Below are positions 1 through 64,000 of a stretch of 64,000 nt of DNA, piece after piece. The notes under the pieces were generated by a model, which searched no databases, was not told the DNA's origin, and worked only from the letters and a program-made list of their open reading frames with translations. Position 1 is the stretch's first letter. Every line of letters begins with the position of its first letter. The position numbers and the translations under genes are program-made. This DNA is from an uncultured virus (IMG/VR IMGVR_UViG_3300015264_000026). Taxonomy: Duplodnaviria > Heunggongvirae > Uroviricota > Caudoviricetes. The DNA is taken from the IMG/VR virus record IMGVR_UViG_3300015264_000026. One strand, 5' to 3'.

Positions 1-1
1 T

Positions 2-775
2 GGTGTGGACACTCCGGGGCGGGCCGCTATCTCGCAGTCCAAGCGGGGCACCATTCCCCATATCCGGGAACTCGGCCCTATCCTCAATGCGGATGGCCTC
101 ACTCAATTCGGGGGACTGAGCCTGCCTCTTGAGCAGCCGGCGCAAGTCGGTTTTCTTGCACATCTCGTTTTCGTCGGTTGACCATGGCGTCGATTTGATT
201 TTTCCATCCTTGAATGCCTTCCATGCATCGGACCGATCGCGGATGTCCAGGCATTGTTCCAGCGACATTGGCTCAAAGTCGAAAGTCCCGTCTTTGAATG
301 TGATGATGGCCACATAGCCTATGATAGGGCCGCGATCGGAAAATAGTTTTGGCTTGTGATGAAAGACCTTCGGGAAGCCCAGATCGCACTCGACATAATC
401 CAGCGCGTGCACCTCATGCGAATAGATATTGCCAACCTCGCCGGTCTGCCGAGCCAGTTTGCACATGCCCTTGTAACCGACACGAAGTTGCGGTTCCACC
501 TTCCGAGTTTTGTAGTTGTAGGCGGTGACAATATAGGCCTCGCCCAAAATCGGGTCCAATAACAGCCCAAGGCCAGCTGACTTAGCTACCTCGCGATAGA
601 TCAAGCGCGGTTCAAAATCCATTAATGATGGATTGGCCATGAGCGCATTCATTAAGTTGCGCTCGAATACCGCCGGCTTGATGTGACTTGGCAGGGCCGC
701 GTAAAGCTCGCGAGCTTTCTCAGGTGGCAGAACTTCCGCGCGATAAATATCAAGTTGTGTAGACGGCGCATTCAT
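2..775 (-). CDS. recT: RecT-family ssDNA annealing protein, 3' end truncated by window edge
   Basis: Not in ORF track; translated by hand from ATG 775 (RBS AAGGA): MNAPSTQLDIY...GLLLDPILGEAYIV...QLRVGYKGMCKLARQTG...TPWSTDENEMCKKTDLRRLLK, typical RecT motifs; open to position 2. Confidence 0.9.
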   Translation of the reverse strand, partial: MNAPSTQLDIYRAEVLPPEKARELYAALPSHIKPAVFERNLMNALMANPSLMDFEPRLIYREVAKSAGLGLLLDPILGEAYIVTAYNYKTRKVEPQLRVGYKGMCKLARQTGEVGNIYSHEVHALDYVECDLGFPKVFHHKPKLFSDRGPIIGYVAIITFKDGTFDFEPMSLEQCLDIRDRSDAWKAFKDGKIKSTPWSTDENEMCKKTDLRRLLKRQAQSPELSEAIRIEDRAEFPDMGNGAPLGLRDSGPPRSVHT

Positions 776-942
776 ATCGATTTCCTTCTGCGGCACTGGG
801 CGCATTGAGATTCAAAGGTCTCTTTTGAGAATTCCGAATCCGGCAATACCATCTGATGATAAGCATCTCCAGTAACTAGATCGGAGATAGGAATAAAGTG
901 GCCGCAATCATCGCACTTAATTGATCCATCGGCCGTCAGCAT
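772..942 (-). CDS. Small zinc-finger hypothetical protein (56 aa)
   Basis: MLTADGSIKCDDCGH...QCAQCRRRKSI; two CxxC; stop overlaps recT start (ATGA). Confidence 0.7.
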   Translation of the reverse strand: MLTADGSIKCDDCGHFIPISDLVTGDAYHQMVLPDSEFSKETFESQCAQCRRRKSI

Positions 943-960
943 ATTGAATTCCCTTCCGGC

Positions 961-1485
961 CTAATCGCGCGGTGTTGCCGAAAATTCGACGCCTGACATC
1001 ATCTTGCCGTCGCTCAATACCATGCTTGGCGCATATAAGCCCTTGCAGGTAGCTAGCCATTGCTCATAGGTCGCTGTCATTCCGCCGAACGCGCTGGCAT
1101 TATTATCGGCGAGCCATCGCGCCAGTTCTTCCGGCGTTTCGAATGGAGGAGAGATCGGCGTGCCTTCGCTCGTATTTTCGTACATCATGAGCATGGTCGC
1201 GGTGCCGTCCAGAAATTCGGGCATGTACTCGCTCTGGAGTGGCCGCTTGCCATACCATTCTTCAAAACTCTCGCATTCGATGGCTGAGCCTTCTTTTGAT
1301 TTGAAAGTGCGCTGTTCTGGCCACGTCGAATAGTCCAGAACTTCGCCATTGTTCCAATGTGCGAATTCCTCATTCCATTCCGCAACGTGCTCGGAATACG
1401 GACCCTTCATCAAGGGTATAAAATCTCCCTTGCGATCTGTGGGATGAGGCCATCCCTTCGGGACCATTCTGACTTCGCGACCCAT
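961..1485 (-). CDS. Hypothetical phage protein
   Basis: 174 aa ORF, RBS GGGAG, protein-like composition. Confidence 0.8.
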   Translation of the reverse strand: MGREVRMVPKGWPHPTDRKGDFIPLMKGPYSEHVAEWNEEFAHWNNGEVLDYSTWPEQRTFKSKEGSAIECESFEEWYGKRPLQSEYMPEFLDGTATMLMMYENTSEGTPISPPFETPEELARWLADNNASAFGGMTATYEQWLATCKGLYAPSMVLSDGKMMSGVEFSATPRD

Positions 1486-1534
1486 CTCAATCTCCCATGT
1501 TCAAGAATTTACTACCGCACATATCGCGCCTCAA

Positions 1535-1551
1535 GTCAATCGTCGGTTGAC
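1535..1551. promoter_or_regulatory. Operator palindrome GTCAATCGTCGGTTGAC; leftward TTGACT -35 for the 1485 gene
   Basis: GTCAA-N7-TTGAC, identical to copies at 6504 (inverted), 20828, 63774. Confidence 0.8.
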
Positions 1552-2177
1552 GCAATTGGCTCTTTTTTTGGTGGATTTTTCGCCAAATGAACCTTTGCTT
1601 CCGGCAATGCGTCCAATTCCTTCAGCTTGCGCAAAAGCTTGAGACATACTCGCGCATCGTTCATGGCGCTGTGATCACCGAATTCGTCGAAGTGAAAAAA
1701 CACAGCAGCCTCAGAAAGTTTCGGCCATTTGTAGCCACCTCGCCCGCCGTTCGGAGGAATCTTGCAGACATCGGTCAGCGCCCGCATGGTGCAGATATTC
1801 GGCGCACTCTCAAATTGATCTGGCATTCCCGCGCGGCGCAGTTCGGCTCTGATCTGTTTCGCATCGTGTTGGGAATTGTGCGCTACCATCACACGACCTT
1901 CCGCGACGGCCTCATTATAGACCGCGATAGCTTCGACGACCGGAATGCCTTTTTCCATCAAGATATCTTGCGTGAGGCCGTGAATCTTCGCAGTATCATC
2001 CGGCATGATCCAACCATCTGGCTTGATGTATGCCTGATATTCGCGCTCGATATTCATGTCTTCATCAACGAAGATCAGAACCAATTCAGCTAGCCGTGGC
2101 TGGCCTTCGGCGTCGGCGGGTCGCTTGTAATCGAAAAGACCGGAGCCCTCGGTATCGCATACGATATATTTTACCAT
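1536..2177 (-). CDS. DEDDh 3'-5' exonuclease (DnaQ/Pol III epsilon-like)
   Basis: CDTEGSGL (ExoI), VAHNSQHD (ExoII), KWPKLSEA...HSAMND (ExoIII). Confidence 0.9.
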   Translation of the reverse strand: MVKYIVCDTEGSGLFDYKRPADAEGQPRLAELVLIFVDEDMNIEREYQAYIKPDGWIMPDDTAKIHGLTQDILMEKGIPVVEAIAVYNEAVAEGRVMVAHNSQHDAKQIRAELRRAGMPDQFESAPNICTMRALTDVCKIPPNGGRGGYKWPKLSEAAVFFHFDEFGDHSAMNDARVCLKLLRKLKELDALPEAKVHLAKNPPKKEPIASTDD

Positions 2178-3190
2178 CAGATCAATCCTTGTCTGGTTGA
2201 GGTTCCTGGCACCGTAAATCCAGCTTTCACTTTTGCCATCGCCAGTTCAAACAAAAGCGCTTTTACCTTCGGCTCGCCTTTAAGGAAGGCATAAACCGCA
2301 TCATAGTCCGTGATCGCATCAAGGATGGTGTGTAGTTCTTCCTTGAGTTTTCGCGTTCCGTAAGTCGGTACAACTGCGGCCGGTGCTGCGACTTGCGCCA
2401 CTTCCTCAACCATCGGAGGTTGCTCAGGCTCGCCAGCCGCAATAGCCCGATCTGCGGCGCGTGCATTCGCTTCATCCAATCGGCGTTGGCGCTCGTCGGC
2501 TTCAGCCTGTAATTTGGCAATACGCACACGCTCGGATTCGCGGAATGCAAGAACCGCCTTATTGAGCGCGGCTTCCTTTGTTTCCGCTCGCTTGACGATG
2601 GGAGCCCATGTCTTTTGAATGCTGGTGTATTCCCGGTACAGCGGCTCATAGATCGCGCGGCCGACTTTATCCGCCGCTAACCGCAATTCGGCAATCCGGT
2701 TTTTGCTCCCCAGAGCCTGCGCGGCTTCTTCTTCCGTCGCAACCTTATCAATTGCTGCCGCGATGGCGTTGTCAATCAATGCAGCGTGCTTTTGATCCAG
2801 CGGAGTATCGTCGGGCTCAGCATTGTCCGAAGTCGTTACGTCGCGATTGGCCGCTGGTACCATTTCGCCCACATCAGGCCATTTCCCAGTTTCAAGGAAT
2901 GCCCAATAGGTCTCACCGCTGATGACGTTCTTTGCCCCGCAATACTCCCATGTCCGAAGTGCGGTTTCGTCTGAAACGTCCCTACCATCGATATGGCATC
3001 GCATGGGTGAACCTTCGGCCGTCCGATCGTACCAGAAGTAGACTGCATGCAGCGTGGTCGGCTGGCCATCGCGATATTTGCGCTTGATGCGATATTCGCC
3101 TTCTGCGGGTTCGGTCGCGTACCTGGGGCCGACAATGCCGTTAAGACAATCGTCATGCCATTTGCGGGAGCGGTCGATATTGTCGGTCAT
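2177..3190 (-). CDS. Hypothetical protein with long coiled-coil C-terminal half
   Basis: 337 aa ORF coupled to neighbours by overlap; Ala/Glu/Arg-rich helix. Confidence 0.8.
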   Translation of the reverse strand: MTDNIDRSRKWHDDCLNGIVGPRYATEPAEGEYRIKRKYRDGQPTTLHAVYFWYDRTAEGSPMRCHIDGRDVSDETALRTWEYCGAKNVISGETYWAFLETGKWPDVGEMVPAANRDVTTSDNAEPDDTPLDQKHAALIDNAIAAAIDKVATEEEAAQALGSKNRIAELRLAADKVGRAIYEPLYREYTSIQKTWAPIVKRAETKEAALNKAVLAFRESERVRIAKLQAEADERQRRLDEANARAADRAIAAGEPEQPPMVEEVAQVAAPAAVVPTYGTRKLKEELHTILDAITDYDAVYAFLKGEPKVKALLFELAMAKVKAGFTVPGTSTRQGLI

Positions 3191-3354
3191 GATTTGGCTT
3201 CTTCCGTTGGTTTTGCCGCTCGCGCCCTCCCTTTGATGAGATAATTCATCAGATTCTTCGGGGTTATTCCAAGCCTCTCACAGATTGCCCCAGAAGGGAT
3301 ACCCTTCTCGTGCAATTCCAGCGCGCGGTCGCATTTGAAGTTGCTATCGGTCAT
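3187..3354 (-). CDS. Small HTH-like protein (55 aa)
   Basis: MTDSNFKCDRALELHEKGIPSGAICERLGITPKNLMNYL; ATGA overlaps at both ends. Confidence 0.7.
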   Translation of the reverse strand: MTDSNFKCDRALELHEKGIPSGAICERLGITPKNLMNYLIKGRARAAKPTEEAKS

Positions 3355-3749
3355 CGGAAGCCTCTGGATTGAATTTTTCTCTTTTGGGCAGGAGCTTGCT
3401 TGCGTGGCCGTCCCGGCTTGCGTGCAATCGGACTGCTGTGTCCACTGAAAGCAGCGCGAGCGTAGTACCTACTCGCCAATCCAAATGGATCGATGCCGTA
3501 TGACCGCCAAAACTCAAGCTCATTCATGGCGTGTTGCTTTCCGTGGCAAGATCGATCCATCGGCACAGCCCACTTATCGTCGGGCTTTTCCGACATGCCG
3601 GTCTCACGCTTGCCATATGCGATTGATCCGGACCGGATATGGCATGCCTCGCTTCGATCGTTCCCGCATAGGCAACAAGGTTGAAGACGTAGCCACGCTA
3701 GGTATTTTGGATCACGGACGCGGGGCGCCTTTTGGCCGATCTCGGTCAT
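3351..3749 (-). CDS. DUF968/HNH-like zinc-binding nuclease
   Basis: YLAWLRLQPCCLCG...ACHIR...KPDDKWAVPMDRSCH..QH...ELEFW; start set at MTEIG by ATGA overlap. Confidence 0.75.
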   Translation of the reverse strand: MTEIGQKAPRVRDPKYLAWLRLQPCCLCGNDRSEACHIRSGSIAYGKRETGMSEKPDDKWAVPMDRSCHGKQHAMNELEFWRSYGIDPFGLASRYYARAAFSGHSSPIARKPGRPRKQAPAQKRKIQSRGFR

Positions 3750-3931
3750 GACGCGATCTTCGCGGCGCAATAAAGCATCGCACCACCAACAAGCATGCAT
3801 GCGCAAAACCGATTGACGGACTGTTGAAGCGGATCGTTACCGCGAATACCGTCTACGGCATTGATGATTCCGGAAAGAAAAATGACGCTGCCAAAAGTCC
3901 AAAATGGCACCGATGCAATGAGCCAGATCAC
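3746..3931 (-). CDS. Small two-TM membrane protein
   Basis: 61 aa, two hydrophobic segments, overlaps both neighbours. Confidence 0.65.
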   Translation of the reverse strand: MIWLIASVPFWTFGSVIFLSGIINAVDGIRGNDPLQQSVNRFCACMLVGGAMLYCAAKIAS

Positions 3932-4270
3932 GTTACAACCTCCGTCCGAGATTTAAGCTGTCTCTTGCCGCGATCTGGCCCGCGACCACGACCTTTCCGT
4001 ATCCGCAAGGGTATCTCAAGTTCATCGGAGGCAATCGTTGTCATCGCCGCCAGCTTTTGCATTTCGCCAATTACATTGGCAAGCATCCTGATTTGCAAGA
4101 TTGATTCTGTGTCAACTTCGAATGTAGACCACGTAGCGCCGCAGTCATCGCACTTCCGACGCCGCCGGATGGTTTTTTGAACTGGTCTGCGTCGCTGACT
4201 TGTCGCCGCGAGCAAAATCCTTGATCTGCTCTTTGTCCTTCGACGAGAGAATATCGACTGGATTGCTCAT
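3928..4270 (-). pseudogene. Zinc-ribbon (NrdR N-terminal-like) protein, apparently frameshifted at A6 run 4173-4178
   Basis: ATG 4270 frame (MSNPVD...) stops at 4145; +1 frame carries TIRRRRKCDDCGATWSTFE; removing one A joins them. Confidence 0.45.
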
Positions 4271-4419
4271 GGTTTTGCCTTTGCGTCATATTCGGCAGCA
4301 ATCAGACCGCACGCCTTTTGCGTTCCCAGCGCGCAGTCGATTCGGTGCCATCCTGACTGCATCCAAAATATTAGAAATAGCGCAATGACGAATGTAGTTA
4401 AGTCAATTTCAACATTCAT
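4267..4419 (-). CDS. Small membrane peptide (50 aa)
   Basis: MNVEIDLTTFVIALFLIFW...; ATGA overlaps. Confidence 0.6.
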   Translation of the reverse strand: MNVEIDLTTFVIALFLIFWMQSGWHRIDCALGTQKACGLIAAEYDAKAKP

Positions 4420-4571
4420 GGTAGCACTCCCGCAATTTCAGACGTTGCAATCCAGAATGCGCACAACACCGCGCCAATGATGCAGTACGCGCCATATTCG
4501 CAAATCTTCATGCCGACATAGGCCAGTGCATCCAATGCATTCGGTTCGCGAAGATCGGGGAAGTCGTTCAT
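4416..4571 (-). CDS. Small membrane peptide (51 aa)
   Basis: MNDFPDLREP...CIIGAVLCAFWI; ATGA overlaps. Confidence 0.6.
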   Translation of the reverse strand: MNDFPDLREPNALDALAYVGMKICEYGAYCIIGAVLCAFWIATSEIAGVLP

Positions 4572-4792
4572 TTGTTTTCCTTCTTGTCTCGTGCGCGCCT
4601 TACCGATATTTGCCGCAGCGAATCAGCCAGAAGAAAATACCCGGCCATGTGGTAGCCGTGCTCGCCGATCACGTAGAGTGTATCGATCAGGTCCTCTATG
4701 CTGGCGAGCAGCAATTTCAGTTGCTCATCAGATATGCCGCCGGACGACTGATATGCATCGTAAGCGGCTTTCTTGGCCTCTTTGTTGGTCAT
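4568..4792 (-). CDS. Hypothetical protein
   Basis: 74 aa ORF, ATGA overlaps. Confidence 0.7.
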   Translation of the reverse strand: MTNKEAKKAAYDAYQSSGGISDEQLKLLLASIEDLIDTLYVIGEHGYHMAGYFLLADSLRQISVRRARDKKENK

Positions 4793-5226
4793 TTTGGTGC
4801 ATCCTTTGGAATGGGCTTGATGCCGAGAACCACCACTTCAAATTGGTCAACCATTTCTTGGGTCACCAAATCGGTGAATTGGATGCGCTCGACTTCGGCT
4901 TGCAGTTTCCTGAATTTCTTGAAACGAGCATGCTTGGCGATGGTCGCCTTGATTTCTTCGTCTGCTGCTTCATCCCATAAGCGCAATGATCCCCCGCCAT
5001 TCCAGCCATGATTGCCGGTTTGCGTGCCAGACCAGTATTTCTTGAGGTCACCCGAAGGCCTGCTAGGCGACCATTGCTGTTTTGGATCGCCGCGCAATGT
5101 GAACCGGCCGGTCTTGTGAGACTTGAGAACGAAGTCCTCGCGGTATCCATGTGGCCCGTAGTGGCTTCGCTCGGTATAAAGCGCCACGCGAGCACCGGGA
5201 ATAAACGGGCTTTCTTGGTCAGCCAT
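4789..5226 (-). CDS. Hypothetical protein
   Basis: Start MADQESP with RBS AGGAG. Confidence 0.75.
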   Translation of the reverse strand: MADQESPFIPGARVALYTERSHYGPHGYREDFVLKSHKTGRFTLRGDPKQQWSPSRPSGDLKKYWSGTQTGNHGWNGGGSLRLWDEAADEEIKATIAKHARFKKFRKLQAEVERIQFTDLVTQEMVDQFEVVVLGIKPIPKDAPK

Positions 5227-5264
5227 CTGACTTGCTCCTACTCGCCCTTGGCGGTTTCGAGGTT

Positions 5265-5444
5265 TTAGGCAAAGGTCCCGCCAGCCATGCACTGCAAATC
5301 CCAGACGCGATCAAGGCTCTTGCATACCGCCTGCGTCGGCAAGGTCTCGGGAAACCGATACTTGCGGCACAGGGCCAGTTTGGTTTGCGCGTTCAGTAGA
5401 TCGATGCGAGCCTGATTGAGCATTAAGGTGATTTGGTTGGTCAT
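5265..5444 (-). CDS. Hypothetical protein, first gene of leftward arm
   Basis: MTNQITL..., RBS GGAG, directly after operator 5460. Confidence 0.6.
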   Translation of the reverse strand: MTNQITLMLNQARIDLLNAQTKLALCRKYRFPETLPTQAVCKSLDRVWDLQCMAGGTFA

Positions 5445-5459
5445 CCGTCTCTCCATCTA

Positions 5460-5552
5460 GTCAACTAACCATTGACGCAACATCCATTGCACGTCCAAAA
5501 CCTCCCGTCAATGCCCGGTTGACTAATTTTTGAAAATAATCCATAAGGCGGC
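5460..5552. promoter_or_regulatory. Divergent promoter region with two operators (5460-5476, 5507-5523)
   Basis: GTCAACTAACCATTGAC and GTCAATGCCCGGTTGAC; rightward TTGACT-17-CATAAG ends 5 nt before ATG 5553; leftward TTGACG from 5511. Confidence 0.85.
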
Positions 5553-5843
5553 ATGGCAAAGCACAAAAAGACCAATCGAGACGGCTATGAGGCTGTAATG
5601 GCGGCCCTTGAAAAGAAGGGCCACAGGTTCCCGGCAGCGGCCTTGGCTGGATTGCTGGGATACTCCAGGCAGGCGGTAGCCCAATGGAATGGCGTCATCC
5701 CCGAGATGTACGCCTATCGGGTATCGTTGCTATCCGGCGTGCCGATGGAGACCATATTGCCGGAGACGATTGCCGCCGTGGCAGCTAACGAGCGGCCAAG
5801 GGCGAGGAACAACAAGAACGGGACACGGCGGGAGCCAGCTTGA
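5553..5843 (+). CDS. Cro/YdaS-like HTH transcriptional regulator
   Basis: AALAGLLGYSRQAVAQWNGVIP HTH; first gene of rightward operon. Confidence 0.85.
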   Translation: MAKHKKTNRDGYEAVMAALEKKGHRFPAAALAGLLGYSRQAVAQWNGVIPEMYAYRVSLLSGVPMETILPETIAAVAANERPRARNNKNGTRREPA

Positions 5844-6157
5844 TGACGCGATGCACGTCAGTTAGTCATTTTCTCCGTGCGAAGCGCGGCGCACCTACAC
5901 AGGATATTCCGCGCGAAGGAACGCATTTGCGAGAAGTTTATGACCTATTTCAATCTAGTAAGGGTGTGCCGATTGAATGGAGTCCCGGCAATCGAGGCAA
6001 ATATATTATGGATCTTACCGATTTCTACGGTCTAGATATCCGGCGCCTGCAGTCCGGCAATTCCCGCTCTGGTCGTAAGAGTCAATACGTCCTAGCCGGT
6101 GAATGGATAGGCCGCGTTTATATCGACTACATCGCCGAACGGCTCAAGGCCGGATGA
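5843..6157 (+). CDS. Hypothetical protein
   Basis: ORF overlapping both neighbours. Confidence 0.7.
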   Translation: MTRCTSVSHFLRAKRGAPTQDIPREGTHLREVYDLFQSSKGVPIEWSPGNRGKYIMDLTDFYGLDIRRLQSGNSRSGRKSQYVLAGEWIGRVYIDYIAERLKAG

Positions 6158-6519
6158 CAATCATTCATCTGCCGATGCCGCCAACGTCAAATAATTTGTT
6201 CGCCACTGAAATGGCGAGCGGCCGTCGCTTCAAGACCGCGCAATATTCAGCATGGTTGAAACACGCCGGCTATCTGCTCAACCTACAACGAATCAAGCCG
6301 ATCAAAGAGCGCGTCGACATTCTGATTGAGGTCAGCGATGCAGAGACCACGGACGCGTCCGACTTGGATAATCGGACAAAGGCAACTCTTGACCTTCTCG
6401 TTGCCCACAAAATAATCCAGGGCGATTCCAAACCATACGTGCGCCGCGTCACGATGGCTTGGGGCAATAACGAGGGCGTCAAGGTGACTATTGCACCTAT
6501 ATCGTCAACCGACGATTGA
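6154..6519 (+). CDS. rusA: RusA-like Holliday junction resolvase
   Basis: LPMPPTSNNLF...DLDNRTKATLDLL...IQGDSKPYVRRV. Confidence 0.85.
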   Translation: MTIIHLPMPPTSNNLFATEMASGRRFKTAQYSAWLKHAGYLLNLQRIKPIKERVDILIEVSDAETTDASDLDNRTKATLDLLVAHKIIQGDSKPYVRRVTMAWGNNEGVKVTIAPISSTDD

Positions 6520-6543
6520 CTAGCCCCATTTTATCTGCAATGG
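6504..6543 (+). promoter_or_regulatory. Operator GTCAACCGACGATTGAC (6504-6520) overlapping a TTGACT promoter
   Basis: Reverse complement of the 1535 site; TTGACT-17-AATGGT upstream of gene 6572. Confidence 0.8.
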
Positions 6544-6571
6544 TTCGCGCTCACATCTGGAGCGATGGACT

Positions 6572-6832
6572 ATGTACCATCCGATAGAATCCGCCCACAA
6601 AGTAGCGGAAGAATGGGATTCGTATGGAGGTGAGACAAGATGGTCTCGCGCCATGCGCGATTTTGCGGCGGCTGGAGGTCTCTGTCGCTATTGGTGCGGT
6701 ATGCCGGGCAGCGCGTCTGCAATCCCGTTGACATTTGCGCTATTTGCTCCTGATGGGACTAAACTTGAGTGCAAATATCGCCTCAAAGACATTATCGCAG
6801 CTACCGCAAAAATCAAACAACTGGAGCGATGA
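6572..6832 (+). CDS. Hypothetical protein
   Basis: 86 aa ORF after promoter. Confidence 0.65.
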   Translation: MYHPIESAHKVAEEWDSYGGETRWSRAMRDFAAAGGLCRYWCGMPGSASAIPLTFALFAPDGTKLECKYRLKDIIAATAKIKQLER

Positions 6833-7182
6833 ACATGGCAGATCAGAGCGGCCCTCCCTACGTTTACGAAGACTTGCCGGCGGCCCTTGCTCGCATTGAG
6901 GAGCTTGAGGATGAGAACGCTAAATGGCTCGCTGAGATAAACGAGAGCGAGACGAAAATATCCGAGCTTGAGGACGATAAAGACGATCTTGAAAAAGAGA
7001 TCGGTGAGCTTGAAACCGAACTACAGGGGCAGGCTGAAAAAACCGACCATTCAGTCGCCATTCATGCCTTCCTGGACGAAATCCACCGCCCCGTAGGCAC
7101 CCAAACATTCACCGTCCCGCAAACCCCTGCCGTCGACCGCGCTATACTGGCGCTGTTCGATGCAATCGATAGGCGGCTGTAA
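6829..7182 (+). CDS. Acidic coiled-coil hypothetical protein
   Basis: Heptad run LARIEELEDENAKWLAEINESETKISELED. Confidence 0.7.
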   Translation: MNMADQSGPPYVYEDLPAALARIEELEDENAKWLAEINESETKISELEDDKDDLEKEIGELETELQGQAEKTDHSVAIHAFLDEIHRPVGTQTFTVPQTPAVDRAILALFDAIDRRL

Positions 7183-7421
7183 TGGGCGAGCGAGACATCC
7201 TATACCAGAAGGGCGATTGTTGGATCGTTCAGAACGGCAAGACATACGAAGTCTGCGTGCTGGAAGGCACGCACGGTCGCGTCATGGACCGCATTGGCAT
7301 CAATTATTGTCCTCCGAACCGCCCCGACGCATTGGCATATGCAAAACAATGCTGTGACCATCGCGAAGAAATCAGAATGCTCACGGGTGGCTTTAAAGCC
7401 CTCAAGGATACCTCCAAATGA
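7182..7421 (+). CDS. Hypothetical protein
   Basis: 79 aa, overlaps neighbours. Confidence 0.65.
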   Translation: MGERDILYQKGDCWIVQNGKTYEVCVLEGTHGRVMDRIGINYCPPNRPDALAYAKQCCDHREEIRMLTGGFKALKDTSK

Positions 7422-8512
7422 AATTCACCGTAGCCGCTGGCGAGCTTCTAACCGCCCTTCGTGGTCCATGCGACCGCGCCAAGATCAGTCAGGTCATCCC
7501 GATCTTGAAGCATGTCAGGGTCAGCGCCTCCGACGATCGCATATCCCTGCTCGGCCACGACCTCGATTCCTCCAGTGAAGCCGTCGTGGCCGTTGAGATG
7601 GCCATGGCCGGCGAGTGCTGTATCCCTGCGGAGCCTCTCGAAAGGCTCATCGCGGGCCTTCCCAAGGCCGCCCACGTGGTATTTGAGGCTGCGGACAAGA
7701 TTGTCCATATCAGGTCCGGCAAATCACGCTATAAACTGCCTACCGTGGGAGCCATTGACATGCCGGAACCGCTATCGGCGGAAGGCGGCTTCAAGTTTAC
7801 GGCCTCACCTGAGGATTTGGAGCAATTGTTCGCCCGTCCGCGCGATGCTCTCAACATGCAGGATAAGCGCCCGATCTGCAACGGCATGTACATCCATGGC
7901 GAGGCTGGAAAAATAGCATCATCAGGTACTTCCGGCTACATGCTGATGAGATTTTCAACTGAAATCGAAGCCGGCGAGTTCAAAGGTGCCATTGTTTCGC
8001 GCCGAACGGCCGATGAAATCCTGAAATTCGGCCTTGGTGATATCACAATATCCGGCCGAATCATCTCCATTACCAACGGTTTACGAACCTACAGTTCCAA
8101 ACTCATTGACGCTGTTTATCCCGATGTCCGCCGCATGATCACGGCTCCCGTCAGTCCAATCACTGTCGATCGCGAATATTTGATCGAATGCGTGTCTCGG
8201 CTCAAAAATATTGGCGATTTCAGCGGCGACGGAGCAATCGATATCAGCGCTGTTAACGGCGAATTGTCCATCTCAATGACTGGCATGGCCGATGGGGCCG
8301 AAATCATGGAATGCGACGGGGCAAGCGGGCAATTCATCTGCGTATGGTCAGCATGGTTCGTTGATGCCTTGAAGATATTGCGTGGCGAATCGGTAGAGTT
8401 GCATATTGAGAGCGAGACGAAGCCGCTCCGCCTCATTGATCCCTCGGAACCGAGCGCGATCAATATCGTAATGTCTCGCGCGTCGAAAAACAGGAAGGCT
8501 GTGGCGGCGTGA
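7418..8512 (+). CDS. dnaN: DNA polymerase III beta sliding clamp homologue
   Basis: 364 aa; MKFTV..ELL.AL, IPILKHV, SGKSRYKLPT, RPICNGMY, SKLIDAVYPDVRRMI. Confidence 0.9.
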   Translation: MKFTVAAGELLTALRGPCDRAKISQVIPILKHVRVSASDDRISLLGHDLDSSSEAVVAVEMAMAGECCIPAEPLERLIAGLPKAAHVVFEAADKIVHIRSGKSRYKLPTVGAIDMPEPLSAEGGFKFTASPEDLEQLFARPRDALNMQDKRPICNGMYIHGEAGKIASSGTSGYMLMRFSTEIEAGEFKGAIVSRRTADEILKFGLGDITISGRIISITNGLRTYSSKLIDAVYPDVRRMITAPVSPITVDREYLIECVSRLKNIGDFSGDGAIDISAVNGELSISMTGMADGAEIMECDGASGQFICVWSAWFVDALKILRGESVELHIESETKPLRLIDPSEPSAINIVMSRASKNRKAVAA

Positions 8513-9813
8513 GCGCGGAAACATTCCTTGATGGTCGCGTAACGATGCTTGTCGGTGATGTGCGAGCCATGCTCAAGACGTTGCCGGACGATCATTTTGA
8601 TTGCGTGGTAACGAGTCCGCCGTATTGGGGGTTGCGGGATTATGGTGTTGCTGGCCAACTAGGATTGGAGCCGACATTAGGCGAGCACATCGAAACCATG
8701 GTGGCGATTTTCGAGGAAGTAAAACGAGTTCTAAAGCCTACCGGGACGTTTTGGCTGAATTATGGGGATTGCTATGCGACGGCCCCAAATGGGCGTAGCG
8801 CGGCGGATACAAAATTGGCGGGGAATGACGACCGCACGTTCCGCGACAAGCCGCTCTCGACAATTGGCGGGACAATGAAGGCGAAGGATCTATGTATGAT
8901 CCCAAATCGCCTTGCAATTGCCTTGCAAGAGGCTGGTTGGTGGGTTCGTTCAGAGATTATCTGGGGGAAAACAAACCCGATGCCGGACAGTTCAGGCGCC
9001 TATCGCCCATCAACTGCGCATGAGAAAGTTTTCATGCTGACCAAGAGTAATGATGGCAACGTGTGGCGGGCGCGTGACACTGGTGAAATATCATTTCAAC
9101 CGGACCTTAATCAGCGTTGTGCGCTAATTACGGACAAGGACAGAGACGGAGCGCGATGGCTTAAAATGGGTGCTTATTATGATGCAGAAGCCGGGAAGCA
9201 GAATGGCCCCGCTGGGTTAACTGGAAACGAACACAATCGTCATTCTCTCGGCGAAGCCATTCCCGCAGCACAACGCAGGGCGCCGACAAAAGTGAAGATG
9301 CCCGACGGTTGGGATACCGGAGGTGGTGGCCATGGTTCGCGTCATCGTCGCGGACGCGAGTATGGGAAGATGATCGAGGTTACGCCACGGCACCAGGACC
9401 ATATCAACCATACTGGGTTAGATGAACTGGGGCGCGGAGGCGGTCGACTTCTTCGGAATTATGAGTCTGCGCCGCTCACTGTCTGGCCCATGGCTACACA
9501 ATCATTCAGCGAAGCGCATTTTGCGACGTTCCCGCCGGAATTGGCCGAACGCTGCATCAAGGCCGGATGTCCAGAAGGCGGGCATATACTTGATCCCTTC
9601 GGCGGTGCGGGCACCACGGCCCTTGTAGCGGCCACACTAGGCCGCACAGCAACCCTGATCGAACTCAACCCCGAATATGCCATCCTCGCCCGCGCTCGCA
9701 TAGAAGCCGCCTTCATGGGCCGGGATGAGGGCAAGAGACACATGGCGAAACAACTCGGGAGAGACGCCCTGCCATTTGAGCCAGGATCATTGTTTGATCT
9801 TCTCAACCCCTAA
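8509..9813 (+). CDS. DNA amino-methyltransferase (N4-C/N6-A, beta class)
   Basis: VTSPPYWGLRDY catalytic motif before HFATFPPELA...ILDPFGGAGTT SAM-binding motif. Confidence 0.93.
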   Translation: MSAETFLDGRVTMLVGDVRAMLKTLPDDHFDCVVTSPPYWGLRDYGVAGQLGLEPTLGEHIETMVAIFEEVKRVLKPTGTFWLNYGDCYATAPNGRSAADTKLAGNDDRTFRDKPLSTIGGTMKAKDLCMIPNRLAIALQEAGWWVRSEIIWGKTNPMPDSSGAYRPSTAHEKVFMLTKSNDGNVWRARDTGEISFQPDLNQRCALITDKDRDGARWLKMGAYYDAEAGKQNGPAGLTGNEHNRHSLGEAIPAAQRRAPTKVKMPDGWDTGGGGHGSRHRRGREYGKMIEVTPRHQDHINHTGLDELGRGGGRLLRNYESAPLTVWPMATQSFSEAHFATFPPELAERCIKAGCPEGGHILDPFGGAGTTALVAATLGRTATLIELNPEYAILARARIEAAFMGRDEGKRHMAKQLGRDALPFEPGSLFDLLNP

Positions 9814-9874
9814 CCGGAAGGATCAAGAAGATGGATGAGCAGGATCGGCAAAAGAGCATGCTGGATCTGGCGCT

Positions 9875-10204
9875 ATGAGGCGCGTTATTTTAGAATCCCC
9901 GTATGCAGGCAATTGGCTGCAACGATGGGCCAACATCAGATATGCCCGCAAATGTGTCAGGGACGCCATACAGCGGGGTGAAGCTCCGATTGCCTCGCAC
10001 CTGCTTTATACCCAGCGCGGCATCCTTGATGATACCAATCCCGCTGAGCGGCAGCTTGGCATCGACGCGGGGTTAGCTTGGAAGGCCGTCGCCGAGGCAT
10101 CCGTTGTCTATGCCGATCTCGGCATATCAAAGGGCATGGAGTACGGGATTGCGGCAGCGTCAAGGGCTGGGCTTCCAATCGAGTACCGCATCCTCAACCC
10201 CTAG
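9875..10204 (+). CDS. Small Rossmann-like phage protein (nucleoside deoxyribosyltransferase-like fold)
   Basis: VILESPYAG...GEAPIASHLLYTQ...GISKGMEYGI...GLPIEYR. Confidence 0.7.
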   Translation: MRRVILESPYAGNWLQRWANIRYARKCVRDAIQRGEAPIASHLLYTQRGILDDTNPAERQLGIDAGLAWKAVAEASVVYADLGISKGMEYGIAAASRAGLPIEYRILNP

Positions 10205-10258
10205 ACCGCTGAACACCACCACATACCGCCCATAGAAACCGAGCGAAACTCTAAGCTC

Positions 10259-10287
10259 TTGACGGTTTTATGAAGATGGGCCACAAA
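10259..10287 (+). promoter_or_regulatory. Putative sigma70 promoter TTGACG-17-CACAAA
   Basis: Immediately before the first hairpin of the non-coding block. Confidence 0.5.
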
Positions 10288-10291
10288 TGAT

Positions 10292-10733
10292 GAAGCCGCC
10301 CTCGTGGTGCTACGAGAGACGGCTTCGGTCCAGATAGGCTTTTGCGGGCAATCTGGAGTAACGCAACGGCATATATGGCTCATAACCGCCGTTTCGTCAA
10401 CCGACCAAGCCTGCGGCCCGGATTTAGTTCCGATTGAGCAAGCCTCCCAAAACAGCACCATCGGCCCGGCGGTTAGCGTCCGGGGACAAAGCGCGCGGCT
10501 CTTACCCCAGCGATGGGACCGTTCCGTCCGTGGGTGCTTGTGGACTAGCAGGGCATCCAAGAACCAAGGCAAGTTATGGCAATAGTATTTACCTTTCGCC
10601 GGGTGTCGTGGCGGGCCAGTCGAGTTGACCCTCGCTAAAAGGTACCTTGGGGATACGCGCCGTCTAGTTGGCTCAACCGCATGGCCCAGACCCAAGGAAG
10701 GGTAGGGAGGCCAGTCTTTGCGGAACGCGGACT
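10292..10733 (+). ncRNA. Candidate large structured non-coding RNA / replication origin region
   Basis: No credible ORF; at least seven stems, e.g. GAAGCCG/CGGCTTC, TCCAGAT/ATCTGGA, TACCTTT/AAAGGTA, CCTTGGG/CCCAAGG. Confidence 0.55.
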
Positions 10734-10748
10734 ATGGGAGAATTGAAA

Positions 10749-11003
10749 ATGGCTGTTATGGAACTAACGGACGATGAATTTGGTCTTGCTGCCGTATGGG
10801 CTAACAAGCTTCTAAGGGTGCAGGGTCCAACCGATTTTGGCTATATTTGCCTAGGAGCAGCAAGAAATCATACGCTGAGCCGAGAGCAGTTTAACGCCAT
10901 TAAGCGCACGATCGACGCTGGCATCCCCCACAAGGAAAGAACTCGCAAGAAAATCAACCAAGGCAAGAGCCGAAAACCAATCACTTTGCCTAAGGTTCTT
11001 TGA
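10749..11003 (+). CDS. Hypothetical protein
   Basis: RBS GGGAG, MAVMELTDDEF; overlaps dnaB start. Confidence 0.65.
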   Translation: MAVMELTDDEFGLAAVWANKLLRVQGPTDFGYICLGAARNHTLSREQFNAIKRTIDAGIPHKERTRKKINQGKSRKPITLPKVL

Positions 11004-12460
11004 TGATTGAGCCCCACTCAATCGCGATGGAGCAGCAACTCCTAGGCGCTTGCCTCATTAACAATCAGGTCTACGGCCTATGCGAATCAATCGTCTCGCC
11101 TGAAAGCTACTTCGAGCCTATCCACACCACGATTTGGCAGACCATGGGCCAGCTTATCACCCTTGGTAAGGTCGCCAGCCCAGTCACACTGCAAGCCTTC
11201 CTGCCAACCGGCATGAAAATCGGTACCATGACGCTAGGGCAATATCTTGCCCAATTGGCGGCCCAAAGCACAACAATCGTCAATTGCCGTGATTTTGCAA
11301 GAAACATCAGGGACTTATCAGATATACGTGCGCTTCGTAATGTCGGTAACGAAATATTGATCGCGCAAACTACCGATGCGGACGAATTGTCGACTTGGGC
11401 AATAGATCAGATCGACACCATCGCTAGCGCTAGATTTACGCAGGATAGCCCCTCTCTGACCTTGGCGGCCTCCGTGGTGCGTGCAGTTGATGCAGCTGCC
11501 AAGGCATATCAAAACGACGGGGCCGTTACAGGCATGTCCTACGGGCTCAGGGATTTGGACATCAAGACCGGCGGGCTGCATCGGGGGGAGCTGACATTGC
11601 TCGCCGGCAGGCCCGGAATGATGAAAACCGGGGTAGCCCTCAATTTCTGCCGCTCCCTCTGTTCCGAGCATATCGACGAACAAACTGGCGAAGTTCTCAA
11701 TCCCGGATACCGAGGAATATTTTTTAGTCTCGAAATGGGAGACATCCTGCTTTCGCAACGGCTGATGTCCGATATGATTTTCGGTCAGGCGCGTTCGCGT
11801 GAGGTGCCATACTCGCGGATCAGAAAGGGCGTCATCAGTGAGACTGAGTTCGGCTATCTTACCAGCGCTGGCCTCGCGCTCGCAAAACTTCCACTCCAGA
11901 TCGAACAGCAAGGCGGAATGAACTTGGCCCAGGTCGGGGCCAAGGCGAGACAGCAGAAGCGCAAAGGCGGACTGGATTTTATCATCGTCGACTACCTCCA
12001 ATTGATGGGGGTTGCTGATCGATATCGCGGCAACCGCGTCTCCGAAGTTTCGGAATTATCAAGCGGACTTTTGAAGTTGGCGAAAGATTTAGATGTTGCC
12101 ATGCTCGCGCTATGCCAGCTTAATCGAGGTGTCGAGAATCGCGAGGACAAACGGCCAAGCCTCGCAGATTTGCGCGAGTCAGGCTCGCTTGAACAAGACG
12201 CATCATTGGTCATCATGTTGTATCGCAAGGCTTATTATTTGCAGAACAAAGAGCCAAAGCCGGGCACGCCAGAATATGAACAATGGCAAACCGACATGAT
12301 CGAATGCTGGAACAAGCTCAACATTCAGATTGAGAAAAACAGGTCCGGTCCTGTCGGTATGGTGGAAGCTTACGTCAATCCAGCCGTGAACGCAGTGCGT
12401 GATTTGAACGCAGAATATCCCCAATCAATAGGAGATAACGATGGACTGGGATCGATTTGA
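11003..12460 (+). CDS. dnaB: DnaB-like replicative helicase
   Basis: EQQLLGACL N-domain; GRPGMMKT, FFSLEM, IIVDYLQLM, LCQLNRGVENREDKRPSLADLRESGSLEQDA, KNRSGP. Confidence 0.96.
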   Translation: MIEPHSIAMEQQLLGACLINNQVYGLCESIVSPESYFEPIHTTIWQTMGQLITLGKVASPVTLQAFLPTGMKIGTMTLGQYLAQLAAQSTTIVNCRDFARNIRDLSDIRALRNVGNEILIAQTTDADELSTWAIDQIDTIASARFTQDSPSLTLAASVVRAVDAAAKAYQNDGAVTGMSYGLRDLDIKTGGLHRGELTLLAGRPGMMKTGVALNFCRSLCSEHIDEQTGEVLNPGYRGIFFSLEMGDILLSQRLMSDMIFGQARSREVPYSRIRKGVISETEFGYLTSAGLALAKLPLQIEQQGGMNLAQVGAKARQQKRKGGLDFIIVDYLQLMGVADRYRGNRVSEVSELSSGLLKLAKDLDVAMLALCQLNRGVENREDKRPSLADLRESGSLEQDASLVIMLYRKAYYLQNKEPKPGTPEYEQWQTDMIECWNKLNIQIEKNRSGPVGMVEAYVNPAVNAVRDLNAEYPQSIGDNDGLGSI

Positions 12461-12614
12461 TGGTCAATTCCGAGAAACATTTGGCGAGACGCAGGATCGT
12501 TGGAGGGCGATTAAAGCCAAGCGGAAGGCCGAAGGCAAATGCTGGCAATGCGCGAAGGTAATTGCCGAATGTACTTGCCCAAACGTTCACCATCACGAAC
12601 GGAACGCCACATGA
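12441..12614 (+). CDS. Small zinc-binding protein (57 aa)
   Basis: RBS GGAG; MDWDRFDGQF...GKCWQCAKVIAECTCP; ATGA overlap with next gene. Confidence 0.65.
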   Translation: MDWDRFDGQFRETFGETQDRWRAIKAKRKAEGKCWQCAKVIAECTCPNVHHHERNAT

Positions 12615-13057
12615 CATCAGCTCAGCTATTCGACCTCCAATTGCCCGCACCACCAAAAGAAAAGAAGCTACCGGCAAAGATCGCATACACAGGCACATTC
12701 CTCGAATTCTGGAAACTCTATCCACCTCGTTTCAATTCAAGCAAATTTCTTGCATTCAAGGCATGGCGAAAGCTGGACGAAGACGAGCAACGGCAAGCGA
12801 TGGTAGCTGCACCAATCTACGCCAAGAGCGTGCGCGGCCAAGAGGAAAGATTCACCTATCACGCAGCGAGTTGGTTGAATGGGAAATATTTCGAGACGAT
12901 CGCCGCTCCCGTTGCGCCCTGTCAGACCATCAATATCGATTGGCCGCTCGTTCTGAGAATCTATGCCAAGACCAATAATTGGAATTTGGCCTATGGTCCA
13001 TCCCCATCCCAGCCTGGATGCAAGGTGCCGACAGAATTGCTGGAGAGGAAGCCATGA
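12611..13057 (+). CDS. Phage replication initiator C-terminal domain only
   Basis: FLEFWKLYPPR..SSKFLAFKAWRKL...HAASWLNGKYFE; no N-terminal origin-binding domain. Confidence 0.7.
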   Translation: MTSAQLFDLQLPAPPKEKKLPAKIAYTGTFLEFWKLYPPRFNSSKFLAFKAWRKLDEDEQRQAMVAAPIYAKSVRGQEERFTYHAASWLNGKYFETIAAPVAPCQTINIDWPLVLRIYAKTNNWNLAYGPSPSQPGCKVPTELLERKP

Positions 13058-13201
13058 GAAAGAACCCGCATCCGCTAATCGTGCAGCGCGCCAGCAAGAA
13101 GCGGCGAGATCAGAAAGACTAAGCTTTTGCGGCTGGTAACGCGGCTAAGGCTATCGCCATCCGACGTTGAGTAAAAATAATTCAGAAATCGTACAAATTC
13201 C

Positions 13202-13241
13202 GTCAATCAACCATTGACTAGCGGTTTGGGCCGTGTATGGT
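13202..13241 (+). promoter_or_regulatory. Operator GTCAATCAACCATTGAC (13202-13218) with promoter TTGACT-16-TATGGT
   Basis: Same palindrome; heads the small-gene cluster. Confidence 0.8.
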
Positions 13242-13267
13242 GAGGCTACCAGAACGGAGCAAATCAG

Positions 13268-13438
13268 ATGACCAAAGCCCAGATGTTCACCGCAGCCCAC
13301 AAGCAAGCCCGCATTGAGCATCGCCAGTACGGCGGCGCCTATCGCGATGCTTTCGGCAACGCATTGCGCGGTTTCCACATGGTTGTCGCTGGTTTCCGTG
13401 GCGTGCAGATTATCGAGCTGGCGCTGGTGTGGGCGTGA
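13268..13438 (+). CDS. Hypothetical protein (56 aa)
   Basis: RBS GGAG; MTKAQMFTAAHKQAR... Confidence 0.7.
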   Translation: MTKAQMFTAAHKQARIEHRQYGGAYRDAFGNALRGFHMVVAGFRGVQIIELALVWA

Positions 13439-13551
13439 CCAAGGAACAAGAAGATCGCATCGTTAGGAATATCAAATACGCTATGATCGTCGTGCTAATA
13501 CATATGTGGTCTATAGTGTTCGTTGTCGCGGCCTCTTGGCCACGCCGATGA
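13435..13551 (+). CDS. Small membrane peptide (38 aa)
   Basis: GTGA overlap; one hydrophobic segment. Confidence 0.45.
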   Translation: MTKEQEDRIVRNIKYAMIVVLIHMWSIVFVVAASWPRR

Positions 13552-13565
13552 TCTAATTTCCCTGC

Positions 13566-13690
13566 CCGCTTTACGCCCAGCTCCGAAAGGATACTGGGCT
13601 TAAGGCGGTACTAGCACACCAAGTGTCACTGAATAGCCAACTGGAGGCGACCATGAAAACCAGCCGGGAGAAAGCCCCGGCACTTCATGG
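13566..13690 (+). other. Two long GAAA-capped RNA hairpins
   Basis: CCGCTTTA-GCCCAG-TCC-GAAA-GGA-CTGGGC-TAAGGCGG and CCATGAA-GCCGGG-GAAA-CCCGGC-TTCATGG. Confidence 0.6.
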
Positions 13691-13710
13691 GATCAGAACG
13701 GGAGATAGAG

Positions 13711-13872
13711 ATGCAAGACATGATAGAGAAAATCGCTGAATGCATCTGGCAGAGCGAAGCCATTCGAGCCTCTGGCCAGCCACGCCGTGTGGATTGGTCC
13801 GATGTCTCCGATGAGGACCGCCGCAAATATCTGTTCACCGCAACCAATGTTTACTATCTTGTGAAGGCTTGA
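13711..13872 (+). CDS. Hypothetical protein
   Basis: RBS GGGAG; MQDMIEKIAECIW...W..VSDEDRRKY. Confidence 0.65.
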   Translation: MQDMIEKIAECIWQSEAIRASGQPRRVDWSDVSDEDRRKYLFTATNVYYLVKA

Positions 13873-13876
13873 TCCC

Positions 13877-14077
13877 ATGCCAGTTCATTGCTCAACCAGC
13901 CATCCCATCGTCATCGTCGGTAACGCCGACGACATCCGAGATCTGCTCTGCGGCCCGCCGCAAGCCGATGAGCATGTGAAGCTCTGGCGATGGGACTGCT
14001 ACCGTGCCGGCAACTATCACTATTGGCCGGAATTTTCCAACCGGATCATTTATGGGGAGAGGGAGCATCATGTCTAA
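13877..14077 (+). CDS. Hypothetical protein
   Basis: 66 aa ORF in tightly packed run. Confidence 0.55.
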   Translation: MPVHCSTSHPIVIVGNADDIRDLLCGPPQADEHVKLWRWDCYRAGNYHYWPEFSNRIIYGEREHHV

Positions 14078-14240
14078 TCGGCAGGCCGGAAAGTGGAATG
14101 AGCAGGAGAGGCAAGATGATTGTGACCACATCGCCATCGTTTCGATATCCGAAACCGAGTGTGGGTGCATGGATTGTATGCGCGTCTGGGATAAGAAGCC
14201 CGGCTTCCAGTCCGACTGGCCGCAATTCGATAGGGGTTGA
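14070..14240 (+). CDS. Small Cys-rich hypothetical protein
   Basis: RBS GAGGGAG; CDH...CGCMDC. Confidence 0.55.
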   Translation: MSNRQAGKWNEQERQDDCDHIAIVSISETECGCMDCMRVWDKKPGFQSDWPQFDRG

Positions 14241-14584
14241 GCATCATGGGTGAGCATACGCCGACGCCGTGGGCATACAGACCATATCGACATGACGATT
14301 GGGGGTGGATTCGCGCCACCATTAAAGTTGATGGGGTTTACCCGATAGCGGCAATTGCAAGGGGCTATAGCCGAGACTCATTTGATGAGCATCGCCGCAA
14401 TGGCACAGACCCATATAAAGCCAACGCCGCCCACATCGTCAAATGCGTAAACGCGCATGAGGAACTTGTTAATCTATTGGGCGAGTGCCTGAGAGACTAT
14501 AGTCACCGAAACTTCACCGACTGCAATGGAATGTCTGCCAGGATCAGTGACGTTCTTGCCGCCCTTGCATCGATCGGAGAATGA
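14237..14584 (+). CDS. Conserved phage early protein (HTPxPW...ANAxxI family)
   Basis: HTPTPWAY...ANAAHIVKCVNAHEELV. Confidence 0.75.
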   Translation: MSIMGEHTPTPWAYRPYRHDDWGWIRATIKVDGVYPIAAIARGYSRDSFDEHRRNGTDPYKANAAHIVKCVNAHEELVNLLGECLRDYSHRNFTDCNGMSARISDVLAALASIGE

Positions 14585-14871
14585 GTATGGCTAAAGTAAC
14601 CATCAACGTTAAGAGCTTGCCTGAGCGACATCCAATGTCTGAACCTTGGCTGGAATGGTTCCTGGTCGAAATGGCACCGGAAACCGCATGGGGCAAGACA
14701 ATTGATGTTCTTCTTTATGGTCCTAACATTGGCGTCAGGTCGGGTAGTCTCGGGAACAACGGCGGCAACAAGTACGCCAATATCGCCAGCTTACATGGAA
14801 ATGCAATCGATATCTGGGGAGTGACGCATTGGGCGAGGATCCCTGATAATTTACCGGAGCCGCCGAAATGA
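14581..14871 (+). CDS. DUF551-like phage protein
   Basis: W...EMAP...VTHWARIP..LPEPP. Confidence 0.65.
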   Translation: MSMAKVTINVKSLPERHPMSEPWLEWFLVEMAPETAWGKTIDVLLYGPNIGVRSGSLGNNGGNKYANIASLHGNAIDIWGVTHWARIPDNLPEPPK

Positions 14872-15083
14872 CCCCCAGCAACTTCATTCTGAGCCGCATC
14901 ATAGCGACCGCAGTCGCGAACGCAGAGCTTCACGCCATGCGCATATTGGGCTGTAGCGAGTTCGATGCATATACCAGCGCATTGCGTGTTCTGGAAGAGA
15001 CGATGGCGATTGCGGAGGGAGAGACGCCTGACATGGTTGAAACGAGGTTTCGAGCCTTAAAATCTGCTTTAGGGGAAGAATAA
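14868..15083 (+). CDS. Hypothetical protein
   Basis: ATGA-coupled ORF. Confidence 0.65.
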   Translation: MTPSNFILSRIIATAVANAELHAMRILGCSEFDAYTSALRVLEETMAIAEGETPDMVETRFRALKSALGEE

Positions 15084-15271
15084 TGACCCTGCGAATTATC
15101 ATACGGTCCAGCCTGAAATTGGAAGGCAGCAACCATCTTGATGTCACATATCGCACGATTGACTTTGAGGCGCCAGAGGTTGACGATTTTCTTCGTGGTG
15201 GCGGGATGAGCCCAGATTCGTTTCTGCTCCGCGAAGTGGTCGGTGTTGAAACGCTTCCGCAAACGAATTGA
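15083..15271 (+). CDS. Hypothetical protein
   Basis: TAATG-coupled ORF. Confidence 0.65.
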   Translation: MTLRIIIRSSLKLEGSNHLDVTYRTIDFEAPEVDDFLRGGGMSPDSFLLREVVGVETLPQTN

Positions 15272-15279
15272 ATAGACAC

Positions 15280-15447
15280 ATGCCTAAGAGCTTCCGCACC
15301 ATGACGCCCATGCAGAAAAAGGATGCGGTCATTGCGAACCTGCAGCGCGAGATCAGGAACCTTGAGCGACAGTTGCGGGAAGTCATCGCGGAGCGGGATG
15401 GGTTGGTACAAATGGCCAATAGATTCACAGAACAGAACGGAGACTGA
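15280..15447 (+). CDS. Small coiled-coil protein (55 aa)
   Basis: IANLQREIRNLERQLREVIAERD; fills the gap between neighbours. Confidence 0.6.
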   Translation: MPKSFRTMTPMQKKDAVIANLQREIRNLERQLREVIAERDGLVQMANRFTEQNGD

Positions 15448-15448
15448 C

Positions 15449-15754
15449 ATGCACGGACGTATAGGCGATTGGTGGAAGACGGAAGCGGACATATTCTCGT
15501 TGGAGGGGCTGATCTTGTGGCTGAAGAAGCAGCCGGAGGACAAAGTCTATTGCTATGATGACAATACAAAATGTCTTCAAGCACAATACTTCGCTGCCGT
15601 CGGCAAGCCAATTGCATGCTTGGGCAATATCTTGGTGACGTTTGAGGGCGAGTATAAGTCGCGTCGCATCCCGGAAACATTCCACGAAATAGCGGTGACA
15701 AGCCCATGGACCTTCGGTGCCGCCCTCGCCCGTGCCAGAGCGGTTCAACCATGA
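15449..15754 (+). CDS. Hypothetical protein
   Basis: RBS GGAG; FSLEGLILWLKKQP...CLQAQY...PWTFGAALARAR. Confidence 0.7.
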   Translation: MHGRIGDWWKTEADIFSLEGLILWLKKQPEDKVYCYDDNTKCLQAQYFAAVGKPIACLGNILVTFEGEYKSRRIPETFHEIAVTSPWTFGAALARARAVQP

Positions 15755-15769
15755 CCGCCAAGACCAGAG

Positions 15770-16027
15770 ATGAATGAGATGCGGATTTTTGCAGCTTATA
15801 TCTCGATGGGCATGTTGGGTTATTTCCTAGCATGGGGCCTCACACCTCGCGGCGGGGCGATTGTCTGCACGGAAAGCGGTAAAATGAATATTTCAATCGC
15901 GCATATCGAAGGCATGGACCCGAAGGTAGTTAGCGATCAGCTTTATTATCTTTGCGATTCTGCCACTATAGGATTTGGTTACAAGAACCCAAGATTTTTT
16001 CCGTTATCTGGACGGGCACGGCCATGA
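15770..16027 (+). CDS. Membrane-anchored hypothetical protein
   Basis: N-terminal hydrophobic segment. Confidence 0.55.
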   Translation: MNEMRIFAAYISMGMLGYFLAWGLTPRGGAIVCTESGKMNISIAHIEGMDPKVVSDQLYYLCDSATIGFGYKNPRFFPLSGRARP

Positions 16028-16155
16028 AATACGAATGGGGCACAAAGCAATCACGCGAAACCATCGGACTGATCAGCGTGGTGCTGGCCATGTCCGCATC
16101 CGTCGCCGTGCTTGGTCTCGGCAGCTATCTTAAGATCCTGGAGTATTTGAGATGA
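16024..16155 (+). CDS. Small membrane peptide
   Basis: ATGA overlaps, one TM segment. Confidence 0.55.
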   Translation: MKYEWGTKQSRETIGLISVVLAMSASVAVLGLGSYLKILEYLR

Positions 16156-16877
16156 CCAACCAAACCGAACGTGAAGCGCTGAAGCCATGCCCGTTCTGCG
16201 GCTATGATGCCATGATCAGCGGTAACCCGAAACACAAAGTTGAGCCTGCAATTAACGTGCATTGCAGTCATTGTGATGTAGAGGGCTGGTGGTTCTATGG
16301 AAAGGACTGCGCGGCTCGTGCCTATATGCACTGGAACACCCGCATCGTCCCGCCGGCAGCCGGGAGCGAGGCGCTGCGGACCATGGTCACGGTTACCGCG
16401 AAATATTTGGATGATTTAGAAAGCGAAATGCTTGCGGGTAACGCTGACACGCCATCGCAGGTAGCCGAGAAACTGCGCGCCGCCCTCTCCTCTGCACAGA
16501 GCGAGACCGGAGGGGAGGTTTCGGACCCACAACCTGAGACGGCCTCCAATGTGCGGGAGTTACAGATTCGCACTGATCTTCGTAGACTAGCTATCCAGCA
16601 GCATGAGCGGTTAGTGGCAGGCGGATGCTTCCAGAGAAGCGGCAAATCGTGTGCCGTCTGCCATGGCGAGTGGGACGATGGCAAGCCAGAGCTTCACGCT
16701 TTGACGTGCACCGCCGTTCCATTCCCGCCTACCGAATCCCAAACCAAGATTATCGACCCTATCGAAAGCGTTGGGCTCAAGGGCGCACAACAGCAAGCAA
16801 GGCATGATCATAAGTCGATGTTGTCCACCGAATCCCCCGCCGACCAAGGCCCGGATACTTTGGGAGAGCGGAAGTGA
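16152..16877 (+). CDS. Lar-family (restriction alleviation) zinc-finger protein with extra domains
   Basis: LKPCPFCG...VHCSHC...A..HWNTR; second CAVC...H...C cluster. Confidence 0.7.
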   Translation: MTNQTEREALKPCPFCGYDAMISGNPKHKVEPAINVHCSHCDVEGWWFYGKDCAARAYMHWNTRIVPPAAGSEALRTMVTVTAKYLDDLESEMLAGNADTPSQVAEKLRAALSSAQSETGGEVSDPQPETASNVRELQIRTDLRRLAIQQHERLVAGGCFQRSGKSCAVCHGEWDDGKPELHALTCTAVPFPPTESQTKIIDPIESVGLKGAQQQARHDHKSMLSTESPADQGPDTLGERK

Positions 16878-17119
16878 GCATAGAATGGATCAGGAGGAAC
16901 TACGGCGTTCCAGCGAAGTGCGGCGGTCGCGTCGAATACACAGGCGAGACCAAACCTCAGCTTGGAACGATCTGCGGCGCAAACGGAGGTCATCTCAGCA
17001 TTCGACTTGATGGTATTGGCCACACCATGCCGTTTCATCCGACATGGGAGCTTCGGTATCTCGACGATCCAGATCCCAAGTCTGTCCAACCGATTTCCGA
17101 CGACGACATCCCGTTCTAA
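16874..17119 (+). CDS. Conserved phage hypothetical protein
   Basis: IRRNYGVPAKCGGRVEY...GTI.G...FHPTWELRY; ends in DDDIPF. Confidence 0.75.
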   Translation: MSIEWIRRNYGVPAKCGGRVEYTGETKPQLGTICGANGGHLSIRLDGIGHTMPFHPTWELRYLDDPDPKSVQPISDDDIPF

Positions 17120-17143
17120 CACAGCAAGATAAGGGGTTTTGAG

Positions 17144-17326
17144 ATGACCGAAAACACTGGCGGTAGTGAGATCGGCAACATGACCGAGAAAGAAATTCCC
17201 GGCGAACTGGAATATTTTGAGGGCCGGCTGTGCAAGGTTGTCGACGCCCGCCGTTCCGGATGGTGGCGCTTCAATGAACATTACGACCGCAACGGTTATT
17301 GCGACAACCCGGCGCGAGGATACTGA
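17144..17326 (+). CDS. Hypothetical protein
   Basis: 60 aa ORF. Confidence 0.55.
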   Translation: MTENTGGSEIGNMTEKEIPGELEYFEGRLCKVVDARRSGWWRFNEHYDRNGYCDNPARGY

Positions 17327-17327
17327 T

Positions 17328-17780
17328 ATGTTATCCCAGTCGACACGGGATATGAGTGCGGATACGCACAAAGACCTGAAGGTGAAGCTTGAAACGTTCA
17401 CCAAGTCAGAATTGATCGGCGCGCTAATGCGCGTGGCTGAGCTTTCCGCGCTGAAGGCTGGGGGGTGGGGCGTGAGTGAAATGAAATTCGCGAGAAAACT
17501 TTGCAGCGCTGAACGTGATCGGATGACAGCGGCAGAAATCTGCATCGATGAATTGTTGACGATCATGGACCGGCACGGGGCGAGCGGCAGCTACCTTCAT
17601 TCGGCTCTCACGGAACTGTCGTCGGATTTGAATAACGCCATGCTGGCCGCCGATGGACTGGCGGTCCGTCGAGAGCGTCTGAGCCGCGTCCGGCGGGCGC
17701 TCACAGATGCCTTCCCCATGACCGACGACGACTTGGCGGCCACAGCCCTCCCACCGGCAGAGCGAAAGGACCAGACATGA
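17328..17780 (+). CDS. Hypothetical protein
   Basis: RBS GAGGA; helical ORF. Confidence 0.6.
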   Translation: MLSQSTRDMSADTHKDLKVKLETFTKSELIGALMRVAELSALKAGGWGVSEMKFARKLCSAERDRMTAAEICIDELLTIMDRHGASGSYLHSALTELSSDLNNAMLAADGLAVRRERLSRVRRALTDAFPMTDDDLAATALPPAERKDQT

Positions 17781-17968
17781 GCGACGAATCGTATCTCAGC
17801 ATGCTCGGGTGGATCGGAACTACGATTGGAGGATTTCTTTTGGGAGCATCGATCTCCGGCGCCGATCACACAATTGCAGCCGCCCTGTTTTATGTTGTTG
17901 CGGTGATTGCCTTCGCTGCACGAACAGTACTCTCGCGCCCCGCCCTCACCACAGGAGAGCGCCAGTGA
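17777..17968 (+). CDS. Small two-TM protein
   Basis: RBS AAGGA; two hydrophobic segments. Confidence 0.65.
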   Translation: MSDESYLSMLGWIGTTIGGFLLGASISGADHTIAAALFYVVAVIAFAARTVLSRPALTTGERQ

Positions 17969-18270
17969 GTGACCGGGCGCAATGGAAGGTCCACACTTCA
18001 TCTCTCCTGCAAGAGATATTGAACAATCCAGGTACTGAAATTCTGACGCAGCCACTCCGGATTTTTGGTCATCTGCTTGCAGCGGTTGCGGAGCGAGCGG
18101 CGGAAATCGACGATCCGGAATTGAACATATTGATGCTGCGGCTCACTCTTTACGAGCAGGCCGATCCGGAAAAGTTCAGTGCTCAGCAAATTTCGGCGGA
18201 ATTTTCCAACCAAGAAAAACGGGTGCCGCGCACCCCAGCCGTCCCCTCGCAGGAAGGTAAGCGGAGATGA
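17965..18270 (+). CDS. Hypothetical protein
   Basis: RBS AGGAG, GTG start; WKVHT..LLQEIL. Confidence 0.7.
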   Translation: MSDRAQWKVHTSSLLQEILNNPGTEILTQPLRIFGHLLAAVAERAAEIDDPELNILMLRLTLYEQADPEKFSAQQISAEFSNQEKRVPRTPAVPSQEGKRR

Positions 18271-18446
18271 GCGAATGTGTTATTCTATTCCGGAACACCT
18301 CAAACCAGCGCGTCGGCTTCGTTACCGAGAATGATTGCGAAAATATCGCCGTGTTTTCCGATCGCGATGAGGCGATTAAAGCAGCTTTCAACGTTCCGAT
18401 TTTGCAGGTGTACCCTTGGCAATTAGTGGAACTAGACGAGATATGA
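18267..18446 (+). CDS. Hypothetical protein (59 aa)
   Basis: MSECVILFRN...; ATGA overlaps at both ends. Confidence 0.65.
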   Translation: MSECVILFRNTSNQRVGFVTENDCENIAVFSDRDEAIKAAFNVPILQVYPWQLVELDEI

Positions 18447-18658
18447 TCTTCAATTGGAAAACCATCAATACCATCGCCGATTTTCTGGCCTATCCTGAAA
18501 ATACGTTACAAGAAGTACGGCGGATAGTGGCGATGCTCGTGTTCGGCTGGTTGGCGATAGCAGTCGGGCATTGGACTGGCGTCCCCGTCTCAGTCGGTTT
18601 CGTTCTCGGCTACGCATGTGGCGCGCTTACGGTTTATGGTAGCATGAGGATGAAATGA
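18443..18658 (+). CDS. Small membrane protein
   Basis: Two hydrophobic segments; ATGA overlaps. Confidence 0.6.
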   Translation: MIFNWKTINTIADFLAYPENTLQEVRRIVAMLVFGWLAIAVGHWTGVPVSVGFVLGYACGALTVYGSMRMK

Positions 18659-18870
18659 AGAAATCCAAGAAGTCCGCCGACTACGCGCCCGGCAGCATGG
18701 GGCGCCATGAGGCATTGCATATGGCGCAATTTCTCGAAAGCGCGATTGACAATGAGCTTGTGCAGCATCCAGCCATCTTGAAACATGAGAAATGGCTTAA
18801 ATTGGCTGTGCGTGCCGCAGATGCATTGGCCGAGCTACATCAGGCCATCGGCAAGAAGCATTTGAGATGA
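18655..18870 (+). CDS. Hypothetical protein
   Basis: PGSMGRHEALH...LVQHPAI. Confidence 0.7.
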   Translation: MKKSKKSADYAPGSMGRHEALHMAQFLESAIDNELVQHPAILKHEKWLKLAVRAADALAELHQAIGKKHLR

Positions 18871-19103
18871 GTGATATTTCCGATCTATCGAAGGCCATCG
18901 CAGCTTGCATTGAGGCCAAGCAAGGCAACCGAGAATTTGCATTGTTTTATTTTGACGATGGCTGGCGGGCCGAGATAGGCAATGGCATCCATATCATCTT
19001 GGGTGAGGCGTGTGCTGAGCTTTCATTCGACCATGCCAACGCGATTGATGCAGTGAATGGGCTTCTCATGAAAATACGGGATGACAATAAGAGGAACCGA
19101 TAA
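18867..19103 (+). CDS. Hypothetical protein
   Basis: ATGA-coupled ORF. Confidence 0.65.
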   Translation: MSDISDLSKAIAACIEAKQGNREFALFYFDDGWRAEIGNGIHIILGEACAELSFDHANAIDAVNGLLMKIRDDNKRNR

Positions 19104-19357
19104 TGGCAATTGATATCCAAAAATCTGATACGGAGCGATCAATCCAACACGATCCCAATATGGATTGGCCGGAATCGGTCCACATCCAACTTTGCTGGCG
19201 TGGCAACAATGGCAGCATCTTGACCTCAACCGAATCAATATCGGCAGATCAGTTTTTCGGTAGAGGGGCGTATGGGGCTCCATTGTCAGGAGAATACCTG
19301 ATACAAGCCATCGAACGTATGCGTCGGGCCGGCCCTCCTCGAAAGACTATCCCATGA
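19103..19357 (+). CDS. Hypothetical protein
   Basis: RBS GAGGA; ISADQFFGRGAYGAPLSG. Confidence 0.7.
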   Translation: MAIDIQKSDTERSIQHDPNMDWPESVHIQLCWRGNNGSILTSTESISADQFFGRGAYGAPLSGEYLIQAIERMRRAGPPRKTIP

Positions 19358-19944
19358 GCAGTATCACCACCCTCAATCAGATCGCCGAAGATGGCTCCAG
19401 GGTCCTCCCCAACCATCGGCATGAAATCTATTCGCAGGAATTGGCCAAGGGCACCTCTTACGATCGGGCCTATATTGCGGCTGGTTATAGGCCGTCCCAC
19501 GCCAATGCGCATACCCTGAAAGACAAAAAGGACATCCAAGCGCGGGTAAGATACCTGCTTGCTCAGCGTGAACATTTGCACGCGCAATCCACGGCCAAGG
19601 CAATCGAGCAGACGGCCCTCACCAAGACATGGGTGATAGAGAATTTGAGAGAGAACGCTCTGAAATGCTTGGGAAAACTGCCGATCAACGTGACTATCGT
19701 GGAAGGCGAGGCCCCTATTCAGGAGTTTCAATACCATCCAACGGGCGCCAATCGAGCTTTGGAGCTTTTGGGCAGGGAACTCAACATGTTTATTGAGCGT
19801 CATGAGGTCGTCGAGGCGCGGATGTCCAACGATGAACTGGACAAATATCTGGCCGAACAAGCCAAGGCATTTGGACTGCCTGATGACACGATCAAGCTTT
19901 TGACATTCAAGATAGATGACGAATCAACGGAGCCGGTGCAATGA
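19354..19944 (+). CDS. terS: Terminase small subunit
   Basis: HEIYSQELAKG...AYIAAGY...IQARV; ANRALELLGRELNMF. Confidence 0.85.
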   Translation: MSSITTLNQIAEDGSRVLPNHRHEIYSQELAKGTSYDRAYIAAGYRPSHANAHTLKDKKDIQARVRYLLAQREHLHAQSTAKAIEQTALTKTWVIENLRENALKCLGKLPINVTIVEGEAPIQEFQYHPTGANRALELLGRELNMFIERHEVVEARMSNDELDKYLAEQAKAFGLPDDTIKLLTFKIDDESTEPVQ

Positions 19945-20324
19945 GCAAATCAATTGGAATTTTGGCGGTGTTGCTGTCGCTCGTTACGCCAACTCTGGCG
20001 GGTGAGGTTGTGGACCCTGAGGCTGGAGGCTATCTTGTTGGCGTCCCCGCTCAGGCTCAAGCGCGCCCAATTCAGGCGCATCCCGAGGATACGTTGTACG
20101 GCATTAATTTTGTAACCTCGCCCAACAATACGCTGTGCATGACAGCAAAGGTCACGGGCGCTCGCGAGGTATATATTGATTGGGATTGTGTGAACATCGC
20201 GGCGGCGGCATTTGTCGTCGACCCGGACAAGGCAATGCCGCCAGAAAATCAGTGGAACGGACTAGCCGTCATCTTGAAGGCCGTCCACGACGGGACGGCT
20301 AAGGAGGTAGTCAGGGCGAAATAA
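19941..20324 (+). CDS. Putative exported protein
   Basis: Sec-type signal MSKSIGILAVLLSLVTPTLA; two Cys. Confidence 0.7.
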   Translation: MSKSIGILAVLLSLVTPTLAGEVVDPEAGGYLVGVPAQAQARPIQAHPEDTLYGINFVTSPNNTLCMTAKVTGAREVYIDWDCVNIAAAAFVVDPDKAMPPENQWNGLAVILKAVHDGTAKEVVRAK

Positions 20325-20336
20325 ACATCTTGGTCT

Positions 20337-20365
20337 TGGAACTTTCACAAGACTGATGTATACTC
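20337..20365 (+). promoter_or_regulatory. Putative promoter TTGGAA-17-TATACT
   Basis: Near-consensus -10 with 17-nt spacer upstream of gene 20425. Confidence 0.45.
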
Positions 20366-20424
20366 CCCAGATGCAATTCACCGTCCACCATTATCACTAC
20401 AACACGAGATTGGAGCAACTAGTC

Positions 20425-20715
20425 ATGGCCGTATCCGCCGAAATCCAAACCGCGCTGGATGGCATCCGCCAGACGCAAAGCATCCTCAAATCGCTTGAGG
20501 CTGGTCTTGCGGTGCAAACCAAGATGCTGGCTGATCAAGGTGCTCAGATCGCCGATCTTCAGGCCCAAGTAGCCGCCGGCCGCGTGATGAGCGCCGACGA
20601 CCTCGCTGCCTTGGCCGAAACCAATGCGGATATTGCGTCCGTCAACACCTCGTTACAGGCAGATATCCCCGCCAACACTGGCGCGGCCGGCGCTGGACCC
20701 GCCGCCAACCCATAA
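20425..20715 (+). CDS. Coiled-coil hypothetical protein
   Basis: RBS GGAG; MAVSAEIQTALD... Confidence 0.7.
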   Translation: MAVSAEIQTALDGIRQTQSILKSLEAGLAVQTKMLADQGAQIADLQAQVAAGRVMSADDLAALAETNADIASVNTSLQADIPANTGAAGAGPAANP

Positions 20716-20788
20716 CGCTGGCATTCTCACTCAAGTTGCGCCATAAGAGAATTGCTCTCCTGTCAGGGAGCTTACTCCCAAACTTCAG

Positions 20789-20826
20789 GCCCTCGCTTCA
20801 CCATCATGGAGTGAGGGCTTTTCTTT
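20789..20826 (+). terminator. Rho-independent terminator
   Basis: GCCCTCGCTTCA/TGGAGTGAGGGC stem followed by TTTTCTTT. Confidence 0.75.
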
Positions 20827-20827
20827 G

Positions 20828-20868
20828 GTCAATCGTCGGTTGACGTTATGGGTGAGTTGGTTTAGCCT
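20828..20868 (+). promoter_or_regulatory. Operator GTCAATCGTCGGTTGAC (20828-20844) with promoter TTGACG-17-TAGCCT
   Basis: Same palindrome, directly after terminator and upstream of the terL unit. Confidence 0.8.
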
Positions 20869-20900
20869 GAAAGTAGGCGTATGAACATGGAGGAAGGAAA

Positions 20901-21086
20901 GTGATGTCGGCTGAGGATCGCATCCAAATCTTGGGAAAGATCGTGGTCGGATGCGTCAAGACGCTGGACGATAAAGGTTACGACATTCTCCATATCAGTT
21001 TTGGGGATGGGAGCGGATTGCTGGTCCGTGAGCAAGGCCAAGCAGGCTATTTCTCGGTCGAAGTATTGAAGCCGAATATCGAATGA
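20901..21086 (+). CDS. Hypothetical protein
   Basis: Strong RBS GGAGGAAGG. Confidence 0.7.
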   Translation: MMSAEDRIQILGKIVVGCVKTLDDKGYDILHISFGDGSGLLVREQGQAGYFSVEVLKPNIE

Positions 21087-21129
21087 ACGGCCCCTCGGGC
21101 TCTGATTGAATCGAAATAGGAGAAAATCC

Positions 21130-21300
21130 ATGCAACTACCGCACGATGGGGAGGATTATCCGCTTTGGCTTTTGCTCGCGGCAAAGCAAGCGCTCTTTCG
21201 TTGTATGGAAGACCCGGAATTAGAAGATGCGAGAGCGGTACTAACCAAGATAGATGATGCTTGGAAATCTCGGTTACAGAATGCTGCTGATATTGGATGA
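21130..21300 (+). CDS. Hypothetical protein
   Basis: RBS AGGAG; overlaps terL start. Confidence 0.6.
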   Translation: MQLPHDGEDYPLWLLLAAKQALFRCMEDPELEDARAVLTKIDDAWKSRLQNAADIG

Positions 21301-23882
21301 TGAATCGCGCCATTCCAAGATCCGACGTTGAGCGCTTCGCCGCCTCGCTAGCCGAGAAGCGCCGCCGCCTCGCCAAGATTGAACACAGCACGCGCGGCTA
21401 TCGCGATGAGGATGGAGTGTGGCGCGGAGGGCTGCTGAGCTTCGTCAAATATTTCTGGCATGTGTTGGAGCCTGATACGCCATTTACGAGCGGCTGGGTC
21501 TTGGAAGCCATCTGCGAGCACCTTGAAGCTGTCACCTTTGGGGAGATCAAGAACCTCCTCGTAAATGTTTTTCCGGGTGCTATGAAAAGTCTTTTGGTCG
21601 ACGTATTCCTCCCATCCTGGGAGTGGGGACCGATGCAACTTCCCCATCTCAGATACATTGCATTCTCGTATTCCGCTGGATTGACTGAGCGCGATAACGA
21701 AAAGTTTCGCGACCTTATGCTCTCTGCGGAATATCAAATGATGTATGGCGAGAAGGTCAAGCTTCGTAAGGTCGGCGCTCGCAAAGTATCAAATGATAAA
21801 CACGGATGGAAGCTTGCCACTTCTGTTGGTGGCATTGGCACGGGTGAGCGCGCTGATAAACTTTTTCTTGATGACCCGCACAATGTCAAAGAGTCGGAAT
21901 CAAAAACCGTTATTACGGAAACGGTACGTTGGTTTAGGGAATCAATGTCTGACCGATTAAACAATATCGATGTTGGATCAAAAATCGTCATCATGCAGCG
22001 CATCAGTGATGTTGACGTGTCAGCAACCATTATCGACAACGCATTTGACTATGTGCATCTTTCGATCGCGATGGAGTATGTTTGGGATGCGGACGAAAAC
22101 GGGGACCCATACACTACAAAAATAGGCTGGGTTGATCCGAGGTGGCGGCCAAATCCAGATGATTGTAATGGTGCCTTGGCATGGGAGGAGCGCTTCCCGG
22201 ATACCGCCGTGCGTGATTTGAAAAAGGAAAAAGGCCCTTATGCATGGGCTTGCAATCCATACGAAGCTCCCGTTCTCATGTCGGACCTTTCTATGCGTCC
22301 GATCGGAACCATAAAGAAGGGCGATAAGATCGCCGGCTTCGTTATTGGCAATGATGAAAAGCGTGCCAGATTTTCGGAGGCTGAGGTTCTATCGGTGCAT
22401 GCATCCGTGCGACCTACTGTTCGGATTACTCTTGAGAGCGGTCATGTAATTCGTTGCACCCCTGAGCATAAATGGTGGACGGGCAGGAATGACACCAGCC
22501 ACCCTCCCTACATGACGGCTAGAGCGCCGGGCTGTTCTACCGGCCGAAAAAGAGGTGGCAGCACTTTGCGGCGGGTATGTCCACCATCGATCGACATCCC
22601 AACTTCGCCAGAGGCAATCAGAGCGGCGGGATGGGTATGTGGATTTTTTGATGGCGAGGGATCAGTTTCGATCATAAGGCGCCGTCAAGCAGATCATTGC
22701 GCAAGCCCAATGATAACATTTACACAAGGATGTGGGCGCAATCTGCAGATCTGCGAAAAACTAGAGGCTTCATTGCGGCTGCTAGGTTTTAATTTCGGAT
22801 TTTCTCAAAAGAAACGTGTCCTTGGATGGGAGCCCGTTAGAAGTTATTGGCTTAAAGCTGAGCCTGCGGACGGTTCCCGTCGCAAGGGCGGTGAGGCCAA
22901 GCGCCTTGCCAAGATGACGCTCTACCAAAAGTTTCTTCATGTCATCCAGCCCAACAAATGGCGCGAGCGTATTATTCACGGCGCTATGACAGGCCGTGTA
23001 TTCTCTACGGACGATAGGGTGATATCCATTGATCCTGATGTTTCTGACACCGTTTATGGGCTCGAAACCACAACTGGAAACTATGTGGTTTGGGGTCTTG
23101 CCTCATCTAATTCGCAGTATCAACAAACTCCCGAAGCTCGGGGCGGTGGCCTGATTAAGCGAGAATGGTGGATGCCGGGTGAGGTCTACATGACCAATGA
23201 TGGGCAAAAATTTCCACCATTCGAGTACATCGTGGCTAGTTTGGACGGCGCCTACACCGAGGAAGAAAAAAACGATCCATCGGCCTTAACGGTTTGGGGT
23301 ATATTTCAAAATGAAAACGGCTATAATCGAGCGATGCTCATTCATGCTTGGGAAAAGCGCCTAGAGTTCTCTGGGCCGCGAATTGATATCCTGCCAGGCG
23401 AGCACGAATCGCTTTACAGGCGCCGATGCATGCCTGATTGGGGGTTAATTGAGTGGGTGGCGGATACATGCAAAAGATTCAAGGTCGATCAATTGCTGAT
23501 TGAAGCCAAGGCTAGTGGAATATCAGCCGCTCAATCCCTCCGTAATTCTCATGGCCGGGCAGGCTGGGGTATCCAACTTGTAGAGCCGAAGGGAGATAAG
23601 CACGCTCGCGGCATGGCGATCGTGCCGACATTCTCCCAAGAGATGATTTACCACCCAGATAGAGAATGGGCTACTGCAGTGATTGATAACTGTGCTAAAT
23701 TTCCTTATGGGGCCAATGATGATTTGTTCGATTCTACCACCCAAGCCATCAAGCATTTACGCGACAGTGGCCTAATTCGCAGCGATGAGGAGCGTCGAGC
23801 CCAAGAATTGGAAGCTGTAAGACACAAGGGGCGACCACCACAAGCCCCTCGATATCCAGGATTTGGCAAGAAATCGGCATAA
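21297..23882 (+). CDS. terL: Terminase large subunit, intein-containing
   Basis: LLVNVFPGAMKS, GERADKLFLDDPH, IVIMQR ATPase motifs; SLDGAY, NDPSA, LIEAKASG, FPYGANDDLFDS nuclease motifs. Confidence 0.95.
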   Translation: MMNRAIPRSDVERFAASLAEKRRRLAKIEHSTRGYRDEDGVWRGGLLSFVKYFWHVLEPDTPFTSGWVLEAICEHLEAVTFGEIKNLLVNVFPGAMKSLLVDVFLPSWEWGPMQLPHLRYIAFSYSAGLTERDNEKFRDLMLSAEYQMMYGEKVKLRKVGARKVSNDKHGWKLATSVGGIGTGERADKLFLDDPHNVKESESKTVITETVRWFRESMSDRLNNIDVGSKIVIMQRISDVDVSATIIDNAFDYVHLSIAMEYVWDADENGDPYTTKIGWVDPRWRPNPDDCNGALAWEERFPDTAVRDLKKEKGPYAWACNPYEAPVLMSDLSMRPIGTIKKGDKIAGFVIGNDEKRARFSEAEVLSVHASVRPTVRITLESGHVIRCTPEHKWWTGRNDTSHPPYMTARAPGCSTGRKRGGSTLRRVCPPSIDIPTSPEAIRAAGWVCGFFDGEGSVSIIRRRQADHCASPMITFTQGCGRNLQICEKLEASLRLLGFNFGFSQKKRVLGWEPVRSYWLKAEPADGSRRKGGEAKRLAKMTLYQKFLHVIQPNKWRERIIHGAMTGRVFSTDDRVISIDPDVSDTVYGLETTTGNYVVWGLASSNSQYQQTPEARGGGLIKREWWMPGEVYMTNDGQKFPPFEYIVASLDGAYTEEEKNDPSALTVWGIFQNENGYNRAMLIHAWEKRLEFSGPRIDILPGEHESLYRRRCMPDWGLIEWVADTCKRFKVDQLLIEAKASGISAAQSLRNSHGRAGWGIQLVEPKGDKHARGMAIVPTFSQEMIYHPDREWATAVIDNCAKFPYGANDDLFDSTTQAIKHLRDSGLIRSDEERRAQELEAVRHKGRPPQAPRYPGFGKKSA
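22251..23111 (+). mobile_element. Intein with LAGLIDADG homing endonuclease (287 aa)
   Basis: Starts CNPYEAPVLMSD, block B IRCTPEHKW, WVCGFFDGEG, ends VYGLETTTGNYVVWGLASSN/S; excision restores GPYAWA-SQYQQTP. Confidence 0.9.
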
Positions 23883-23890
23883 GGTGCTAT

Positions 23891-24124
23891 ATGATTGCAC
23901 GAAGTGGAATTCGAAACCGCCAATCCTCTTGTGAGGGCAAATCTGCATTCAAGTCTCACCGTATTGCCAAAGAGGCCGCCAATCGCCGCAAGAACCGCGT
24001 GGTTTACCGCTGCGATCATTGCTTTCAATGGCATGTCGGGACGCCAGAGCCAAAATTGAAGGTGTTTATGAAGCGAAAGAAGCTGATACAGCTATTTCTA
24101 CAACCCGAATGGAGGCTGGAATGA
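23891..24124 (+). CDS. Small zinc-finger protein
   Basis: CEGKSAF...VYRCDHCFQWHVG. Confidence 0.7.
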   Translation: MIARSGIRNRQSSCEGKSAFKSHRIAKEAANRRKNRVVYRCDHCFQWHVGTPEPKLKVFMKRKKLIQLFLQPEWRLE

Positions 24125-24345
24125 TTGATATTCTGGATCGTCTCACCACTATGGCCAATCTTCAACCGGGGTCACCTTTTCCGCCAGAGATTGGCGAGAA
24201 CATCGGGTGGGCTCTGGCTATCTCGGGCCTTTGCCGAGAGGCGGCGGCAGAGATTGAGCGCTTGAGGAAGCCGCCAACGGCCCCGAAATTGGAAGACATG
24301 CATTGGGGAAGTGTTTACGCCATGAAGATGGGAGATTGCAAATGA
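24121..24345 (+). CDS. Hypothetical protein
   Basis: DILDRL...REAAAEIERLR. Confidence 0.65.
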   Translation: MIDILDRLTTMANLQPGSPFPPEIGENIGWALAISGLCREAAAEIERLRKPPTAPKLEDMHWGSVYAMKMGDCK

Positions 24346-24596
24346 CTGATATTGTTGAGGACTTGCGACTAGAGCAAATGGGTGGAGAGCTTGGCATCGG
24401 GACACAGAAAATGTTGGAGCGTGCGGCGGTTGAAATCGAGCGATTGCGTGCCGCATTAGCCGTTGCCCAAGAGACCATTAGCCATATCGCGCAAGTAGCG
24501 GGCGTAGCCTCCCTTGAAGGACTGACCTTTGCCCAGATCAAGAAGAGAGATCCGAATTGGGAACCCTTGGCCTCTTCCGGCGCGTTCGAACCTTGA
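24342..24596 (+). CDS. Hypothetical protein, same family as preceding gene
   Basis: DIVEDLR...ERAAVEIERLR. Confidence 0.65.
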   Translation: MTDIVEDLRLEQMGGELGIGTQKMLERAAVEIERLRAALAVAQETISHIAQVAGVASLEGLTFAQIKKRDPNWEPLASSGAFEP

Positions 24597-24683
24597 TTTC
24601 GCCCATAAGCCACGCATGTCATCATCAATGACCATTACTTGACTATTGTGCGGAGAAGTACAAATCAAAAAGGATTATTTGGC

Positions 24684-24941
24684 ATGAGCAAACCACGGTT
24701 TATCACTGGAAATGGGCCACTTATCACGCCACGCATGATGCCAGCCGGCGGCGACGAGTGCGTGGAACTGCTTGAATCCATGCTTTCCAGCGCCAAAAAG
24801 GGCGACATGTCTTGGCTAGTCGTCATTGCAGGCGGCCCCAACGACTACGGCGTGGCCCATGTGGGGAACAACGCGGCCCAGATGAATATGGGCATCGATG
24901 TTGCCAAGCAGGAGATCTTGTCGCGGGTGAAGGTGCGATAG
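24684..24941 (+). CDS. Hypothetical protein
   Basis: RBS AAGGA; VELLESML..AKKG. Confidence 0.7.
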   Translation: MSKPRFITGNGPLITPRMMPAGGDECVELLESMLSSAKKGDMSWLVVIAGGPNDYGVAHVGNNAAQMNMGIDVAKQEILSRVKVR

Positions 24942-25015
24942 GGCTTGCTTTAAATAGTTGGCACCGAAAATAGTTCTTGTGGCGTAGTGTCTCACTATTA
25001 GATATATACTGCGTC

Positions 25016-25390
25016 ATGTCTCAAGTAACTGATCTTTTCCACCTTTATAGGCATTTCGACAAATGCGGTAACCTCCTTTATGTAGGTAGGTCTTTGAATG
25101 CTATTTTCAGACTAATGCAGCATCTTGGAGCGTCCTCTTGGGCCGCCGACATCGCCTTTATTGAGATAGATAGATTTTCTTCTTTCGAGGAACTGAGAAT
25201 AGCTGAGAAGGTAGCCATTATCGAAGAAAGACCAATTCATAATTTGACTAAGGTCGCGCTGGCTAAGAGGCCGCGCGTTAAGAGTGCGCGGCCAAGGGGG
25301 CGGCCACCCATATTAGATGATAGACCTTGGGATTTAGAGGGTATTTCAAGGAGGACTTGGTATCGCAAAAAATCACAAAATTTCTGCTAA
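25016..25390 (+). CDS. GIY-YIG-like nuclease domain fused to C-terminal HTH motif
   Basis: LYRHFDKCGNLLYVGRS....RL.QH...AEKVAIIEERPIHN; RGRPP...RPW...GISRRTWYR; TATACT 5 nt before ATG. Confidence 0.8.
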   Translation: MSQVTDLFHLYRHFDKCGNLLYVGRSLNAIFRLMQHLGASSWAADIAFIEIDRFSSFEELRIAEKVAIIEERPIHNLTKVALAKRPRVKSARPRGRPPILDDRPWDLEGISRRTWYRKKSQNFC

Positions 25391-25412
25391 ATTATTGATT
25401 GAACCCTTTACT

Positions 25413-25443
25413 TGTGCCAATTTCTGTGCCAATACTTGTGCCA
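25413..25443. repeat. Three direct repeats of TGTGCCA(A), 12-nt period
   Basis: 25413, 25425, 25437; inverted TTGGCAC at 24958. Confidence 0.75.
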
Positions 25444-25463
25444 TCAACGGACGGAGCAAGCAA

Positions 25464-25796
25464 ATGGCGAACGTCAAGAACTTCTCAGACTTCAACGGAA
25501 AGACCACGGAACTCTTTGGCCAGATCAGCGGTATGGACAACGCCAAATTTGCTATCGCCTTTCCGGCCCTCAAGGGCAGCCGTTACGATAGCTTCAGCAT
25601 GAAGGTGGGCTATGCCGCCGGATCGCGCGAGCCGCTTCCACTGACCCGCTCAGTGACATTCAAATCGTTCCCATCGTGCCATGAATGCAACGCGCGGTGC
25701 ATTAACGCGACCGGTCGCGTCATGAACTGTGAATGCAAGTGTGGCGGCAAGAACCATGGTCGCGGTGCTTTCAACTGTTCGGTGGCGGCGGCATGA
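25464..25796 (+). CDS. Cys-rich hypothetical protein
   Basis: RBS GGAG; HECNARCINATG...CECKCGGKNHG. Confidence 0.75.
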   Translation: MANVKNFSDFNGKTTELFGQISGMDNAKFAIAFPALKGSRYDSFSMKVGYAAGSREPLPLTRSVTFKSFPSCHECNARCINATGRVMNCECKCGGKNHGRGAFNCSVAAA

Positions 25797-25966
25797 GTCG
25801 CGACAGTTACAGAATTGATGAGGGGGATAAACTCTGGCCCCTGATCCAGATCATTAGGAATACGCATTACGACGACCTGACAGAAGGCCGCGTCCAGCAA
25901 CTTGTCGGGATGATCGATGGCTGGCGGATCACGGATGCTGATGGGCGCAGGATCGAGCGGCCATGA
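25793..25966 (+). CDS. Hypothetical protein
   Basis: ATGA overlap. Confidence 0.55.
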   Translation: MSRDSYRIDEGDKLWPLIQIIRNTHYDDLTEGRVQQLVGMIDGWRITDADGRRIERP

Positions 25967-26027
25967 CCAAATCTGAGGACAGAGGCAGATTAAAGGCGCT
26001 ATCGACGCCCCCACGGAAACAGAGAAG

Positions 26028-26627
26028 ATGGATTTACCCCTTTGCAGAATTTGCGGCGATCGGCATCGGTTAGGCGGTTGTCCGCAATCGACTTCTCGCG
26101 GTGGCGGACAAGCCCCGTCAGACACGGCCACGTCGTCAACTCGGGGACGAAACTCTACCGCTAAAGAAGCCCCAAAAAAGAGCGTTGAACGATCAAACGA
26201 TGGACCGCGAGAAGCCAAATCGAATCGACCAAAAACAAGTCTTGAGCTTGATGCGGCTTTTGCCGTGCTTTTGCCCAAGGCCAAGAGTTCTGGCGGCGGC
26301 GCTGAGAGAAGCGCATCCCAATATGGCACTTCCGGGCCATCTCGCAACCTCACGAGTATGGGATCAAGTCGTGATGCAAGGAACATCACGCCAGCCGGCG
26401 TATTGCCCGGTCCGTCAGAAGCCAAATTGAAGCGCGGTCGACCACCAATCATTGGCGAGCGGCCTTGGCAGGTTGCCGGCATGTCGCGCCGTAGCTGGTA
26501 TCGCCGGAAGAAAGATGCGATTGCCCGCGCGACGCACGCCGCGATCGATGCTTACCCAAAGGTTGGTTCATGGTTTGTCGAGGAATTGGCCGATGGGTTT
26601 GGCGACAAAGCGAAAGGCCGCCAATGA
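26028..26627 (+). CDS. Zn-knuckle plus C-terminal HTH motif protein
   Basis: CRICGDRH...C; RGRPPIIGERPWQVAGMSRRSWYRRK. Confidence 0.7.
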   Translation: MDLPLCRICGDRHRLGGCPQSTSRGGGQAPSDTATSSTRGRNSTAKEAPKKSVERSNDGPREAKSNRPKTSLELDAAFAVLLPKAKSSGGGAERSASQYGTSGPSRNLTSMGSSRDARNITPAGVLPGPSEAKLKRGRPPIIGERPWQVAGMSRRSWYRRKKDAIARATHAAIDAYPKVGSWFVEELADGFGDKAKGRQ

Positions 26628-26821
26628 GGCTAACTACCAAAATGCACGATGCCGTTAAATTTTCCGAGGTAGGAAAGTTTCTCAATAGGTTGATTAAGGA
26701 TGAGGTTGAGCGTGGTGGCGATACGAGAATAGACCCTCGCGGCAACGTTATCCAACTTTTGTGGATTGCATTTATGAGTGGTAGGCCTAAGAGTTCTGAC
26801 AAGCGGAAGGCTAAGAAATGA
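26624..26821 (+). CDS. Hypothetical protein
   Basis: ATGA overlaps. Confidence 0.55.
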   Translation: MRLTTKMHDAVKFSEVGKFLNRLIKDEVERGGDTRIDPRGNVIQLLWIAFMSGRPKSSDKRKAKK

Positions 26822-27198
26822 GCTTGCCAGAGATTGGCCAACCGCCAAATGAAATTGCGGCGCAGCTCTTGCTAGCCCAACTTCGGATGAAAGCACTAAA
26901 GGATGAGGTGAATTCAAGGTTCACCTCGGTTAAGGTTATTGAGCCTGTTTTTATGAAATTTCTTTCTGAGCCACCCGAGGAAAGACCATTGGTCGACCAA
27001 TTCGAGCACCTTCAAGTGCGTGGTGAGGGTTGTACGGCCGACGAAGCAATTGACGATTGGGTGCATCATTTGGCCAAGACTCCCCAATCTGGGAAGATGA
27101 TTGTGTGGCGAGTAGAGCCGGAAATTGTATGGGAACGCAACTTTATGACCGGACAAGTCTTGTGGGCGGTGTATGCTAGATTTGCGATTATTCCTTGA
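26818..27198 (+). CDS. Hypothetical protein (paralogue of 31016-31420)
   Basis: ADEAIDDW...VWRVEPEI...AVYARF. Confidence 0.7.
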   Translation: MSLPEIGQPPNEIAAQLLLAQLRMKALKDEVNSRFTSVKVIEPVFMKFLSEPPEERPLVDQFEHLQVRGEGCTADEAIDDWVHHLAKTPQSGKMIVWRVEPEIVWERNFMTGQVLWAVYARFAIIP

Positions 27199-27336
27199 TG
27201 AGCCGCGACCCAAAATCATGCACCCCTGTACATGCCCTAGCCGGGACACTGAATGCAACTGCGTACATCCCCCTTAGGGTTTTTCTGATTTGCGTGCTAA
27301 TAGGCGCGCTTGGGTACCTCTTTAGGGGATGGTGAG

Positions 27337-27579
27337 ATGGCCACCACGATCACAGAATGCCGCTTCTGCGGGATGTCTCACGGGCTGCGATGCCCCTCGA
27401 TTAAGGCTATCGAATATTTTGATGATGGCATCACAGTCAAGCGCGTCGAATTCATGACTGTTGCTGATTTTCATCCCACGCCAATTTGGCCGTCTCATCC
27501 GATTAATCCGACCTTCGGCGTTACTACGACGTGGGGAAGTGACGTTCGGTTGCCGCAGTGCAATAGTGGCATCTCTTGA
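27337..27579 (+). CDS. Small zinc-binding hypothetical protein
   Basis: CRFCGMSHGLRCPSIKAIEYFDDG.TVKRVEF. Confidence 0.7.
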   Translation: MATTITECRFCGMSHGLRCPSIKAIEYFDDGITVKRVEFMTVADFHPTPIWPSHPINPTFGVTTTWGSDVRLPQCNSGIS

Positions 27580-29750
27580 TGGGCGACGCTTCAGCATACG
27601 AGCCAATCAGCGTTCAGATCGTTGATGATGAGAACGAGAATGTCCGCGTCGTTGACGGCAATCTTGAGGTAGACCAGCCCGACGGTGGCGTGGTTGTTCA
27701 GTTCAATCCCCAATTGCAAGGCGATAACAAACCAGAAGACCCGAAGGATTTCTACAAGAACCTCGCCGACAAGATTGGTCCAAGTCGGCTGCTCACGATC
27801 GCAGCCGAGCTGCACGAGGGCATCACGGCTGACGATCAGTCGAGGGCGGAATCCCTCGCCAATCGTGCCGATGGCATGGATCTTCTGGGCCTCCAGATAG
27901 AGAGCCCGAGGGCTGGGGACGGCTCATCTCAAATGGACGGGATGTCTGTCGTCACCAATCCCTTGTTGCTGGACGCTGTTCTAAAGGATTGGGCCAATGC
28001 CCAAGCTGAGTTTCTGCCGGCGGAAGGGCCATGCAAGGTTGAGGACTTCGCTACCGATCCCGACCAAAGCCAAGATGCATTGGCCGAAGCCTTCGAGCGG
28101 GACATGAATTTCTATCTGACCTCGATTGACACGAAATACGGCCCGGAAACATCCCATATGCTGCTCTGGGGCCGTGGATTCGGCGGTTGCGGTATCAAGA
28201 AAGTGTATCTTGATCCATTCAAGCGACGCCCGACCACGGAATGCGTCGATATCAAGGATTTCATCGTTTCCGACGCCACCAAGGATCTGAAGTCCTGCGA
28301 GCGAATCACCCATCAGATTTCCATGCGTCAATCCGTCATGAAGCGGATGATGATGCGGGGATTTTACATCGATGTCGCGCTGACACCGCCTACCCCAGAG
28401 CCGAATCAGGTCACGGAAAAGATCGCATCCATCCAAGGTGTGCAGTCCAGCAAATCCCGCCCCGAGGACCAGCCCTATACGCTTTGGGAAGTGCAATGCG
28501 AATTGGACTTGGATGAGTTCGCGCCCGCTGAATACAAGGGCAATGGGATACCTCTGCCGTACCTTGTCACGATGGACAAGGACACGATGCAGATTTTGGC
28601 TGTTCGGAGGGACTGGAAGCCGGAGGATGAGGAGTGCGAGCGTAAGCGGATGTACGTCAAGTACCCTTACGTTCCCGGTCCCGGCTTCTACGGAACGGGA
28701 CTACTCAACATTCTCGGAAACTCGACGGCAGCAATGACGGCCGCATGGCGGATATCGTTGGATGCAGCCATGCTGGCGGCCTTCCCGGCCTTCTTGATTG
28801 CGAAGCTAGCGGGGAGGCAGAATAGCAGCGATTTGATCCTTCAACCCGGTACGGGCACGCCTATTGAGACCAACAACATGCCCATCGGCGATGTCGTGGC
28901 TCAGCTTCCATACCGGGAGGCAGGCCCTGGCATGATGGCGCTGATTGAGAAGATCACCGAGCAATGCAAGCAGGCCGGGGCTTCGGCCGAGGTCCCCTTG
29001 GGTGAAGGCGTCAAGGATATCCCGGTTGGGACGATGTTGGCCCATATCGAAACGTCCACCAAACTGATGGCCGCGACGCACAAGCTTGGACACATGGCCC
29101 AGGATGAGGAGTTGGGCCTGATCGCGGATTTGTTCCGGGAGAACCCCGAATCGTTCTGGAAGGGCAACAAGAAGGCCAAGAATTATTGGGATGAGGCCAA
29201 GCTGATCGAGGCGCTGGATACCTATACTCTCAGGCCGAAGTCGGATCCGAACGTTCCAAGCCACATTCATCGAGTCATGCGGGCTGTAGCTCTGACTGAA
29301 TTACAGGCTGGCCCCTTGGGTGCATTGATGAATCCATTGGAGACCCTGAAGCGCGTTCTTGCCGCGATGCGGGAGGACCCGAAGGGATTAATCAAGGAAG
29401 CTCAGCCAGCGGATTCCAAACCTTCGCCAGAGGAAATAACAGCCCAAGCCAAGCTATTGACGGCGCAGAACCAAGGCAAATCGGTTGAAGTCAAAGCGCA
29501 GGAAGCGGCTCAAAAGGCTGAATTGCAGGCCAAGGAACAAGCCGCCACGGTGCAAGACAAAACGATCGATCTCGCCAAGGCGATCGTCACCCATAAGGGC
29601 GATCGGGCTAAACAGGCCCATACCGAGAAAATGAACCATGCCAAACACGGTCTTGAGGTTGGGAAGGCCGCGCACCAAGCCGCGCTCGGGACGCATCAGG
29701 CCGTTCTCGATACCGCAGAAGCCATGAAACCGCCGAAACCTAAGCCATAG
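27579..29750 (+). CDS. Portal protein (P22-like)
   Basis: ~720 aa after terL; FYKNLAD, GCGIKKVY.DP, ERITH, PYLVT, PGPGFYGTGL, long helical C-terminal barrel. Confidence 0.9.
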   Translation: MGDASAYEPISVQIVDDENENVRVVDGNLEVDQPDGGVVVQFNPQLQGDNKPEDPKDFYKNLADKIGPSRLLTIAAELHEGITADDQSRAESLANRADGMDLLGLQIESPRAGDGSSQMDGMSVVTNPLLLDAVLKDWANAQAEFLPAEGPCKVEDFATDPDQSQDALAEAFERDMNFYLTSIDTKYGPETSHMLLWGRGFGGCGIKKVYLDPFKRRPTTECVDIKDFIVSDATKDLKSCERITHQISMRQSVMKRMMMRGFYIDVALTPPTPEPNQVTEKIASIQGVQSSKSRPEDQPYTLWEVQCELDLDEFAPAEYKGNGIPLPYLVTMDKDTMQILAVRRDWKPEDEECERKRMYVKYPYVPGPGFYGTGLLNILGNSTAAMTAAWRISLDAAMLAAFPAFLIAKLAGRQNSSDLILQPGTGTPIETNNMPIGDVVAQLPYREAGPGMMALIEKITEQCKQAGASAEVPLGEGVKDIPVGTMLAHIETSTKLMAATHKLGHMAQDEELGLIADLFRENPESFWKGNKKAKNYWDEAKLIEALDTYTLRPKSDPNVPSHIHRVMRAVALTELQAGPLGALMNPLETLKRVLAAMREDPKGLIKEAQPADSKPSPEEITAQAKLLTAQNQGKSVEVKAQEAAQKAELQAKEQAATVQDKTIDLAKAIVTHKGDRAKQAHTEKMNHAKHGLEVGKAAHQAALGTHQAVLDTAEAMKPPKPKP

Positions 29751-29800
29751 ACAAAATCACAAATCAATGCGAAGTAAGCTTTCCTGCGAGGAACAACAAT

Positions 29801-30745
29801 ATGGCCCATCCCTACGCCTCTCACCGACAAACCGCCGTTGAACATTCTCGTGTGGGACATATCACCAAGAATTACGCCAAGGGCGGCGCTGTCAAATCCG
29901 GCAAGGTCACTCATGGGGCCTCAGCCAAGCGCGAGATGGCTTCCATGGAAGCCGAAGGTGAAAAATCAAAGCACCGGATGGATAAGCCGCATCGCGCCAA
30001 GGGTGGGCGTGTCAAGGGCAATGCCAAAACAATCGTCAATGTGATCACAGGAGGTCATCCCGCCGCTGGCGCTATATCGTCACCCCCCCCGATGGGTATT
30101 GCTGGGCCGGGCGCAATGCCTCCTCCGATGGCCGCCAAACCATCCATGCCCATGCCGCCGCCGAGTGGCCCGCCTCCTATGCCAATGAGGGCCAAGGGTG
30201 GCCGAGTTCACCGGGAAAATGGTGGTGAAGTGGAAGAAACCGCATTACCCCCAAGTCCATTTGAAAGCGTTAAACCGATCAAGGCAATAAAACTTCCCAA
30301 GAGGCCATCGCAGGTTCCGCCGAACCGATATGCCAAGGGCGGCCATGTGAAAAAATCAGACGGTGGTGATGTTACGTGGGATGCTGGATCAGGTCGCGGG
30401 ATGCTGGAAGACCGTAAATATGCTGGCGCTCGTCATCAAACTGGGAATTATACGGGGCCAAATCGCGCATCTGGCGGCCGAGTGAATGCCGGCACCAAGG
30501 TATTCGAGGAAAGCAAACGCAGCGGAACCAAGGTCCAGCATAACGATTCCGGCAAGACTGATTTGTGCCCGGAGAACCTTGACCGTGGCAAACCCGTTAC
30601 CTTCAAGAGCGGCGGTCGCGTTCGCTCGTTCTATGCCCGCAGAACCGAATCCCCCGATGGGGTATCGCCAGCGACGAAAATGCCCGGAGGCTCGGCGACG
30701 GGCGAGGCCCGCTTGTTCAAAGAGCACCGTCAGGCACGGAAATAA
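29801..30745 (+). CDS. Basic low-complexity protein with repeated xxGGxV motifs
   Basis: AKGGAV, AKGGRV x2, ENGGEV, AKGGHV, SDGGDV, ASGGRV, KSGGRV; Pro/Met-rich linker. Confidence 0.8.
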   Translation: MAHPYASHRQTAVEHSRVGHITKNYAKGGAVKSGKVTHGASAKREMASMEAEGEKSKHRMDKPHRAKGGRVKGNAKTIVNVITGGHPAAGAISSPPPMGIAGPGAMPPPMAAKPSMPMPPPSGPPPMPMRAKGGRVHRENGGEVEETALPPSPFESVKPIKAIKLPKRPSQVPPNRYAKGGHVKKSDGGDVTWDAGSGRGMLEDRKYAGARHQTGNYTGPNRASGGRVNAGTKVFEESKRSGTKVQHNDSGKTDLCPENLDRGKPVTFKSGGRVRSFYARRTESPDGVSPATKMPGGSATGEARLFKEHRQARK

Positions 30746-30999
30746 TGGCCTATAATCCATACGGTCAGAAGAGAGATGCTCCAACTCCACAACTGGAGCC
30801 CGTTTCCCTTGCTCAGGATGATCACCCAGCCCTCTCCCGGAATATGTTGAGGGATTTGGAGGCCGAGCGCGCCAAGGAATTTGATGGCCTGCTATCCGCG
30901 AGGGATTGGGCTGATTTTGAGAAGCGACGCGGCAAGATCCATGGATTGGATGTGGCGATTGTATTTTGCCAAGAGGCGAAAAAGAGAATAGACGCGTAA
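30745..30999 (+). CDS. Conserved head-module hypothetical protein
   Basis: DWADFEKRRGKIHGL; usual post-portal position. Confidence 0.75.
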   Translation: MAYNPYGQKRDAPTPQLEPVSLAQDDHPALSRNMLRDLEAERAKEFDGLLSARDWADFEKRRGKIHGLDVAIVFCQEAKKRIDA

Positions 31000-31015
31000 T
31001 CGACCTATCCGTTCC

Positions 31016-31420
31016 ATGCAGGAGCGGCAACACGCTGGGATGCACCCATTGACTGCCAAGCGGCTAAAATTGTCCAAAACACCGCACGAACTGCCGATCA
31101 GCAGTGAAGTACACGCTGCACTAGCGCAAGCTACAGAACGTTTTGAGAGCAATTTCCGCTCAGTTTATGTCTATCAGGGCGAGCCTGACCCAAGTCACGC
31201 GCCCACTGGCGAGCATTATGCCCAGATAATTGTCGGGCGCATGTCCAGCGCCGACGATGCATTGGACGCATGGATAGCACGTGTTGCTGGCCTAATACCA
31301 CTAACTCCAAAAGATCTGTATTGGCGCGTCAAGCCCGAGATTAATTGCTTCGACGGCAAGAAGAGTGGCTATGCCATCTATTCCCGCTTTCTCATTTCAG
31401 ACAAACCAAGGAAATTGTGA
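31016..31420 (+). CDS. Hypothetical protein (paralogue of 26818-27198)
   Basis: ADDALDAW...LYWRVKPEI...AIYSRF. Confidence 0.7.
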   Translation: MQERQHAGMHPLTAKRLKLSKTPHELPISSEVHAALAQATERFESNFRSVYVYQGEPDPSHAPTGEHYAQIIVGRMSSADDALDAWIARVAGLIPLTPKDLYWRVKPEINCFDGKKSGYAIYSRFLISDKPRKL

Positions 31421-31839
31421 TGGCCCGATCCAATGCTATCGGCAAAATGCGTGAGATAGCCGACGATATCGAATCTGATCCAAAGGTCTTGTTGCTCGCC
31501 AAGCTAGGTAATCTCAAAAAGCAGATTGTCTTGCATTCTCAGGTTCTTGTTGCAGGATACATCCGCCCCGGCAAAACCAAGGGAGGTATCTACTTGACCG
31601 ATAAGGCCGTGGAGGAGGATCGCTTTCAAGGCAACATCGGTATGGTGGTGGCAATGGGCAAAGGGGCATTCAAAGATGACAACATCGCCAAATTTAACGG
31701 CGACAAACTGAAAATTGGGGATTGGGTAATGTATCAGCCCGCCGATGGGATTGGGTTATTCATTCGCGAGGTGCCGTGCCGGCTATTCCAGGACACCCGC
31801 ATCCTGATGAAAGTCTCCGATCCGGAGATTTATTACTGA
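31420..31839 (+). CDS. groES: GroES-like co-chaperonin
   Basis: KTKGGIYLTD mobile loop, GMVVAMGKGAF, KIGDWVMY. Confidence 0.85.
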   Translation: MARSNAIGKMREIADDIESDPKVLLLAKLGNLKKQIVLHSQVLVAGYIRPGKTKGGIYLTDKAVEEDRFQGNIGMVVAMGKGAFKDDNIAKFNGDKLKIGDWVMYQPADGIGLFIREVPCRLFQDTRILMKVSDPEIYY

Positions 31840-32042
31840 TGTCAGTCTCGATAGCGGGAATATTGCTATCCGACCCAATTCAGATCGGAGCCATAGTCTG
31901 GCTGAAATCTGGCGGCCCTCCCATGATGGTCTATCATCTGGAATCCGATCGCGTCTCAGTCGAGTGGTTTGTCTGCGGCGAAATTCGTCGAGATGTGTTT
32001 TATAGGGTTTGCCTGCAATTAGAGGAACCAGCCCATGGCTGA
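31839..32042 (+). CDS. DUF2158/YodC-like small protein
   Basis: IGAIVWLKSGGPPMMV...VEWF. Confidence 0.75.
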   Translation: MSVSIAGILLSDPIQIGAIVWLKSGGPPMMVYHLESDRVSVEWFVCGEIRRDVFYRVCLQLEEPAHG

Positions 32043-33009
32043 TCTTGACGACGACGCAATCGAAGTGACGATCCCGCATGAGGGAGACGCTGGGGTCATA
32101 ACGGAAATCAAGCCCGATCCGCCGCCGGCTAAGAAAGCGGTGGCGGACGATCCGATCAGCGACCTCAAAGGCCAATTCGAAACCCTAAAGGGCACGCTGA
32201 ATCAGACGACTCAGCGCTTGGCTGGCGCTGAGCGACAGTTGGATGTCAAAGATCAGGAAATTGCTGCCGCTCGTAAGGAAGTGGCTACCAGCCAACTCGA
32301 TACGGTTTTGACCGGCATTCAGGCGGCGGAAGCCGAAGCCCACGCGGCTGAAGGTGAGTATATCGCGGCTGCTGAGGCTGGCAATTTTGTCGATCAGGCC
32401 AAGGCCCAACGGAAGATGGCTGCGGCAGAAAGTCGCATTCAAAGGCTCAAGGAGGCCGAAGGCGACCTGAAAGACCAGTCGGCGACCAAGCTAGTGCGCC
32501 AAGAAATCCGTCAGGAGTCGCGGCCTGATCCTGTTGAGGCTCTGGCCTCCACATTGGCTCCACGCGCTGCCGCATGGATTAGGTCACACCCGGATTGCGT
32601 CACCGACAAAAAGCTAAATGCCAGAATGATGGCGGCGCATAATTTGGCCGTGGCTGATGATGTTGAGGAAGGTAGCGACGAGTACTTTACCCGGATTGAA
32701 GCCGGGATATCGACGAAGGTTGCGCCTAAACAAGAAGAAAAGGACGCGAAACCTCGGGTTCAGATACGGCCAAGCTCGGCCGCAGCCCCGAACGGCAATG
32801 CAGGTGGTGGAATGAACGGAGGCGGCATGACGATCGTACTTACGAAGCGAGAGGCCCTGTCGGCGACCGATGGCAGCGTGGTCTGGAACTGGGATGACCC
32901 GAAGGGCAAGTTCAAAAAGGGTGATCCCATCGGCCATACTGAATTTGCCAGACGTAAATCCATCATGCAAAGAGAGGGGCACTACGATCGGAGCTTCAAC
33001 GAACAATGA
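32035..33009 (+). CDS. Putative capsid scaffolding protein
   Basis: Acidic N-terminus, long coiled coil, AAAWIRSHP...SDEYFTRIE; upstream of capsid. Confidence 0.7.
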   Translation: MADLDDDAIEVTIPHEGDAGVITEIKPDPPPAKKAVADDPISDLKGQFETLKGTLNQTTQRLAGAERQLDVKDQEIAAARKEVATSQLDTVLTGIQAAEAEAHAAEGEYIAAAEAGNFVDQAKAQRKMAAAESRIQRLKEAEGDLKDQSATKLVRQEIRQESRPDPVEALASTLAPRAAAWIRSHPDCVTDKKLNARMMAAHNLAVADDVEEGSDEYFTRIEAGISTKVAPKQEEKDAKPRVQIRPSSAAAPNGNAGGGMNGGGMTIVLTKREALSATDGSVVWNWDDPKGKFKKGDPIGHTEFARRKSIMQREGHYDRSFNEQ

Positions 33010-33710
33010 AACCCGTCCGTGAAGTAGTAACCCGAGAAATCATCGACGATCTGTGGGGCGCGGGATACACCATCCTGCCTCGTAGGCGGCATGCTGACCC
33101 GTTCTTTGTTTCTCCTGAAATGATCCCGCAGGGCCGAGCGTATCAATGGATGCACCTCATCCATGACAAGGATATGTATAGTGGACGTGGCTGGGCTGCG
33201 GTACCGGCTTCTCGCCATGACGGCTATTTCATGCCAGCCGGATTCATCGGCGATATTGAGGTGAACGGGCTTGGCCTATTTGAGAAGCCAAAATTCGAGG
33301 TGGATGCTGAGCGCAAAGAGCAAATTAACGCCGCGTACAAGCTGACCGACGATTGGATGAAGAAGTGGAGCGGTGAGCTATCTGGAGAGAGCGCTCTCTT
33401 TGGAGAAGTCAAGATTGGTGAAACCAGCATCAAACTTGGCGATGGTATCTTCGATGTGGAGCAGGCGCAGTATATCGATGGCAAAACTAAAACCATAGAA
33501 ACAACCACTGCCATCCCTCGCGATATGGTGCCGTACATCGATCAGATATTTGAGGAGCGAGATCGGCTTTCGCGCGAGGCCATAAAGGCCTACGGTATCG
33601 ATAAAAGCTTGTCAAAATTGCCAACCCTGAGCGCGTTGGTTCTCCCAGCCGCCATCAACAATATCCGCCAGCGAATCATCGAGGAGACCAAAAGTGGCCA
33701 AACATCTTGA
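33006..33710 (+). CDS. Hypothetical head-module protein (paralogue of next gene)
   Basis: YQW...GWAAVPASRH...IEVNGLGLFEKP. Confidence 0.75.
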   Translation: MKPVREVVTREIIDDLWGAGYTILPRRRHADPFFVSPEMIPQGRAYQWMHLIHDKDMYSGRGWAAVPASRHDGYFMPAGFIGDIEVNGLGLFEKPKFEVDAERKEQINAAYKLTDDWMKKWSGELSGESALFGEVKIGETSIKLGDGIFDVEQAQYIDGKTKTIETTTAIPRDMVPYIDQIFEERDRLSREAIKAYGIDKSLSKLPTLSALVLPAAINNIRQRIIEETKSGQTS

Positions 33711-34428
33711 AATCGACGATGACGAAGAGGTCGTCCAGAAGGCGCCCGAGCGCGACCCAGCCGCACCCTATGGGTACCGGGCCGATGGCGTGACGCCGAT
33801 TCGCAAGCCGGGGCGTAAGTTGGGCGTTCCCATCAACGTCAGGCCGCCAGAAGCTCAGGCAGGCCCGCCGCTGCGCAGGAATAATCCACGTCCTGCCCCG
33901 CGCGCTCCTGATCGGGAATTGGCACGAGAGCCAAGCCGGCAAGCATCCTCCGTTCTGGGGCGTGATGGCGAGATGCTAGAGCGCCGCCGTCCGCAGTCCA
34001 ATCAGGATATATTCGAACGCGCCCAAGCACCCCATGGGTGGTCCTATCAATGGAATGCCGTCACGGCGATGAACAAGGAGATTGCCGAGATCCATCAGGG
34101 CACTATTGTTGATCTATATGAGAACGGATGGAGGCCGGTTCCGGCTTCGCGGCATCCCGGCATCTGGACGGCTCCAGGTTATGACGGGGCGATAATCGTC
34201 GGTGGTCAGCGGTTGGAAGAAAGACCGGCGGAATTGACGCGGCAAGCCCTGAAGGAAGATGAAATCCGAGCTAAGGCCCAGCTTCGCGATCAGACTGATT
34301 CGCTCAAGCTCACCCAAGCGAACCTGCCCGGCGCCAATGCGGGGCGCGCTCGTAACGTCAGCGGCATCCGGACCACGATTGACAAGTCGCTGGAAGTTCC
34401 TCCGGATGACTACGAAATGGAGGCATGA
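33694..34428 (+). CDS. Conserved head-module protein
   Basis: RBS GAGGAG, GTG start; YQW...GWRPVPASRHP...IIVGGQRLEERP. Confidence 0.8.
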   Translation: MAKHLEIDDDEEVVQKAPERDPAAPYGYRADGVTPIRKPGRKLGVPINVRPPEAQAGPPLRRNNPRPAPRAPDRELAREPSRQASSVLGRDGEMLERRRPQSNQDIFERAQAPHGWSYQWNAVTAMNKEIAEIHQGTIVDLYENGWRPVPASRHPGIWTAPGYDGAIIVGGQRLEERPAELTRQALKEDEIRAKAQLRDQTDSLKLTQANLPGANAGRARNVSGIRTTIDKSLEVPPDDYEMEA

Positions 34429-34431
34429 TCG

Positions 34432-35142
34432 GTGGCAAATGTTATGATCTATGTGCCCGGATACGGGCATCAGATATCTGCCGCCACCTTTCAATCCACC
34501 CATCGGCTTGTTCCGGTCCTGCATCAAAAGGGACATAGCGTAGCTATCACCACGTCGTCCAGCCCCGATATCGTTGAGGTCCGGAATGTCGCGTTGACCC
34601 ATTGGTACGATGGCATGAAGGAATCCAGCCATCTGCTGATGATCGACGCGGACATGGGCTTCCCCCCGGAATTGATCGTTGACATGCTGGCGCTGAATGA
34701 GCCGTTGGTTGGTGGTATCTATCCCAAGAAAACATTGGAAGTGGAATGGGCAGCCTCCGGATGGGGCAAGCACATGAACGCTGGCGGCAAAGGCCAGTTC
34801 ATCAAAGTTCGTGGGCTCGGGGCTGGCGTTCTACTGATTCGCCGCGACGCGATCAATCTCATGATTGAGAAGTTGCCCGATATTATCGACACCGCATTGG
34901 ACAATCCGGCCATTCACCCCGAAGGCCGGATGATACGTGTTTTCGATCCGATCCGGAACGAAAAAGGTCATCGAATGTCGGAAGACATTTCGTTTTGCTA
35001 TCGCTGGGAATTGTGCGGCGGCACGACTTGGGGTGCTGGCGGATATGAAATCGAACACGTCGGCATGCACTCGTTCAGGGCTTGCTACGCCAAATGGGCG
35101 GATGAGAAAGCCAAGACTGAAGTTCAATTGGCGGCCGAATAA
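34432..35142 (+). CDS. GT-A fold glycosyltransferase-like protein
   Basis: RN.....HLLMIDADMGF (DxD), VGGIYPKK, GAGVLLIRR, SEDISFCYRW, HVG. Confidence 0.85.
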   Translation: MANVMIYVPGYGHQISAATFQSTHRLVPVLHQKGHSVAITTSSSPDIVEVRNVALTHWYDGMKESSHLLMIDADMGFPPELIVDMLALNEPLVGGIYPKKTLEVEWAASGWGKHMNAGGKGQFIKVRGLGAGVLLIRRDAINLMIEKLPDIIDTALDNPAIHPEGRMIRVFDPIRNEKGHRMSEDISFCYRWELCGGTTWGAGGYEIEHVGMHSFRACYAKWADEKAKTEVQLAAE

Positions 35143-35194
35143 GGGAACCAAAGTTCCAAAGCGGGGTTATTGTGGTCCATCAGAGGACCAAGTC

Positions 35195-35413
35195 ATGCTG
35201 GCATCGGTCATTACATTTTTGATCTATCTATGCTTGCTCGCGATCGTAATTTACCTCGTGATCTGGGTGTTGCGAGATGTGATCGGCCTGCCAATCCCTG
35301 AAAAAGTTATTCAGTTGCTATGGGTAATTGTAGCCCTGATAGCCATTCTATGGCTTGTTCAGATGGTCGCGGGAGGTGGAGGGTCAGCCCTGCATTTTCC
35401 CTTCGGACGATGA
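35195..35413 (+). CDS. Small two-TM membrane protein
   Basis: LIYLCLLAIVIYLVIWVL...LPIP...VIVALIAILWL. Confidence 0.75.
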   Translation: MLASVITFLIYLCLLAIVIYLVIWVLRDVIGLPIPEKVIQLLWVIVALIAILWLVQMVAGGGGSALHFPFGR

Positions 35414-35461
35414 TCCCGAGATTGGAAAATCGCCTAGTATCTGCCGAGGATGCTAAACCCA

Positions 35462-35665
35462 TTGACGGTTCCCATCTTTTATGTGTATAGACGAAATCAG
35501 GTTTCTAATTCGGCGAGTGCAATGCGTCGAATGCTTCCTAAGCCGAGACGGATAGCGCCTTTCCGCTCCTTAGATTGACCCGCCCCAGCGTTGGGCGGTT
35601 TTCCAAGGCACACAATCCAGCAGAGCTTGCCGGACAGCCTCCACAAACAGGGAGCGGTTCTGGCC
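35462..35665 (+). promoter_or_regulatory. Promoter (TTGACG...TATAGA) and structured 5' leader of capsid operon
   Basis: ~170-nt leader with several hairpins and an anti-SD segment. Confidence 0.6.
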
Positions 35666-36253
35666 ATGGCCAACACTCTAGCGACGTTCGGCTTTCGGCA
35701 TATCGGATTTACGTCCGGGGCCGGTCCAGACTATCAGCTCGCGACGCGGCTGATTTCCTCCGCAAATACCACGAAGATTTACCGTGGCGATCCGGTCAAC
35801 AAAATTACCGCTACTGGATACATCAAACAAGCCGCAGCGGGAGCAACCCAGCCCCTAGAGGGGATTTTTGATGGGTGCGTTTATATCCCAGTCGGCGGCG
35901 GAACGCCTCAATGGTCGCCATTCTGGCCCGGCTCGGCCGCATCTGATGCCACGGCCTACATCATTAATGCGCCAAACGCATTGTTTCTTGCTGCCGCTCT
36001 CAGCACGTCTCTAACTAACTCTGCCATTGATTCAAATGTTGATTTCAACATCGGCACCGGATCAATTGTTGGCGGTGGTTTTTCTGGCGCCACAATTGAG
36101 CAGACGACATTGGCCGCGACCACAACCCTGCCATTCCAAGTTTACAATCTCTATCAGGGCATAGGAAACGGCTCGGATTCAACGACGCCATTCGGATGGG
36201 CGGTCGTTACCTTCAACAACCAGCGATTCAAGACGCAGACGGGATTCCCGTAG
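35666..36253 (+). CDS. Putative capsid decoration/cement protein
   Basis: MANTLATFGFR...IYRGDPV...GIFDGCVY; directly before major capsid. Confidence 0.75.
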   Translation: MANTLATFGFRHIGFTSGAGPDYQLATRLISSANTTKIYRGDPVNKITATGYIKQAAAGATQPLEGIFDGCVYIPVGGGTPQWSPFWPGSAASDATAYIINAPNALFLAAALSTSLTNSAIDSNVDFNIGTGSIVGGGFSGATIEQTTLAATTTLPFQVYNLYQGIGNGSDSTTPFGWAVVTFNNQRFKTQTGFP

Positions 36254-36304
36254 TCTGGTGACGGTTATTGAGCAAATTTTCTCCGCTTAGGAAAGATACA
36301 ATAA

Positions 36305-37219
36305 ATGCCCGTAGCCCTCGCTAGTATCCGATCTGAGCTTCTGCCCGGACTGTTCGATGTCCGTGGCAGCTACGACATGATTCCCAGACAATGGGACAAG
36401 GTCTTCAAGACGCACAAATCGGCCATGGCGGTCGAGCGCTCGACTCAAATGGCATTTGTCGCGCTGCCATTCCTCAAAGATGAGGGTGCGGCAACTCAAT
36501 TCGACAACAATGCCGGCGAGCGCTTCACGTGGGCATTTGTGCATATCGAAGTTGCCCTCGGATACGCGATCACCCGTAAGGCGATCGATGACAATCTGTA
36601 CAAGGCTCAGTTCAATCCGACCAATCTGAAGCTGCAAGAGGCGTTTGCCCAGTTCAAGGAAATCCAGGGAGCCAACGTTTTCAATCTGGGAAACGTCTAC
36701 AATTCCAGCCAGATCGGCGACGGCAAGGCTCTGTTCGCTACGGATCATCCGTTCGATGGCGGGACATGGGCGAACACTTCGAGCACGCCGAAGTCACTGA
36801 ATGAATCGTCCTTGCTGGCGAACATGACCAACGTTCGAACTCAGTTCGTGAACGAGCGCGGTCTTCGTATTCTGTCCCGCGCCCGCAGATTGGTTGTGCC
36901 GACTGCACTTGAGGCGGTTGCTATCCGCCTGATGAAGACGGAGCTTCGTCCCGGTACGGCAATGAACGATGTCAACGCCATCCTCACGCTGTCAGGAGGA
37001 TTGCCGGAAGGCCATTTGGTGATGGACTTCCTGACCAGCAACTTCGCGTGGTTCCTCACCACGAATATTGAGGGCTTCATCCACATGTTGCGCATTCCGT
37101 ATGAATCGGACATGTGGGTTGACAACGTTACTGACAACTTGCTGGTTAAGGCTTATGAGCGGTACTCATTCGGCTACAACGACCCCCGCGCAGGATGGGG
37201 GGAGTTTCCAACCTCTTGA
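36305..37219 (+). CDS. Major capsid protein
   Basis: 304 aa; ELLPGL, KDEGAA, ALGYAITRKAIDDNLY, GDGKALFATDHP, RLVVP, ERYSFGYNDPR. Confidence 0.92.
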   Translation: MPVALASIRSELLPGLFDVRGSYDMIPRQWDKVFKTHKSAMAVERSTQMAFVALPFLKDEGAATQFDNNAGERFTWAFVHIEVALGYAITRKAIDDNLYKAQFNPTNLKLQEAFAQFKEIQGANVFNLGNVYNSSQIGDGKALFATDHPFDGGTWANTSSTPKSLNESSLLANMTNVRTQFVNERGLRILSRARRLVVPTALEAVAIRLMKTELRPGTAMNDVNAILTLSGGLPEGHLVMDFLTSNFAWFLTTNIEGFIHMLRIPYESDMWVDNVTDNLLVKAYERYSFGYNDPRAGWGEFPTS

Positions 37220-37370
37220 TTTTGTTGCATTATTTTCAATACCTGAAATTCAGAAGGAAATGATGCATCGAAAATTGACAACCATCCTGTTTTGTTAAGG
37301 TGTAAATCTAACGGTCGTCATGGCCACCGAAGACTAGGGACGGTATCCCTGTTTAAAGAAGGAATGAGTT

Positions 37371-38339
37371 ATGGCGACGCCGGGATACAACACCGCAGGC
37401 AACAACGTTTCCGGCCAGTTCGGAATGCCGCTGTATGGCATTGCAGCCATGCTGCCGTTTCGGGGCAATTACTTCTGGGTTGACGAGGTCAACGGAAGCG
37501 ATGGCAATACCGGAGGTCCGCAGGACCCATTTGCCACGCTCACGCAGGCGTTGAGCAAATGCACCGCGAACAATGACGATGTTGTTTTTGTGGCTGGCAC
37601 CATCCATCTGACGGTCTCTTTGGCATGGAGCAAGTCCCGCACCCATATGATCGGCCTCAATGGTGGAGGTGCACCTGGACCATCATTGCTGACCGTGTCG
37701 AATGTCGCGGCAACCACGGGTGCCTTTAGCCCGCTGGTCAATGTGACTGGGGCCGGGTGTACTTTCCAGAATATTTCGGCCCTTAGCGGCATCGCCCAAG
37801 CGGCTGCGCAGGTTTGTTGGGCTGAGGCCGGCGGAAACAACGACTACATTGCATGTTCCTTCAGTCAGGTCGGTAATGCGACGGCTGCGGCACATGCCGG
37901 CAATCGCGCGCTCACCTTGGCTAGCGCCAACAATTCATTCAGCCGATGTATCATTGGCGGGGACGCAATCGTTCGCGCCACGGGTACCAACTTTACGATG
38001 GAAATGCTGGCCGGGGCCGGGTCTTCCACATTCGTCAGTTGCTATTTTGTGATGTGGTCCAGCGTTGCCGCGTCCGCGCAAATCAATGCGGCTACCGTAA
38101 CCTGCACTGGCTATTTCATCTTTGATGATTGCCTGTTCATCAACGATATGGGCAACGCTGGCGCGGTGGCGAGCACCCTTCCGCTTACGATCAGTGCCAC
38201 GGCTGGTGCTGTCTTTGTGCTAGCATCCTCAACTTCCGTGGTTGGTGTTGCTGGCAAGGTGGCTACCACTGGCCAACTCGTGTTCATTACATCGGCGCCA
38301 ACGGCTGCAAACGGCAACGTAGCGTCCACTACAACCTAA
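37371..38339 (+). CDS. Putative structural protein, beta-helix-like
   Basis: YFWVD...GSDGNTG...PFATL.QAL..C.....DVVFV..G, a parallel beta-helix N-cap pattern. Confidence 0.7.
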   Translation: MATPGYNTAGNNVSGQFGMPLYGIAAMLPFRGNYFWVDEVNGSDGNTGGPQDPFATLTQALSKCTANNDDVVFVAGTIHLTVSLAWSKSRTHMIGLNGGGAPGPSLLTVSNVAATTGAFSPLVNVTGAGCTFQNISALSGIAQAAAQVCWAEAGGNNDYIACSFSQVGNATAAAHAGNRALTLASANNSFSRCIIGGDAIVRATGTNFTMEMLAGAGSSTFVSCYFVMWSSVAASAQINAATVTCTGYFIFDDCLFINDMGNAGAVASTLPLTISATAGAVFVLASSTSVVGVAGKVATTGQLVFITSAPTAANGNVASTTT

Positions 38340-38370
38340 GTATCTCGCGCCGAGAGAAGGAAAACAGAAG

Positions 38371-38601
38371 ATGTCCCGATCGCGTCATGCCAAGGGTGGC
38401 CGTGTTGGAATGGTCGTATCCGGCAACCCGGATGTTCTTGAAGAAGCCCACGAGAAGCACAAGAAGGGCGGCCGAGTGAAGAAGGATATGCAGGCCGAAG
38501 GCGGCAAGTCCAAGCATCGCATGGATCGGCCGAAAAGGGCGTCCGGTGGTCGCGTCGGATCGGACAAGCAGCCATTTTCGAGTGCTCACAAGGGCGGCTG
38601 A
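38371..38601 (+). CDS. Small basic protein with xxGGRV repeats
   Basis: AKGGRV, KKGGRV, ASGGRV; block shared with 29801 protein. Confidence 0.8.
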   Translation: MSRSRHAKGGRVGMVVSGNPDVLEEAHEKHKKGGRVKKDMQAEGGKSKHRMDRPKRASGGRVGSDKQPFSSAHKGG

Positions 38602-38790
38602 TGGCAAAGATGACGGCAGGAGCGCGTGATGCGTTACCAGCAAAGGAATTTGCGGGACCGAACCGCAGTTTTCCGATCAATGACCGCCAGAAACGCCATG
38701 GCTAGGGCCAGTCAGTTTCATCCGGAGTTGAAGGCCGAAATACGCGCTAAAGTTCACCGCAAGTTTCCTGATATCAAGCTGGACGACTAG
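38601..38790 (+). pseudogene. Small basic phage protein, frameshifted near 38685
   Basis: MAKMTAGARDALPAKEFAGPNRSFPIND stops at 38705; +1 frame continues ARNAMARASQFHPELKAEIRAKVHRKFPDI to 38790. Confidence 0.7.
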
Positions 38791-38811
38791 CGGTCTGGAG
38801 AGAGGACCGCA

Positions 38812-39138
38812 ATGGCACTTATACATGAAGTCGTTTACACAACCACCGGCACCAAGGACTCGGTCAATCTCGATCCATCCATCACGCCGTTCAATGTGAA
38901 CGTTGCGTTTACGCTGGTCACGGGTCCGGTTTCATATAAATTGCAGTATAGCTTGTCGGATTGTAATATTTCCGACGCTAATGCGATTTGGTTTGACAGC
39001 ACCGATTTTCCAGCGGCAACCGCTGCAAGCAAAGTGGCACCGATTACCGCACCGGTGACCAGAGTTCGCACCATCATCGCAACTCTCACCGCTGGATCTT
39101 TGACCCTGCAAACACTACAGGGCTGGACAACGAATTAG
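38812..39138 (+). CDS. Small beta-rich structural protein
   Basis: RBS GAGGA; YKLQYSL...W...PVTRVR. Confidence 0.75.
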   Translation: MALIHEVVYTTTGTKDSVNLDPSITPFNVNVAFTLVTGPVSYKLQYSLSDCNISDANAIWFDSTDFPAATAASKVAPITAPVTRVRTIIATLTAGSLTLQTLQGWTTN

Positions 39139-39147
39139 GATGACAAA

Positions 39148-39456
39148 ATGTCTCTTTTTGTAAAATCGCTCAGCGCAACAACGTCAACAGGTCTCGGTGC
39201 AGCCATATACGCGGATTCGCCAAAGACTACTGCATCGCTCCAAGTTTCATATACTGGTAATCCAGATGTCGTCACAGTGGTTGTTGAGGCTACGTTGGAT
39301 GGGGTGCATTGGAAGCCATTTGGCGGTGGCAATGCTGACACAGATGGTGAACTTTATGGCTTTGAAATCCCTCCATTCATTGGGCTTAGAGCCAATCTCA
39401 CCGTCTTGTCTGGTGGCACGAGCCCTACTGTTACTGCGTGGATCGCGGCGGCTTAA
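39148..39456 (+). CDS. Small beta-rich structural protein
   Basis: VVVEATLDGVHW...LRANLTVLSG. Confidence 0.75.
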   Translation: MSLFVKSLSATTSTGLGAAIYADSPKTTASLQVSYTGNPDVVTVVVEATLDGVHWKPFGGGNADTDGELYGFEIPPFIGLRANLTVLSGGTSPTVTAWIAAA

Positions 39457-39468
39457 GAGAGGTTCAAC

Positions 39469-40164
39469 ATCTCCAGTTCAGGCACCTATGATTTTACACT
39501 CACCACTGGCCAGAGTGTTCTAACCGCCTTTCGCCGGGTGCGGGTCTTTGCGCCGTCTCTACGTCAAGAACATATGGTCTCGGCTCGCGAGGAGATGAAT
39601 CTGCTGTTTGTCGAGTGGTCCAACAAGCAGGTGAACCTTTTCAAGGTGGAATTGATATCCGTCGCGTTGGTTACAACCGTGCCCACCTACACCGTGCCGC
39701 TGAGAGTTGTGATGGTCTTGGATGCCTATATCAGTCGAAATTCCGGCACTCAGCAACAGACAAATCTCGTCATCAGCCCGCTTTCTCGTTCCGAGTTCGC
39801 GTCATTGGCCAATCCGCAAAACACAGGCCAGCCATCCCAATTCTGGTTCGATCGGTTGATTGCTCCTACGATCACGATGTATCCGGTACCGGACGGCAAT
39901 GGGCCGTATGTCCTCAATTACTACGCATGTACCCAGATGCAGGACGCCAATCTGCCCGGAGGCGAGACGCCAGATATCCCATATCGATGGTATGATGCTT
40001 TTGTGGCCGGTCTCGCCCATCGATTATCCAGAATTTACGCTCCAGAATTGGAGGACAAGAGAGAAAAGAATGCTATGGATGCTTGGAAGATCGCAGCTAC
40101 GCAGGATACTGAAAACGTAGGTTTGTCGCTCTCGCCAAGCTTGCAGACCTACTACAGGAGATAA
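39469..40164 (+). CDS. Head-completion/adaptor protein, probable ATC start
   Basis: RBS GAGAGG then ATC-SSSGTYDF in frame; MNLLFVEWSN, GQPSQFWFDR, DIPYRWYDAFVAGLA. Confidence 0.8.
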   Translation: MSSSGTYDFTLTTGQSVLTAFRRVRVFAPSLRQEHMVSAREEMNLLFVEWSNKQVNLFKVELISVALVTTVPTYTVPLRVVMVLDAYISRNSGTQQQTNLVISPLSRSEFASLANPQNTGQPSQFWFDRLIAPTITMYPVPDGNGPYVLNYYACTQMQDANLPGGETPDIPYRWYDAFVAGLAHRLSRIYAPELEDKREKNAMDAWKIAATQDTENVGLSLSPSLQTYYRR

Positions 40165-40169
40165 GATCG

Positions 40170-40544
40170 ATGGCATGGCGACCTCATCCCAAGCACGCGC
40201 GAACCAATCCACGGTCACCCAGGAGTTGGGCAACCGATATGCGCAGCGGCTTTGTCGTGAATACAGAGGATATGCAGGCCCAGAGTGAATGGCGCGGATT
40301 CCGCCTGATGCCAACGGGCACGCTGACGATCTCTCGATTTCTCGACAAGCCGCAACGTCAGCTAGGCGCGATCGTCCTGCCTCCTGATCCTGTCGGATTG
40401 ATGAATGCGAGGCCCGAACAATACCCCGTCGATGAGATTTGGCCCAGGCTTTTACAGCGTGGACAACCGCGCTATTTGCAGCGCTCATCTTGTTCACGAT
40501 CACTACAGCAATCCGTCTATTTCACCACACAGACGGATTATTGA
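40170..40544 (+). CDS. Conserved virion-module protein
   Basis: PRSWATDMRSGF...LDKPQRQL...PPDPV...NARPE. Confidence 0.75.
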   Translation: MAWRPHPKHARTNPRSPRSWATDMRSGFVVNTEDMQAQSEWRGFRLMPTGTLTISRFLDKPQRQLGAIVLPPDPVGLMNARPEQYPVDEIWPRLLQRGQPRYLQRSSCSRSLQQSVYFTTQTDY

Positions 40545-41041
40545 TGGTATTCAACCCGGCCCAGAACCCACTTCTCAATGACTTTCAGGGCGGTCAGATG
40601 ACCGATCTCCCGCTGTTTCCCGGCGGAACGGTGGATTTGACGGCCTTGTTTGAGGTGGTGTCTCCAGGCAACCAAGCTAACGGCGTAAACTACGCGATCA
40701 CAGCGGCCAATCTCGCATTGCTCATCGCGGGGGCACTTTATCTGACCCCGACATTCGTTACTTCCGGCGCGTCGTATTCCTCGGTTCGGACTGACACCCG
40801 CATTCTGGTCAATAAAACGATCGGGTCCGCTACGTCGATTGTGTTGGGAGACGCGACGCTTTATTCCTTGCCCGTTCTGGTCAAGGACTTGAAGGGCGAT
40901 GCGGATTCCCATCCAATCACAGTTACCTTTACCGGTGGCCAAAGGCTGGATGGATTGTCGCAGATCGTCATCAATAATCCATTCGGCTACTTCTGGTTTA
41001 ATCCTCTTGCATCGAGTGCATGGTATGACGCGGCTTATTAG
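40544..41041 (+). CDS. Hypothetical tail/fibre-associated protein
   Basis: TGATG overlap; VKDLKGDA..HPIT....Q.LDG. Confidence 0.75.
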   Translation: MVFNPAQNPLLNDFQGGQMTDLPLFPGGTVDLTALFEVVSPGNQANGVNYAITAANLALLIAGALYLTPTFVTSGASYSSVRTDTRILVNKTIGSATSIVLGDATLYSLPVLVKDLKGDADSHPITVTFTGGQRLDGLSQIVINNPFGYFWFNPLASSAWYDAAY

Positions 41042-43883
41042 CATATTTGGCTTGTTATTGGCCTTGGGAGGCTCGGCGGCTGCGCAATCGGGCTGCGGTG
41101 GGCAATTCGGTGATGGAAAGTTTTGCGGCAACGTCAGTGGTGCCCCGGGCCTTCCGGGGCCAGTCCTCATCCCCGCTGGGGGGACTACTCCTATCGGGGC
41201 TCTCACCGTATTGGGCAACCCGACCGGGTCATCCGCGCTCCCTGTTGCAACGTCGGCACCAATTCTCGGAACTTCAATAACGACACCCATTCTTGGTGCA
41301 TCCGGCCCGCTTACATTCCAAAGCAATGGTTCTGTTCTTGGTGGAAAACTGATTTCAGGCCAATGGGCGCTTGGTGCCAATGCAGCGCCAGCATCTGGAC
41401 CACTGTTGACCCTGAATCAAAACTCAGCAACGCCGACTGCATTTTCTGGTCTTACGCCAAATTTACATACCGTTTCCGCCAATGGTGTTATCGGCGGGAT
41501 CTCGGTTGATACTTTTGCAAATCAAAGCATCATTATTGCTAGATTGGCCGGGAATACACAGGCGTCCAAGACGGCAGTTGGCGCTGCTAACACCATTCTA
41601 AGCATTGGTGGGCAGGCGTATGATGGCACCACATTTTCATCGGGCACTGCGATCGACTTCAACACGTTCAACGCACAGACTGGGTCCGATCATAGCGGAT
41701 ATATCGCCCTTAGGACTGTTGCAGGAACCACGACCAGCCTTAGCGAAAAAGTCAGATTGAGCGCGGCCGGTGGATTTTCGGTCAGCACAACACCATTGGA
41801 TGAGCCTGCGGGCGTCATCAATGCCCTCAACGGGTATCGGGTTGGCGATGCGGCCACGTCAGGCAATGTGCTTCGCGGCAATGGAACGAACTTCGTCAGC
41901 GCGACGCTTGCTTGTTCCGATTTGTCCGGAGGGTGCCCCATAGTCTCAGGCACCACCAATCAGGTTGCTTTTTATAGTGCTGCAAACGCTCTGAGCGGAT
42001 CTACATTTGCTTCGCAGGGGACTACCCCGGCGGCTCTGGGTGGGGCGTTGGTTGGCTTCACCGTTCAGCCATTCCCATCGACCAACAATAAAGTTGGCAT
42101 GGTACTTGGGCAAGGCACCGGAAACGGCGGCTCGCTCACGTTCTTTGCAACAAATGGAACCAGCGCTAGCCCAACGGCCATTATTGCCAATCAGGAGATT
42201 GGCATTGTCCAAGCACTTGGATGGACAGGTAGCGCCTTCGGTCCTCCCGGCGGAAATACTGAGGTTACCTTCATTGCTACAGAAGGATGGACGCCAACGG
42301 CGAATGGTTCGTCCATTTTATTTCAGGCAACGCCAAACGGATCAAACATCGGCGTTGGCGAAGTCTGCATCGGTGACGGAATCGTATCCGGCATCATTGT
42401 TGGTTCTTGTCCGAAGGGTCTTGGGCGAGGCACAGTCAATGCGACCGCTGGCATTTTCGACAATAGCAATCGAGTATTTTCCGCTGGTAACTTGGTTCCC
42501 ATAGCAACTGGCGTGTCAGGGCTGGGAAGCAATGTCGCGTCGGCTCTGCAAAATACATTGAATGCATCTAGTGGGCTGGTCTCATTCAGCGGCGTCCTGG
42601 GCACACCGCAATCAGGCACAGCCACGAACTTGACCGGGACCGCCGCTGGCCTCACGGCTGGCACGGTAACGACCAACGCGAACCTGACTGGAGCGGTGAC
42701 CTCCGTTGGCAACGCGGCATCGCTGGGATCATTCTCATCGGCCAATCTTTTAACGGCATTGACCGATGAGACCGGGAGTGGCGTGGCTGTGTTCGGTACC
42801 AGCCCAATCTTGAACACGGTTGACGCCCGTGGTGTATGGACGGCTGGCGCTACTTGGACGCTCCCCGCGCACACGCTGGGAGGGACTGTTTCGGGTGGTG
42901 GCAACCAAATCAACAATGTCATCATCGGGACCACGACGCCCCTCGCGGGCAGTTTCACAACGCTGACGACATCAACATCGGAGACCGTTCCGCTCATAGC
43001 CGGCGGCACCGGAGCAGCGTCTACATTGACGATAGAGAGCACGTCAGGTGCAGGCACTACAGATGCGATCCTCTTTAAAACCGGAAGTCAGGTCGAGCGC
43101 GGCCGTATAACAAATGGCGGATTCTTCGGAATTGGCTTCACCGGTACGGCCAAGACATTCCTGGATGTTAACGCCAGTAGTGGATCGTCTCCTGCCCTAG
43201 TGGTTGCTACTAGTCTCGCACGTATGCAGTCGGCGGATGCTACCGCCGGAGGTCAGGAATGGCTGTCTTACGGTTCCACGACGGGAAATGTGCTTTCCGG
43301 GGCTTCCGCCGGTGGCACCTCAGCCTCTCCTACCGCTACGCCGGGTAACACGGCATTATTCAATCTTCGCGGCTACGGCCATAACGGTACGTCGTTTCAA
43401 TCGGGCGCGATCATTATTATGAAGTCCAATAGCCTTTGGTCTGGCACCAACCAAGCGACCGCGATTGATTTTTACACAACGCCAACAACATCAACGACCG
43501 TTACCCTCGGGATGACGTTGCAGCCGAGCGGTGGCCTCGCGATCGGAGGCGGCGGGGGCAATGATCCCGGAATCGGGGGGATTGCTATAACGGGTGCCGT
43601 TCAAGCGCGAGGCACGTCCCCAGTCGGGACTACGGGGAGCTGCGTTGCCTCCAGCTTTACTGGAGGTGCCACGGCAGGCAAGTTCGCGGCGGCGGTTTGT
43701 GCTGCTGGTACAATCATCTTGTCATCGCTGCCCACGGCACCAAATGGCTACACCTGCAATGCGCAGGATCAGACAACTCCAGCGGATACCTTGAAGCAAA
43801 CCGCCAATACAGCAACTTCCGCCACTTTCACCGCAACAACCGTTGCCGCCGATGTGGTTGCATTTAGCTGCATGGCTTGGTGA
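41025..43883 (+). CDS. Large Gly/Thr-rich fibre-like protein with signal-peptide-like N-terminus
   Basis: 952 aa; three GTxASPTA-type repeats; starts MTRLISIFGLLLALGGSAAA-Q. Confidence 0.8.
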   Translation: MTRLISIFGLLLALGGSAAAQSGCGGQFGDGKFCGNVSGAPGLPGPVLIPAGGTTPIGALTVLGNPTGSSALPVATSAPILGTSITTPILGASGPLTFQSNGSVLGGKLISGQWALGANAAPASGPLLTLNQNSATPTAFSGLTPNLHTVSANGVIGGISVDTFANQSIIIARLAGNTQASKTAVGAANTILSIGGQAYDGTTFSSGTAIDFNTFNAQTGSDHSGYIALRTVAGTTTSLSEKVRLSAAGGFSVSTTPLDEPAGVINALNGYRVGDAATSGNVLRGNGTNFVSATLACSDLSGGCPIVSGTTNQVAFYSAANALSGSTFASQGTTPAALGGALVGFTVQPFPSTNNKVGMVLGQGTGNGGSLTFFATNGTSASPTAIIANQEIGIVQALGWTGSAFGPPGGNTEVTFIATEGWTPTANGSSILFQATPNGSNIGVGEVCIGDGIVSGIIVGSCPKGLGRGTVNATAGIFDNSNRVFSAGNLVPIATGVSGLGSNVASALQNTLNASSGLVSFSGVLGTPQSGTATNLTGTAAGLTAGTVTTNANLTGAVTSVGNAASLGSFSSANLLTALTDETGSGVAVFGTSPILNTVDARGVWTAGATWTLPAHTLGGTVSGGGNQINNVIIGTTTPLAGSFTTLTTSTSETVPLIAGGTGAASTLTIESTSGAGTTDAILFKTGSQVERGRITNGGFFGIGFTGTAKTFLDVNASSGSSPALVVATSLARMQSADATAGGQEWLSYGSTTGNVLSGASAGGTSASPTATPGNTALFNLRGYGHNGTSFQSGAIIIMKSNSLWSGTNQATAIDFYTTPTTSTTVTLGMTLQPSGGLAIGGGGGNDPGIGGIAITGAVQARGTSPVGTTGSCVASSFTGGATAGKFAAAVCAAGTIILSSLPTAPNGYTCNAQDQTTPADTLKQTANTATSATFTATTVAADVVAFSCMAW

Positions 43884-43886
43884 TAC

Positions 43887-44609
43887 ATGAGCCTGACCTA
43901 CGCCACATTCACCACCTCTCTAGCTAACTTCTTGGTGGTGCCCGTCGGTGACCCCAACTACATTTCGGCGCTGCCAAACATCATCGATGACGCAGAGCAG
44001 ATGACGTATCGCGATCTTGACTTGCTCAACACGATATATCGGGATTCGTCAGTGGCATTGGTGGCTGGAAATCGTAACTTCACAGAAGCTACCAGCACGA
44101 CCAACGGGCCATTCTTGGTAACGCAGGAATTGAATGTCATATCTCCTGCAGGCACCTTCGATCCAGAGTTGGGAACACGCAATCCGCTCCTGCCTTCTAC
44201 AAAGGAAGTGCTGGATTTTCTTTATCCGAACGCTACGGGCTCTGGCGTGCCGCAATACTTCGCTCCCATCAATCAGAATTCATTCATTGTCGGGCCTTGG
44301 CCGGATGCGGCCTACACGGTTGAGGTGGTGGGCACGCAACGTCCTGCGCCACTGTCTGCGTCAAACACGACAACCCTGCTATCGACATACTTCCCGGATG
44401 TATTTTTGAATGCGGCACTCGTTATGGGAGCTGGCTTCTTGAAAAACTTTGGTGCCGCAACCGACGATCCGCAATCCGGCGTGTCATGGCAGATAAAGTA
44501 TGATAGGTCACTGAAGTCCGCCTCAACCGAGGAAGCGAGAAAGAAATTTCAAGCCCAAGGGTGGAGCGAACTGAGCACTGGGCCAGAGGCCACGCCATCG
44601 AGGACATAG
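43887..44609 (+). CDS. Head-tail adaptor-like protein
   Basis: LTYAT....ANFL...IIDDAE...RDL, GVPQYF, VGPWPD..YTVE, TLLS.YFPD. Confidence 0.8.
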   Translation: MSLTYATFTTSLANFLVVPVGDPNYISALPNIIDDAEQMTYRDLDLLNTIYRDSSVALVAGNRNFTEATSTTNGPFLVTQELNVISPAGTFDPELGTRNPLLPSTKEVLDFLYPNATGSGVPQYFAPINQNSFIVGPWPDAAYTVEVVGTQRPAPLSASNTTTLLSTYFPDVFLNAALVMGAGFLKNFGAATDDPQSGVSWQIKYDRSLKSASTEEARKKFQAQGWSELSTGPEATPSRT

Positions 44610-44613
44610 ACAG

Positions 44614-45642
44614 TTGGCAGACCCAAACACACCAAATGTCGCGCTGCTCATCCCGACGCGCGGGAGCGATGTCGGTACATGGGATGTACCAGTCAACGGC
44701 GATTTTTCAGCCATCGACGGCTTTTTCGGTGGCGTACAGACGATCTCAGTAGCGGCATCTCCTGTTACGCTCACTGCTCCCGCTGGCGCGGTAACTCCAT
44801 CAGGAGGCCCTACGCAGGCTCAGAATGCGGTTCTTAAATTTACCGGAACTGTGACAGCTTCGGTTGTGGTGACGCTGCCATTGCCCGGCTATTACATTAT
44901 CGACACGTCTGGATTGTCCGTTAGTTCAAGCTTCCCCATCATTCTCCGCGCCGTTTCCGTGGGAGAGGTGATAGGCATGCCATTCGGTTCGGTCAGACAC
45001 GTTTACAGCGACGGCACAAATGTCAGATTCGTTAATCTGCAGGAAGTCGGGACCTATGTTGACTTCGCTGGATCATCTGTTCCCAGCTGGATTACATCTT
45101 GCACCAAGCCTCCATTCTTGAATTGCGATGGATCGGTGTTTAGTGCTGTGACGTATCCATTCTTGGCAGCCTTGATAGGGACGACACTGCCAGATGCGCG
45201 AGGGCGCGGACGCGCCGCTCTCAATCAAGGGACCAGCCGCATGACAACAGCGGGTGGTGGAGTGGATGGCAATACCCCCTTAGCTGCTGGGGGTGCTGAG
45301 ACGAAAAACCTTATTGCCACTCAACTGCCGGGCCTTGCTACTGCTGGCACATCTAACATCACTGTAGATGTCCCGAATAGCGGAGCCGTGCCAGTCGCCA
45401 TCACTACGCTCGGCTCCAATATTCTTACAAATCCAGGCACGCCCACTAGCGGAGGCGTGGTTTCGCCGTACTCGCCGCCAGGGACGACTTGGACCGGAAC
45501 TTCGACGCTTTCCAGATCTCAAGTCATTGCCGGCCTTGTTACGGGAACGGGTGCTGGTGGAGCTGGTACTGGGGCCGCAGGACCTTCGGCTGTGGTGCAG
45601 CCAACCTACATCGGCGGCATCACCATGATCCGAGCTGCGTGA
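44614..45642 (+). CDS. Tail fibre/collar-domain protein
   Basis: TTG start; G...GTW..PVN.DF; LNCDGS...TYP.L...LPDARGR tail-collar motif. Confidence 0.8.
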   Translation: MADPNTPNVALLIPTRGSDVGTWDVPVNGDFSAIDGFFGGVQTISVAASPVTLTAPAGAVTPSGGPTQAQNAVLKFTGTVTASVVVTLPLPGYYIIDTSGLSVSSSFPIILRAVSVGEVIGMPFGSVRHVYSDGTNVRFVNLQEVGTYVDFAGSSVPSWITSCTKPPFLNCDGSVFSAVTYPFLAALIGTTLPDARGRGRAALNQGTSRMTTAGGGVDGNTPLAAGGAETKNLIATQLPGLATAGTSNITVDVPNSGAVPVAITTLGSNILTNPGTPTSGGVVSPYSPPGTTWTGTSTLSRSQVIAGLVTGTGAGGAGTGAAGPSAVVQPTYIGGITMIRAA

Positions 45643-47693
45643 TGTTCGGCAGTGTGCGCCTAGTCCCCGGTGTGAATCTTGAGAAGACGCCAACATTATT
45701 GGAAGCTGGATACGCACAAACACAACTAGGGCGGTTCCGTGATGGCCTCTTTCAAAAAATCGGCGGATGGGTGGCGTTCTATCCATTCGCCGTAGCCGGC
45801 ACCCCTCGCGATCTCCACGCATGGAGCGATCTCAATTCGGTTAATCATTTATTGGTCGGGACGACAACGCAACTTGATGTTATAACAAGTGGGTCCTTGC
45901 AGGATATTACCCCACAAACCCTTACGTCCGACTTCACGCCTAATTTCTCAACAGTACTAAATACGCCAACCGTCACGATCGCTGATCCGAACATATCGAA
46001 CGTCACGGTGAATGATTCGGTGCTGTTCAATACTCCAATATCGATTGGAGGCGTAATTCTCTCCGGTCTTTACCCGACAGTCACCGTGGTTGGCGTGCAT
46101 TCCTATACGGTGACCGCTGCTACCAATGCGACCTCCACCGTAAACAATGCAGGTGCCGTTCCTGTTTTCACCACGGTTAATGCGAGTGCTGTAGTATCCG
46201 TAGCTTTGACTGCTCATGGCGTCACTGCGCTTCCGGCGACTGTCGTCTTTCCAAAATCAACATCGGGAAACGGTGTAACTGTTCAAGGGGCCTATGGCGT
46301 TAACACCATCACGAGCGCCAACGCTTTCACGATCACCGCATCTACAACTGCAAATGCAGGTGGTTCATTCTCAATGAACGGCGGCAACGCTGAATTGGTC
46401 TATTACATCGCGCTGGGTCCACCGCCTACGGGAGCGGGTTATGGCTTGGGAGGCTACGGTCTTGGCGGGTACGGAACCGGCGTCGTCAATCCGAATCAGA
46501 TTGGCACAGAAATAACGGCCACTGACTGGACCTCCGACAATTGGGGTCCGATAGCCTTGGCATGTCCTGAGAACGGAGGGATTTATTATTGGGACCCGAC
46601 CGGAGGATTCACGAACGCATCCCTAATCAATACAGGGCCAGTGTTCAATAAGGGCATCTTCGTTTCCACGTCCCAACAAATTCTGATCGCGTATGGATCG
46701 ACGATCGATGAGACGATCGATGGTGGCATTGGGCTGCAACAAGACCCGATGCTCATCGCGTGGTGCGATGTTGAGAATTTCTTTCAATGGCAGGCCGTTA
46801 CCAATTCACAAGCGGGAAACTTTCGAATACCGATCGGGTCCACATGCGTTGGTGGTATGGCAGTCGCCAATCAAAACCTGATCTGGACCGATCTTGATCT
46901 ATGGGCCATGAATTACATCGGCTATCCCGATACATACGGATTTAACAAGATCGGTGCAGGTGCAGGCTTGGCCTCAAGCCACGCTGGAATGCAGTTGCGT
47001 GGCGGCGTCTATTGGATGGGGAAGTCAAATTTTTATTCCTATGCCGGACAGGGGGTTCGGGTTATTCCATGTGATGTCTGGGATTTTGTTTTTCAAAACC
47101 TCAACACGGCGTTCATCCATAACGTTCGGGCAATGCCCAATACGCCGTTCAATGAAGCCGGATGGGCCTTTCCCTCCAATGCAAGCGCAAACGGTGAGAA
47201 CGATTCGTATGTAAAATTCAACATTACCGAGCCCAACGCGCCATGGGATTATGGCGCATTGGCCCGCTCGGCGTGGATTGATTTGACTGTCTTGGGGCCT
47301 CCCATCGGGACTATTCCAACTGGATTGATATACCAGCACGAAACGACCAATGACGCCGCCGGCCAGCCGCTAGTCGCATCGTTCCGAACTGGATATTTCA
47401 ATCTGACGGAAGGAGAGGACTTCGTTACCGTCGATGAGGTGATCCCGGACTTCAAGTTCGGATTTCAAGGGGCCGCGCCAAATGCGCAAATTCAAATCAC
47501 ATTTTATGTGGTAAACTACCCCGGAGACACGCCTTTGGTGTATGGTCCATATACCGTAAACAGTACAACTCAGTCTTTTTTTACGAGGTTCAGGGTAAGG
47601 CAGATGGCGATCGACGTTTCCAGTTCTGACCTCGGAAGCTTCTGGCGGCTTGGAAAGATTCGTTTCCGGTTCGCCGCGAGCGGGAGGCGGTAA
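45642..47693 (+). CDS. Tail tube/nozzle (DNA stabilisation) protein
   Basis: RFRDGL.QKIGGW, DNWG, IYYWD, LIWTD, YWMG, ARSAW, WRLGKIRF...GRR. Confidence 0.85.
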   Translation: MFGSVRLVPGVNLEKTPTLLEAGYAQTQLGRFRDGLFQKIGGWVAFYPFAVAGTPRDLHAWSDLNSVNHLLVGTTTQLDVITSGSLQDITPQTLTSDFTPNFSTVLNTPTVTIADPNISNVTVNDSVLFNTPISIGGVILSGLYPTVTVVGVHSYTVTAATNATSTVNNAGAVPVFTTVNASAVVSVALTAHGVTALPATVVFPKSTSGNGVTVQGAYGVNTITSANAFTITASTTANAGGSFSMNGGNAELVYYIALGPPPTGAGYGLGGYGLGGYGTGVVNPNQIGTEITATDWTSDNWGPIALACPENGGIYYWDPTGGFTNASLINTGPVFNKGIFVSTSQQILIAYGSTIDETIDGGIGLQQDPMLIAWCDVENFFQWQAVTNSQAGNFRIPIGSTCVGGMAVANQNLIWTDLDLWAMNYIGYPDTYGFNKIGAGAGLASSHAGMQLRGGVYWMGKSNFYSYAGQGVRVIPCDVWDFVFQNLNTAFIHNVRAMPNTPFNEAGWAFPSNASANGENDSYVKFNITEPNAPWDYGALARSAWIDLTVLGPPIGTIPTGLIYQHETTNDAAGQPLVASFRTGYFNLTEGEDFVTVDEVIPDFKFGFQGAAPNAQIQITFYVVNYPGDTPLVYGPYTVNSTTQSFFTRFRVRQMAIDVSSSDLGSFWRLGKIRFRFAASGRR

Positions 47694-47944
47694 TGGATGA
47701 TGAAAACGCCACTGATAAAAACACCCTTGGTTCACAGGGTCTAACCGACCTCAATACCACTCAGCAGCAGGGCGTTAAAAACCTTGGCTTGATTATTCAA
47801 GCGCTGCGGAATGCATTTTTCCAGTTTGGAGGTACGTCTACATCGGCAACCGGCGGTGCCGCAACCTTGCCGGCCAATCCAGTTGGGTTTATCACGGCAA
47901 CGCTTCCAAATGGAACGGCCGTCAAAATCCCCTACTATTCGTGA
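47693..47944 (+). CDS. Small tail-module protein
   Basis: TAATG overlap; LPANPVGF...KIPYY. Confidence 0.75.
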   Translation: MDDENATDKNTLGSQGLTDLNTTQQQGVKNLGLIIQALRNAFFQFGGTSTSATGGAATLPANPVGFITATLPNGTAVKIPYYS

Positions 47945-47948
47945 TCGC

Positions 47949-48443
47949 ATGCCCCTAGACAAATCAAGCAGCAAAGAATCGGTCGGTCGGAATATACGAG
48001 CCGAAATATCGGCTGGTAAACCGCAGCCTCAAGCCGTCGCCATTGCCTTGGATGTAGCGCGACGGGCCAAGCGGGCAAAAGGCGGACGGGTGCACGTCGG
48101 GCCGATCATTGGCGAGACTGGGGGGAGGGCCGACAAGGTACCCATGCACGTCCCGGAGGGATCATACGTGATACCGGCAGACATAATTTCTGGTCTGGGG
48201 GAGGGCAATACCGCTGCTGGTATGCAAGCCATAAACAAAATGTTCCCGACCCGTCGCGCCCGTGGCGGGGCCATTCCGATCATGGCGGCGCATGGCGAAA
48301 CCATCATTTCACCTGATCAGTTAAAAGAAAGATTTGGGGATGATTTGAACCATGCCCATGCTATTATGGATGCATGGGTAAAACACGAACGAGCACAACT
48401 CATTGAGACGCTTAAGAAGCTGCCGGGTCCGGCGCAAGATTGA
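47949..48443 (+). CDS. Protein with two GG-motif-led D.VP...G.YVI domains
   Basis: QAVAIAL; AKGGRV...GGRADKVPMHVPEGSYVIPAD; ARGGAIPIMAAHGETIISP. Confidence 0.8.
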   Translation: MPLDKSSSKESVGRNIRAEISAGKPQPQAVAIALDVARRAKRAKGGRVHVGPIIGETGGRADKVPMHVPEGSYVIPADIISGLGEGNTAAGMQAINKMFPTRRARGGAIPIMAAHGETIISPDQLKERFGDDLNHAHAIMDAWVKHERAQLIETLKKLPGPAQD

Positions 48444-48451
48444 TAAGATCA

Positions 48452-48515
48452 AGGCCCGCTAAGGTGCTTCCAACACCCGCGAGCCTCTAACCAACTCCGA
48501 TCTGGAGGGATCGTT
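48452..48515 (+). promoter_or_regulatory. Two-hairpin leader caging the HNH ribosome-binding site
   Basis: AGGCCCGC-GGTG/CACC-GCGAGCCT, then CGATCT-GGAG-GGATCG 2 nt before ATG. Confidence 0.6.
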
Positions 48516-49235
48516 ATGGCTAATCGCAACCCTAGTCATAGGATGGGTCATCGTAAAGCGGCAAAAGATAGCGGAGAATCTCGATATTTTACAGGAAAAC
48601 CGTGCTTGAGAGGACACATCTCTCCAAGAGTAACCTCTAGCGGCATGTGTATTGAATGTAGAAGGATACGGGATCGAAAGTATCACCACGATAACCCTAG
48701 TAGACCCCAGCTAAAGGCCAAAAAATATTATGCGCGGAATAGTGACGCAATCAAAGCCTGCACCAGAAGTTGGTATTCTAAATCAGAAAATAGAGAAAAA
48801 GCGCGCATCACTAGGGCTGCGTACATGCTCACACATGGTAGTATAGTATTAGACAAAGCTAGAAAGTCGGTCAAAAGATACCGAGAAATATTTCCAGAAA
48901 AAGCCAAAGATGCAATTAACAATTGGTGGAGTAAAAATCCAGAGCGGAAGAAAACATACCATCGCAATCGACGAGCTAAAAAACGAGGAAACGGCGGTAG
49001 CCACACGCAGGCGGATATCAACGATATTCTGAAAGCTCAAAAAGACAAGTGCGCCTACTGCAAAGTGCCGTTTAGCGGGATCACAAACGAGAGGCACGTT
49101 GACCATATTATACCTTTGGTTAAAGGCGGCTCAAACGGCCGTAGGAATCTCCAAGTTCTGTGTGAGCGCTGTAATCTAGAAAAAGGCAGCCGAGACCCAA
49201 TGGTCTATGCTAGAACGCTAGGAATGCTCCTCTAA
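48516..49235 (+). CDS. HNH homing endonuclease
   Basis: YFTGKPCLRGH...CIEC; CAYC...HVDHIIPLVKGGSN...NLQVLCERCN; visibly AT-richer than flanks. Confidence 0.92.
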   Translation: MANRNPSHRMGHRKAAKDSGESRYFTGKPCLRGHISPRVTSSGMCIECRRIRDRKYHHDNPSRPQLKAKKYYARNSDAIKACTRSWYSKSENREKARITRAAYMLTHGSIVLDKARKSVKRYREIFPEKAKDAINNWWSKNPERKKTYHRNRRAKKRGNGGSHTQADINDILKAQKDKCAYCKVPFSGITNERHVDHIIPLVKGGSNGRRNLQVLCERCNLEKGSRDPMVYARTLGMLL

Positions 49236-49250
49236 ACCGAAGGTTAGCCA

Positions 49251-49490
49251 ATGAACGATCAGAAAGCCCCGATCATTTTCGCAACCAATGTTGCGGTGTC
49301 TGGTTTCTTGAACGGAATCATCAATGTCGGCTTGTCTACAGCTCAATTTCTGCCCAAGGACGGCAAGGTTGACGTAGCGGAAGTCATCACAGCCAATCTT
49401 CGAATTGACCTTTACTGCGCTCAACAGTTGCACGATTCGTTGGCCTCGATTTTGGCGCAGCAGACCAAACCAGTTCGGGATCTCAATTGA
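49251..49490 (+). CDS. Hypothetical protein
   Basis: 79 aa; overlaps next start. Confidence 0.7.
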   Translation: MNDQKAPIIFATNVAVSGFLNGIINVGLSTAQFLPKDGKVDVAEVITANLRIDLYCAQQLHDSLASILAQQTKPVRDLN

Positions 49491-50128
49491 TGCTATCCGT
49501 TGTAGAGCCTCCCACTGTCCGCCTCGCCGATCGCGAGGAGGAAGAAGAATTGATGATAATGTGCCGCGAAATTCACGCGGAGAATGGCCTCGTTTCCATG
49601 GACGAGGATCGTGTTCGCGCCATGCTGCACCGCGCCTTTGATAAGCAAGGCGGTATTATTGGCGTGATCGGAGAGCCCGGATCATTGGAAGCAATCATCA
49701 TGATCGTGATGACGAATTTCTGGTCCAGCAATGACACTCATCTGGAGGAATTGTTTTCCTATGTGCGCCGTCCATTCCGCACACGAAGGCTCAACAAGGC
49801 GAATGAGTTCAAGGTAATTCACAAGCCGCACGCCGAAGCCCTCATTCACTTTGCTAAAGATTGCTCAGATCGCATCGGTGTCCCTCTGGTCATCGGAATC
49901 ATCACCAATAAGCGCATGGCCGGAAAAGTCAGGCTGTATCGGTCGGTATTGGGCTATCCAGCTGGGGCTTATTTCGTCATCAATCCGAAGTGGATCGATG
50001 GGGACGATCTGACCAATGAGGACTTCTGGAGGATGCCCTTCCCAAATGACGTACAGAATGCTAAACGCGAAAAACAAGCGCGCCATCAAGCATTAGTGGC
50101 AGACAGACGAGCACGGTTCAGGGGATAG
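49490..50128 (+). CDS. GNAT-like protein of the ejection module
   Basis: VRLA, FWSSNDTHLEELFSYV..PFR, LIHFAK, VRLY; position before ejection genes. Confidence 0.65.
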   Translation: MLSVVEPPTVRLADREEEEELMIMCREIHAENGLVSMDEDRVRAMLHRAFDKQGGIIGVIGEPGSLEAIIMIVMTNFWSSNDTHLEELFSYVRRPFRTRRLNKANEFKVIHKPHAEALIHFAKDCSDRIGVPLVIGIITNKRMAGKVRLYRSVLGYPAGAYFVINPKWIDGDDLTNEDFWRMPFPNDVQNAKREKQARHQALVADRRARFRG

Positions 50129-50159
50129 CATTCTCCTCCTGCTATAAGGATGGTTCCTT

Positions 50160-52970
50160 ATGTGTGGGAAGGGCTCGAATACCACAACCAATACATCTAC
50201 ATCGTCCGCTGACCCGCAGGCCGCCCAAGCCTATCGTGATTTGCTCACCCGCGCACAGGGTGTGGCCTCCACTCCATATCAAGCCTATACGGGCGAGTTA
50301 ACGGCTCCAGTCAATGCTCAGCAGCAATTCGGCATTGGAAACATCAATCAAAACGCCAACTTTGCTCAACCCTATGTGCAGCAAGCTGCTGGCATTGCTC
50401 AGAACGCGGCTACTCCGCTCACGCAACAGCAAATCCAGCAATACCAGAACCCGTATACGCAGAATGTTGTTGATGCGACGCAAGCGCAATTCAACAATCA
50501 AAATGCACAGCAAAGACAAGGAGTTATAGGCAACGAGATTGCCAGCGGCGCTCTAGGCGGCAACCGCGTCGGGGTCGAGCGCGCCAACCTCGCGAATCAG
50601 CAGCAACTAGCACAGGCCCCTGTGATCGCCGGTCTCTATGACAAGTCCTATCAACAGGGCTTGGCCACTGCAAATCAGCAATTCCAGCAAAATCCATTGG
50701 CTGCGTCCGGAGCTATCGCGAATTACGGTATCTCTGGCCAAGGGGCTGCTTTGTCTGGGGCTGGGGCTCAACTCGGGGCTGGCACGCTGCAGCAGCAGAC
50801 CCAGCAGCAGGCAGATACCGCGAATTATGGGCAATATGCCCAGGCCCAAGCCTATCCCTATCAACAAGCCCAATGGTTGGCTGGGGTTAATACAGGCGTT
50901 GGTTCAAATCTTGGCGGCACTTCGTCGGGGTCGACTACTGGCCCGCCGCCGAATCAGACGGCTCAATATCTAGGGGCGGGCCTCACTGCGGCGAGCATGT
51001 TCCTCAATCGGGGCGGGCGCGTAAATGGCTATGCCAGCGGTGGCGTTGTGCCGCATATGGCCGACGGCGGGATGCCGGGTACGCCGTGGTCGCAGGGTGT
51101 GGGCTGGATACCGCAGATGAATATTCATGGCGGATCTGGCGCACCTCACGCGAGCGCGCCGAGCTTGCCCCAGACACCGGCATTCGATGCTACCAAATTT
51201 GCACAGGGGCTTACTGGATTGGGCAATGGCGTCGCTGGAAAGCTTGCCGGTCCATCCTATGGAGGGGGGAACGTTTTCACCGATGCGTATGGCGGCTCAA
51301 GTTCATCGCCATTGGAAGGGTTGACGGCTGCGGACTATGGCGAGGGATACGCGCGCGGTGGCGTAGTCGGCTATGCCGATGGCGGTTCTCCTATCGATTA
51401 CACGGACCCAGCATGGGATACGCCTGATTCGGCTAACTTTGCCGGCCGGTTTGGTCCGGCTGAAAGTTCTCCGCTTGGTCAAATGACCCGAGGACAGGGA
51501 ATCGCCTTGGCGTCAAGGAATGGGACCCCGTCTTCCATTCCCGAAGAGCGCCCGATCTATGACGATGGTCAGGGTCCAGTCCGCCTGTACGGACAGAGGC
51601 CAGAAGGCAACCCAGCGGCCAAGGGCGTAGCACCCATAACCGCAAACGATGACGATGAGGAGACTACCCCTCCATCGGCCAACCCCACCCAAGGGCGTTT
51701 GCAGGGCGTTGCAGGCTACAAGCCGCCGTATGAGATTGGCCCATCTGATTATACCGCACCGCAGCAAGAAAAGAGTTCTGGATTTGGCCTCGGGCTTTTG
51801 TCTCCGAATGCAAAAACCGGCCTGCTCGCGGCTGGGCTCGGTATGCTGGCGAATCGGTCTCCGTTCTTGGGAACGGCGATCGGCGAGGGCGGACAATCTG
51901 GTTTGGCGGCCTATGGTTCAGCCGAAGAGCATGACCGCAAGGTGGCTGCCGAGGCGCAAAAACTATCTCTTGAAGCCAAGAAGGCCGCCAACGAACAGGC
52001 TCACACCACGTTCACGACGAATGAGACGGCGCGGCATAATCAGGCTACTGAAAAGCAGGCCGCCGTCAATTCAGACAGAACGAAATATTCACCCGCTGGA
52101 TCGGTTTTGACCAAAGATGGCGCTTACCATCCCCTGGTACTTGAACAAACATCTGGAAAGATCGTCGATGCGGTGACCGGAAAACCGCCGAGTGCGGATG
52201 ATAAAATTCAGGACAAGGGCACCAAGGGCGGTCCGATCAGCGAAGATGACGCCAAGTCAATCGCCGAATACTACGTCAAGACCGGCGATAACTCCCGGCT
52301 CAATGGGCTAGGCATCACAAGCGCAGCACGGCAAGCCGTGCAAAAACATATTCGCGAGGCGATGGACCGAGAGAAGGTCACGCCGGAAGAAATGGGAACG
52401 CGCGTTGCCGAGTTTGCCGGGCGCAAGGCTGGTCAGCGCACATTGGGAACGATGGAGGCCAAGATGGGCTCGGCTGCGTTTGAGGCAGAAGGCGCCATCA
52501 AACAGGCTCGCGGTGTGATTGAGCGATTGCCGCGAACCTCATACTTGCCGATCAACCAACTAATCGAAGGGTACAGCAACAAGACCCTCAATCCGGATCA
52601 GACGGAATTGTACGGGCGGACGCAGGCCATTGTAAACACATATGCCGCTGTGATGGCCCGTGGTGCCAATGTCACCACCGATTCGTCACGGCATCACGCG
52701 ATCGAATTGCTCAAGACGGCAGGTGACCCGGCAACGTATAATCGAATGCTCGATACCATGCTTCAAGAAATTGAAATGGCCAAACATTCGCCGGCCAAAA
52801 TGCGCGAGTTCTATCGCCAGCAATACGGAGTCAAGGCCGCGCCTGACGATGGCACAGTGGCTAGCACACCCCCTGCTTTCACTCCTCCCGCTGGGGCCGT
52901 TCCACGTCAATGGAATGGTAAAACCATCTATTTTGATCCCGCCACTAAACAGCCGATACCTGGACAATGA
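50160..52970 (+). CDS. Internal virion/DNA ejection protein
   Basis: 936 aa; MCGKGSNTTT, PYQAYTGE, YQNPYTQNVV, GALGGNR, Gln/Gly-rich; GG motifs mid-protein. Confidence 0.8.
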   Translation: MCGKGSNTTTNTSTSSADPQAAQAYRDLLTRAQGVASTPYQAYTGELTAPVNAQQQFGIGNINQNANFAQPYVQQAAGIAQNAATPLTQQQIQQYQNPYTQNVVDATQAQFNNQNAQQRQGVIGNEIASGALGGNRVGVERANLANQQQLAQAPVIAGLYDKSYQQGLATANQQFQQNPLAASGAIANYGISGQGAALSGAGAQLGAGTLQQQTQQQADTANYGQYAQAQAYPYQQAQWLAGVNTGVGSNLGGTSSGSTTGPPPNQTAQYLGAGLTAASMFLNRGGRVNGYASGGVVPHMADGGMPGTPWSQGVGWIPQMNIHGGSGAPHASAPSLPQTPAFDATKFAQGLTGLGNGVAGKLAGPSYGGGNVFTDAYGGSSSSPLEGLTAADYGEGYARGGVVGYADGGSPIDYTDPAWDTPDSANFAGRFGPAESSPLGQMTRGQGIALASRNGTPSSIPEERPIYDDGQGPVRLYGQRPEGNPAAKGVAPITANDDDEETTPPSANPTQGRLQGVAGYKPPYEIGPSDYTAPQQEKSSGFGLGLLSPNAKTGLLAAGLGMLANRSPFLGTAIGEGGQSGLAAYGSAEEHDRKVAAEAQKLSLEAKKAANEQAHTTFTTNETARHNQATEKQAAVNSDRTKYSPAGSVLTKDGAYHPLVLEQTSGKIVDAVTGKPPSADDKIQDKGTKGGPISEDDAKSIAEYYVKTGDNSRLNGLGITSAARQAVQKHIREAMDREKVTPEEMGTRVAEFAGRKAGQRTLGTMEAKMGSAAFEAEGAIKQARGVIERLPRTSYLPINQLIEGYSNKTLNPDQTELYGRTQAIVNTYAAVMARGANVTTDSSRHHAIELLKTAGDPATYNRMLDTMLQEIEMAKHSPAKMREFYRQQYGVKAAPDDGTVASTPPAFTPPAGAVPRQWNGKTIYFDPATKQPIPGQ

Positions 52971-55339
52971 AGCTTCCTCCTCGCAACAAGGGCATTTCGC
53001 AGCGATTTCTGAAGTTGATCGCGTATGATTCGCTGGCTGGCATTCGCCGCCCGGACGCTCATACGAAGGCGAAGAAACGAGCCGCTGGCGGACGAACGTT
53101 TAACCGCGATGATGGTGGCCGTTTCGCGTCGGGTGGCCCCGTTGAATCCATGGCCGATGGCGGCTCCCCGACGTGGGATAATACAGTTGAGGACCTCCCG
53201 ACATGGGACAACACAAAGCCGGTTGAGCCTGACCGTGGCGGCCTAAGCGCCGCATGGCAAGGCGCAAAGGCTGGCGCTACGTTCAATTTCAATGATGAGT
53301 TGGCTGGTATCAGTGCCGCTAAGCCGAGCTGGGCTCCGGGAAACGTCATGGGCATTCCAACTGGAGTTATCGCCGGCGCTGGCCGCCTTGGCCTGAACGC
53401 CATTACCGGCAAAGACCCAGAAGCGGTGGCCTCTTATGAGAAAGCGCGAGACGAGGAGCGTGAAGCGGGCGAAGTAGCCAAGCAACAACATCCGTATTTG
53501 CACATGGCTGGGGAATTGGCTGGATCAATTCCAGCGATGGCCGTATTGCCAGAGGCTGGTTTTGCAGCGCGGGCGGCACAGACCGCGAGCAAGGCCGCTA
53601 AATTCGGCAGAACGGTAGCTGATTCGGCCGTCATCGGTGGCGAATATGGTGGATTGTCCGGCCTCGGTGAGGGCGCTGACATTGGTGATCGCGCGTTAAA
53701 ATCAGCGCAGGGCATTGTGAGTGGGGTCGTCGGCGGTGCCGTTGCGCCCGTTGTAGGGGAAGGCGCTGGGCTGGTTTACAATCGATTTGTCAAGCCCGGC
53801 GTTAATGCGGTGCGTGGTTGGGCAGATCCAGAAGGAGAGGCGGCACGGCGATTGTCTGCGGCGATCCAGGCAGATCAACATTTAATCGCATCCGGCCAAG
53901 CCAAGGGCATGTCTCCGCAAGAATGGGCAGCAGCACGTCAAGCAGGCGAACCCGTAACCTTGGCCGATCTTGGTTCAACCAATACACAGGCATTGTTGAG
54001 GTCGGCTGCCAACACATCCCCAGAAGCCCGCGCCATCCTTGAAAAAACAATTGAGGATCGATTTGCGGGGCAAACCGAACGTGTAGGGGATGAAGTACGC
54101 AATCTTGTGGCCGGTGGGGCCAATGCACATAAAACCGGAGATGAACTCGTCGCCGAGTACGATCGCGCACGGGTACCGGCCTATAAACAAGCATACCGTG
54201 AGGGTGATAGAGAAATTGTATCACCTGCGATCGAACGGTTGATGGGAAGCCCGATGTTTGAGGGTGCCATGAAAGCTGCCGTCACTAGTGGTAAGGACCG
54301 GGCGATTACAGAGGGATATGGTGCTTTCAATCCCGGTGTGACCGTTGAAAACGGCATGTTGAAGTTCACCAAAACGAAGCCAAATGGCGTACCGACCTAT
54401 CCCAATCTGCAATATTGGGATTCAGTCAAGAAGGAGTTGGATGGCATCGCCACCATGGCAAAGCGTTCCGGTGATCCGAGGGGCGATGTAGCCGCGAATA
54501 TGTCCAAGGTTCTCCGCACCGAACTGGACAAGGCCGTGCCGTCATATGGCGATGCCAGAGGCATTGCATCTCAATATTTCGGTGAAAGCAACGCGCTTGA
54601 AGCGGGGCAAAAACTAGCAGGGAAAAAGGTCGATCCCAAGTCCATCCGCGATGTCATGACCAAAATGAAGCCCGATGAAAAAGACTTGTTCCGGGAGGGA
54701 TACGCTTCGGATTGGGCGGGCCGCGTGATTGGAAATATTTCCGATAGTCGGGATATCACCAAGGCGATGTTCAATTCTCCGAATGAACGCGCGCGGGCCT
54801 TGGCTGTATTTGGCCCAGCCGGCGTTCAAAAGATGGAGGCCCGGATGACGCTGGAAACCATCATGGATGGGGCCAGAAAGGCCATGGGTAATTCCACCAC
54901 GGCAAGGCAACTTATTGAGGCTGGTTTAGCAGGAGGGACGCTAGAGGGCTATCTGTCGGGTTGGGACCCCACGCATATGGCCGCCGGATTTGCCGGCGCT
55001 GCCGGTGCTCGTAAGGCAATCGGTACTGAGATGGCGTCTGGCGCTCGTAAGCTGATTGGAAAGGTCGATTCACGGACGGCCCGACTCGTCGCCGAACTCC
55101 TCACATCCGACGACCCGAACAGACTAGCGCAGGGACTTCGGATAGCGCAAAAGAACCAGAAGATCGCTGATGGGCTTCGCTCTATCGCTAACAGGATGGC
55201 TCTGGCTGGGCAGAATAAGGCTGTGCCTCGTATTCCGTACACTGGGCCAAATCTCGGGCCGCTGCAGCCCCTTCAAGGCCCAATGCCCGCAGGCGCCAAC
55301 GATGAACAAAATCAGCCCAAAGGGGTAGTCAACCAATAG
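52967..55339 (+). CDS. Internal virion/DNA ejection protein
   Basis: 790 aa; GATFNFNDELAG, Ala/Gly-rich helical, GNSTTARQL; N-terminal GG motifs. Confidence 0.8.
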   Translation: MKLPPRNKGISQRFLKLIAYDSLAGIRRPDAHTKAKKRAAGGRTFNRDDGGRFASGGPVESMADGGSPTWDNTVEDLPTWDNTKPVEPDRGGLSAAWQGAKAGATFNFNDELAGISAAKPSWAPGNVMGIPTGVIAGAGRLGLNAITGKDPEAVASYEKARDEEREAGEVAKQQHPYLHMAGELAGSIPAMAVLPEAGFAARAAQTASKAAKFGRTVADSAVIGGEYGGLSGLGEGADIGDRALKSAQGIVSGVVGGAVAPVVGEGAGLVYNRFVKPGVNAVRGWADPEGEAARRLSAAIQADQHLIASGQAKGMSPQEWAAARQAGEPVTLADLGSTNTQALLRSAANTSPEARAILEKTIEDRFAGQTERVGDEVRNLVAGGANAHKTGDELVAEYDRARVPAYKQAYREGDREIVSPAIERLMGSPMFEGAMKAAVTSGKDRAITEGYGAFNPGVTVENGMLKFTKTKPNGVPTYPNLQYWDSVKKELDGIATMAKRSGDPRGDVAANMSKVLRTELDKAVPSYGDARGIASQYFGESNALEAGQKLAGKKVDPKSIRDVMTKMKPDEKDLFREGYASDWAGRVIGNISDSRDITKAMFNSPNERARALAVFGPAGVQKMEARMTLETIMDGARKAMGNSTTARQLIEAGLAGGTLEGYLSGWDPTHMAAGFAGAAGARKAIGTEMASGARKLIGKVDSRTARLVAELLTSDDPNRLAQGLRIAQKNQKIADGLRSIANRMALAGQNKAVPRIPYTGPNLGPLQPLQGPMPAGANDEQNQPKGVVNQ

Positions 55340-55442
55340 CCAAACCGAGACGAGATAGACAATCATCATGATTTGGCGTTTAGACCCGATATGCATAGGT
55401 TGCAAATCATGCTATAGCACAACCGGATAGGGAGATTTTGGC

Positions 55443-56213
55443 ATGACATTCTCGTTGCTTTGGTTGCCGAAGGTATTGCGAGATGCTGGATTGCAGGTTT
55501 TCGAGGTGCCGGGCTGGCAAAACAGAGGCCATGGCGATGAAGGCGAGGTCTTGGGCATTCTGTGCCATCATACCTGCGGACCCTTGCATGGCGAAATGGC
55601 CGATTTGAGCGTTATCGTCGATGGGCGCCCCGATCTTGGCGGCCCGCTCGCCCAACTTGCCTTAGGCCGAACCGGAATATTCCATATCGTTGCCGCTGGT
55701 AAATGCTGGCATGCGGGACGCGGCATGTGGCAGGGCATTACGGATGGCAACGCTCATTTCATCGGTATTGAGGCTGAGAACACCGGAGAGACCACAGGAC
55801 CGCGAGCCGAGCCATGGTCCGATGCTATCATGGATGCCTACCGGCGGGGCTGTGCGGCCATCCTGAAGCACATTGGCGCAAAGCCAATCATGTGTGCGGG
55901 ACACAAAGAATTTGCCCTTCCAAAGGGCCGTAAGGACGACCCCAGCTTTGATATGATGAAATTTCGCGCCGACGTGGCCGCATTGATGAATTTGCCTCAC
56001 GGCCCAATGTCGGCACCGTCACCGTCGCTTACCCATTCCCGTATCGGCACCGTCAACACCAGCGGCCTCAACGTCCGATCAGCCGCCAGTGCCGCTTCGA
56101 AATCTCTCGGCACCCTCCCAAAAGGCAAAGTTATCACTATCCAAGGCCAGACTGGAGAGTGGTACCAGATTGACACCGGATTCGTGGCCGCTCGCTATGT
56201 TGATCTGACGTAA
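55443..56213 (+). CDS. Endolysin: amidase-2 with C-terminal SH3b domain
   Basis: ILCHHT, WHAGRG, IGIEAEN, GHKEF...KDDP; LNVRS...GEWYQI..GFVAARY. Confidence 0.92.
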   Translation: MTFSLLWLPKVLRDAGLQVFEVPGWQNRGHGDEGEVLGILCHHTCGPLHGEMADLSVIVDGRPDLGGPLAQLALGRTGIFHIVAAGKCWHAGRGMWQGITDGNAHFIGIEAENTGETTGPRAEPWSDAIMDAYRRGCAAILKHIGAKPIMCAGHKEFALPKGRKDDPSFDMMKFRADVAALMNLPHGPMSAPSPSLTHSRIGTVNTSGLNVRSAASAASKSLGTLPKGKVITIQGQTGEWYQIDTGFVAARYVDLT

Positions 56214-56600
56214 ATGCAGGTATCGGTCAGCCAGCGCGAAATTTGGTCATTCATGAAGCTCTACGCCGATCGGCTGTCTATTATGTTCCAACCGCAAAAT
56301 TGTTTACCAAATCCCATTGTCGCTGGCGATGTCCAAAGGTTGACTGATTTCGCCAAGCTGTTCGATTATGCCACTGCGTTGGCACAATTGCCATCCTACA
56401 GGAAATTGGAGGTTCGGGACGTGTCCATAGACCTGACGCGAGATGAAGTTTTCAAGCTGATGCGGAGCGCCGCCCAAGAGCTTGTCAATGGCCTTGAAAA
56501 TCCATATCGCATTGATACTGGATCGGCCATCAAGAGACTGAACGAACTTCAAGCCGTTATGCCGCCGTATGTGCCGCCATCGAACAGTGATGAAGGTTAA
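56214..56600 (+). CDS. Hypothetical protein
   Basis: 128 aa ORF abutting endolysin stop. Confidence 0.65.
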   Translation: MQVSVSQREIWSFMKLYADRLSIMFQPQNCLPNPIVAGDVQRLTDFAKLFDYATALAQLPSYRKLEVRDVSIDLTRDEVFKLMRSAAQELVNGLENPYRIDTGSAIKRLNELQAVMPPYVPPSNSDEG

Positions 56601-56820
56601 TCAAGTGGCTGATATTTGCACCTTCATCATTGTTACGACTATGAATGCCATTGGTTGCGCAGCAGCGCCTCATTGCAATAGCCTTCCCATTGATGGGAAA
56701 ATATTTTGTACTCCAATGTCACCAATGGCATGCCCAATTCCACCGCCAACTTATGAATGCAGGCGCGAAGACGGCTCAACCTATATTTGGCAGGACGTGA
56801 AAAAGGAAATACAGCGATGA
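56590..56820 (+). CDS. Cys-rich small protein
   Basis: Six Cys, Pro-rich. Confidence 0.55.
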   Translation: MKVNQVADICTFIIVTTMNAIGCAAAPHCNSLPIDGKIFCTPMSPMACPIPPPTYECRREDGSTYIWQDVKKEIQR

Positions 56821-56954
56821 CACGCATTCTAGTCTTCTTGTTATTGCTCGCCAGCCCCGCTGCTGCCCAGACCTCCGGATGCATCGCCCAAGCCAACAAC
56901 TGCCCTAGACCATTGCCGCATCCCGTTGAGCAGCCGCCGCAGGGGCAGCGTTGA
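56817..56954 (+). CDS. Small secreted peptide (45 aa)
   Basis: RBS AAGGA; MTRILVFLLLLASPAAA-QTSGCIAQANNC. Confidence 0.6.
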   Translation: MTRILVFLLLLASPAAAQTSGCIAQANNCPRPLPHPVEQPPQGQR

Positions 56955-57202
56955 TGAGTGAGCGCGCCGATTGGGAGAAGCACAAGAACTATCCGCCGAA
57001 TTGGTCTTGGGCCACATGGAGAGAGCGTGCTGTAATCGTGCTACTCAATATAATTGCATGGGGAGTTGTGTTTCCCGCGATGTTTATCGGGGCGATCTGG
57101 ATGTTTGGTATGATGATCGATGGAGTCGCCCAACGCAGCGAGGAACATGACCGCTGCATGAAGCATGCTACCAACGGCTATGAAATCGAGAGGTGCCGTT
57201 GA
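56954..57202 (+). CDS. Membrane protein
   Basis: Long hydrophobic segment. Confidence 0.6.
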   Translation: MSERADWEKHKNYPPNWSWATWRERAVIVLLNIIAWGVVFPAMFIGAIWMFGMMIDGVAQRSEEHDRCMKHATNGYEIERCR

Positions 57203-57348
57203 TGCAAATCTTGCTCTGGATCGTCTGCATCTATCTGGCGCTCGGCATCATGACGACGGTCTTGGTATCGCAAACGCCATGGAGCGACAACGGATGGCTC
57301 AAGATCACGCTGGTATGGCCAGTATATCTACGGGCGTACCTATCATGA
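57202..57348 (+). CDS. Small membrane protein (48 aa)
   Basis: MQILLWIVCIYLALGI...LVWPVYL; overlaps at both ends. Confidence 0.6.
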   Translation: MQILLWIVCIYLALGIMTTVLVSQTPWSDNGWLKITLVWPVYLRAYLS

Positions 57349-57491
57349 GCAGCATCGTTCGGGCAATTCTCTATCGAATATTTGACCAGCATCGCGATGA
57401 AGCGAACGTAGCAAGACAGCAGAACGAACGCGCGGTTGTCGCGCTGGAAAAGATCGCCGCACAATATACCGAGAAGGATCAATCGAAATGA
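57345..57491 (+). CDS. Hypothetical protein
   Basis: ATGA overlaps at both ends. Confidence 0.55.
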   Translation: MSSIVRAILYRIFDQHRDEANVARQQNERAVVALEKIAAQYTEKDQSK

Positions 57492-57832
57492 ACCTCAATG
57501 GGAAGCAGGTTATCTCTATCATCGGTGCCATCCTTGGCGTCCTGATGATTTCCACCACTCAACTCACCGACTTGTTCGGGGCTGGCGTAGCTAAAAACGT
57601 CGTTTCGATCGCGGCGTTGGTGAATACGGTTTTGTCTTCCGTCATGGCTGTAATTACCAGCCAAGGAGGAATTGTCCGCGATGTTTTGGCAATGCCTGGA
57701 ATTGAAAATATCGCTGTGAACGGAAGGGCCAATCAGACCTTGGCGGCCATTGCGATCGATCCATTGTCCGACAAGATCGCCCCAACCGCATCGGCGCAAG
57801 CCCAAGTCACCCGAACCGCACAGGCTGCATAA
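57488..57832 (+). CDS. Holin-like two-TM protein
   Basis: Two N-terminal hydrophobic segments; lysis cassette. Confidence 0.6.
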   Translation: MNLNGKQVISIIGAILGVLMISTTQLTDLFGAGVAKNVVSIAALVNTVLSSVMAVITSQGGIVRDVLAMPGIENIAVNGRANQTLAAIAIDPLSDKIAPTASAQAQVTRTAQAA

Positions 57833-58245
57833 TGCGAAAACTCATCATCGCCCTCACGCTATCGATAGCCCTAGCGGGCTGCGCAAATATCAACGGCAAG
57901 TCGGTATTCCTGCCAACCGCATCCGTTGCCAATCCGGTCACTTCGCTGAGCATGTACGATATCAAGGCCACCTACGCCATCGCTCAGGCCGGCGCAGAAG
58001 TTTACATCCAGCGCTATCGGGACGGCTTTCGATGCACCAAGACCAAGCTTGAAAGCGTGACCAATCTGTGTTCACGTCGCTCCGTTGTCCTGAGACTTCA
58101 GACCGCTGACCAGAGAGCGCAAATTGCCCTTGGCAAAGCCGATGCCTTTATAAGCGCCAATCCTACGATCGACGCATCGTCCGTCATCTCGGCTGCTCAA
58201 TTGGCTGTCAGCGCCTTTAGTGAAATCCAGAAAGGAAATCCGTGA
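57832..58245 (+). CDS. Lipoprotein (spanin-like candidate)
   Basis: MRKLIIALTLSIALAG-C lipobox. Confidence 0.75.
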   Translation: MRKLIIALTLSIALAGCANINGKSVFLPTASVANPVTSLSMYDIKATYAIAQAGAEVYIQRYRDGFRCTKTKLESVTNLCSRRSVVLRLQTADQRAQIALGKADAFISANPTIDASSVISAAQLAVSAFSEIQKGNP

Positions 58246-58484
58246 TGAACCCGATTGCAATTCTAGGGGCCATTGAGGGCGCGCTAGGGATGGCCGTTGA
58301 ACTCGCTCCGACCGTCATCAAGGCCGAGCAGGTGATTGCGCCGATCGCACAAGCTCTATGGGACCATCTCGTCAACAAGAAGGTGATAACCCAGACCGAT
58401 CTTGACGCGCTCAATGCTCAATTGGCGGCCACGTCGGCTCGCATCCAAGCCCCGCTTCCGCCGGAACAGACGGACGATGTTTGA
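58245..58484 (+). CDS. Hypothetical protein
   Basis: RBS AAGGA; amphipathic helices. Confidence 0.7.
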   Translation: MNPIAILGAIEGALGMAVELAPTVIKAEQVIAPIAQALWDHLVNKKVITQTDLDALNAQLAATSARIQAPLPPEQTDDV

Positions 58485-58584
58485 ATTTGTCATCGCTCAT
58501 TGGCTAGGCCTGAGTGTAGCCGCTGGCGCGCTGCTGACATGGTTCATGCTTTGGCTGGTATGGCCTAGTTCGGCGACGCGATGA
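58477..58584 (+). CDS. Small membrane peptide
   Basis: MFEFVIAHWLGLSVAAGALLTWFMLWLVWP. Confidence 0.5.
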   Translation: MFEFVIAHWLGLSVAAGALLTWFMLWLVWPSSATR

Positions 58585-59057
58585 TAACCCTGCGCTTCGT
58601 CTCCCATCCCGGCATCTTCAATTGGGCCTGCAGCATAGCGCAGTATGGCTTTTGGTGCACTCATGTTGAGGCGGTCATGCCAGATGGCACATTGCTTGGC
58701 GCGATGGGAGACGGTGTCAAAGCGCGGCCGGGCGATTACGACAACTTGGGCGGAACGGCTGGCTTTGTTCGTCAGCAATTTGTCAGTGTAAATATCCTGC
58801 CAGAACACGAGACTACGTTTTACGATTTTCTGCGCAGCCAGATAGGCAAGCCCTACGATACAAGCGCAATATGGTCGTTTTACAGCAAGCGTGACGGGCG
58901 CGATTGGCAGGCTCCGGATTCTTGGTTTTGCAGCGAATTGATGGCAGCTGCGCTATCCGAATATGGGATATTTCCACAGCACATGGCGGAAAGCTTCAGC
59001 CGTGTAACTCCGCGTGACTTGATGTTGCTCATAAGTACCAGAACCGAGGCGGGATGA
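58581..59057 (+). CDS. Permuted papain-like (YiiX/YaeF, NlpC/P60) protein
   Basis: THVEAV His before QIGKPYD...WFCSEL Cys. Confidence 0.85.
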   Translation: MITLRFVSHPGIFNWACSIAQYGFWCTHVEAVMPDGTLLGAMGDGVKARPGDYDNLGGTAGFVRQQFVSVNILPEHETTFYDFLRSQIGKPYDTSAIWSFYSKRDGRDWQAPDSWFCSELMAAALSEYGIFPQHMAESFSRVTPRDLMLLISTRTEAG

Positions 59058-59350
59058 TGCCAGAAGACCTGCTGGCTATCATTAATGTACAGTGCATGGC
59101 AGCGGGTTCCCTCGGCGGCATGGTTCACGCCTTCCGACTCAAGAAGCCAACCACATGGGAGGTCATCGGTTATATCGTGACGGGAGGAATCGCAGCGAAC
59201 TTTATCGCGCCTCAAATGTTGAAGATATTGACCATGTTCCCTGTGGTCTTTCTCGCCTTCGGCGTCGGGCTTGGGGGCAAGCATATCTGCTACGGTCTTG
59301 AGAAATTCTTCAACAGGCTTGGTGTTCTCTGGAAAACCAAAAATGAATGA
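59054..59350 (+). CDS. Holin-like membrane protein
   Basis: AGSLGGMV, IVTGGIAANFIAP, AFGVGLGG: three short TM segments. Confidence 0.65.
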   Translation: MMPEDLLAIINVQCMAAGSLGGMVHAFRLKKPTTWEVIGYIVTGGIAANFIAPQMLKILTMFPVVFLAFGVGLGGKHICYGLEKFFNRLGVLWKTKNE

Positions 59351-59735
59351 ACTCGTCATCGCACTCTATGATCTCGTGGCTTTTGCCGGAATGCTGTTTC
59401 TGATGATCGTCATCACACAGGCCATGAACGATTCGCTGCTCAGGCGGAATGATTCGTCATGGGTGCAAACTCATCGGAAAAGAGCCTTCTATGGTGCTGC
59501 CGCTTACCTGCTGCTGACCATCTGCATTCAGGATTATTGGCTAGTTCATCCGACCGTGGTCTCTGTCGGGTTGGTGGTCACTGGCCTACTGCTCGGCAGC
59601 AATTGGATATTGGCAGTCAACAGCATATCGCTCGGATCCAGAGTGCCACCCGATCACGGCAGTCGAATGCGCAACCCATCGTTCGGCGCATCGTCGTTTG
59701 TGGCCAAGCTGACCAACTTATTCCGCATGCATTGA
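59343..59735 (+). CDS. Three-TM membrane protein
   Basis: Three hydrophobic segments. Confidence 0.7.
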   Translation: MNELVIALYDLVAFAGMLFLMIVITQAMNDSLLRRNDSSWVQTHRKRAFYGAAAYLLLTICIQDYWLVHPTVVSVGLVVTGLLLGSNWILAVNSISLGSRVPPDHGSRMRNPSFGASSFVAKLTNLFRMH

Positions 59736-60083
59736 ATGGAGGGACCTGTTCAATGGGCGCTACTGAGCTTCTTGGGCGGGATAGCCGTTACCTGCGCCAT
59801 AGGTGGCTTCATCACACGCGGCTTCTTCGCTGGATATGATACGAAGATCGCAGAACTAAAGTCACATTACGATATTATCGCGGCGTCCCTATCGAATGCG
59901 ATACAAGATCGTAATTTTCTACAAAAATACGATTCTGTTGACCAGAACCTCCGCAACGATCTGGACCACCTGAAAAATAACTTCAAGCAGCATCAGATGG
60001 CGGCATCCGAAGACCACGACAACATGATTCGGATGCAAAGCGAAGTCGATCGATTAGGAAAGATCGTCAATGGGAAGCATTGA
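59736..60083 (+). CDS. Membrane-anchored coiled-coil protein
   Basis: N-terminal TM then heptads; last rightward gene. Confidence 0.7.
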   Translation: MEGPVQWALLSFLGGIAVTCAIGGFITRGFFAGYDTKIAELKSHYDIIAASLSNAIQDRNFLQKYDSVDQNLRNDLDHLKNNFKQHQMAASEDHDNMIRMQSEVDRLGKIVNGKH

Positions 60084-60272
60084 TGCTGGTTTCTTGCCCT
60101 GAGATTGTTCATTAAGCTTGGCTGTTAGTTGTTGTGTTATGTAGGTGTATCGTCGCTCACGGGCGCACGCCTTCTCGTACATCGACTTGAATAGCATCAT
60201 TGCAATGAATGTCATAATCCATAGAAAAGATATCATTAAAAATGAAAATATGTAAATAGCATCCCGTGACAT
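60054..60272 (-). CDS. Membrane-anchored hypothetical protein
   Basis: RBS GGAGG; N-terminal TM; AT-rich. Confidence 0.6.
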   Translation of the reverse strand: MSRDAIYIFSFLMISFLWIMTFIAMMLFKSMYEKACARERRYTYITQQLTAKLNEQSQGKKPASMLPIDDLS

Positions 60273-60291
60273 TTCATTCCTCCATGTATTG

Positions 60292-60321
60292 AAACCCCGC
60301 GCTCTTGGTAGAGCGCGGGTG
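60292..60321 (-). terminator. Strong hairpin, probable terminator of leftward arm
   Basis: CCCGCGCTCT-tggt-AGAGCGCGGG with a short T run on the minus strand. Confidence 0.6.
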
Positions 60322-60325
60322 GTTG

Positions 60326-60589
60326 TCAGGCGGCTTTGTAGCCGATCTTCTTGTTGAACTCCCGGATGTACTGCTGCGGGTCTCCCTGACCATCCCGGTC
60401 GATGAACCTTTCATAAGCCACCTCCTGCTCGTCCTGGAAGCGGACCACATAATATTCATCTACGTCCTCGACCTTATCGGCGATGGCGGCGCGGCCTTCA
60501 AAGAGCAGCCCCTTGCTTGGGTGCATCTGGAAGACGTTCACATACTCGCCAAGGTCAAAGCTGTGCACGGTGCTCATTTTCATCTCCAC
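60326..60589 (-). CDS. Hypothetical protein
   Basis: 87 aa; GCTATACT -10-like box upstream; true start may be a later ATG. Confidence 0.7.
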   Translation of the reverse strand: MEMKMSTVHSFDLGEYVNVFQMHPSKGLLFEGRAAIADKVEDVDEYYVVRFQDEQEVAYERFIDRDGQGDPQQYIREFNKKIGYKAA

Positions 60590-60818
60590 ATTTTCAAACA
60601 GCCCACGCTTCCTGAGCGCGTGAGATCAGTATAGCAAATCGAGTTTCGCCAAATTCAGGATATCGCTGATTTCAGCGTGTGATGTGCTTGCGGTTAAAGG
60701 CTAACTTGCATTTCAAGAAATCACTTGACGCGGGAAACACGCTGTCCGCTCGCACAAAACCAAAGCATCACATTTGAGAAGTCACTGCGGCTGTAGTGAA
60801 ACATTTCGTGATAGTGGA

Positions 60819-61025
60819 CTATTTTGCAAGCGCCGCCTCCAGGCAATCCCGCGCCTTCTTCCTCGCCCGTGTGACACTGCGCTGCGCAATCTTGTACCGA
60901 TGTAACCGATGGAGGTAATCAACCTTATCGATTGACTTCATCGGCTCGCCATTATCGACGATGGCGAACGCCAGCGGTTCCATGGCGCGGGCTCCGGCTT
61001 CGATCTGGGTAGGGGTTACACTCAA
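60819..61025 (-). CDS. Hypothetical protein
   Basis: VTPTQIEAGARAM...ARDCLEAAL. Confidence 0.7.
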   Translation of the reverse strand: MSVTPTQIEAGARAMEPLAFAIVDNGEPMKSIDKVDYLHRLHRYKIAQRSVTRARKKARDCLEAALAK

Positions 61026-61387
61026 GGATGATGCGCTATTTTTTTACTCAACGCGGCGTTGAGTATCTGCAATATTTCCGTTGTTTCTTTTGCCGCTGCT
61101 GATATTTGATAGTCCATATCTGTACCGCGTGAATTGTGGTGTCGCATGAGAGAATTGCGCAACAATTCGACGCTACGCCGACGAATGCGAATCACATCGT
61201 CAGGCCGCACCTCGTCCATCTCTGGTTCGGTTTCTGGCTTGGTTGTTTTTTGTTCAGATCCAAACATGCGAGATAGCCCAACTCCAATGAACAAAAGCAA
61301 AAAGAATCCACCAAGATCCAATCGATTATTCCAGTTGCCCAGTATCATTAATGCAAAAATCGTCAGCCATATTATATTTTTTGGCAT
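61022..61387 (-). CDS. Membrane protein
   Basis: Two N-terminal TM segments. Confidence 0.6.
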   Translation of the reverse strand: MPKNIIWLTIFALMILGNWNNRLDLGGFFLLLFIGVGLSRMFGSEQKTTKPETEPEMDEVRPDDVIRIRRRSVELLRNSLMRHHNSRGTDMDYQISAAAKETTEILQILNAALSKKIAHHP

Positions 61388-61432
61388 GATGGAGGCCTGG
61401 TCAGGAGTGCGGCCAATGTGGAGATCGATAAA

Positions 61433-61558
61433 TCATGCGCGCCATGCGCGGTTGGCCGCGTACATCAGATCATTCTCACCGCATGCCTTGGCGCATTTGG
61501 AAAGATCGCTCACTATGCGCATTACCTTTTCGAGCTCGCTATCGATTGCCGTCACCAT
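61433..61558 (-). CDS. Small hypothetical protein (41 aa)
   Basis: RBS AAGGAG; MVTAIDSELEKVMRIV. Confidence 0.5.
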   Translation of the reverse strand: MVTAIDSELEKVMRIVSDLSKCAKACGENDLMYAANRAWRA

Positions 61559-61579
61559 CTTCTCTCCTTTGTGCCGCCC

Positions 61580-61807
61580 TTAGCGGTTGTGTGGTTGGGC
61601 TGCCGTCCGGTTTCTTTTGCCGACAAAATCAAGAAGTTCTTTGACCTGCGCTGGCGACAAGAGAACCCTATCCTTGACGGTTTCCCCTTCCAATTGGGTG
61701 ATTCCGAGGTAGCCACCTGTCATGTCAAAGCGAGCCAGCCAATCGTAATTCCGCTTGTCGCCCTTGATCTTTTCGCTGTATCGAGTTCTGGTATTATCAA
61801 TTGCCAT
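61580..61807 (-). CDS. Hypothetical protein
   Basis: RBS GGAGGA; DRVLLSPAQVKEL. Confidence 0.75.
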   Translation of the reverse strand: MAIDNTRTRYSEKIKGDKRNYDWLARFDMTGGYLGITQLEGETVKDRVLLSPAQVKELLDFVGKRNRTAAQPHNR

Positions 61808-61842
61808 CTCATCCTCCTGCCGCTCAGCGGCTGTTCAATTGG

Positions 61843-62229
61843 TTAGCGCCACGTTCCGGGGAGGCGTTCATGTTCTCCCCGTCCGCAACAATTATGCCCA
61901 CAAGAGGAGCATACTGGTTGCCGCTCTAGGGAATGAGAGTGCGGCAAATCGATATATTCCTCACGACAGCGCGCGGCCCTAACCTCAAACCAACCTAGTG
62001 CCGCTCTTAGGGACGCCAACGCGTGTTCCGTCTCGGCGCAGGAGCCCTGATTGTTCAAGTATGCGGTCCGATCGATCAATATCCGCAGTAGTTCTTGGCA
62101 GATTATGCCCGGCTGCGGATCGCCCGTGTTTCCGGGATATTTCGCCCCCCGGTTTTTGACAAACTGAATTCTCTGCGCATTGCCGATGCCTTCGGCCAGA
62201 TAACCATGGCCAGGATCAATAATCTTCAT
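61843..62229 (-). CDS. Tad1/Acb2-like helical hairpin protein (candidate immune-signal sponge)
   Basis: GHGY...IQFVK...QPGIICQELLRILIDR..YL....SCAE..HALASLRAALGWFEVR resembles Tad1 as recalled. Confidence 0.6.
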   Translation of the reverse strand: MKIIDPGHGYLAEGIGNAQRIQFVKNRGAKYPGNTGDPQPGIICQELLRILIDRTAYLNNQGSCAETEHALASLRAALGWFEVRAARCREEYIDLPHSHSLERQPVCSSCGHNCCGRGEHERLPGTWR

Positions 62230-62473
62230 CCCCGTTCTCCCATCTCACCCACCACCTTCAGGATCAAGCGCGCGCGGTTGTTCTGGCGGATGATTTAGTT
62301 CATGCGAGAATTCGCCAAGCAGATCGTGTTTCATCAACACGCGCATTGCCGCCTCAACGATCATGCTGCGGGCCACCATTGTAGAGATAGCGGCCCTCGC
62401 CTGCTTGGCCCCCCCCCCCAATCTCGCGAATTTCTGCCTCGGCTGCCGCCGCTCGGTAATCGTGCCGGCTCAA
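62226..62473 (-). pseudogene. Small gene out of frame at a G11 tract (62409-62419)
   Basis: TTGA overlap start; G10 instead of G11 opens AKQARAAISTMVARSMIVEAAMRVLMKHDLLGEF. Confidence 0.5.
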
Positions 62474-62739
62474 GATTGCACCGGAGGTGCGGGAGCGGGC
62501 AACCAAAACTCAAAATCGCTATATGCCCAATCGTCGAAATTATCTCCGCTTGGAAGTCTCATAACGCCATCATCATCCCAACAAAGATAATGGGCCTCGA
62601 ACCAGCTTGAGCCGTTCGTGTGGCTGACGTGCAGCCCGTAGAAACGGAAATCTCCGTCATTTAGCGCCGTCAAGATCGGCATCCATCCGTGAACGTCGGT
62701 GGATGGGACGGGGCGCTCATTTGCAATATTTGAGTTCAT
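62470..62739 (-). CDS. Hypothetical phage protein
   Basis: GWMPILTA...WLPAPAPP pattern. Confidence 0.7.
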   Translation of the reverse strand: MNSNIANERPVPSTDVHGWMPILTALNDGDFRFYGLHVSHTNGSSWFEAHYLCWDDDGVMRLPSGDNFDDWAYSDFEFWLPAPAPPVQS

Positions 62740-63173
62740 TGGATGTTGCTTTCTGGCTTGATCTGTCCAGACGGCAAAATAAGCACTACGACTCTACCTT
62801 GTTTGCGTGCGTAGCGAACCGTGTACCAAGTGCCGCCGCGAGGCTGCTCATTGCGCTCGGCTGGGGTTGCGATCAGCGCGATCGTTTCGCGCACAATAAC
62901 CCGGTTTCGCTCCAGATAGGGTCGCTCTGGTCTCATGAGATGGCGTGGCACCTCGCGCCAAGCCCGCCTTGAATAGTTTGTCGGCGGATGTATGATGACG
63001 CCATAGCCACATTCATCGGCGATATCGTGTGCTTGGGAATCGGCCCCGACGCAATCACCATGATGAAGTTCGCCAGAACCGCCCCGCAAGAAATCTCGCA
63101 GAGCGACCTTCTGGGCATCTGTCATTCCGTCTTGCGTTCCGGTAAAGCCGAAGCGATAGCCGCCGTCGCTCAT
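62736..63173 (-). CDS. Stand-alone SLOG-superfamily (YspA/DprA-like) nucleotide-binding protein
   Basis: FGFTGTQ.GM, LHHGDCVGAD..AH, YLERNRVIV, GGTWYTVRYA. Confidence 0.8.
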   Translation of the reverse strand: MSDGGYRFGFTGTQDGMTDAQKVALRDFLRGGSGELHHGDCVGADSQAHDIADECGYGVIIHPPTNYSRRAWREVPRHLMRPERPYLERNRVIVRETIALIATPAERNEQPRGGTWYTVRYARKQGRVVVLILPSGQIKPESNIQ

Positions 63174-63271
63174 CTCAAATCCTCCATAGCGGTCCGCCGG
63201 GACGGCTTACGAGAGCCAAACTTCGAAACATGAACTGCGGGTCCGGCGCAGTCGTGAGGCTCATACCGCAT

Positions 63272-63744
63272 TCAAATTGTTGCTCGCTTAGCCATCTTGC
63301 GTTCGCGCTTGTCTTTTGCCGCGATGATCGTCGCGAGGTCGCTAGCCAAAGGTGATGATCGCCGTGATCGCAGGCCACCCCACGCCTTCTGAATTTCTTC
63401 AATGGTGCACGGACGACCAATACGCTCAATAACTTTGTACAAGGTTTCTTCAAAGTCCACACGGACGCCGTGCAGACGCGGCTGACTCCTTTTATCGGTT
63501 GCGGGGAGACGCACGAGGGTACTATTTTCTCCCACGCGAGACGCGCCTTAGGGTCGTGCGGCGCAAGCTTGATGCGCTTCAAAATATCCATTTCTAGCGC
63601 GCCAGTCCGGACACCCTTTTTGATACAACGGTCCATTCTAGAGCGCTGCCGATGATCGTAGCACAGCCTGAACGGTGCGGCCTCCTTACCGCAGAGCGGA
63701 CATTGGCCGGCAAGAATGCGCTGCTGTTGGATTGGCGTTTTCAT
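63272..63744 (-). pseudogene. Zinc-finger protein split by a frameshift near 63525
   Basis: N-half CPLCG...LCYDH...LAWEK; C-half STLVRLPATDKRSQPRL in the -1 frame; one extra A in the A4 run joins them. Confidence 0.6.
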
Positions 63745-63750
63745 CAGATT

Positions 63751-63790
63751 ACCATACCGATTTGCCAGCGATAGTCAATCGTCGGTTGAC
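63751..63790 (-). promoter_or_regulatory. Operator GTCAATCGTCGGTTGAC (63774-63790) with leftward promoter TTGACT-16-TATGGT
   Basis: Same palindrome; -10 ends 6 nt before ATG 63744. Confidence 0.8.
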
Positions 63791-63792
63791 GG

Positions 63793-63987
63793 CTAAGGCT
63801 GATTATTCGTCAATTCTCGCGGCCTGCCATCGAGCGGAGGCGGATCGTCATCCTCGTTTGGGTGCAGTGCAATGACAGGGCGAATCGGCGATGTTGGCCG
63901 CAATGGGTTCTCGTTCCGCAGAGAAATTCTAGGCGCTGAATATCCACCATGGGCAGGTTTGATATAATAAAAGCGGTTTTCGGCCAT
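63793..63987 (-). CDS. Hypothetical protein
   Basis: 64 aa ORF ending just before the operator; upstream context cut by window edge. Confidence 0.45.
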   Translation of the reverse strand: MAENRFYYIKPAHGGYSAPRISLRNENPLRPTSPIRPVIALHPNEDDDPPPLDGRPRELTNNQP

Positions 63988-64000
63988 AACAGTCTCAAGA

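What the first reader, a model, noticed from the sequence alone, without database searches (positions are those of the whole stretch)
10259..13057. ~450-nt structured non-coding RNA beside DnaB and a headless replication initiator: possible RNA-dependent origin
Seen: the largest non-coding block in an otherwise overlap-packed genome. It has its own promoter-like sequence (TTGACG 10259) and serial stems: GAAGCCG/CGGCTTC with inner CTCGT/ACGAG (10292-10326), TCCAGAT/ATCTGGA (10329-10357), CCCGG/CCGGG (10465-10484), GGGTGCTTG/CAGGGCATCC (10532-10558), nested TACCTTT-GGGT-TCG-TGGC/GCCA-CGA-ACCC-AAAGGTA (10590-10644), CCTTGGG/CCCAAGG (10645-10697), then the purine tract GGAAGGGTAGGGAGG (10696-10710). 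Downstream are dnaB and a 148-aa protein holding only the FxxFWxxYP...WLN C-terminal domain of phage initiators; I saw no iterons. Known: lambda O-type initiators need an N-terminal iteron-binding domain, while ColE1 RNA II and T4 origins start from R-loops (ColE1 via a G-rich tract). Inference: this RNA may replace the lost origin-binding domain as primer/R-loop, with the truncated protein recruiting the helicase.
Basis: partly seen in the sequence, partly recalled or inferred. Interest (0 to 1): 0.85.

Follow-up and report, generated by a model that had tools for sequence, protein, structure and literature searches.

The report
Antisense-controlled RNA leader before phage helicase
A conserved, folded, non-coding stretch in front of a soil phage's DNA-replication genes seems to make a long leader RNA and a short RNA from the opposite strand, much like the copy-number switches of plasmids, and it may set when or how strongly the phage copies its genome.

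Summary
The 544-bp gene-free block (10205-10748) is real and non-coding. Six other uncultured-phage contigs carry a related copy, always at the head of a replication-gene cluster. The nested stem, CCTTGGG/CCCAAGG and the purine tract are not conserved.

The first hairpin is a better, terminator-like hairpin on the minus strand, followed by a U-rich tail. A conserved TTGACG-N16-CTATNT promoter-like site faces it. Together they predict a 76-84-nt antisense RNA covering the first ~70 nt of a ~450-nt leader whose folds show compensatory changes.

Best reading (0.5): a countertranscript-controlled leader of the replication operon, with the geometry of plasmid copy control and of lambda pO/oop.

The ColE1-like primer idea is neither shown nor excluded. 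The antisense RNA strengthens the analogy, and the loss of the G tract weakens it.

The 148-aa protein does match only the C-terminal module of longer proteins, whose N-terminal domains are Phage_rep_O, DnaD_N/HTH_36 or DUF1376.

No transcript data exist. Whole-RNA folding energy is no better than shuffles, and a strict E. coli promoter rule finds nothing.

The parts
10205..10748 (.). Gene-free block holding the whole element
   Evidence: Not coding: no codon periodicity and many indels that are not multiples of 3. No Rfam family. No tRNA or tmRNA.
10259..10287 (+). Sense promoter-like site: -35 TTGACG (10259-10264), 17-nt spacer, weak -10-like CACAAA (10282-10287). The predicted start of the leader, near 10292, is inferred.
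   Evidence: The -35 aligns with TTGAC in 5 of 7 sequences and TTGC in 2 of 7. It fails the tool's E. coli rule. The A-rich -10-like motif is also the complement of the antisense U tract.
10292..10326 (.). P1 hairpin. On the minus strand it is a 14-bp GC-rich stem (one bulge, one U.G pair) read as the antisense RNA's terminator.
   Evidence: Present in 7 of 7 sequences. The minus-strand form is more stable in 5 of 7; in the window -22.0 against -18.8 kcal/mol. On the unfitted alignment 84.6% of cells pair and 3 of 9 pairs change on both sides.
10283..10291 (-). U-rich tail after P1 on the minus strand (AUCAUUUGU)
   Evidence: The homologous tails are CUUUUAU, UUUCAUUUGU, CCUUUUUAU, CUUUUUGU and CCUUUUGU. 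The generic scanner calls the whole hairpin plus tail a terminator in 3 of 7 loci and part of it in 1. It does not call it in the window, L006 or L003.
10329..10357 (.). P2 hairpin with a conserved loop (CUUUUGCGGG on the sense strand, CCCGCAAAAG on the antisense strand)
   Evidence: Present in 7 of 7 sequences. 80.4% of cells pair, 3 of 8 pairs change on both sides, and 0 of 500 shuffles reach the observed covariation score. The sense form is more stable in 6 of 7 through U.G pairs.
10361..10397 (+). P3 hairpin of the sense RNA; it overlaps the antisense promoter
   Evidence: Predicted independently in 7 of 7 sequences. The arms differ between sequences: AACGGC/GCCGUU, GAGCAA/UUGCUC, CAGGG/CCCUG.
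10373..10400 (-). Antisense promoter-like site: -35 TTGACG (10400 to 10395), 16-nt spacer, CCATAT (10378 to 10373)
   Evidence: TTGACG in 6 of 7 sequences and TTGAGC in 1 of 7. The second box is CTATAT, CTATGT (twice), CTAAGT, CTATTT or CCATAT (twice). It is one of 2 sites scoring 11 of 12 on both strands of the 64-kb window; shuffles give a mean of 0.65. It fails the E. coli rule of the tool.
10283..10366 (-). Predicted antisense RNA of about 84 nt (short tail, P2', P1' terminator). The ends are inferred, not observed.
   Evidence: The same construction gives 76-84 nt in 7 of 7 sequences. All fold as two hairpins.
10404..10735 (+). 3' domain of the leader (type A). Hairpin 10465-10484. Long-range helix 10491-10495 with 10656-10660. 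Hairpin 10531-10538 with 10552-10559. Helix 10564-10569 with 10645-10650. Helix 10677-10686 with 10709-10723. Candidate pseudoknot 10543-10548 with 10664-10669.
   Evidence: 65% identity to L003 over 510 nt and 73% to L136 over 498 nt. For the core, 95.5% of cells pair against 29-43% when partners are slid, and 8 of 30 pairs change on both sides. 85 of 89 cells are standard pairs on the + strand against 77 of 89 on the - strand. Further helices are listed.
10696..10710 (+). Purine tract GGAAGGGTAGGGAGG: the variable end loop of the last hairpin, not a conserved element
   Evidence: Absent in L136; a longer, different purine-rich insert in L003.
10749..11003 (+). 84-aa ORF directly after the leader (GGGAG at 10736-10740). 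No family hit. Absent in L003, where the leader runs straight into dnaB.
11000..12460 (+). DnaB-type replicative helicase
   Evidence: Pfam DnaB_C 6.9e-67 and DnaB 7.3e-18. PHROG 19.
12441..12614 (+). 57-aa ORF, no family hit
12611..13057 (+). 148-aa protein equal to the C-terminal module of longer DUF1376, Phage_rep_O or DnaD_N-headed proteins
   Evidence: The AlphaFold2 model is all-helical with pLDDT 79 and has no PDB fold match.

Best explanation
The block is a sense/antisense RNA control module at the head of the phage's replication operon.

Inferred transcripts. A rightward promoter-like site (-35 at 10259) would start a leader of about 450 nt near 10292. The leader begins with three hairpins (P1-P3) and continues as a multi-helix 3' domain that ends about 10 nt before the ribosome-binding site of the first gene. 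The operon is the 84-aa ORF, dnaB, the 57-aa ORF and the 148-aa initiator-like protein. A facing promoter-like site on the minus strand (-35 at 10400-10395) would start a short RNA of about 80 nt. That RNA consists of P2' and a terminator hairpin P1' with a U-rich tail, and it is fully complementary to the first ~70 nt of the leader.

Inferred action. The two RNAs meet through the conserved P2 loops. Pairing then lowers expression of the replication genes, by refolding the leader, by cleavage of the duplex, or by collision of the converging polymerases. Output of the replication genes would then fall as genome copies, and with them the antisense RNA, rise.

Shown here: conservation, non-coding nature, covarying helices, and strand-specific G.U patterns.

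Inferred, not shown: both transcripts, their ends, and the direction and mechanism of control.
For: Conservation. The 5' module occurs in 7 distinct sequences: the window, L003, L136, L004, L005, L006 and L226. nhmmer gave 5e-33 for L003 and 2.2e-69 for L136. A type-A profile reached L004 at 2.4e-4. A 6-sequence profile reached L226 at 5.3e-8. DnaB of L003 is only 54% identical in protein, yet the block is 65% identical in DNA. L136 shares 73% of the block while its flanking genes are different ones.

Not coding.

Hairpins. P1-P3 are predicted independently in 7 of 7 sequences, with z from -2.3 to -3.8. Pair counts on unfitted alignments: P1 84.6% paired against 28-45% when slid by 1-2 columns or by -3 (71% at +3), with 3 of 9 pairs changed on both sides. 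P2: 80.4% against 38-48%, with 3 of 8.

Strand signals. P1 is more stable on the minus strand in 5 of 7, with U.G pairs where the plus strand has an internal mismatch. P2 is more stable on the plus strand in 6 of 7. The 3' core has 85 of 89 standard pairs on the plus strand against 77 of 89 on the minus strand. This pattern is what two transcripts from opposite strands would give.

Terminator. A U-rich tail follows P1' in all 7. The generic scanner calls it in 3 of 7 loci and part of it in 1, and never on the sense strand.

Antisense promoter. TTGACG in 6 of 7, 15-16 nt, then CTATNT or CCATAT. It is in the top 2 of the whole window. Predicted antisense RNAs are 76-84 nt in 7 of 7 and fold as two hairpins.

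Leader 3' domain. Type A: 8 of 30 pairs change on both sides and 0 of 500 shuffles reach the score. Type B (L005 and L006): 75 predicted pairs, 10 compensatory, 0 broken.

Position. The element precedes dnaB or its operon in 6 of 7 copies and another replication-type cluster in L136.
Against: No transcript evidence exists. No listed sequencing run holding this DNA is on record as RNA.

The tool's E. coli sigma-70 rule finds 0 promoter-like sites in the module of any of the 7 loci, on either strand. The promoter reading rests on the -35 box and on a -10 consensus for alphaproteobacteria that I recall from memory.

The terminator scanner misses P1' in 3 of 7 loci, the window among them. Several U tracts start 2-4 nt after the stem.

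Whole-leader folding energy is no better than shuffles: z -0.59 for the window, -0.10 for L136 and -1.98 for L003.

Only 7 sequences are known, and only 3 for the type-A 3' domain. They are related, so shuffle controls overstate significance.

The structure tested was derived from these same sequences on the plus strand, which biases.

No terminator or RBS-masking helix that the antisense RNA could switch was identified, so the step from pairing to control is unexplained.

A covariance model built from the window alone recovered only L136 clearly. L004 and L226 came in at E 0.27 and 0.65, and L003, L005 and L006 were not found at the right place.
Confidence: 0.5

Rival explanations
1. ColE1-like RNA-dependent origin. 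The ~450-nt leader is a pre-primer that forms a persistent RNA-DNA hybrid near its 3' end. The opened DNA is used to load the phage DnaB, helped by the headless 148-aa protein. The ~80-nt antisense RNA plays the part of RNA I.
For: The geometry matches ColE1 as described in PMC5043065 (passages read): a non-coding RNA from a promoter ~550 bp upstream of the origin, and a ~110-nt RNA fully complementary to its 5' end whose binding refolds it. Here the leader is ~450-485 nt in the window, L003, L136, L005 and L006, and the antisense RNA is 76-84 nt. No iterons were found. DnaA-box-like sites are not enriched. No full-length initiator or primase was found in the window. The 148-aa protein lacks the N-terminal domain of its longer relatives.
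Against: The proposed G tract is not conserved. The 3' part, where a hybrid would have to form, is the least conserved part between type A and type B: R1 finds no type-B copy. In type A the structure ends ~10 nt before a ribosome-binding site and a gene, as an mRNA leader would. No AT-rich or other origin feature was seen. No call tests R-loop formation. About 4.9 kb of the contig lies outside the window (contig length), and most ORFs are unannotated, so an initiator may have been missed.
Confidence: 0.12
2. A purely cis-acting leader, such as a protein- or ligand-binding switch or a put-like antitermination RNA. The minus-strand promoter and terminator look-alikes would then be by-products of sense-strand constraints.
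For: The 3' domain covaries and favours the plus strand. P2 and P3 are better on the sense strand. The strict promoter rule calls no antisense promoter. The conserved single-stranded CGUCAAC and the P2 loop could be binding sites.
Against: This does not explain why P1 is systematically better on the minus strand, with U.G pairs opposite plus-strand mismatches, in 5 of 7 sequences. It does not explain why a U-rich tail follows P1 on that strand in all 7. It does not explain why the conserved motif is a perfect -35 hexamer in 6 of 7, at 15-16 nt from a TA-rich box. No Rfam riboswitch or leader family matches.
Confidence: 0.15
3. A DNA-level replication origin or single-strand initiation signal. 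The hairpins would form in single-stranded DNA, and the conserved blocks would be protein-binding sites.
For: The location is inside the replication module. The hairpins are present on both strands. L136 encodes a stand-alone DnaA domain-IV protein upstream of its copy. The invariant 15-mer holds TGTGGACTA, 7 of 9 to a DnaA box.
Against: No iterons. No enrichment of DnaA-box-like sites: 2-3 sites with 2 mismatches in 544 bp against a background of 1.8-2.4 per kb, and no TCCACA core in the four type-B copies. GC is 55% with no AT-rich stretch. Strand-asymmetric G.U patterns are what RNA helices show, not DNA hairpins.
Confidence: 0.08
4. A stand-alone, trans-acting large structured RNA of unknown function, whose position next to dnaB is incidental.
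For: Size, multi-helix fold, invariant loops and a candidate pseudoknot. No known family.
Against: There is no terminator on the sense strand between the structure and the next gene. The 3' end abuts a ribosome-binding site in 3 of 3 type-A copies. The element always lies at the head of a replication cluster.
Confidence: 0.05

Closest known systems
ColE1 RNA II / RNA I replication control
   Same: A long non-coding sense RNA from a dedicated promoter, several hundred nt in length. A short antisense RNA fully complementary to its 5' end, made of stem-loops and ending near the sense start. A location in the replication region (ColE1 facts from PMC5043065, passages read).
   Different: No sequence or Rfam match. 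The antisense RNA is ~80 nt with two hairpins, not ~110 nt. The sense RNA runs into protein-coding replication genes. The phage encodes its own DnaB and an initiator-like protein, whereas ColE1 encodes no initiator. Primer or R-loop function is untested, and the candidate G tract is not conserved.
Plasmid countertranscripts that control rep expression (pMV158 RNAII from the abstract listed; R1 CopA/CopT, pT181, IncB RNAI and repABC ctRNA recalled from memory)
   Same: A small untranslated RNA with its own promoter and intrinsic terminator. It is encoded opposite the leader of the replication genes and has loop sequences suited to a first kissing contact.
   Different: The host is a tailed phage, not a plasmid. 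The target leader is unusually long (~450 nt) and itself conserved and structured. The antisense RNA pairs ~380 nt upstream of the first start codon. No attenuator or RBS-masking helix was identified. No Rfam ctRNA family matches.
Phage lambda pO promoter / oop RNA
   Same: A short leftward transcript from a promoter that converges on the rightward early operon, just upstream of the replication genes. pO activity modulates replication through cross-talk with rightward transcription. oop was once proposed as a primer (PMC3985674, abstract and passages read).
   Different: oop is antisense to the coding gene cII, while the predicted RNA here is antisense to a non-coding leader. Lambda has a full O initiator with iterons inside the O gene, and neither was found here. 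There is no sequence similarity.
Lambda O-type, DnaD-type and DUF1376 (YdaU-like) replication proteins
   Same: The 148-aa protein shares their C-terminal module (the FWxxYP...WLNGKYFE region): PHROG 270 positions 165-254 of 383, and 35% identity to residues 140-285 of a 303-aa DUF1376 protein.
   Different: It lacks any N-terminal DUF1376, Phage_rep_O or HTH_36/DnaD_N domain. It belongs to a family of 44 similarly short relatives. Its fold has no PDB match.

Membership tests
ColE1-type RNA II/RNA I origin | Long non-coding sense RNA from a promoter several hundred bp upstream of the initiation point | tested here: inconclusive
   A ~450-nt non-coding stretch lies downstream of a conserved -35-like box. 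No initiation point is known, and the transcript is inferred only.
ColE1-type RNA II/RNA I origin | [quoted passage not shown] | tested here: inconclusive
   Predicted in 7 of 7 sequences from a promoter-like site plus a terminator-like hairpin, 76-84 nt long. No RNA data.
ColE1-type RNA II/RNA I origin | Persistent RNA-DNA hybrid at the origin, RNase H processing and Pol I extension | not testable with these tools
   The one sequence candidate, the G-rich tract 10696-10710, is not conserved.
ColE1-type RNA II/RNA I origin | No element-encoded initiator protein | tested here: not met
   The cluster encodes DnaB and an initiator-related 148-aa protein.
ColE1-type RNA II/RNA I origin | Sequence/structure match to the curated RNA families of Rfam (which I recall include RNA I), or DNA similarity to plasmids | tested here: not met
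   No Rfam match at gathering score in the window. Only a chance snoRNA hit at E 3.9 in 10100-10850. Nothing at E<=1 in 6 related loci. No blastn match in 72,556 plasmids.
Plasmid-type countertranscript (ctRNA) control of replication genes | Small untranslated RNA gene on the strand opposite the leader of the replication genes, with its own promoter | tested here: inconclusive
   TTGACG-N15/16-CTATNT-like site in 7 of 7 sequences, in the top 2 of the window. It fails the strict E. coli rule.
Plasmid-type countertranscript (ctRNA) control of replication genes | Intrinsic terminator ending the small RNA | tested here: met
   A GC-rich hairpin of 11-14 bp with a U-rich tail on the minus strand in 7 of 7 sequences. 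The generic scanner calls it in 3 of 7 loci and partly in 1.
Plasmid-type countertranscript (ctRNA) control of replication genes | Pairing inhibits rep expression (attenuation, translation block or cleavage) | not testable with these tools
   No attenuator or RBS-masking helix was identified in the leader.
Lambda pO/oop | Short leftward RNA converging on the rightward early operon, upstream of the replication genes | tested here: inconclusive
   The geometry is the same. A weak Cro-like gene lies at 5553-5843 at the head of the rightward genes. The transcripts are inferred.
Lambda pO/oop | Antisense to the 3' end of the cII coding gene | tested here: not met
   The predicted RNA is antisense to non-coding sequence.
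Known large or phage-linked structured RNAs in Rfam (I recall GOLLD, ROOL and HEARO among them; also tmRNA, RNase P RNA, group I/II introns) | Match to the covariance model | tested here: not met
Lambda O-type initiator (for the 148-aa protein) | N-terminal origin-binding domain (Phage_rep_O or winged helix) plus a C-terminal module | tested here: not met
   Only the C-terminal module is present. Longer relatives do carry the N-terminal domains.

The most novel reading that the evidence does not exclude
A tailed phage of a probably alphaproteobacterial host starts replication as ColE1 does. The ~450-nt folded leader would act as a pre-primer or R-loop former. Its opened DNA would be used to load the phage's own DnaB with the help of an initiator that has lost its origin-binding head. 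An ~80-nt RNA-I-like antisense RNA would set the firing rate. That would be an RNA-defined origin with antisense copy control inside a virus genome.
Probability: 0.12. Interest if true: 0.9.

Novelty: new variant of a known kind. Interest (0 to 1): 0.6.

Why it matters
Antisense copy-control modules are textbook for plasmids. In phages, lambda's pO/oop region is the example I read here.

Here a conserved, covarying ~450-nt leader and a predicted countertranscript sit at the head of the helicase operon in a family of uncultured soil phages. These phages' initiator-like protein lacks a DNA-binding head, and their replication regions show no iterons.

If the module controls replication-gene expression, it is a new RNA family and a new example of plasmid-style feedback in a virus. 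If it defines the origin, it would answer how these phages choose where to start without an origin-binding protein.

Either way the region is small enough (about 0.8-2.9 kb) to be cloned and tested directly.

Tried and rejected
Protein-coding reading. The 164-aa minus-strand ORF 10201-10695 and the 93-aa plus-strand ORF were rejected. There is no codon periodicity and there are frame-breaking indels. Neither has a family hit.

Known RNA families. Nothing in Rfam. No tRNA or tmRNA.

Iterons. None in the block or downstream of the 148-aa gene.

DnaA boxes. Not enriched.

RNA evidence. No RNA holder listed for window:9000-13100. The only holder is a soil-metagenome DNA run that may be the source of this DNA.

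More homologues.
- The single-protein DnaB query found nothing.
- The genome contigs protein scan and DNA pattern scan found nothing.
- The metagenome scan gave 5 short contigs without the element.
- Of four DNA-pattern scans of IMG/VR, only one search added a new contig (L136); the others returned chance matches or contigs already held.
- blastn against isolated phages and plasmids found nothing in the block.

Covariance models. R1 (type-A 3' core) finds no type-B copy. R2, built from the window sequence alone, is too weak to align all 7. RNAalifold on a MAFFT alignment of the whole antisense RNA failed because the arms were misaligned. I therefore used hairpin-bounded alignments and per-sequence folds. 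The register-based count ('6 of 6 positions compensatory') is inflated by uncertain register and is not used as a statistic. That script also stopped with an index error after printing the tables.

148-aa protein. No PDB match by sequence or by fold. The Atlas gave only unnamed viral clusters.

Full report
WHAT IS THERE. The window is a tailed-phage genome. It encodes terminase, portal, head, tail and lysis genes, and its nearest held record is an IMG/VR contig identical over the block. Genes run rightward from a divergent junction near 5.5 kb, where a weak Cro-like ORF lies. Then come a RusA-like gene, a beta-clamp gene, a DNA methylase and a DUF7768 gene that ends at 10204. From 10205 to 10748 no convincing gene exists. 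Next come an 84-aa ORF (GGGAG 10736-10740, ATG 10749), dnaB (11000-12460), a 57-aa ORF and the 148-aa protein (12611-13057).

A 164-aa minus-strand ORF spans the block, but it is not a gene. Against the two closest homologues, substitutions are spread evenly over codon positions: 0.25/0.25/0.25 for L136 and 0.41/0.38/0.38 for L003. Indels of 1, 2, 5, 7 and 17 nt break every frame.

RELATIVES. The 148-aa protein has 44 relatives of 136-163 aa. Its alignment brought in four viral contigs, L003-L006, all with dnaB just upstream.

- nhmmer found the block in L003: 65% identity over 510 nt, E 5e-33. DnaB of L003 is only 54% identical in protein.
- An invariant 15-mer led to L136. It shares 73% of the block but has different neighbours: an XRE-type HTH gene downstream, and a GcrA-like gene and a stand-alone DnaA domain-IV gene upstream.
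- A DnaB alignment added L226.
- L004, L005, L006 and L226 ('type B') share only the first ~150 nt with the window, L003 and L136 ('type A').
- Four other contigs with dnaB relatives and upstream sequence (L227, L229, L232, L008) lack the element.
- Nothing similar was found in 185,579 species genomes by one pattern, in 72,556 plasmids or in 50,697 isolated phages. No Rfam family matches the window or six related loci.

Four of the seven hold.

- Hairpins 10292-10326 (P1) and 10329-10357 (P2) appear at the same place in all seven sequences when each is folded alone, together with a third hairpin, P3. The z-scores run from -2.3 to -3.8.
- On MAFFT alignments that were not fitted to any structure, P1 pairs in 84.6% of cells, against 28-45% when partners are slid by 1-2 columns or by -3 (71% at +3). 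P2 pairs in 80.4%, against 38-48%. Changes on both sides occur in 3 of 9 and 3 of 8 pairs.
- CCCGG/CCGGG is kept in 3 of 3 type-A sequences.
- GGGTGCTTG/CAGGGCATCC has 5 of 8 pairs changed on both sides.
- The nested stem, CCTTGGG/CCCAAGG and the purine tract are not conserved. CCTTGG pairs instead with CCAAGG at 10564-10569.

As a whole the plus-strand RNA folds no better than shuffled sequence: z -0.37 and -0.59 for the window, -0.10 for L136 and -1.98 for L003. The case for structure therefore rests on covariation, not on energy.

On the minus strand P1 becomes an almost perfect 11-14-bp GC-rich stem.

- In most copies a U.G pair on the minus strand stands where the plus strand has an internal mismatch. 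The minus form is more stable in 5 of 7 sequences, for example -22.0 against -18.8 kcal/mol in the window and -22.8 against -15.9 in L136.
- On that strand a U-rich tail follows in all seven. A generic scanner calls the hairpin and tail a terminator in L136, L005 and L226 and partly in L004. It does not do so in the window, L006 or L003.
- The invariant plus-strand motif CGTCAAC reads GTTGACG on the minus strand. TTGACG is present in 6 of 7 sequences. After 15-16 nt comes CTATAT, CTATGT, CTAAGT, CTATTT or CCATAT.
- Scored against TTGACG-N15-17-CTATAT, this is one of only two 11-of-12 sites on both strands of the 64-kb window; shuffles give 0.65. That consensus for alphaproteobacterial promoters is recalled from memory, not taken from a call.
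- The tool's E. coli rule, which demands T at the last -10 position, calls no promoter on either strand in any of the seven loci. This is a real weakness.
- Taking a start 6 nt after the -10 and an end at the U tract gives an RNA of 76-84 nt in all seven. It folds as two hairpins.

P2, by contrast, is more stable on the plus strand in 6 of 7 sequences. The type-A 3' core has 85 of 89 standard pairs on the plus strand against 77 of 89 on the minus strand, with the caveat that the structure was derived on the plus strand. Selection therefore seems to act on RNA from both strands: a long sense RNA and a short antisense RNA over its 5' end.

THE LEADER. The type-A 3' domain (10404-10735) has helices with compensatory changes: 8 of 30 pairs, 95.5% of cells paired, and 0 of 500 shuffles as high. 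They include a long-range helix 10491-10495 with 10656-10660. An invariant hairpin loop (GACUAG, 10543-10548) can pair with an invariant CUAGU(U/C) at 10664-10669. In that pairing 5 of 6 pairs never vary, so it is only a candidate.

The structure ends about 10 nt before the ribosome-binding site in all three type-A copies. In L003 the next gene is dnaB itself. No sense-strand terminator intervenes.

Type B has an unrelated 3' part of similar length. In L005 and L006, 75 pairs are predicted, 10 of them compensatory and none broken. From the predicted sense start to the first ATG is about 450-485 nt in five copies.

MECHANISM. I commit to a countertranscript-controlled leader of the replication operon, with confidence 0.5. 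The antisense RNA would pair with the first ~70 nt of the leader, probably starting at the conserved P2 loops. This would lower expression of dnaB and its partners.

How pairing is transmitted is not shown. It could be leader refolding, duplex cleavage or polymerase collision, and I found no attenuator or RBS-masking helix.

The closest phage precedent is lambda's pO/oop. It is a short leftward transcript converging on pR just upstream of O and P. Its promoter activity tunes replication, and it was once proposed as a primer (PMC3985674, abstract and passages).

The closest overall geometry is ColE1 RNA II/RNA I (PMC5043065, passages).

It stays open at about 0.12.

For it: the ColE1-like geometry now includes an RNA-I-like partner. 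There are no iterons and no DnaA-box enrichment. No full initiator or primase was found among the ORFs scanned. The initiator relative is truly headless: it aligns to residues 140-285 of a 303-aa protein whose DUF1376 domain lies at 10-89. Other relatives bear Phage_rep_O or HTH_36/DnaD_N heads.

Against it: the G tract is not conserved. The 3' region differs between types. The RNA ends at a gene start, as a leader would. About 4.9 kb of the contig and many unannotated ORFs remain unexamined.

LIMITS. There are only seven related sequences, and only three for the type-A 3' domain. There are no transcript data. The promoter calls depend on a recalled consensus. The host is inferred only from a GcrA-like gene in one relative.

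VERDICT. This is a real, conserved, undescribed RNA-level element, best filed as a new variant of antisense-controlled replication modules. Interest 0.6.

Noticed in passing
L008:1069-3435: The dnaB relative on this metagenome contig is split. Residues 5-209 and 236-467 lie about 1 kb apart, which may be an intein or a homing-element insertion.
   Followed up: no
L136:3177-4864 (minus strand of the locus): Upstream of its copy of the element, L136 encodes a GcrA-like regulator (PF07750, 2.1e-20) and a stand-alone DnaA domain-IV protein (PF08299, 1.5e-23). The gene after the element is an XRE-type HTH. This suggests an alphaproteobacterial host and interference with the host cell cycle or DnaA.
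   Followed up: partly
window:5456-5843: A divergent gene junction with a weak P22_Cro-like ORF (5553-5843, E 3.5e-5, below Pfam's cutoff) at the head of the rightward genes. The layout resembles a lambdoid early region.
   Followed up: no
window:21297-23882: The 861-aa large terminase matches terminase profiles in two separated stretches, about 42-320 and 720-820. It may carry an insertion.
   Followed up: no
window:14442 (minus strand): The only other site in the window that scores 11 of 12 against TTGACG-N16-CTATAT (TTGACG ... CTTTAT), facing leftward among small unannotated ORFs.
   Followed up: no
L003:4149-4988; L004:~1860-2720; L226:1240-2061; L227:1405-2136: A gene beginning MAE(K/V)..AWCD/WTDATFNPWIGC, which I recall as DUF5131/Gp37Gp68-like (no call scanned it), moves within the module. 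It lies between dnaB and the 148-aa gene in L003 and upstream of dnaB in L004, L226 and L227.
   Followed up: no
window:10201-10695 (minus strand): A 164-aa open frame almost exactly spans the non-coding block, yet it is not conserved as a frame. It could mislead automatic annotation.
   Followed up: yes
window:12441-12614: The 57-aa ORF overlapping the end of dnaB has a CxxC...CxC pattern and no family hit. It has no counterpart in L005, L006 or L226, where dnaB and the 148-aa gene are 14-17 nt apart.
   Followed up: no
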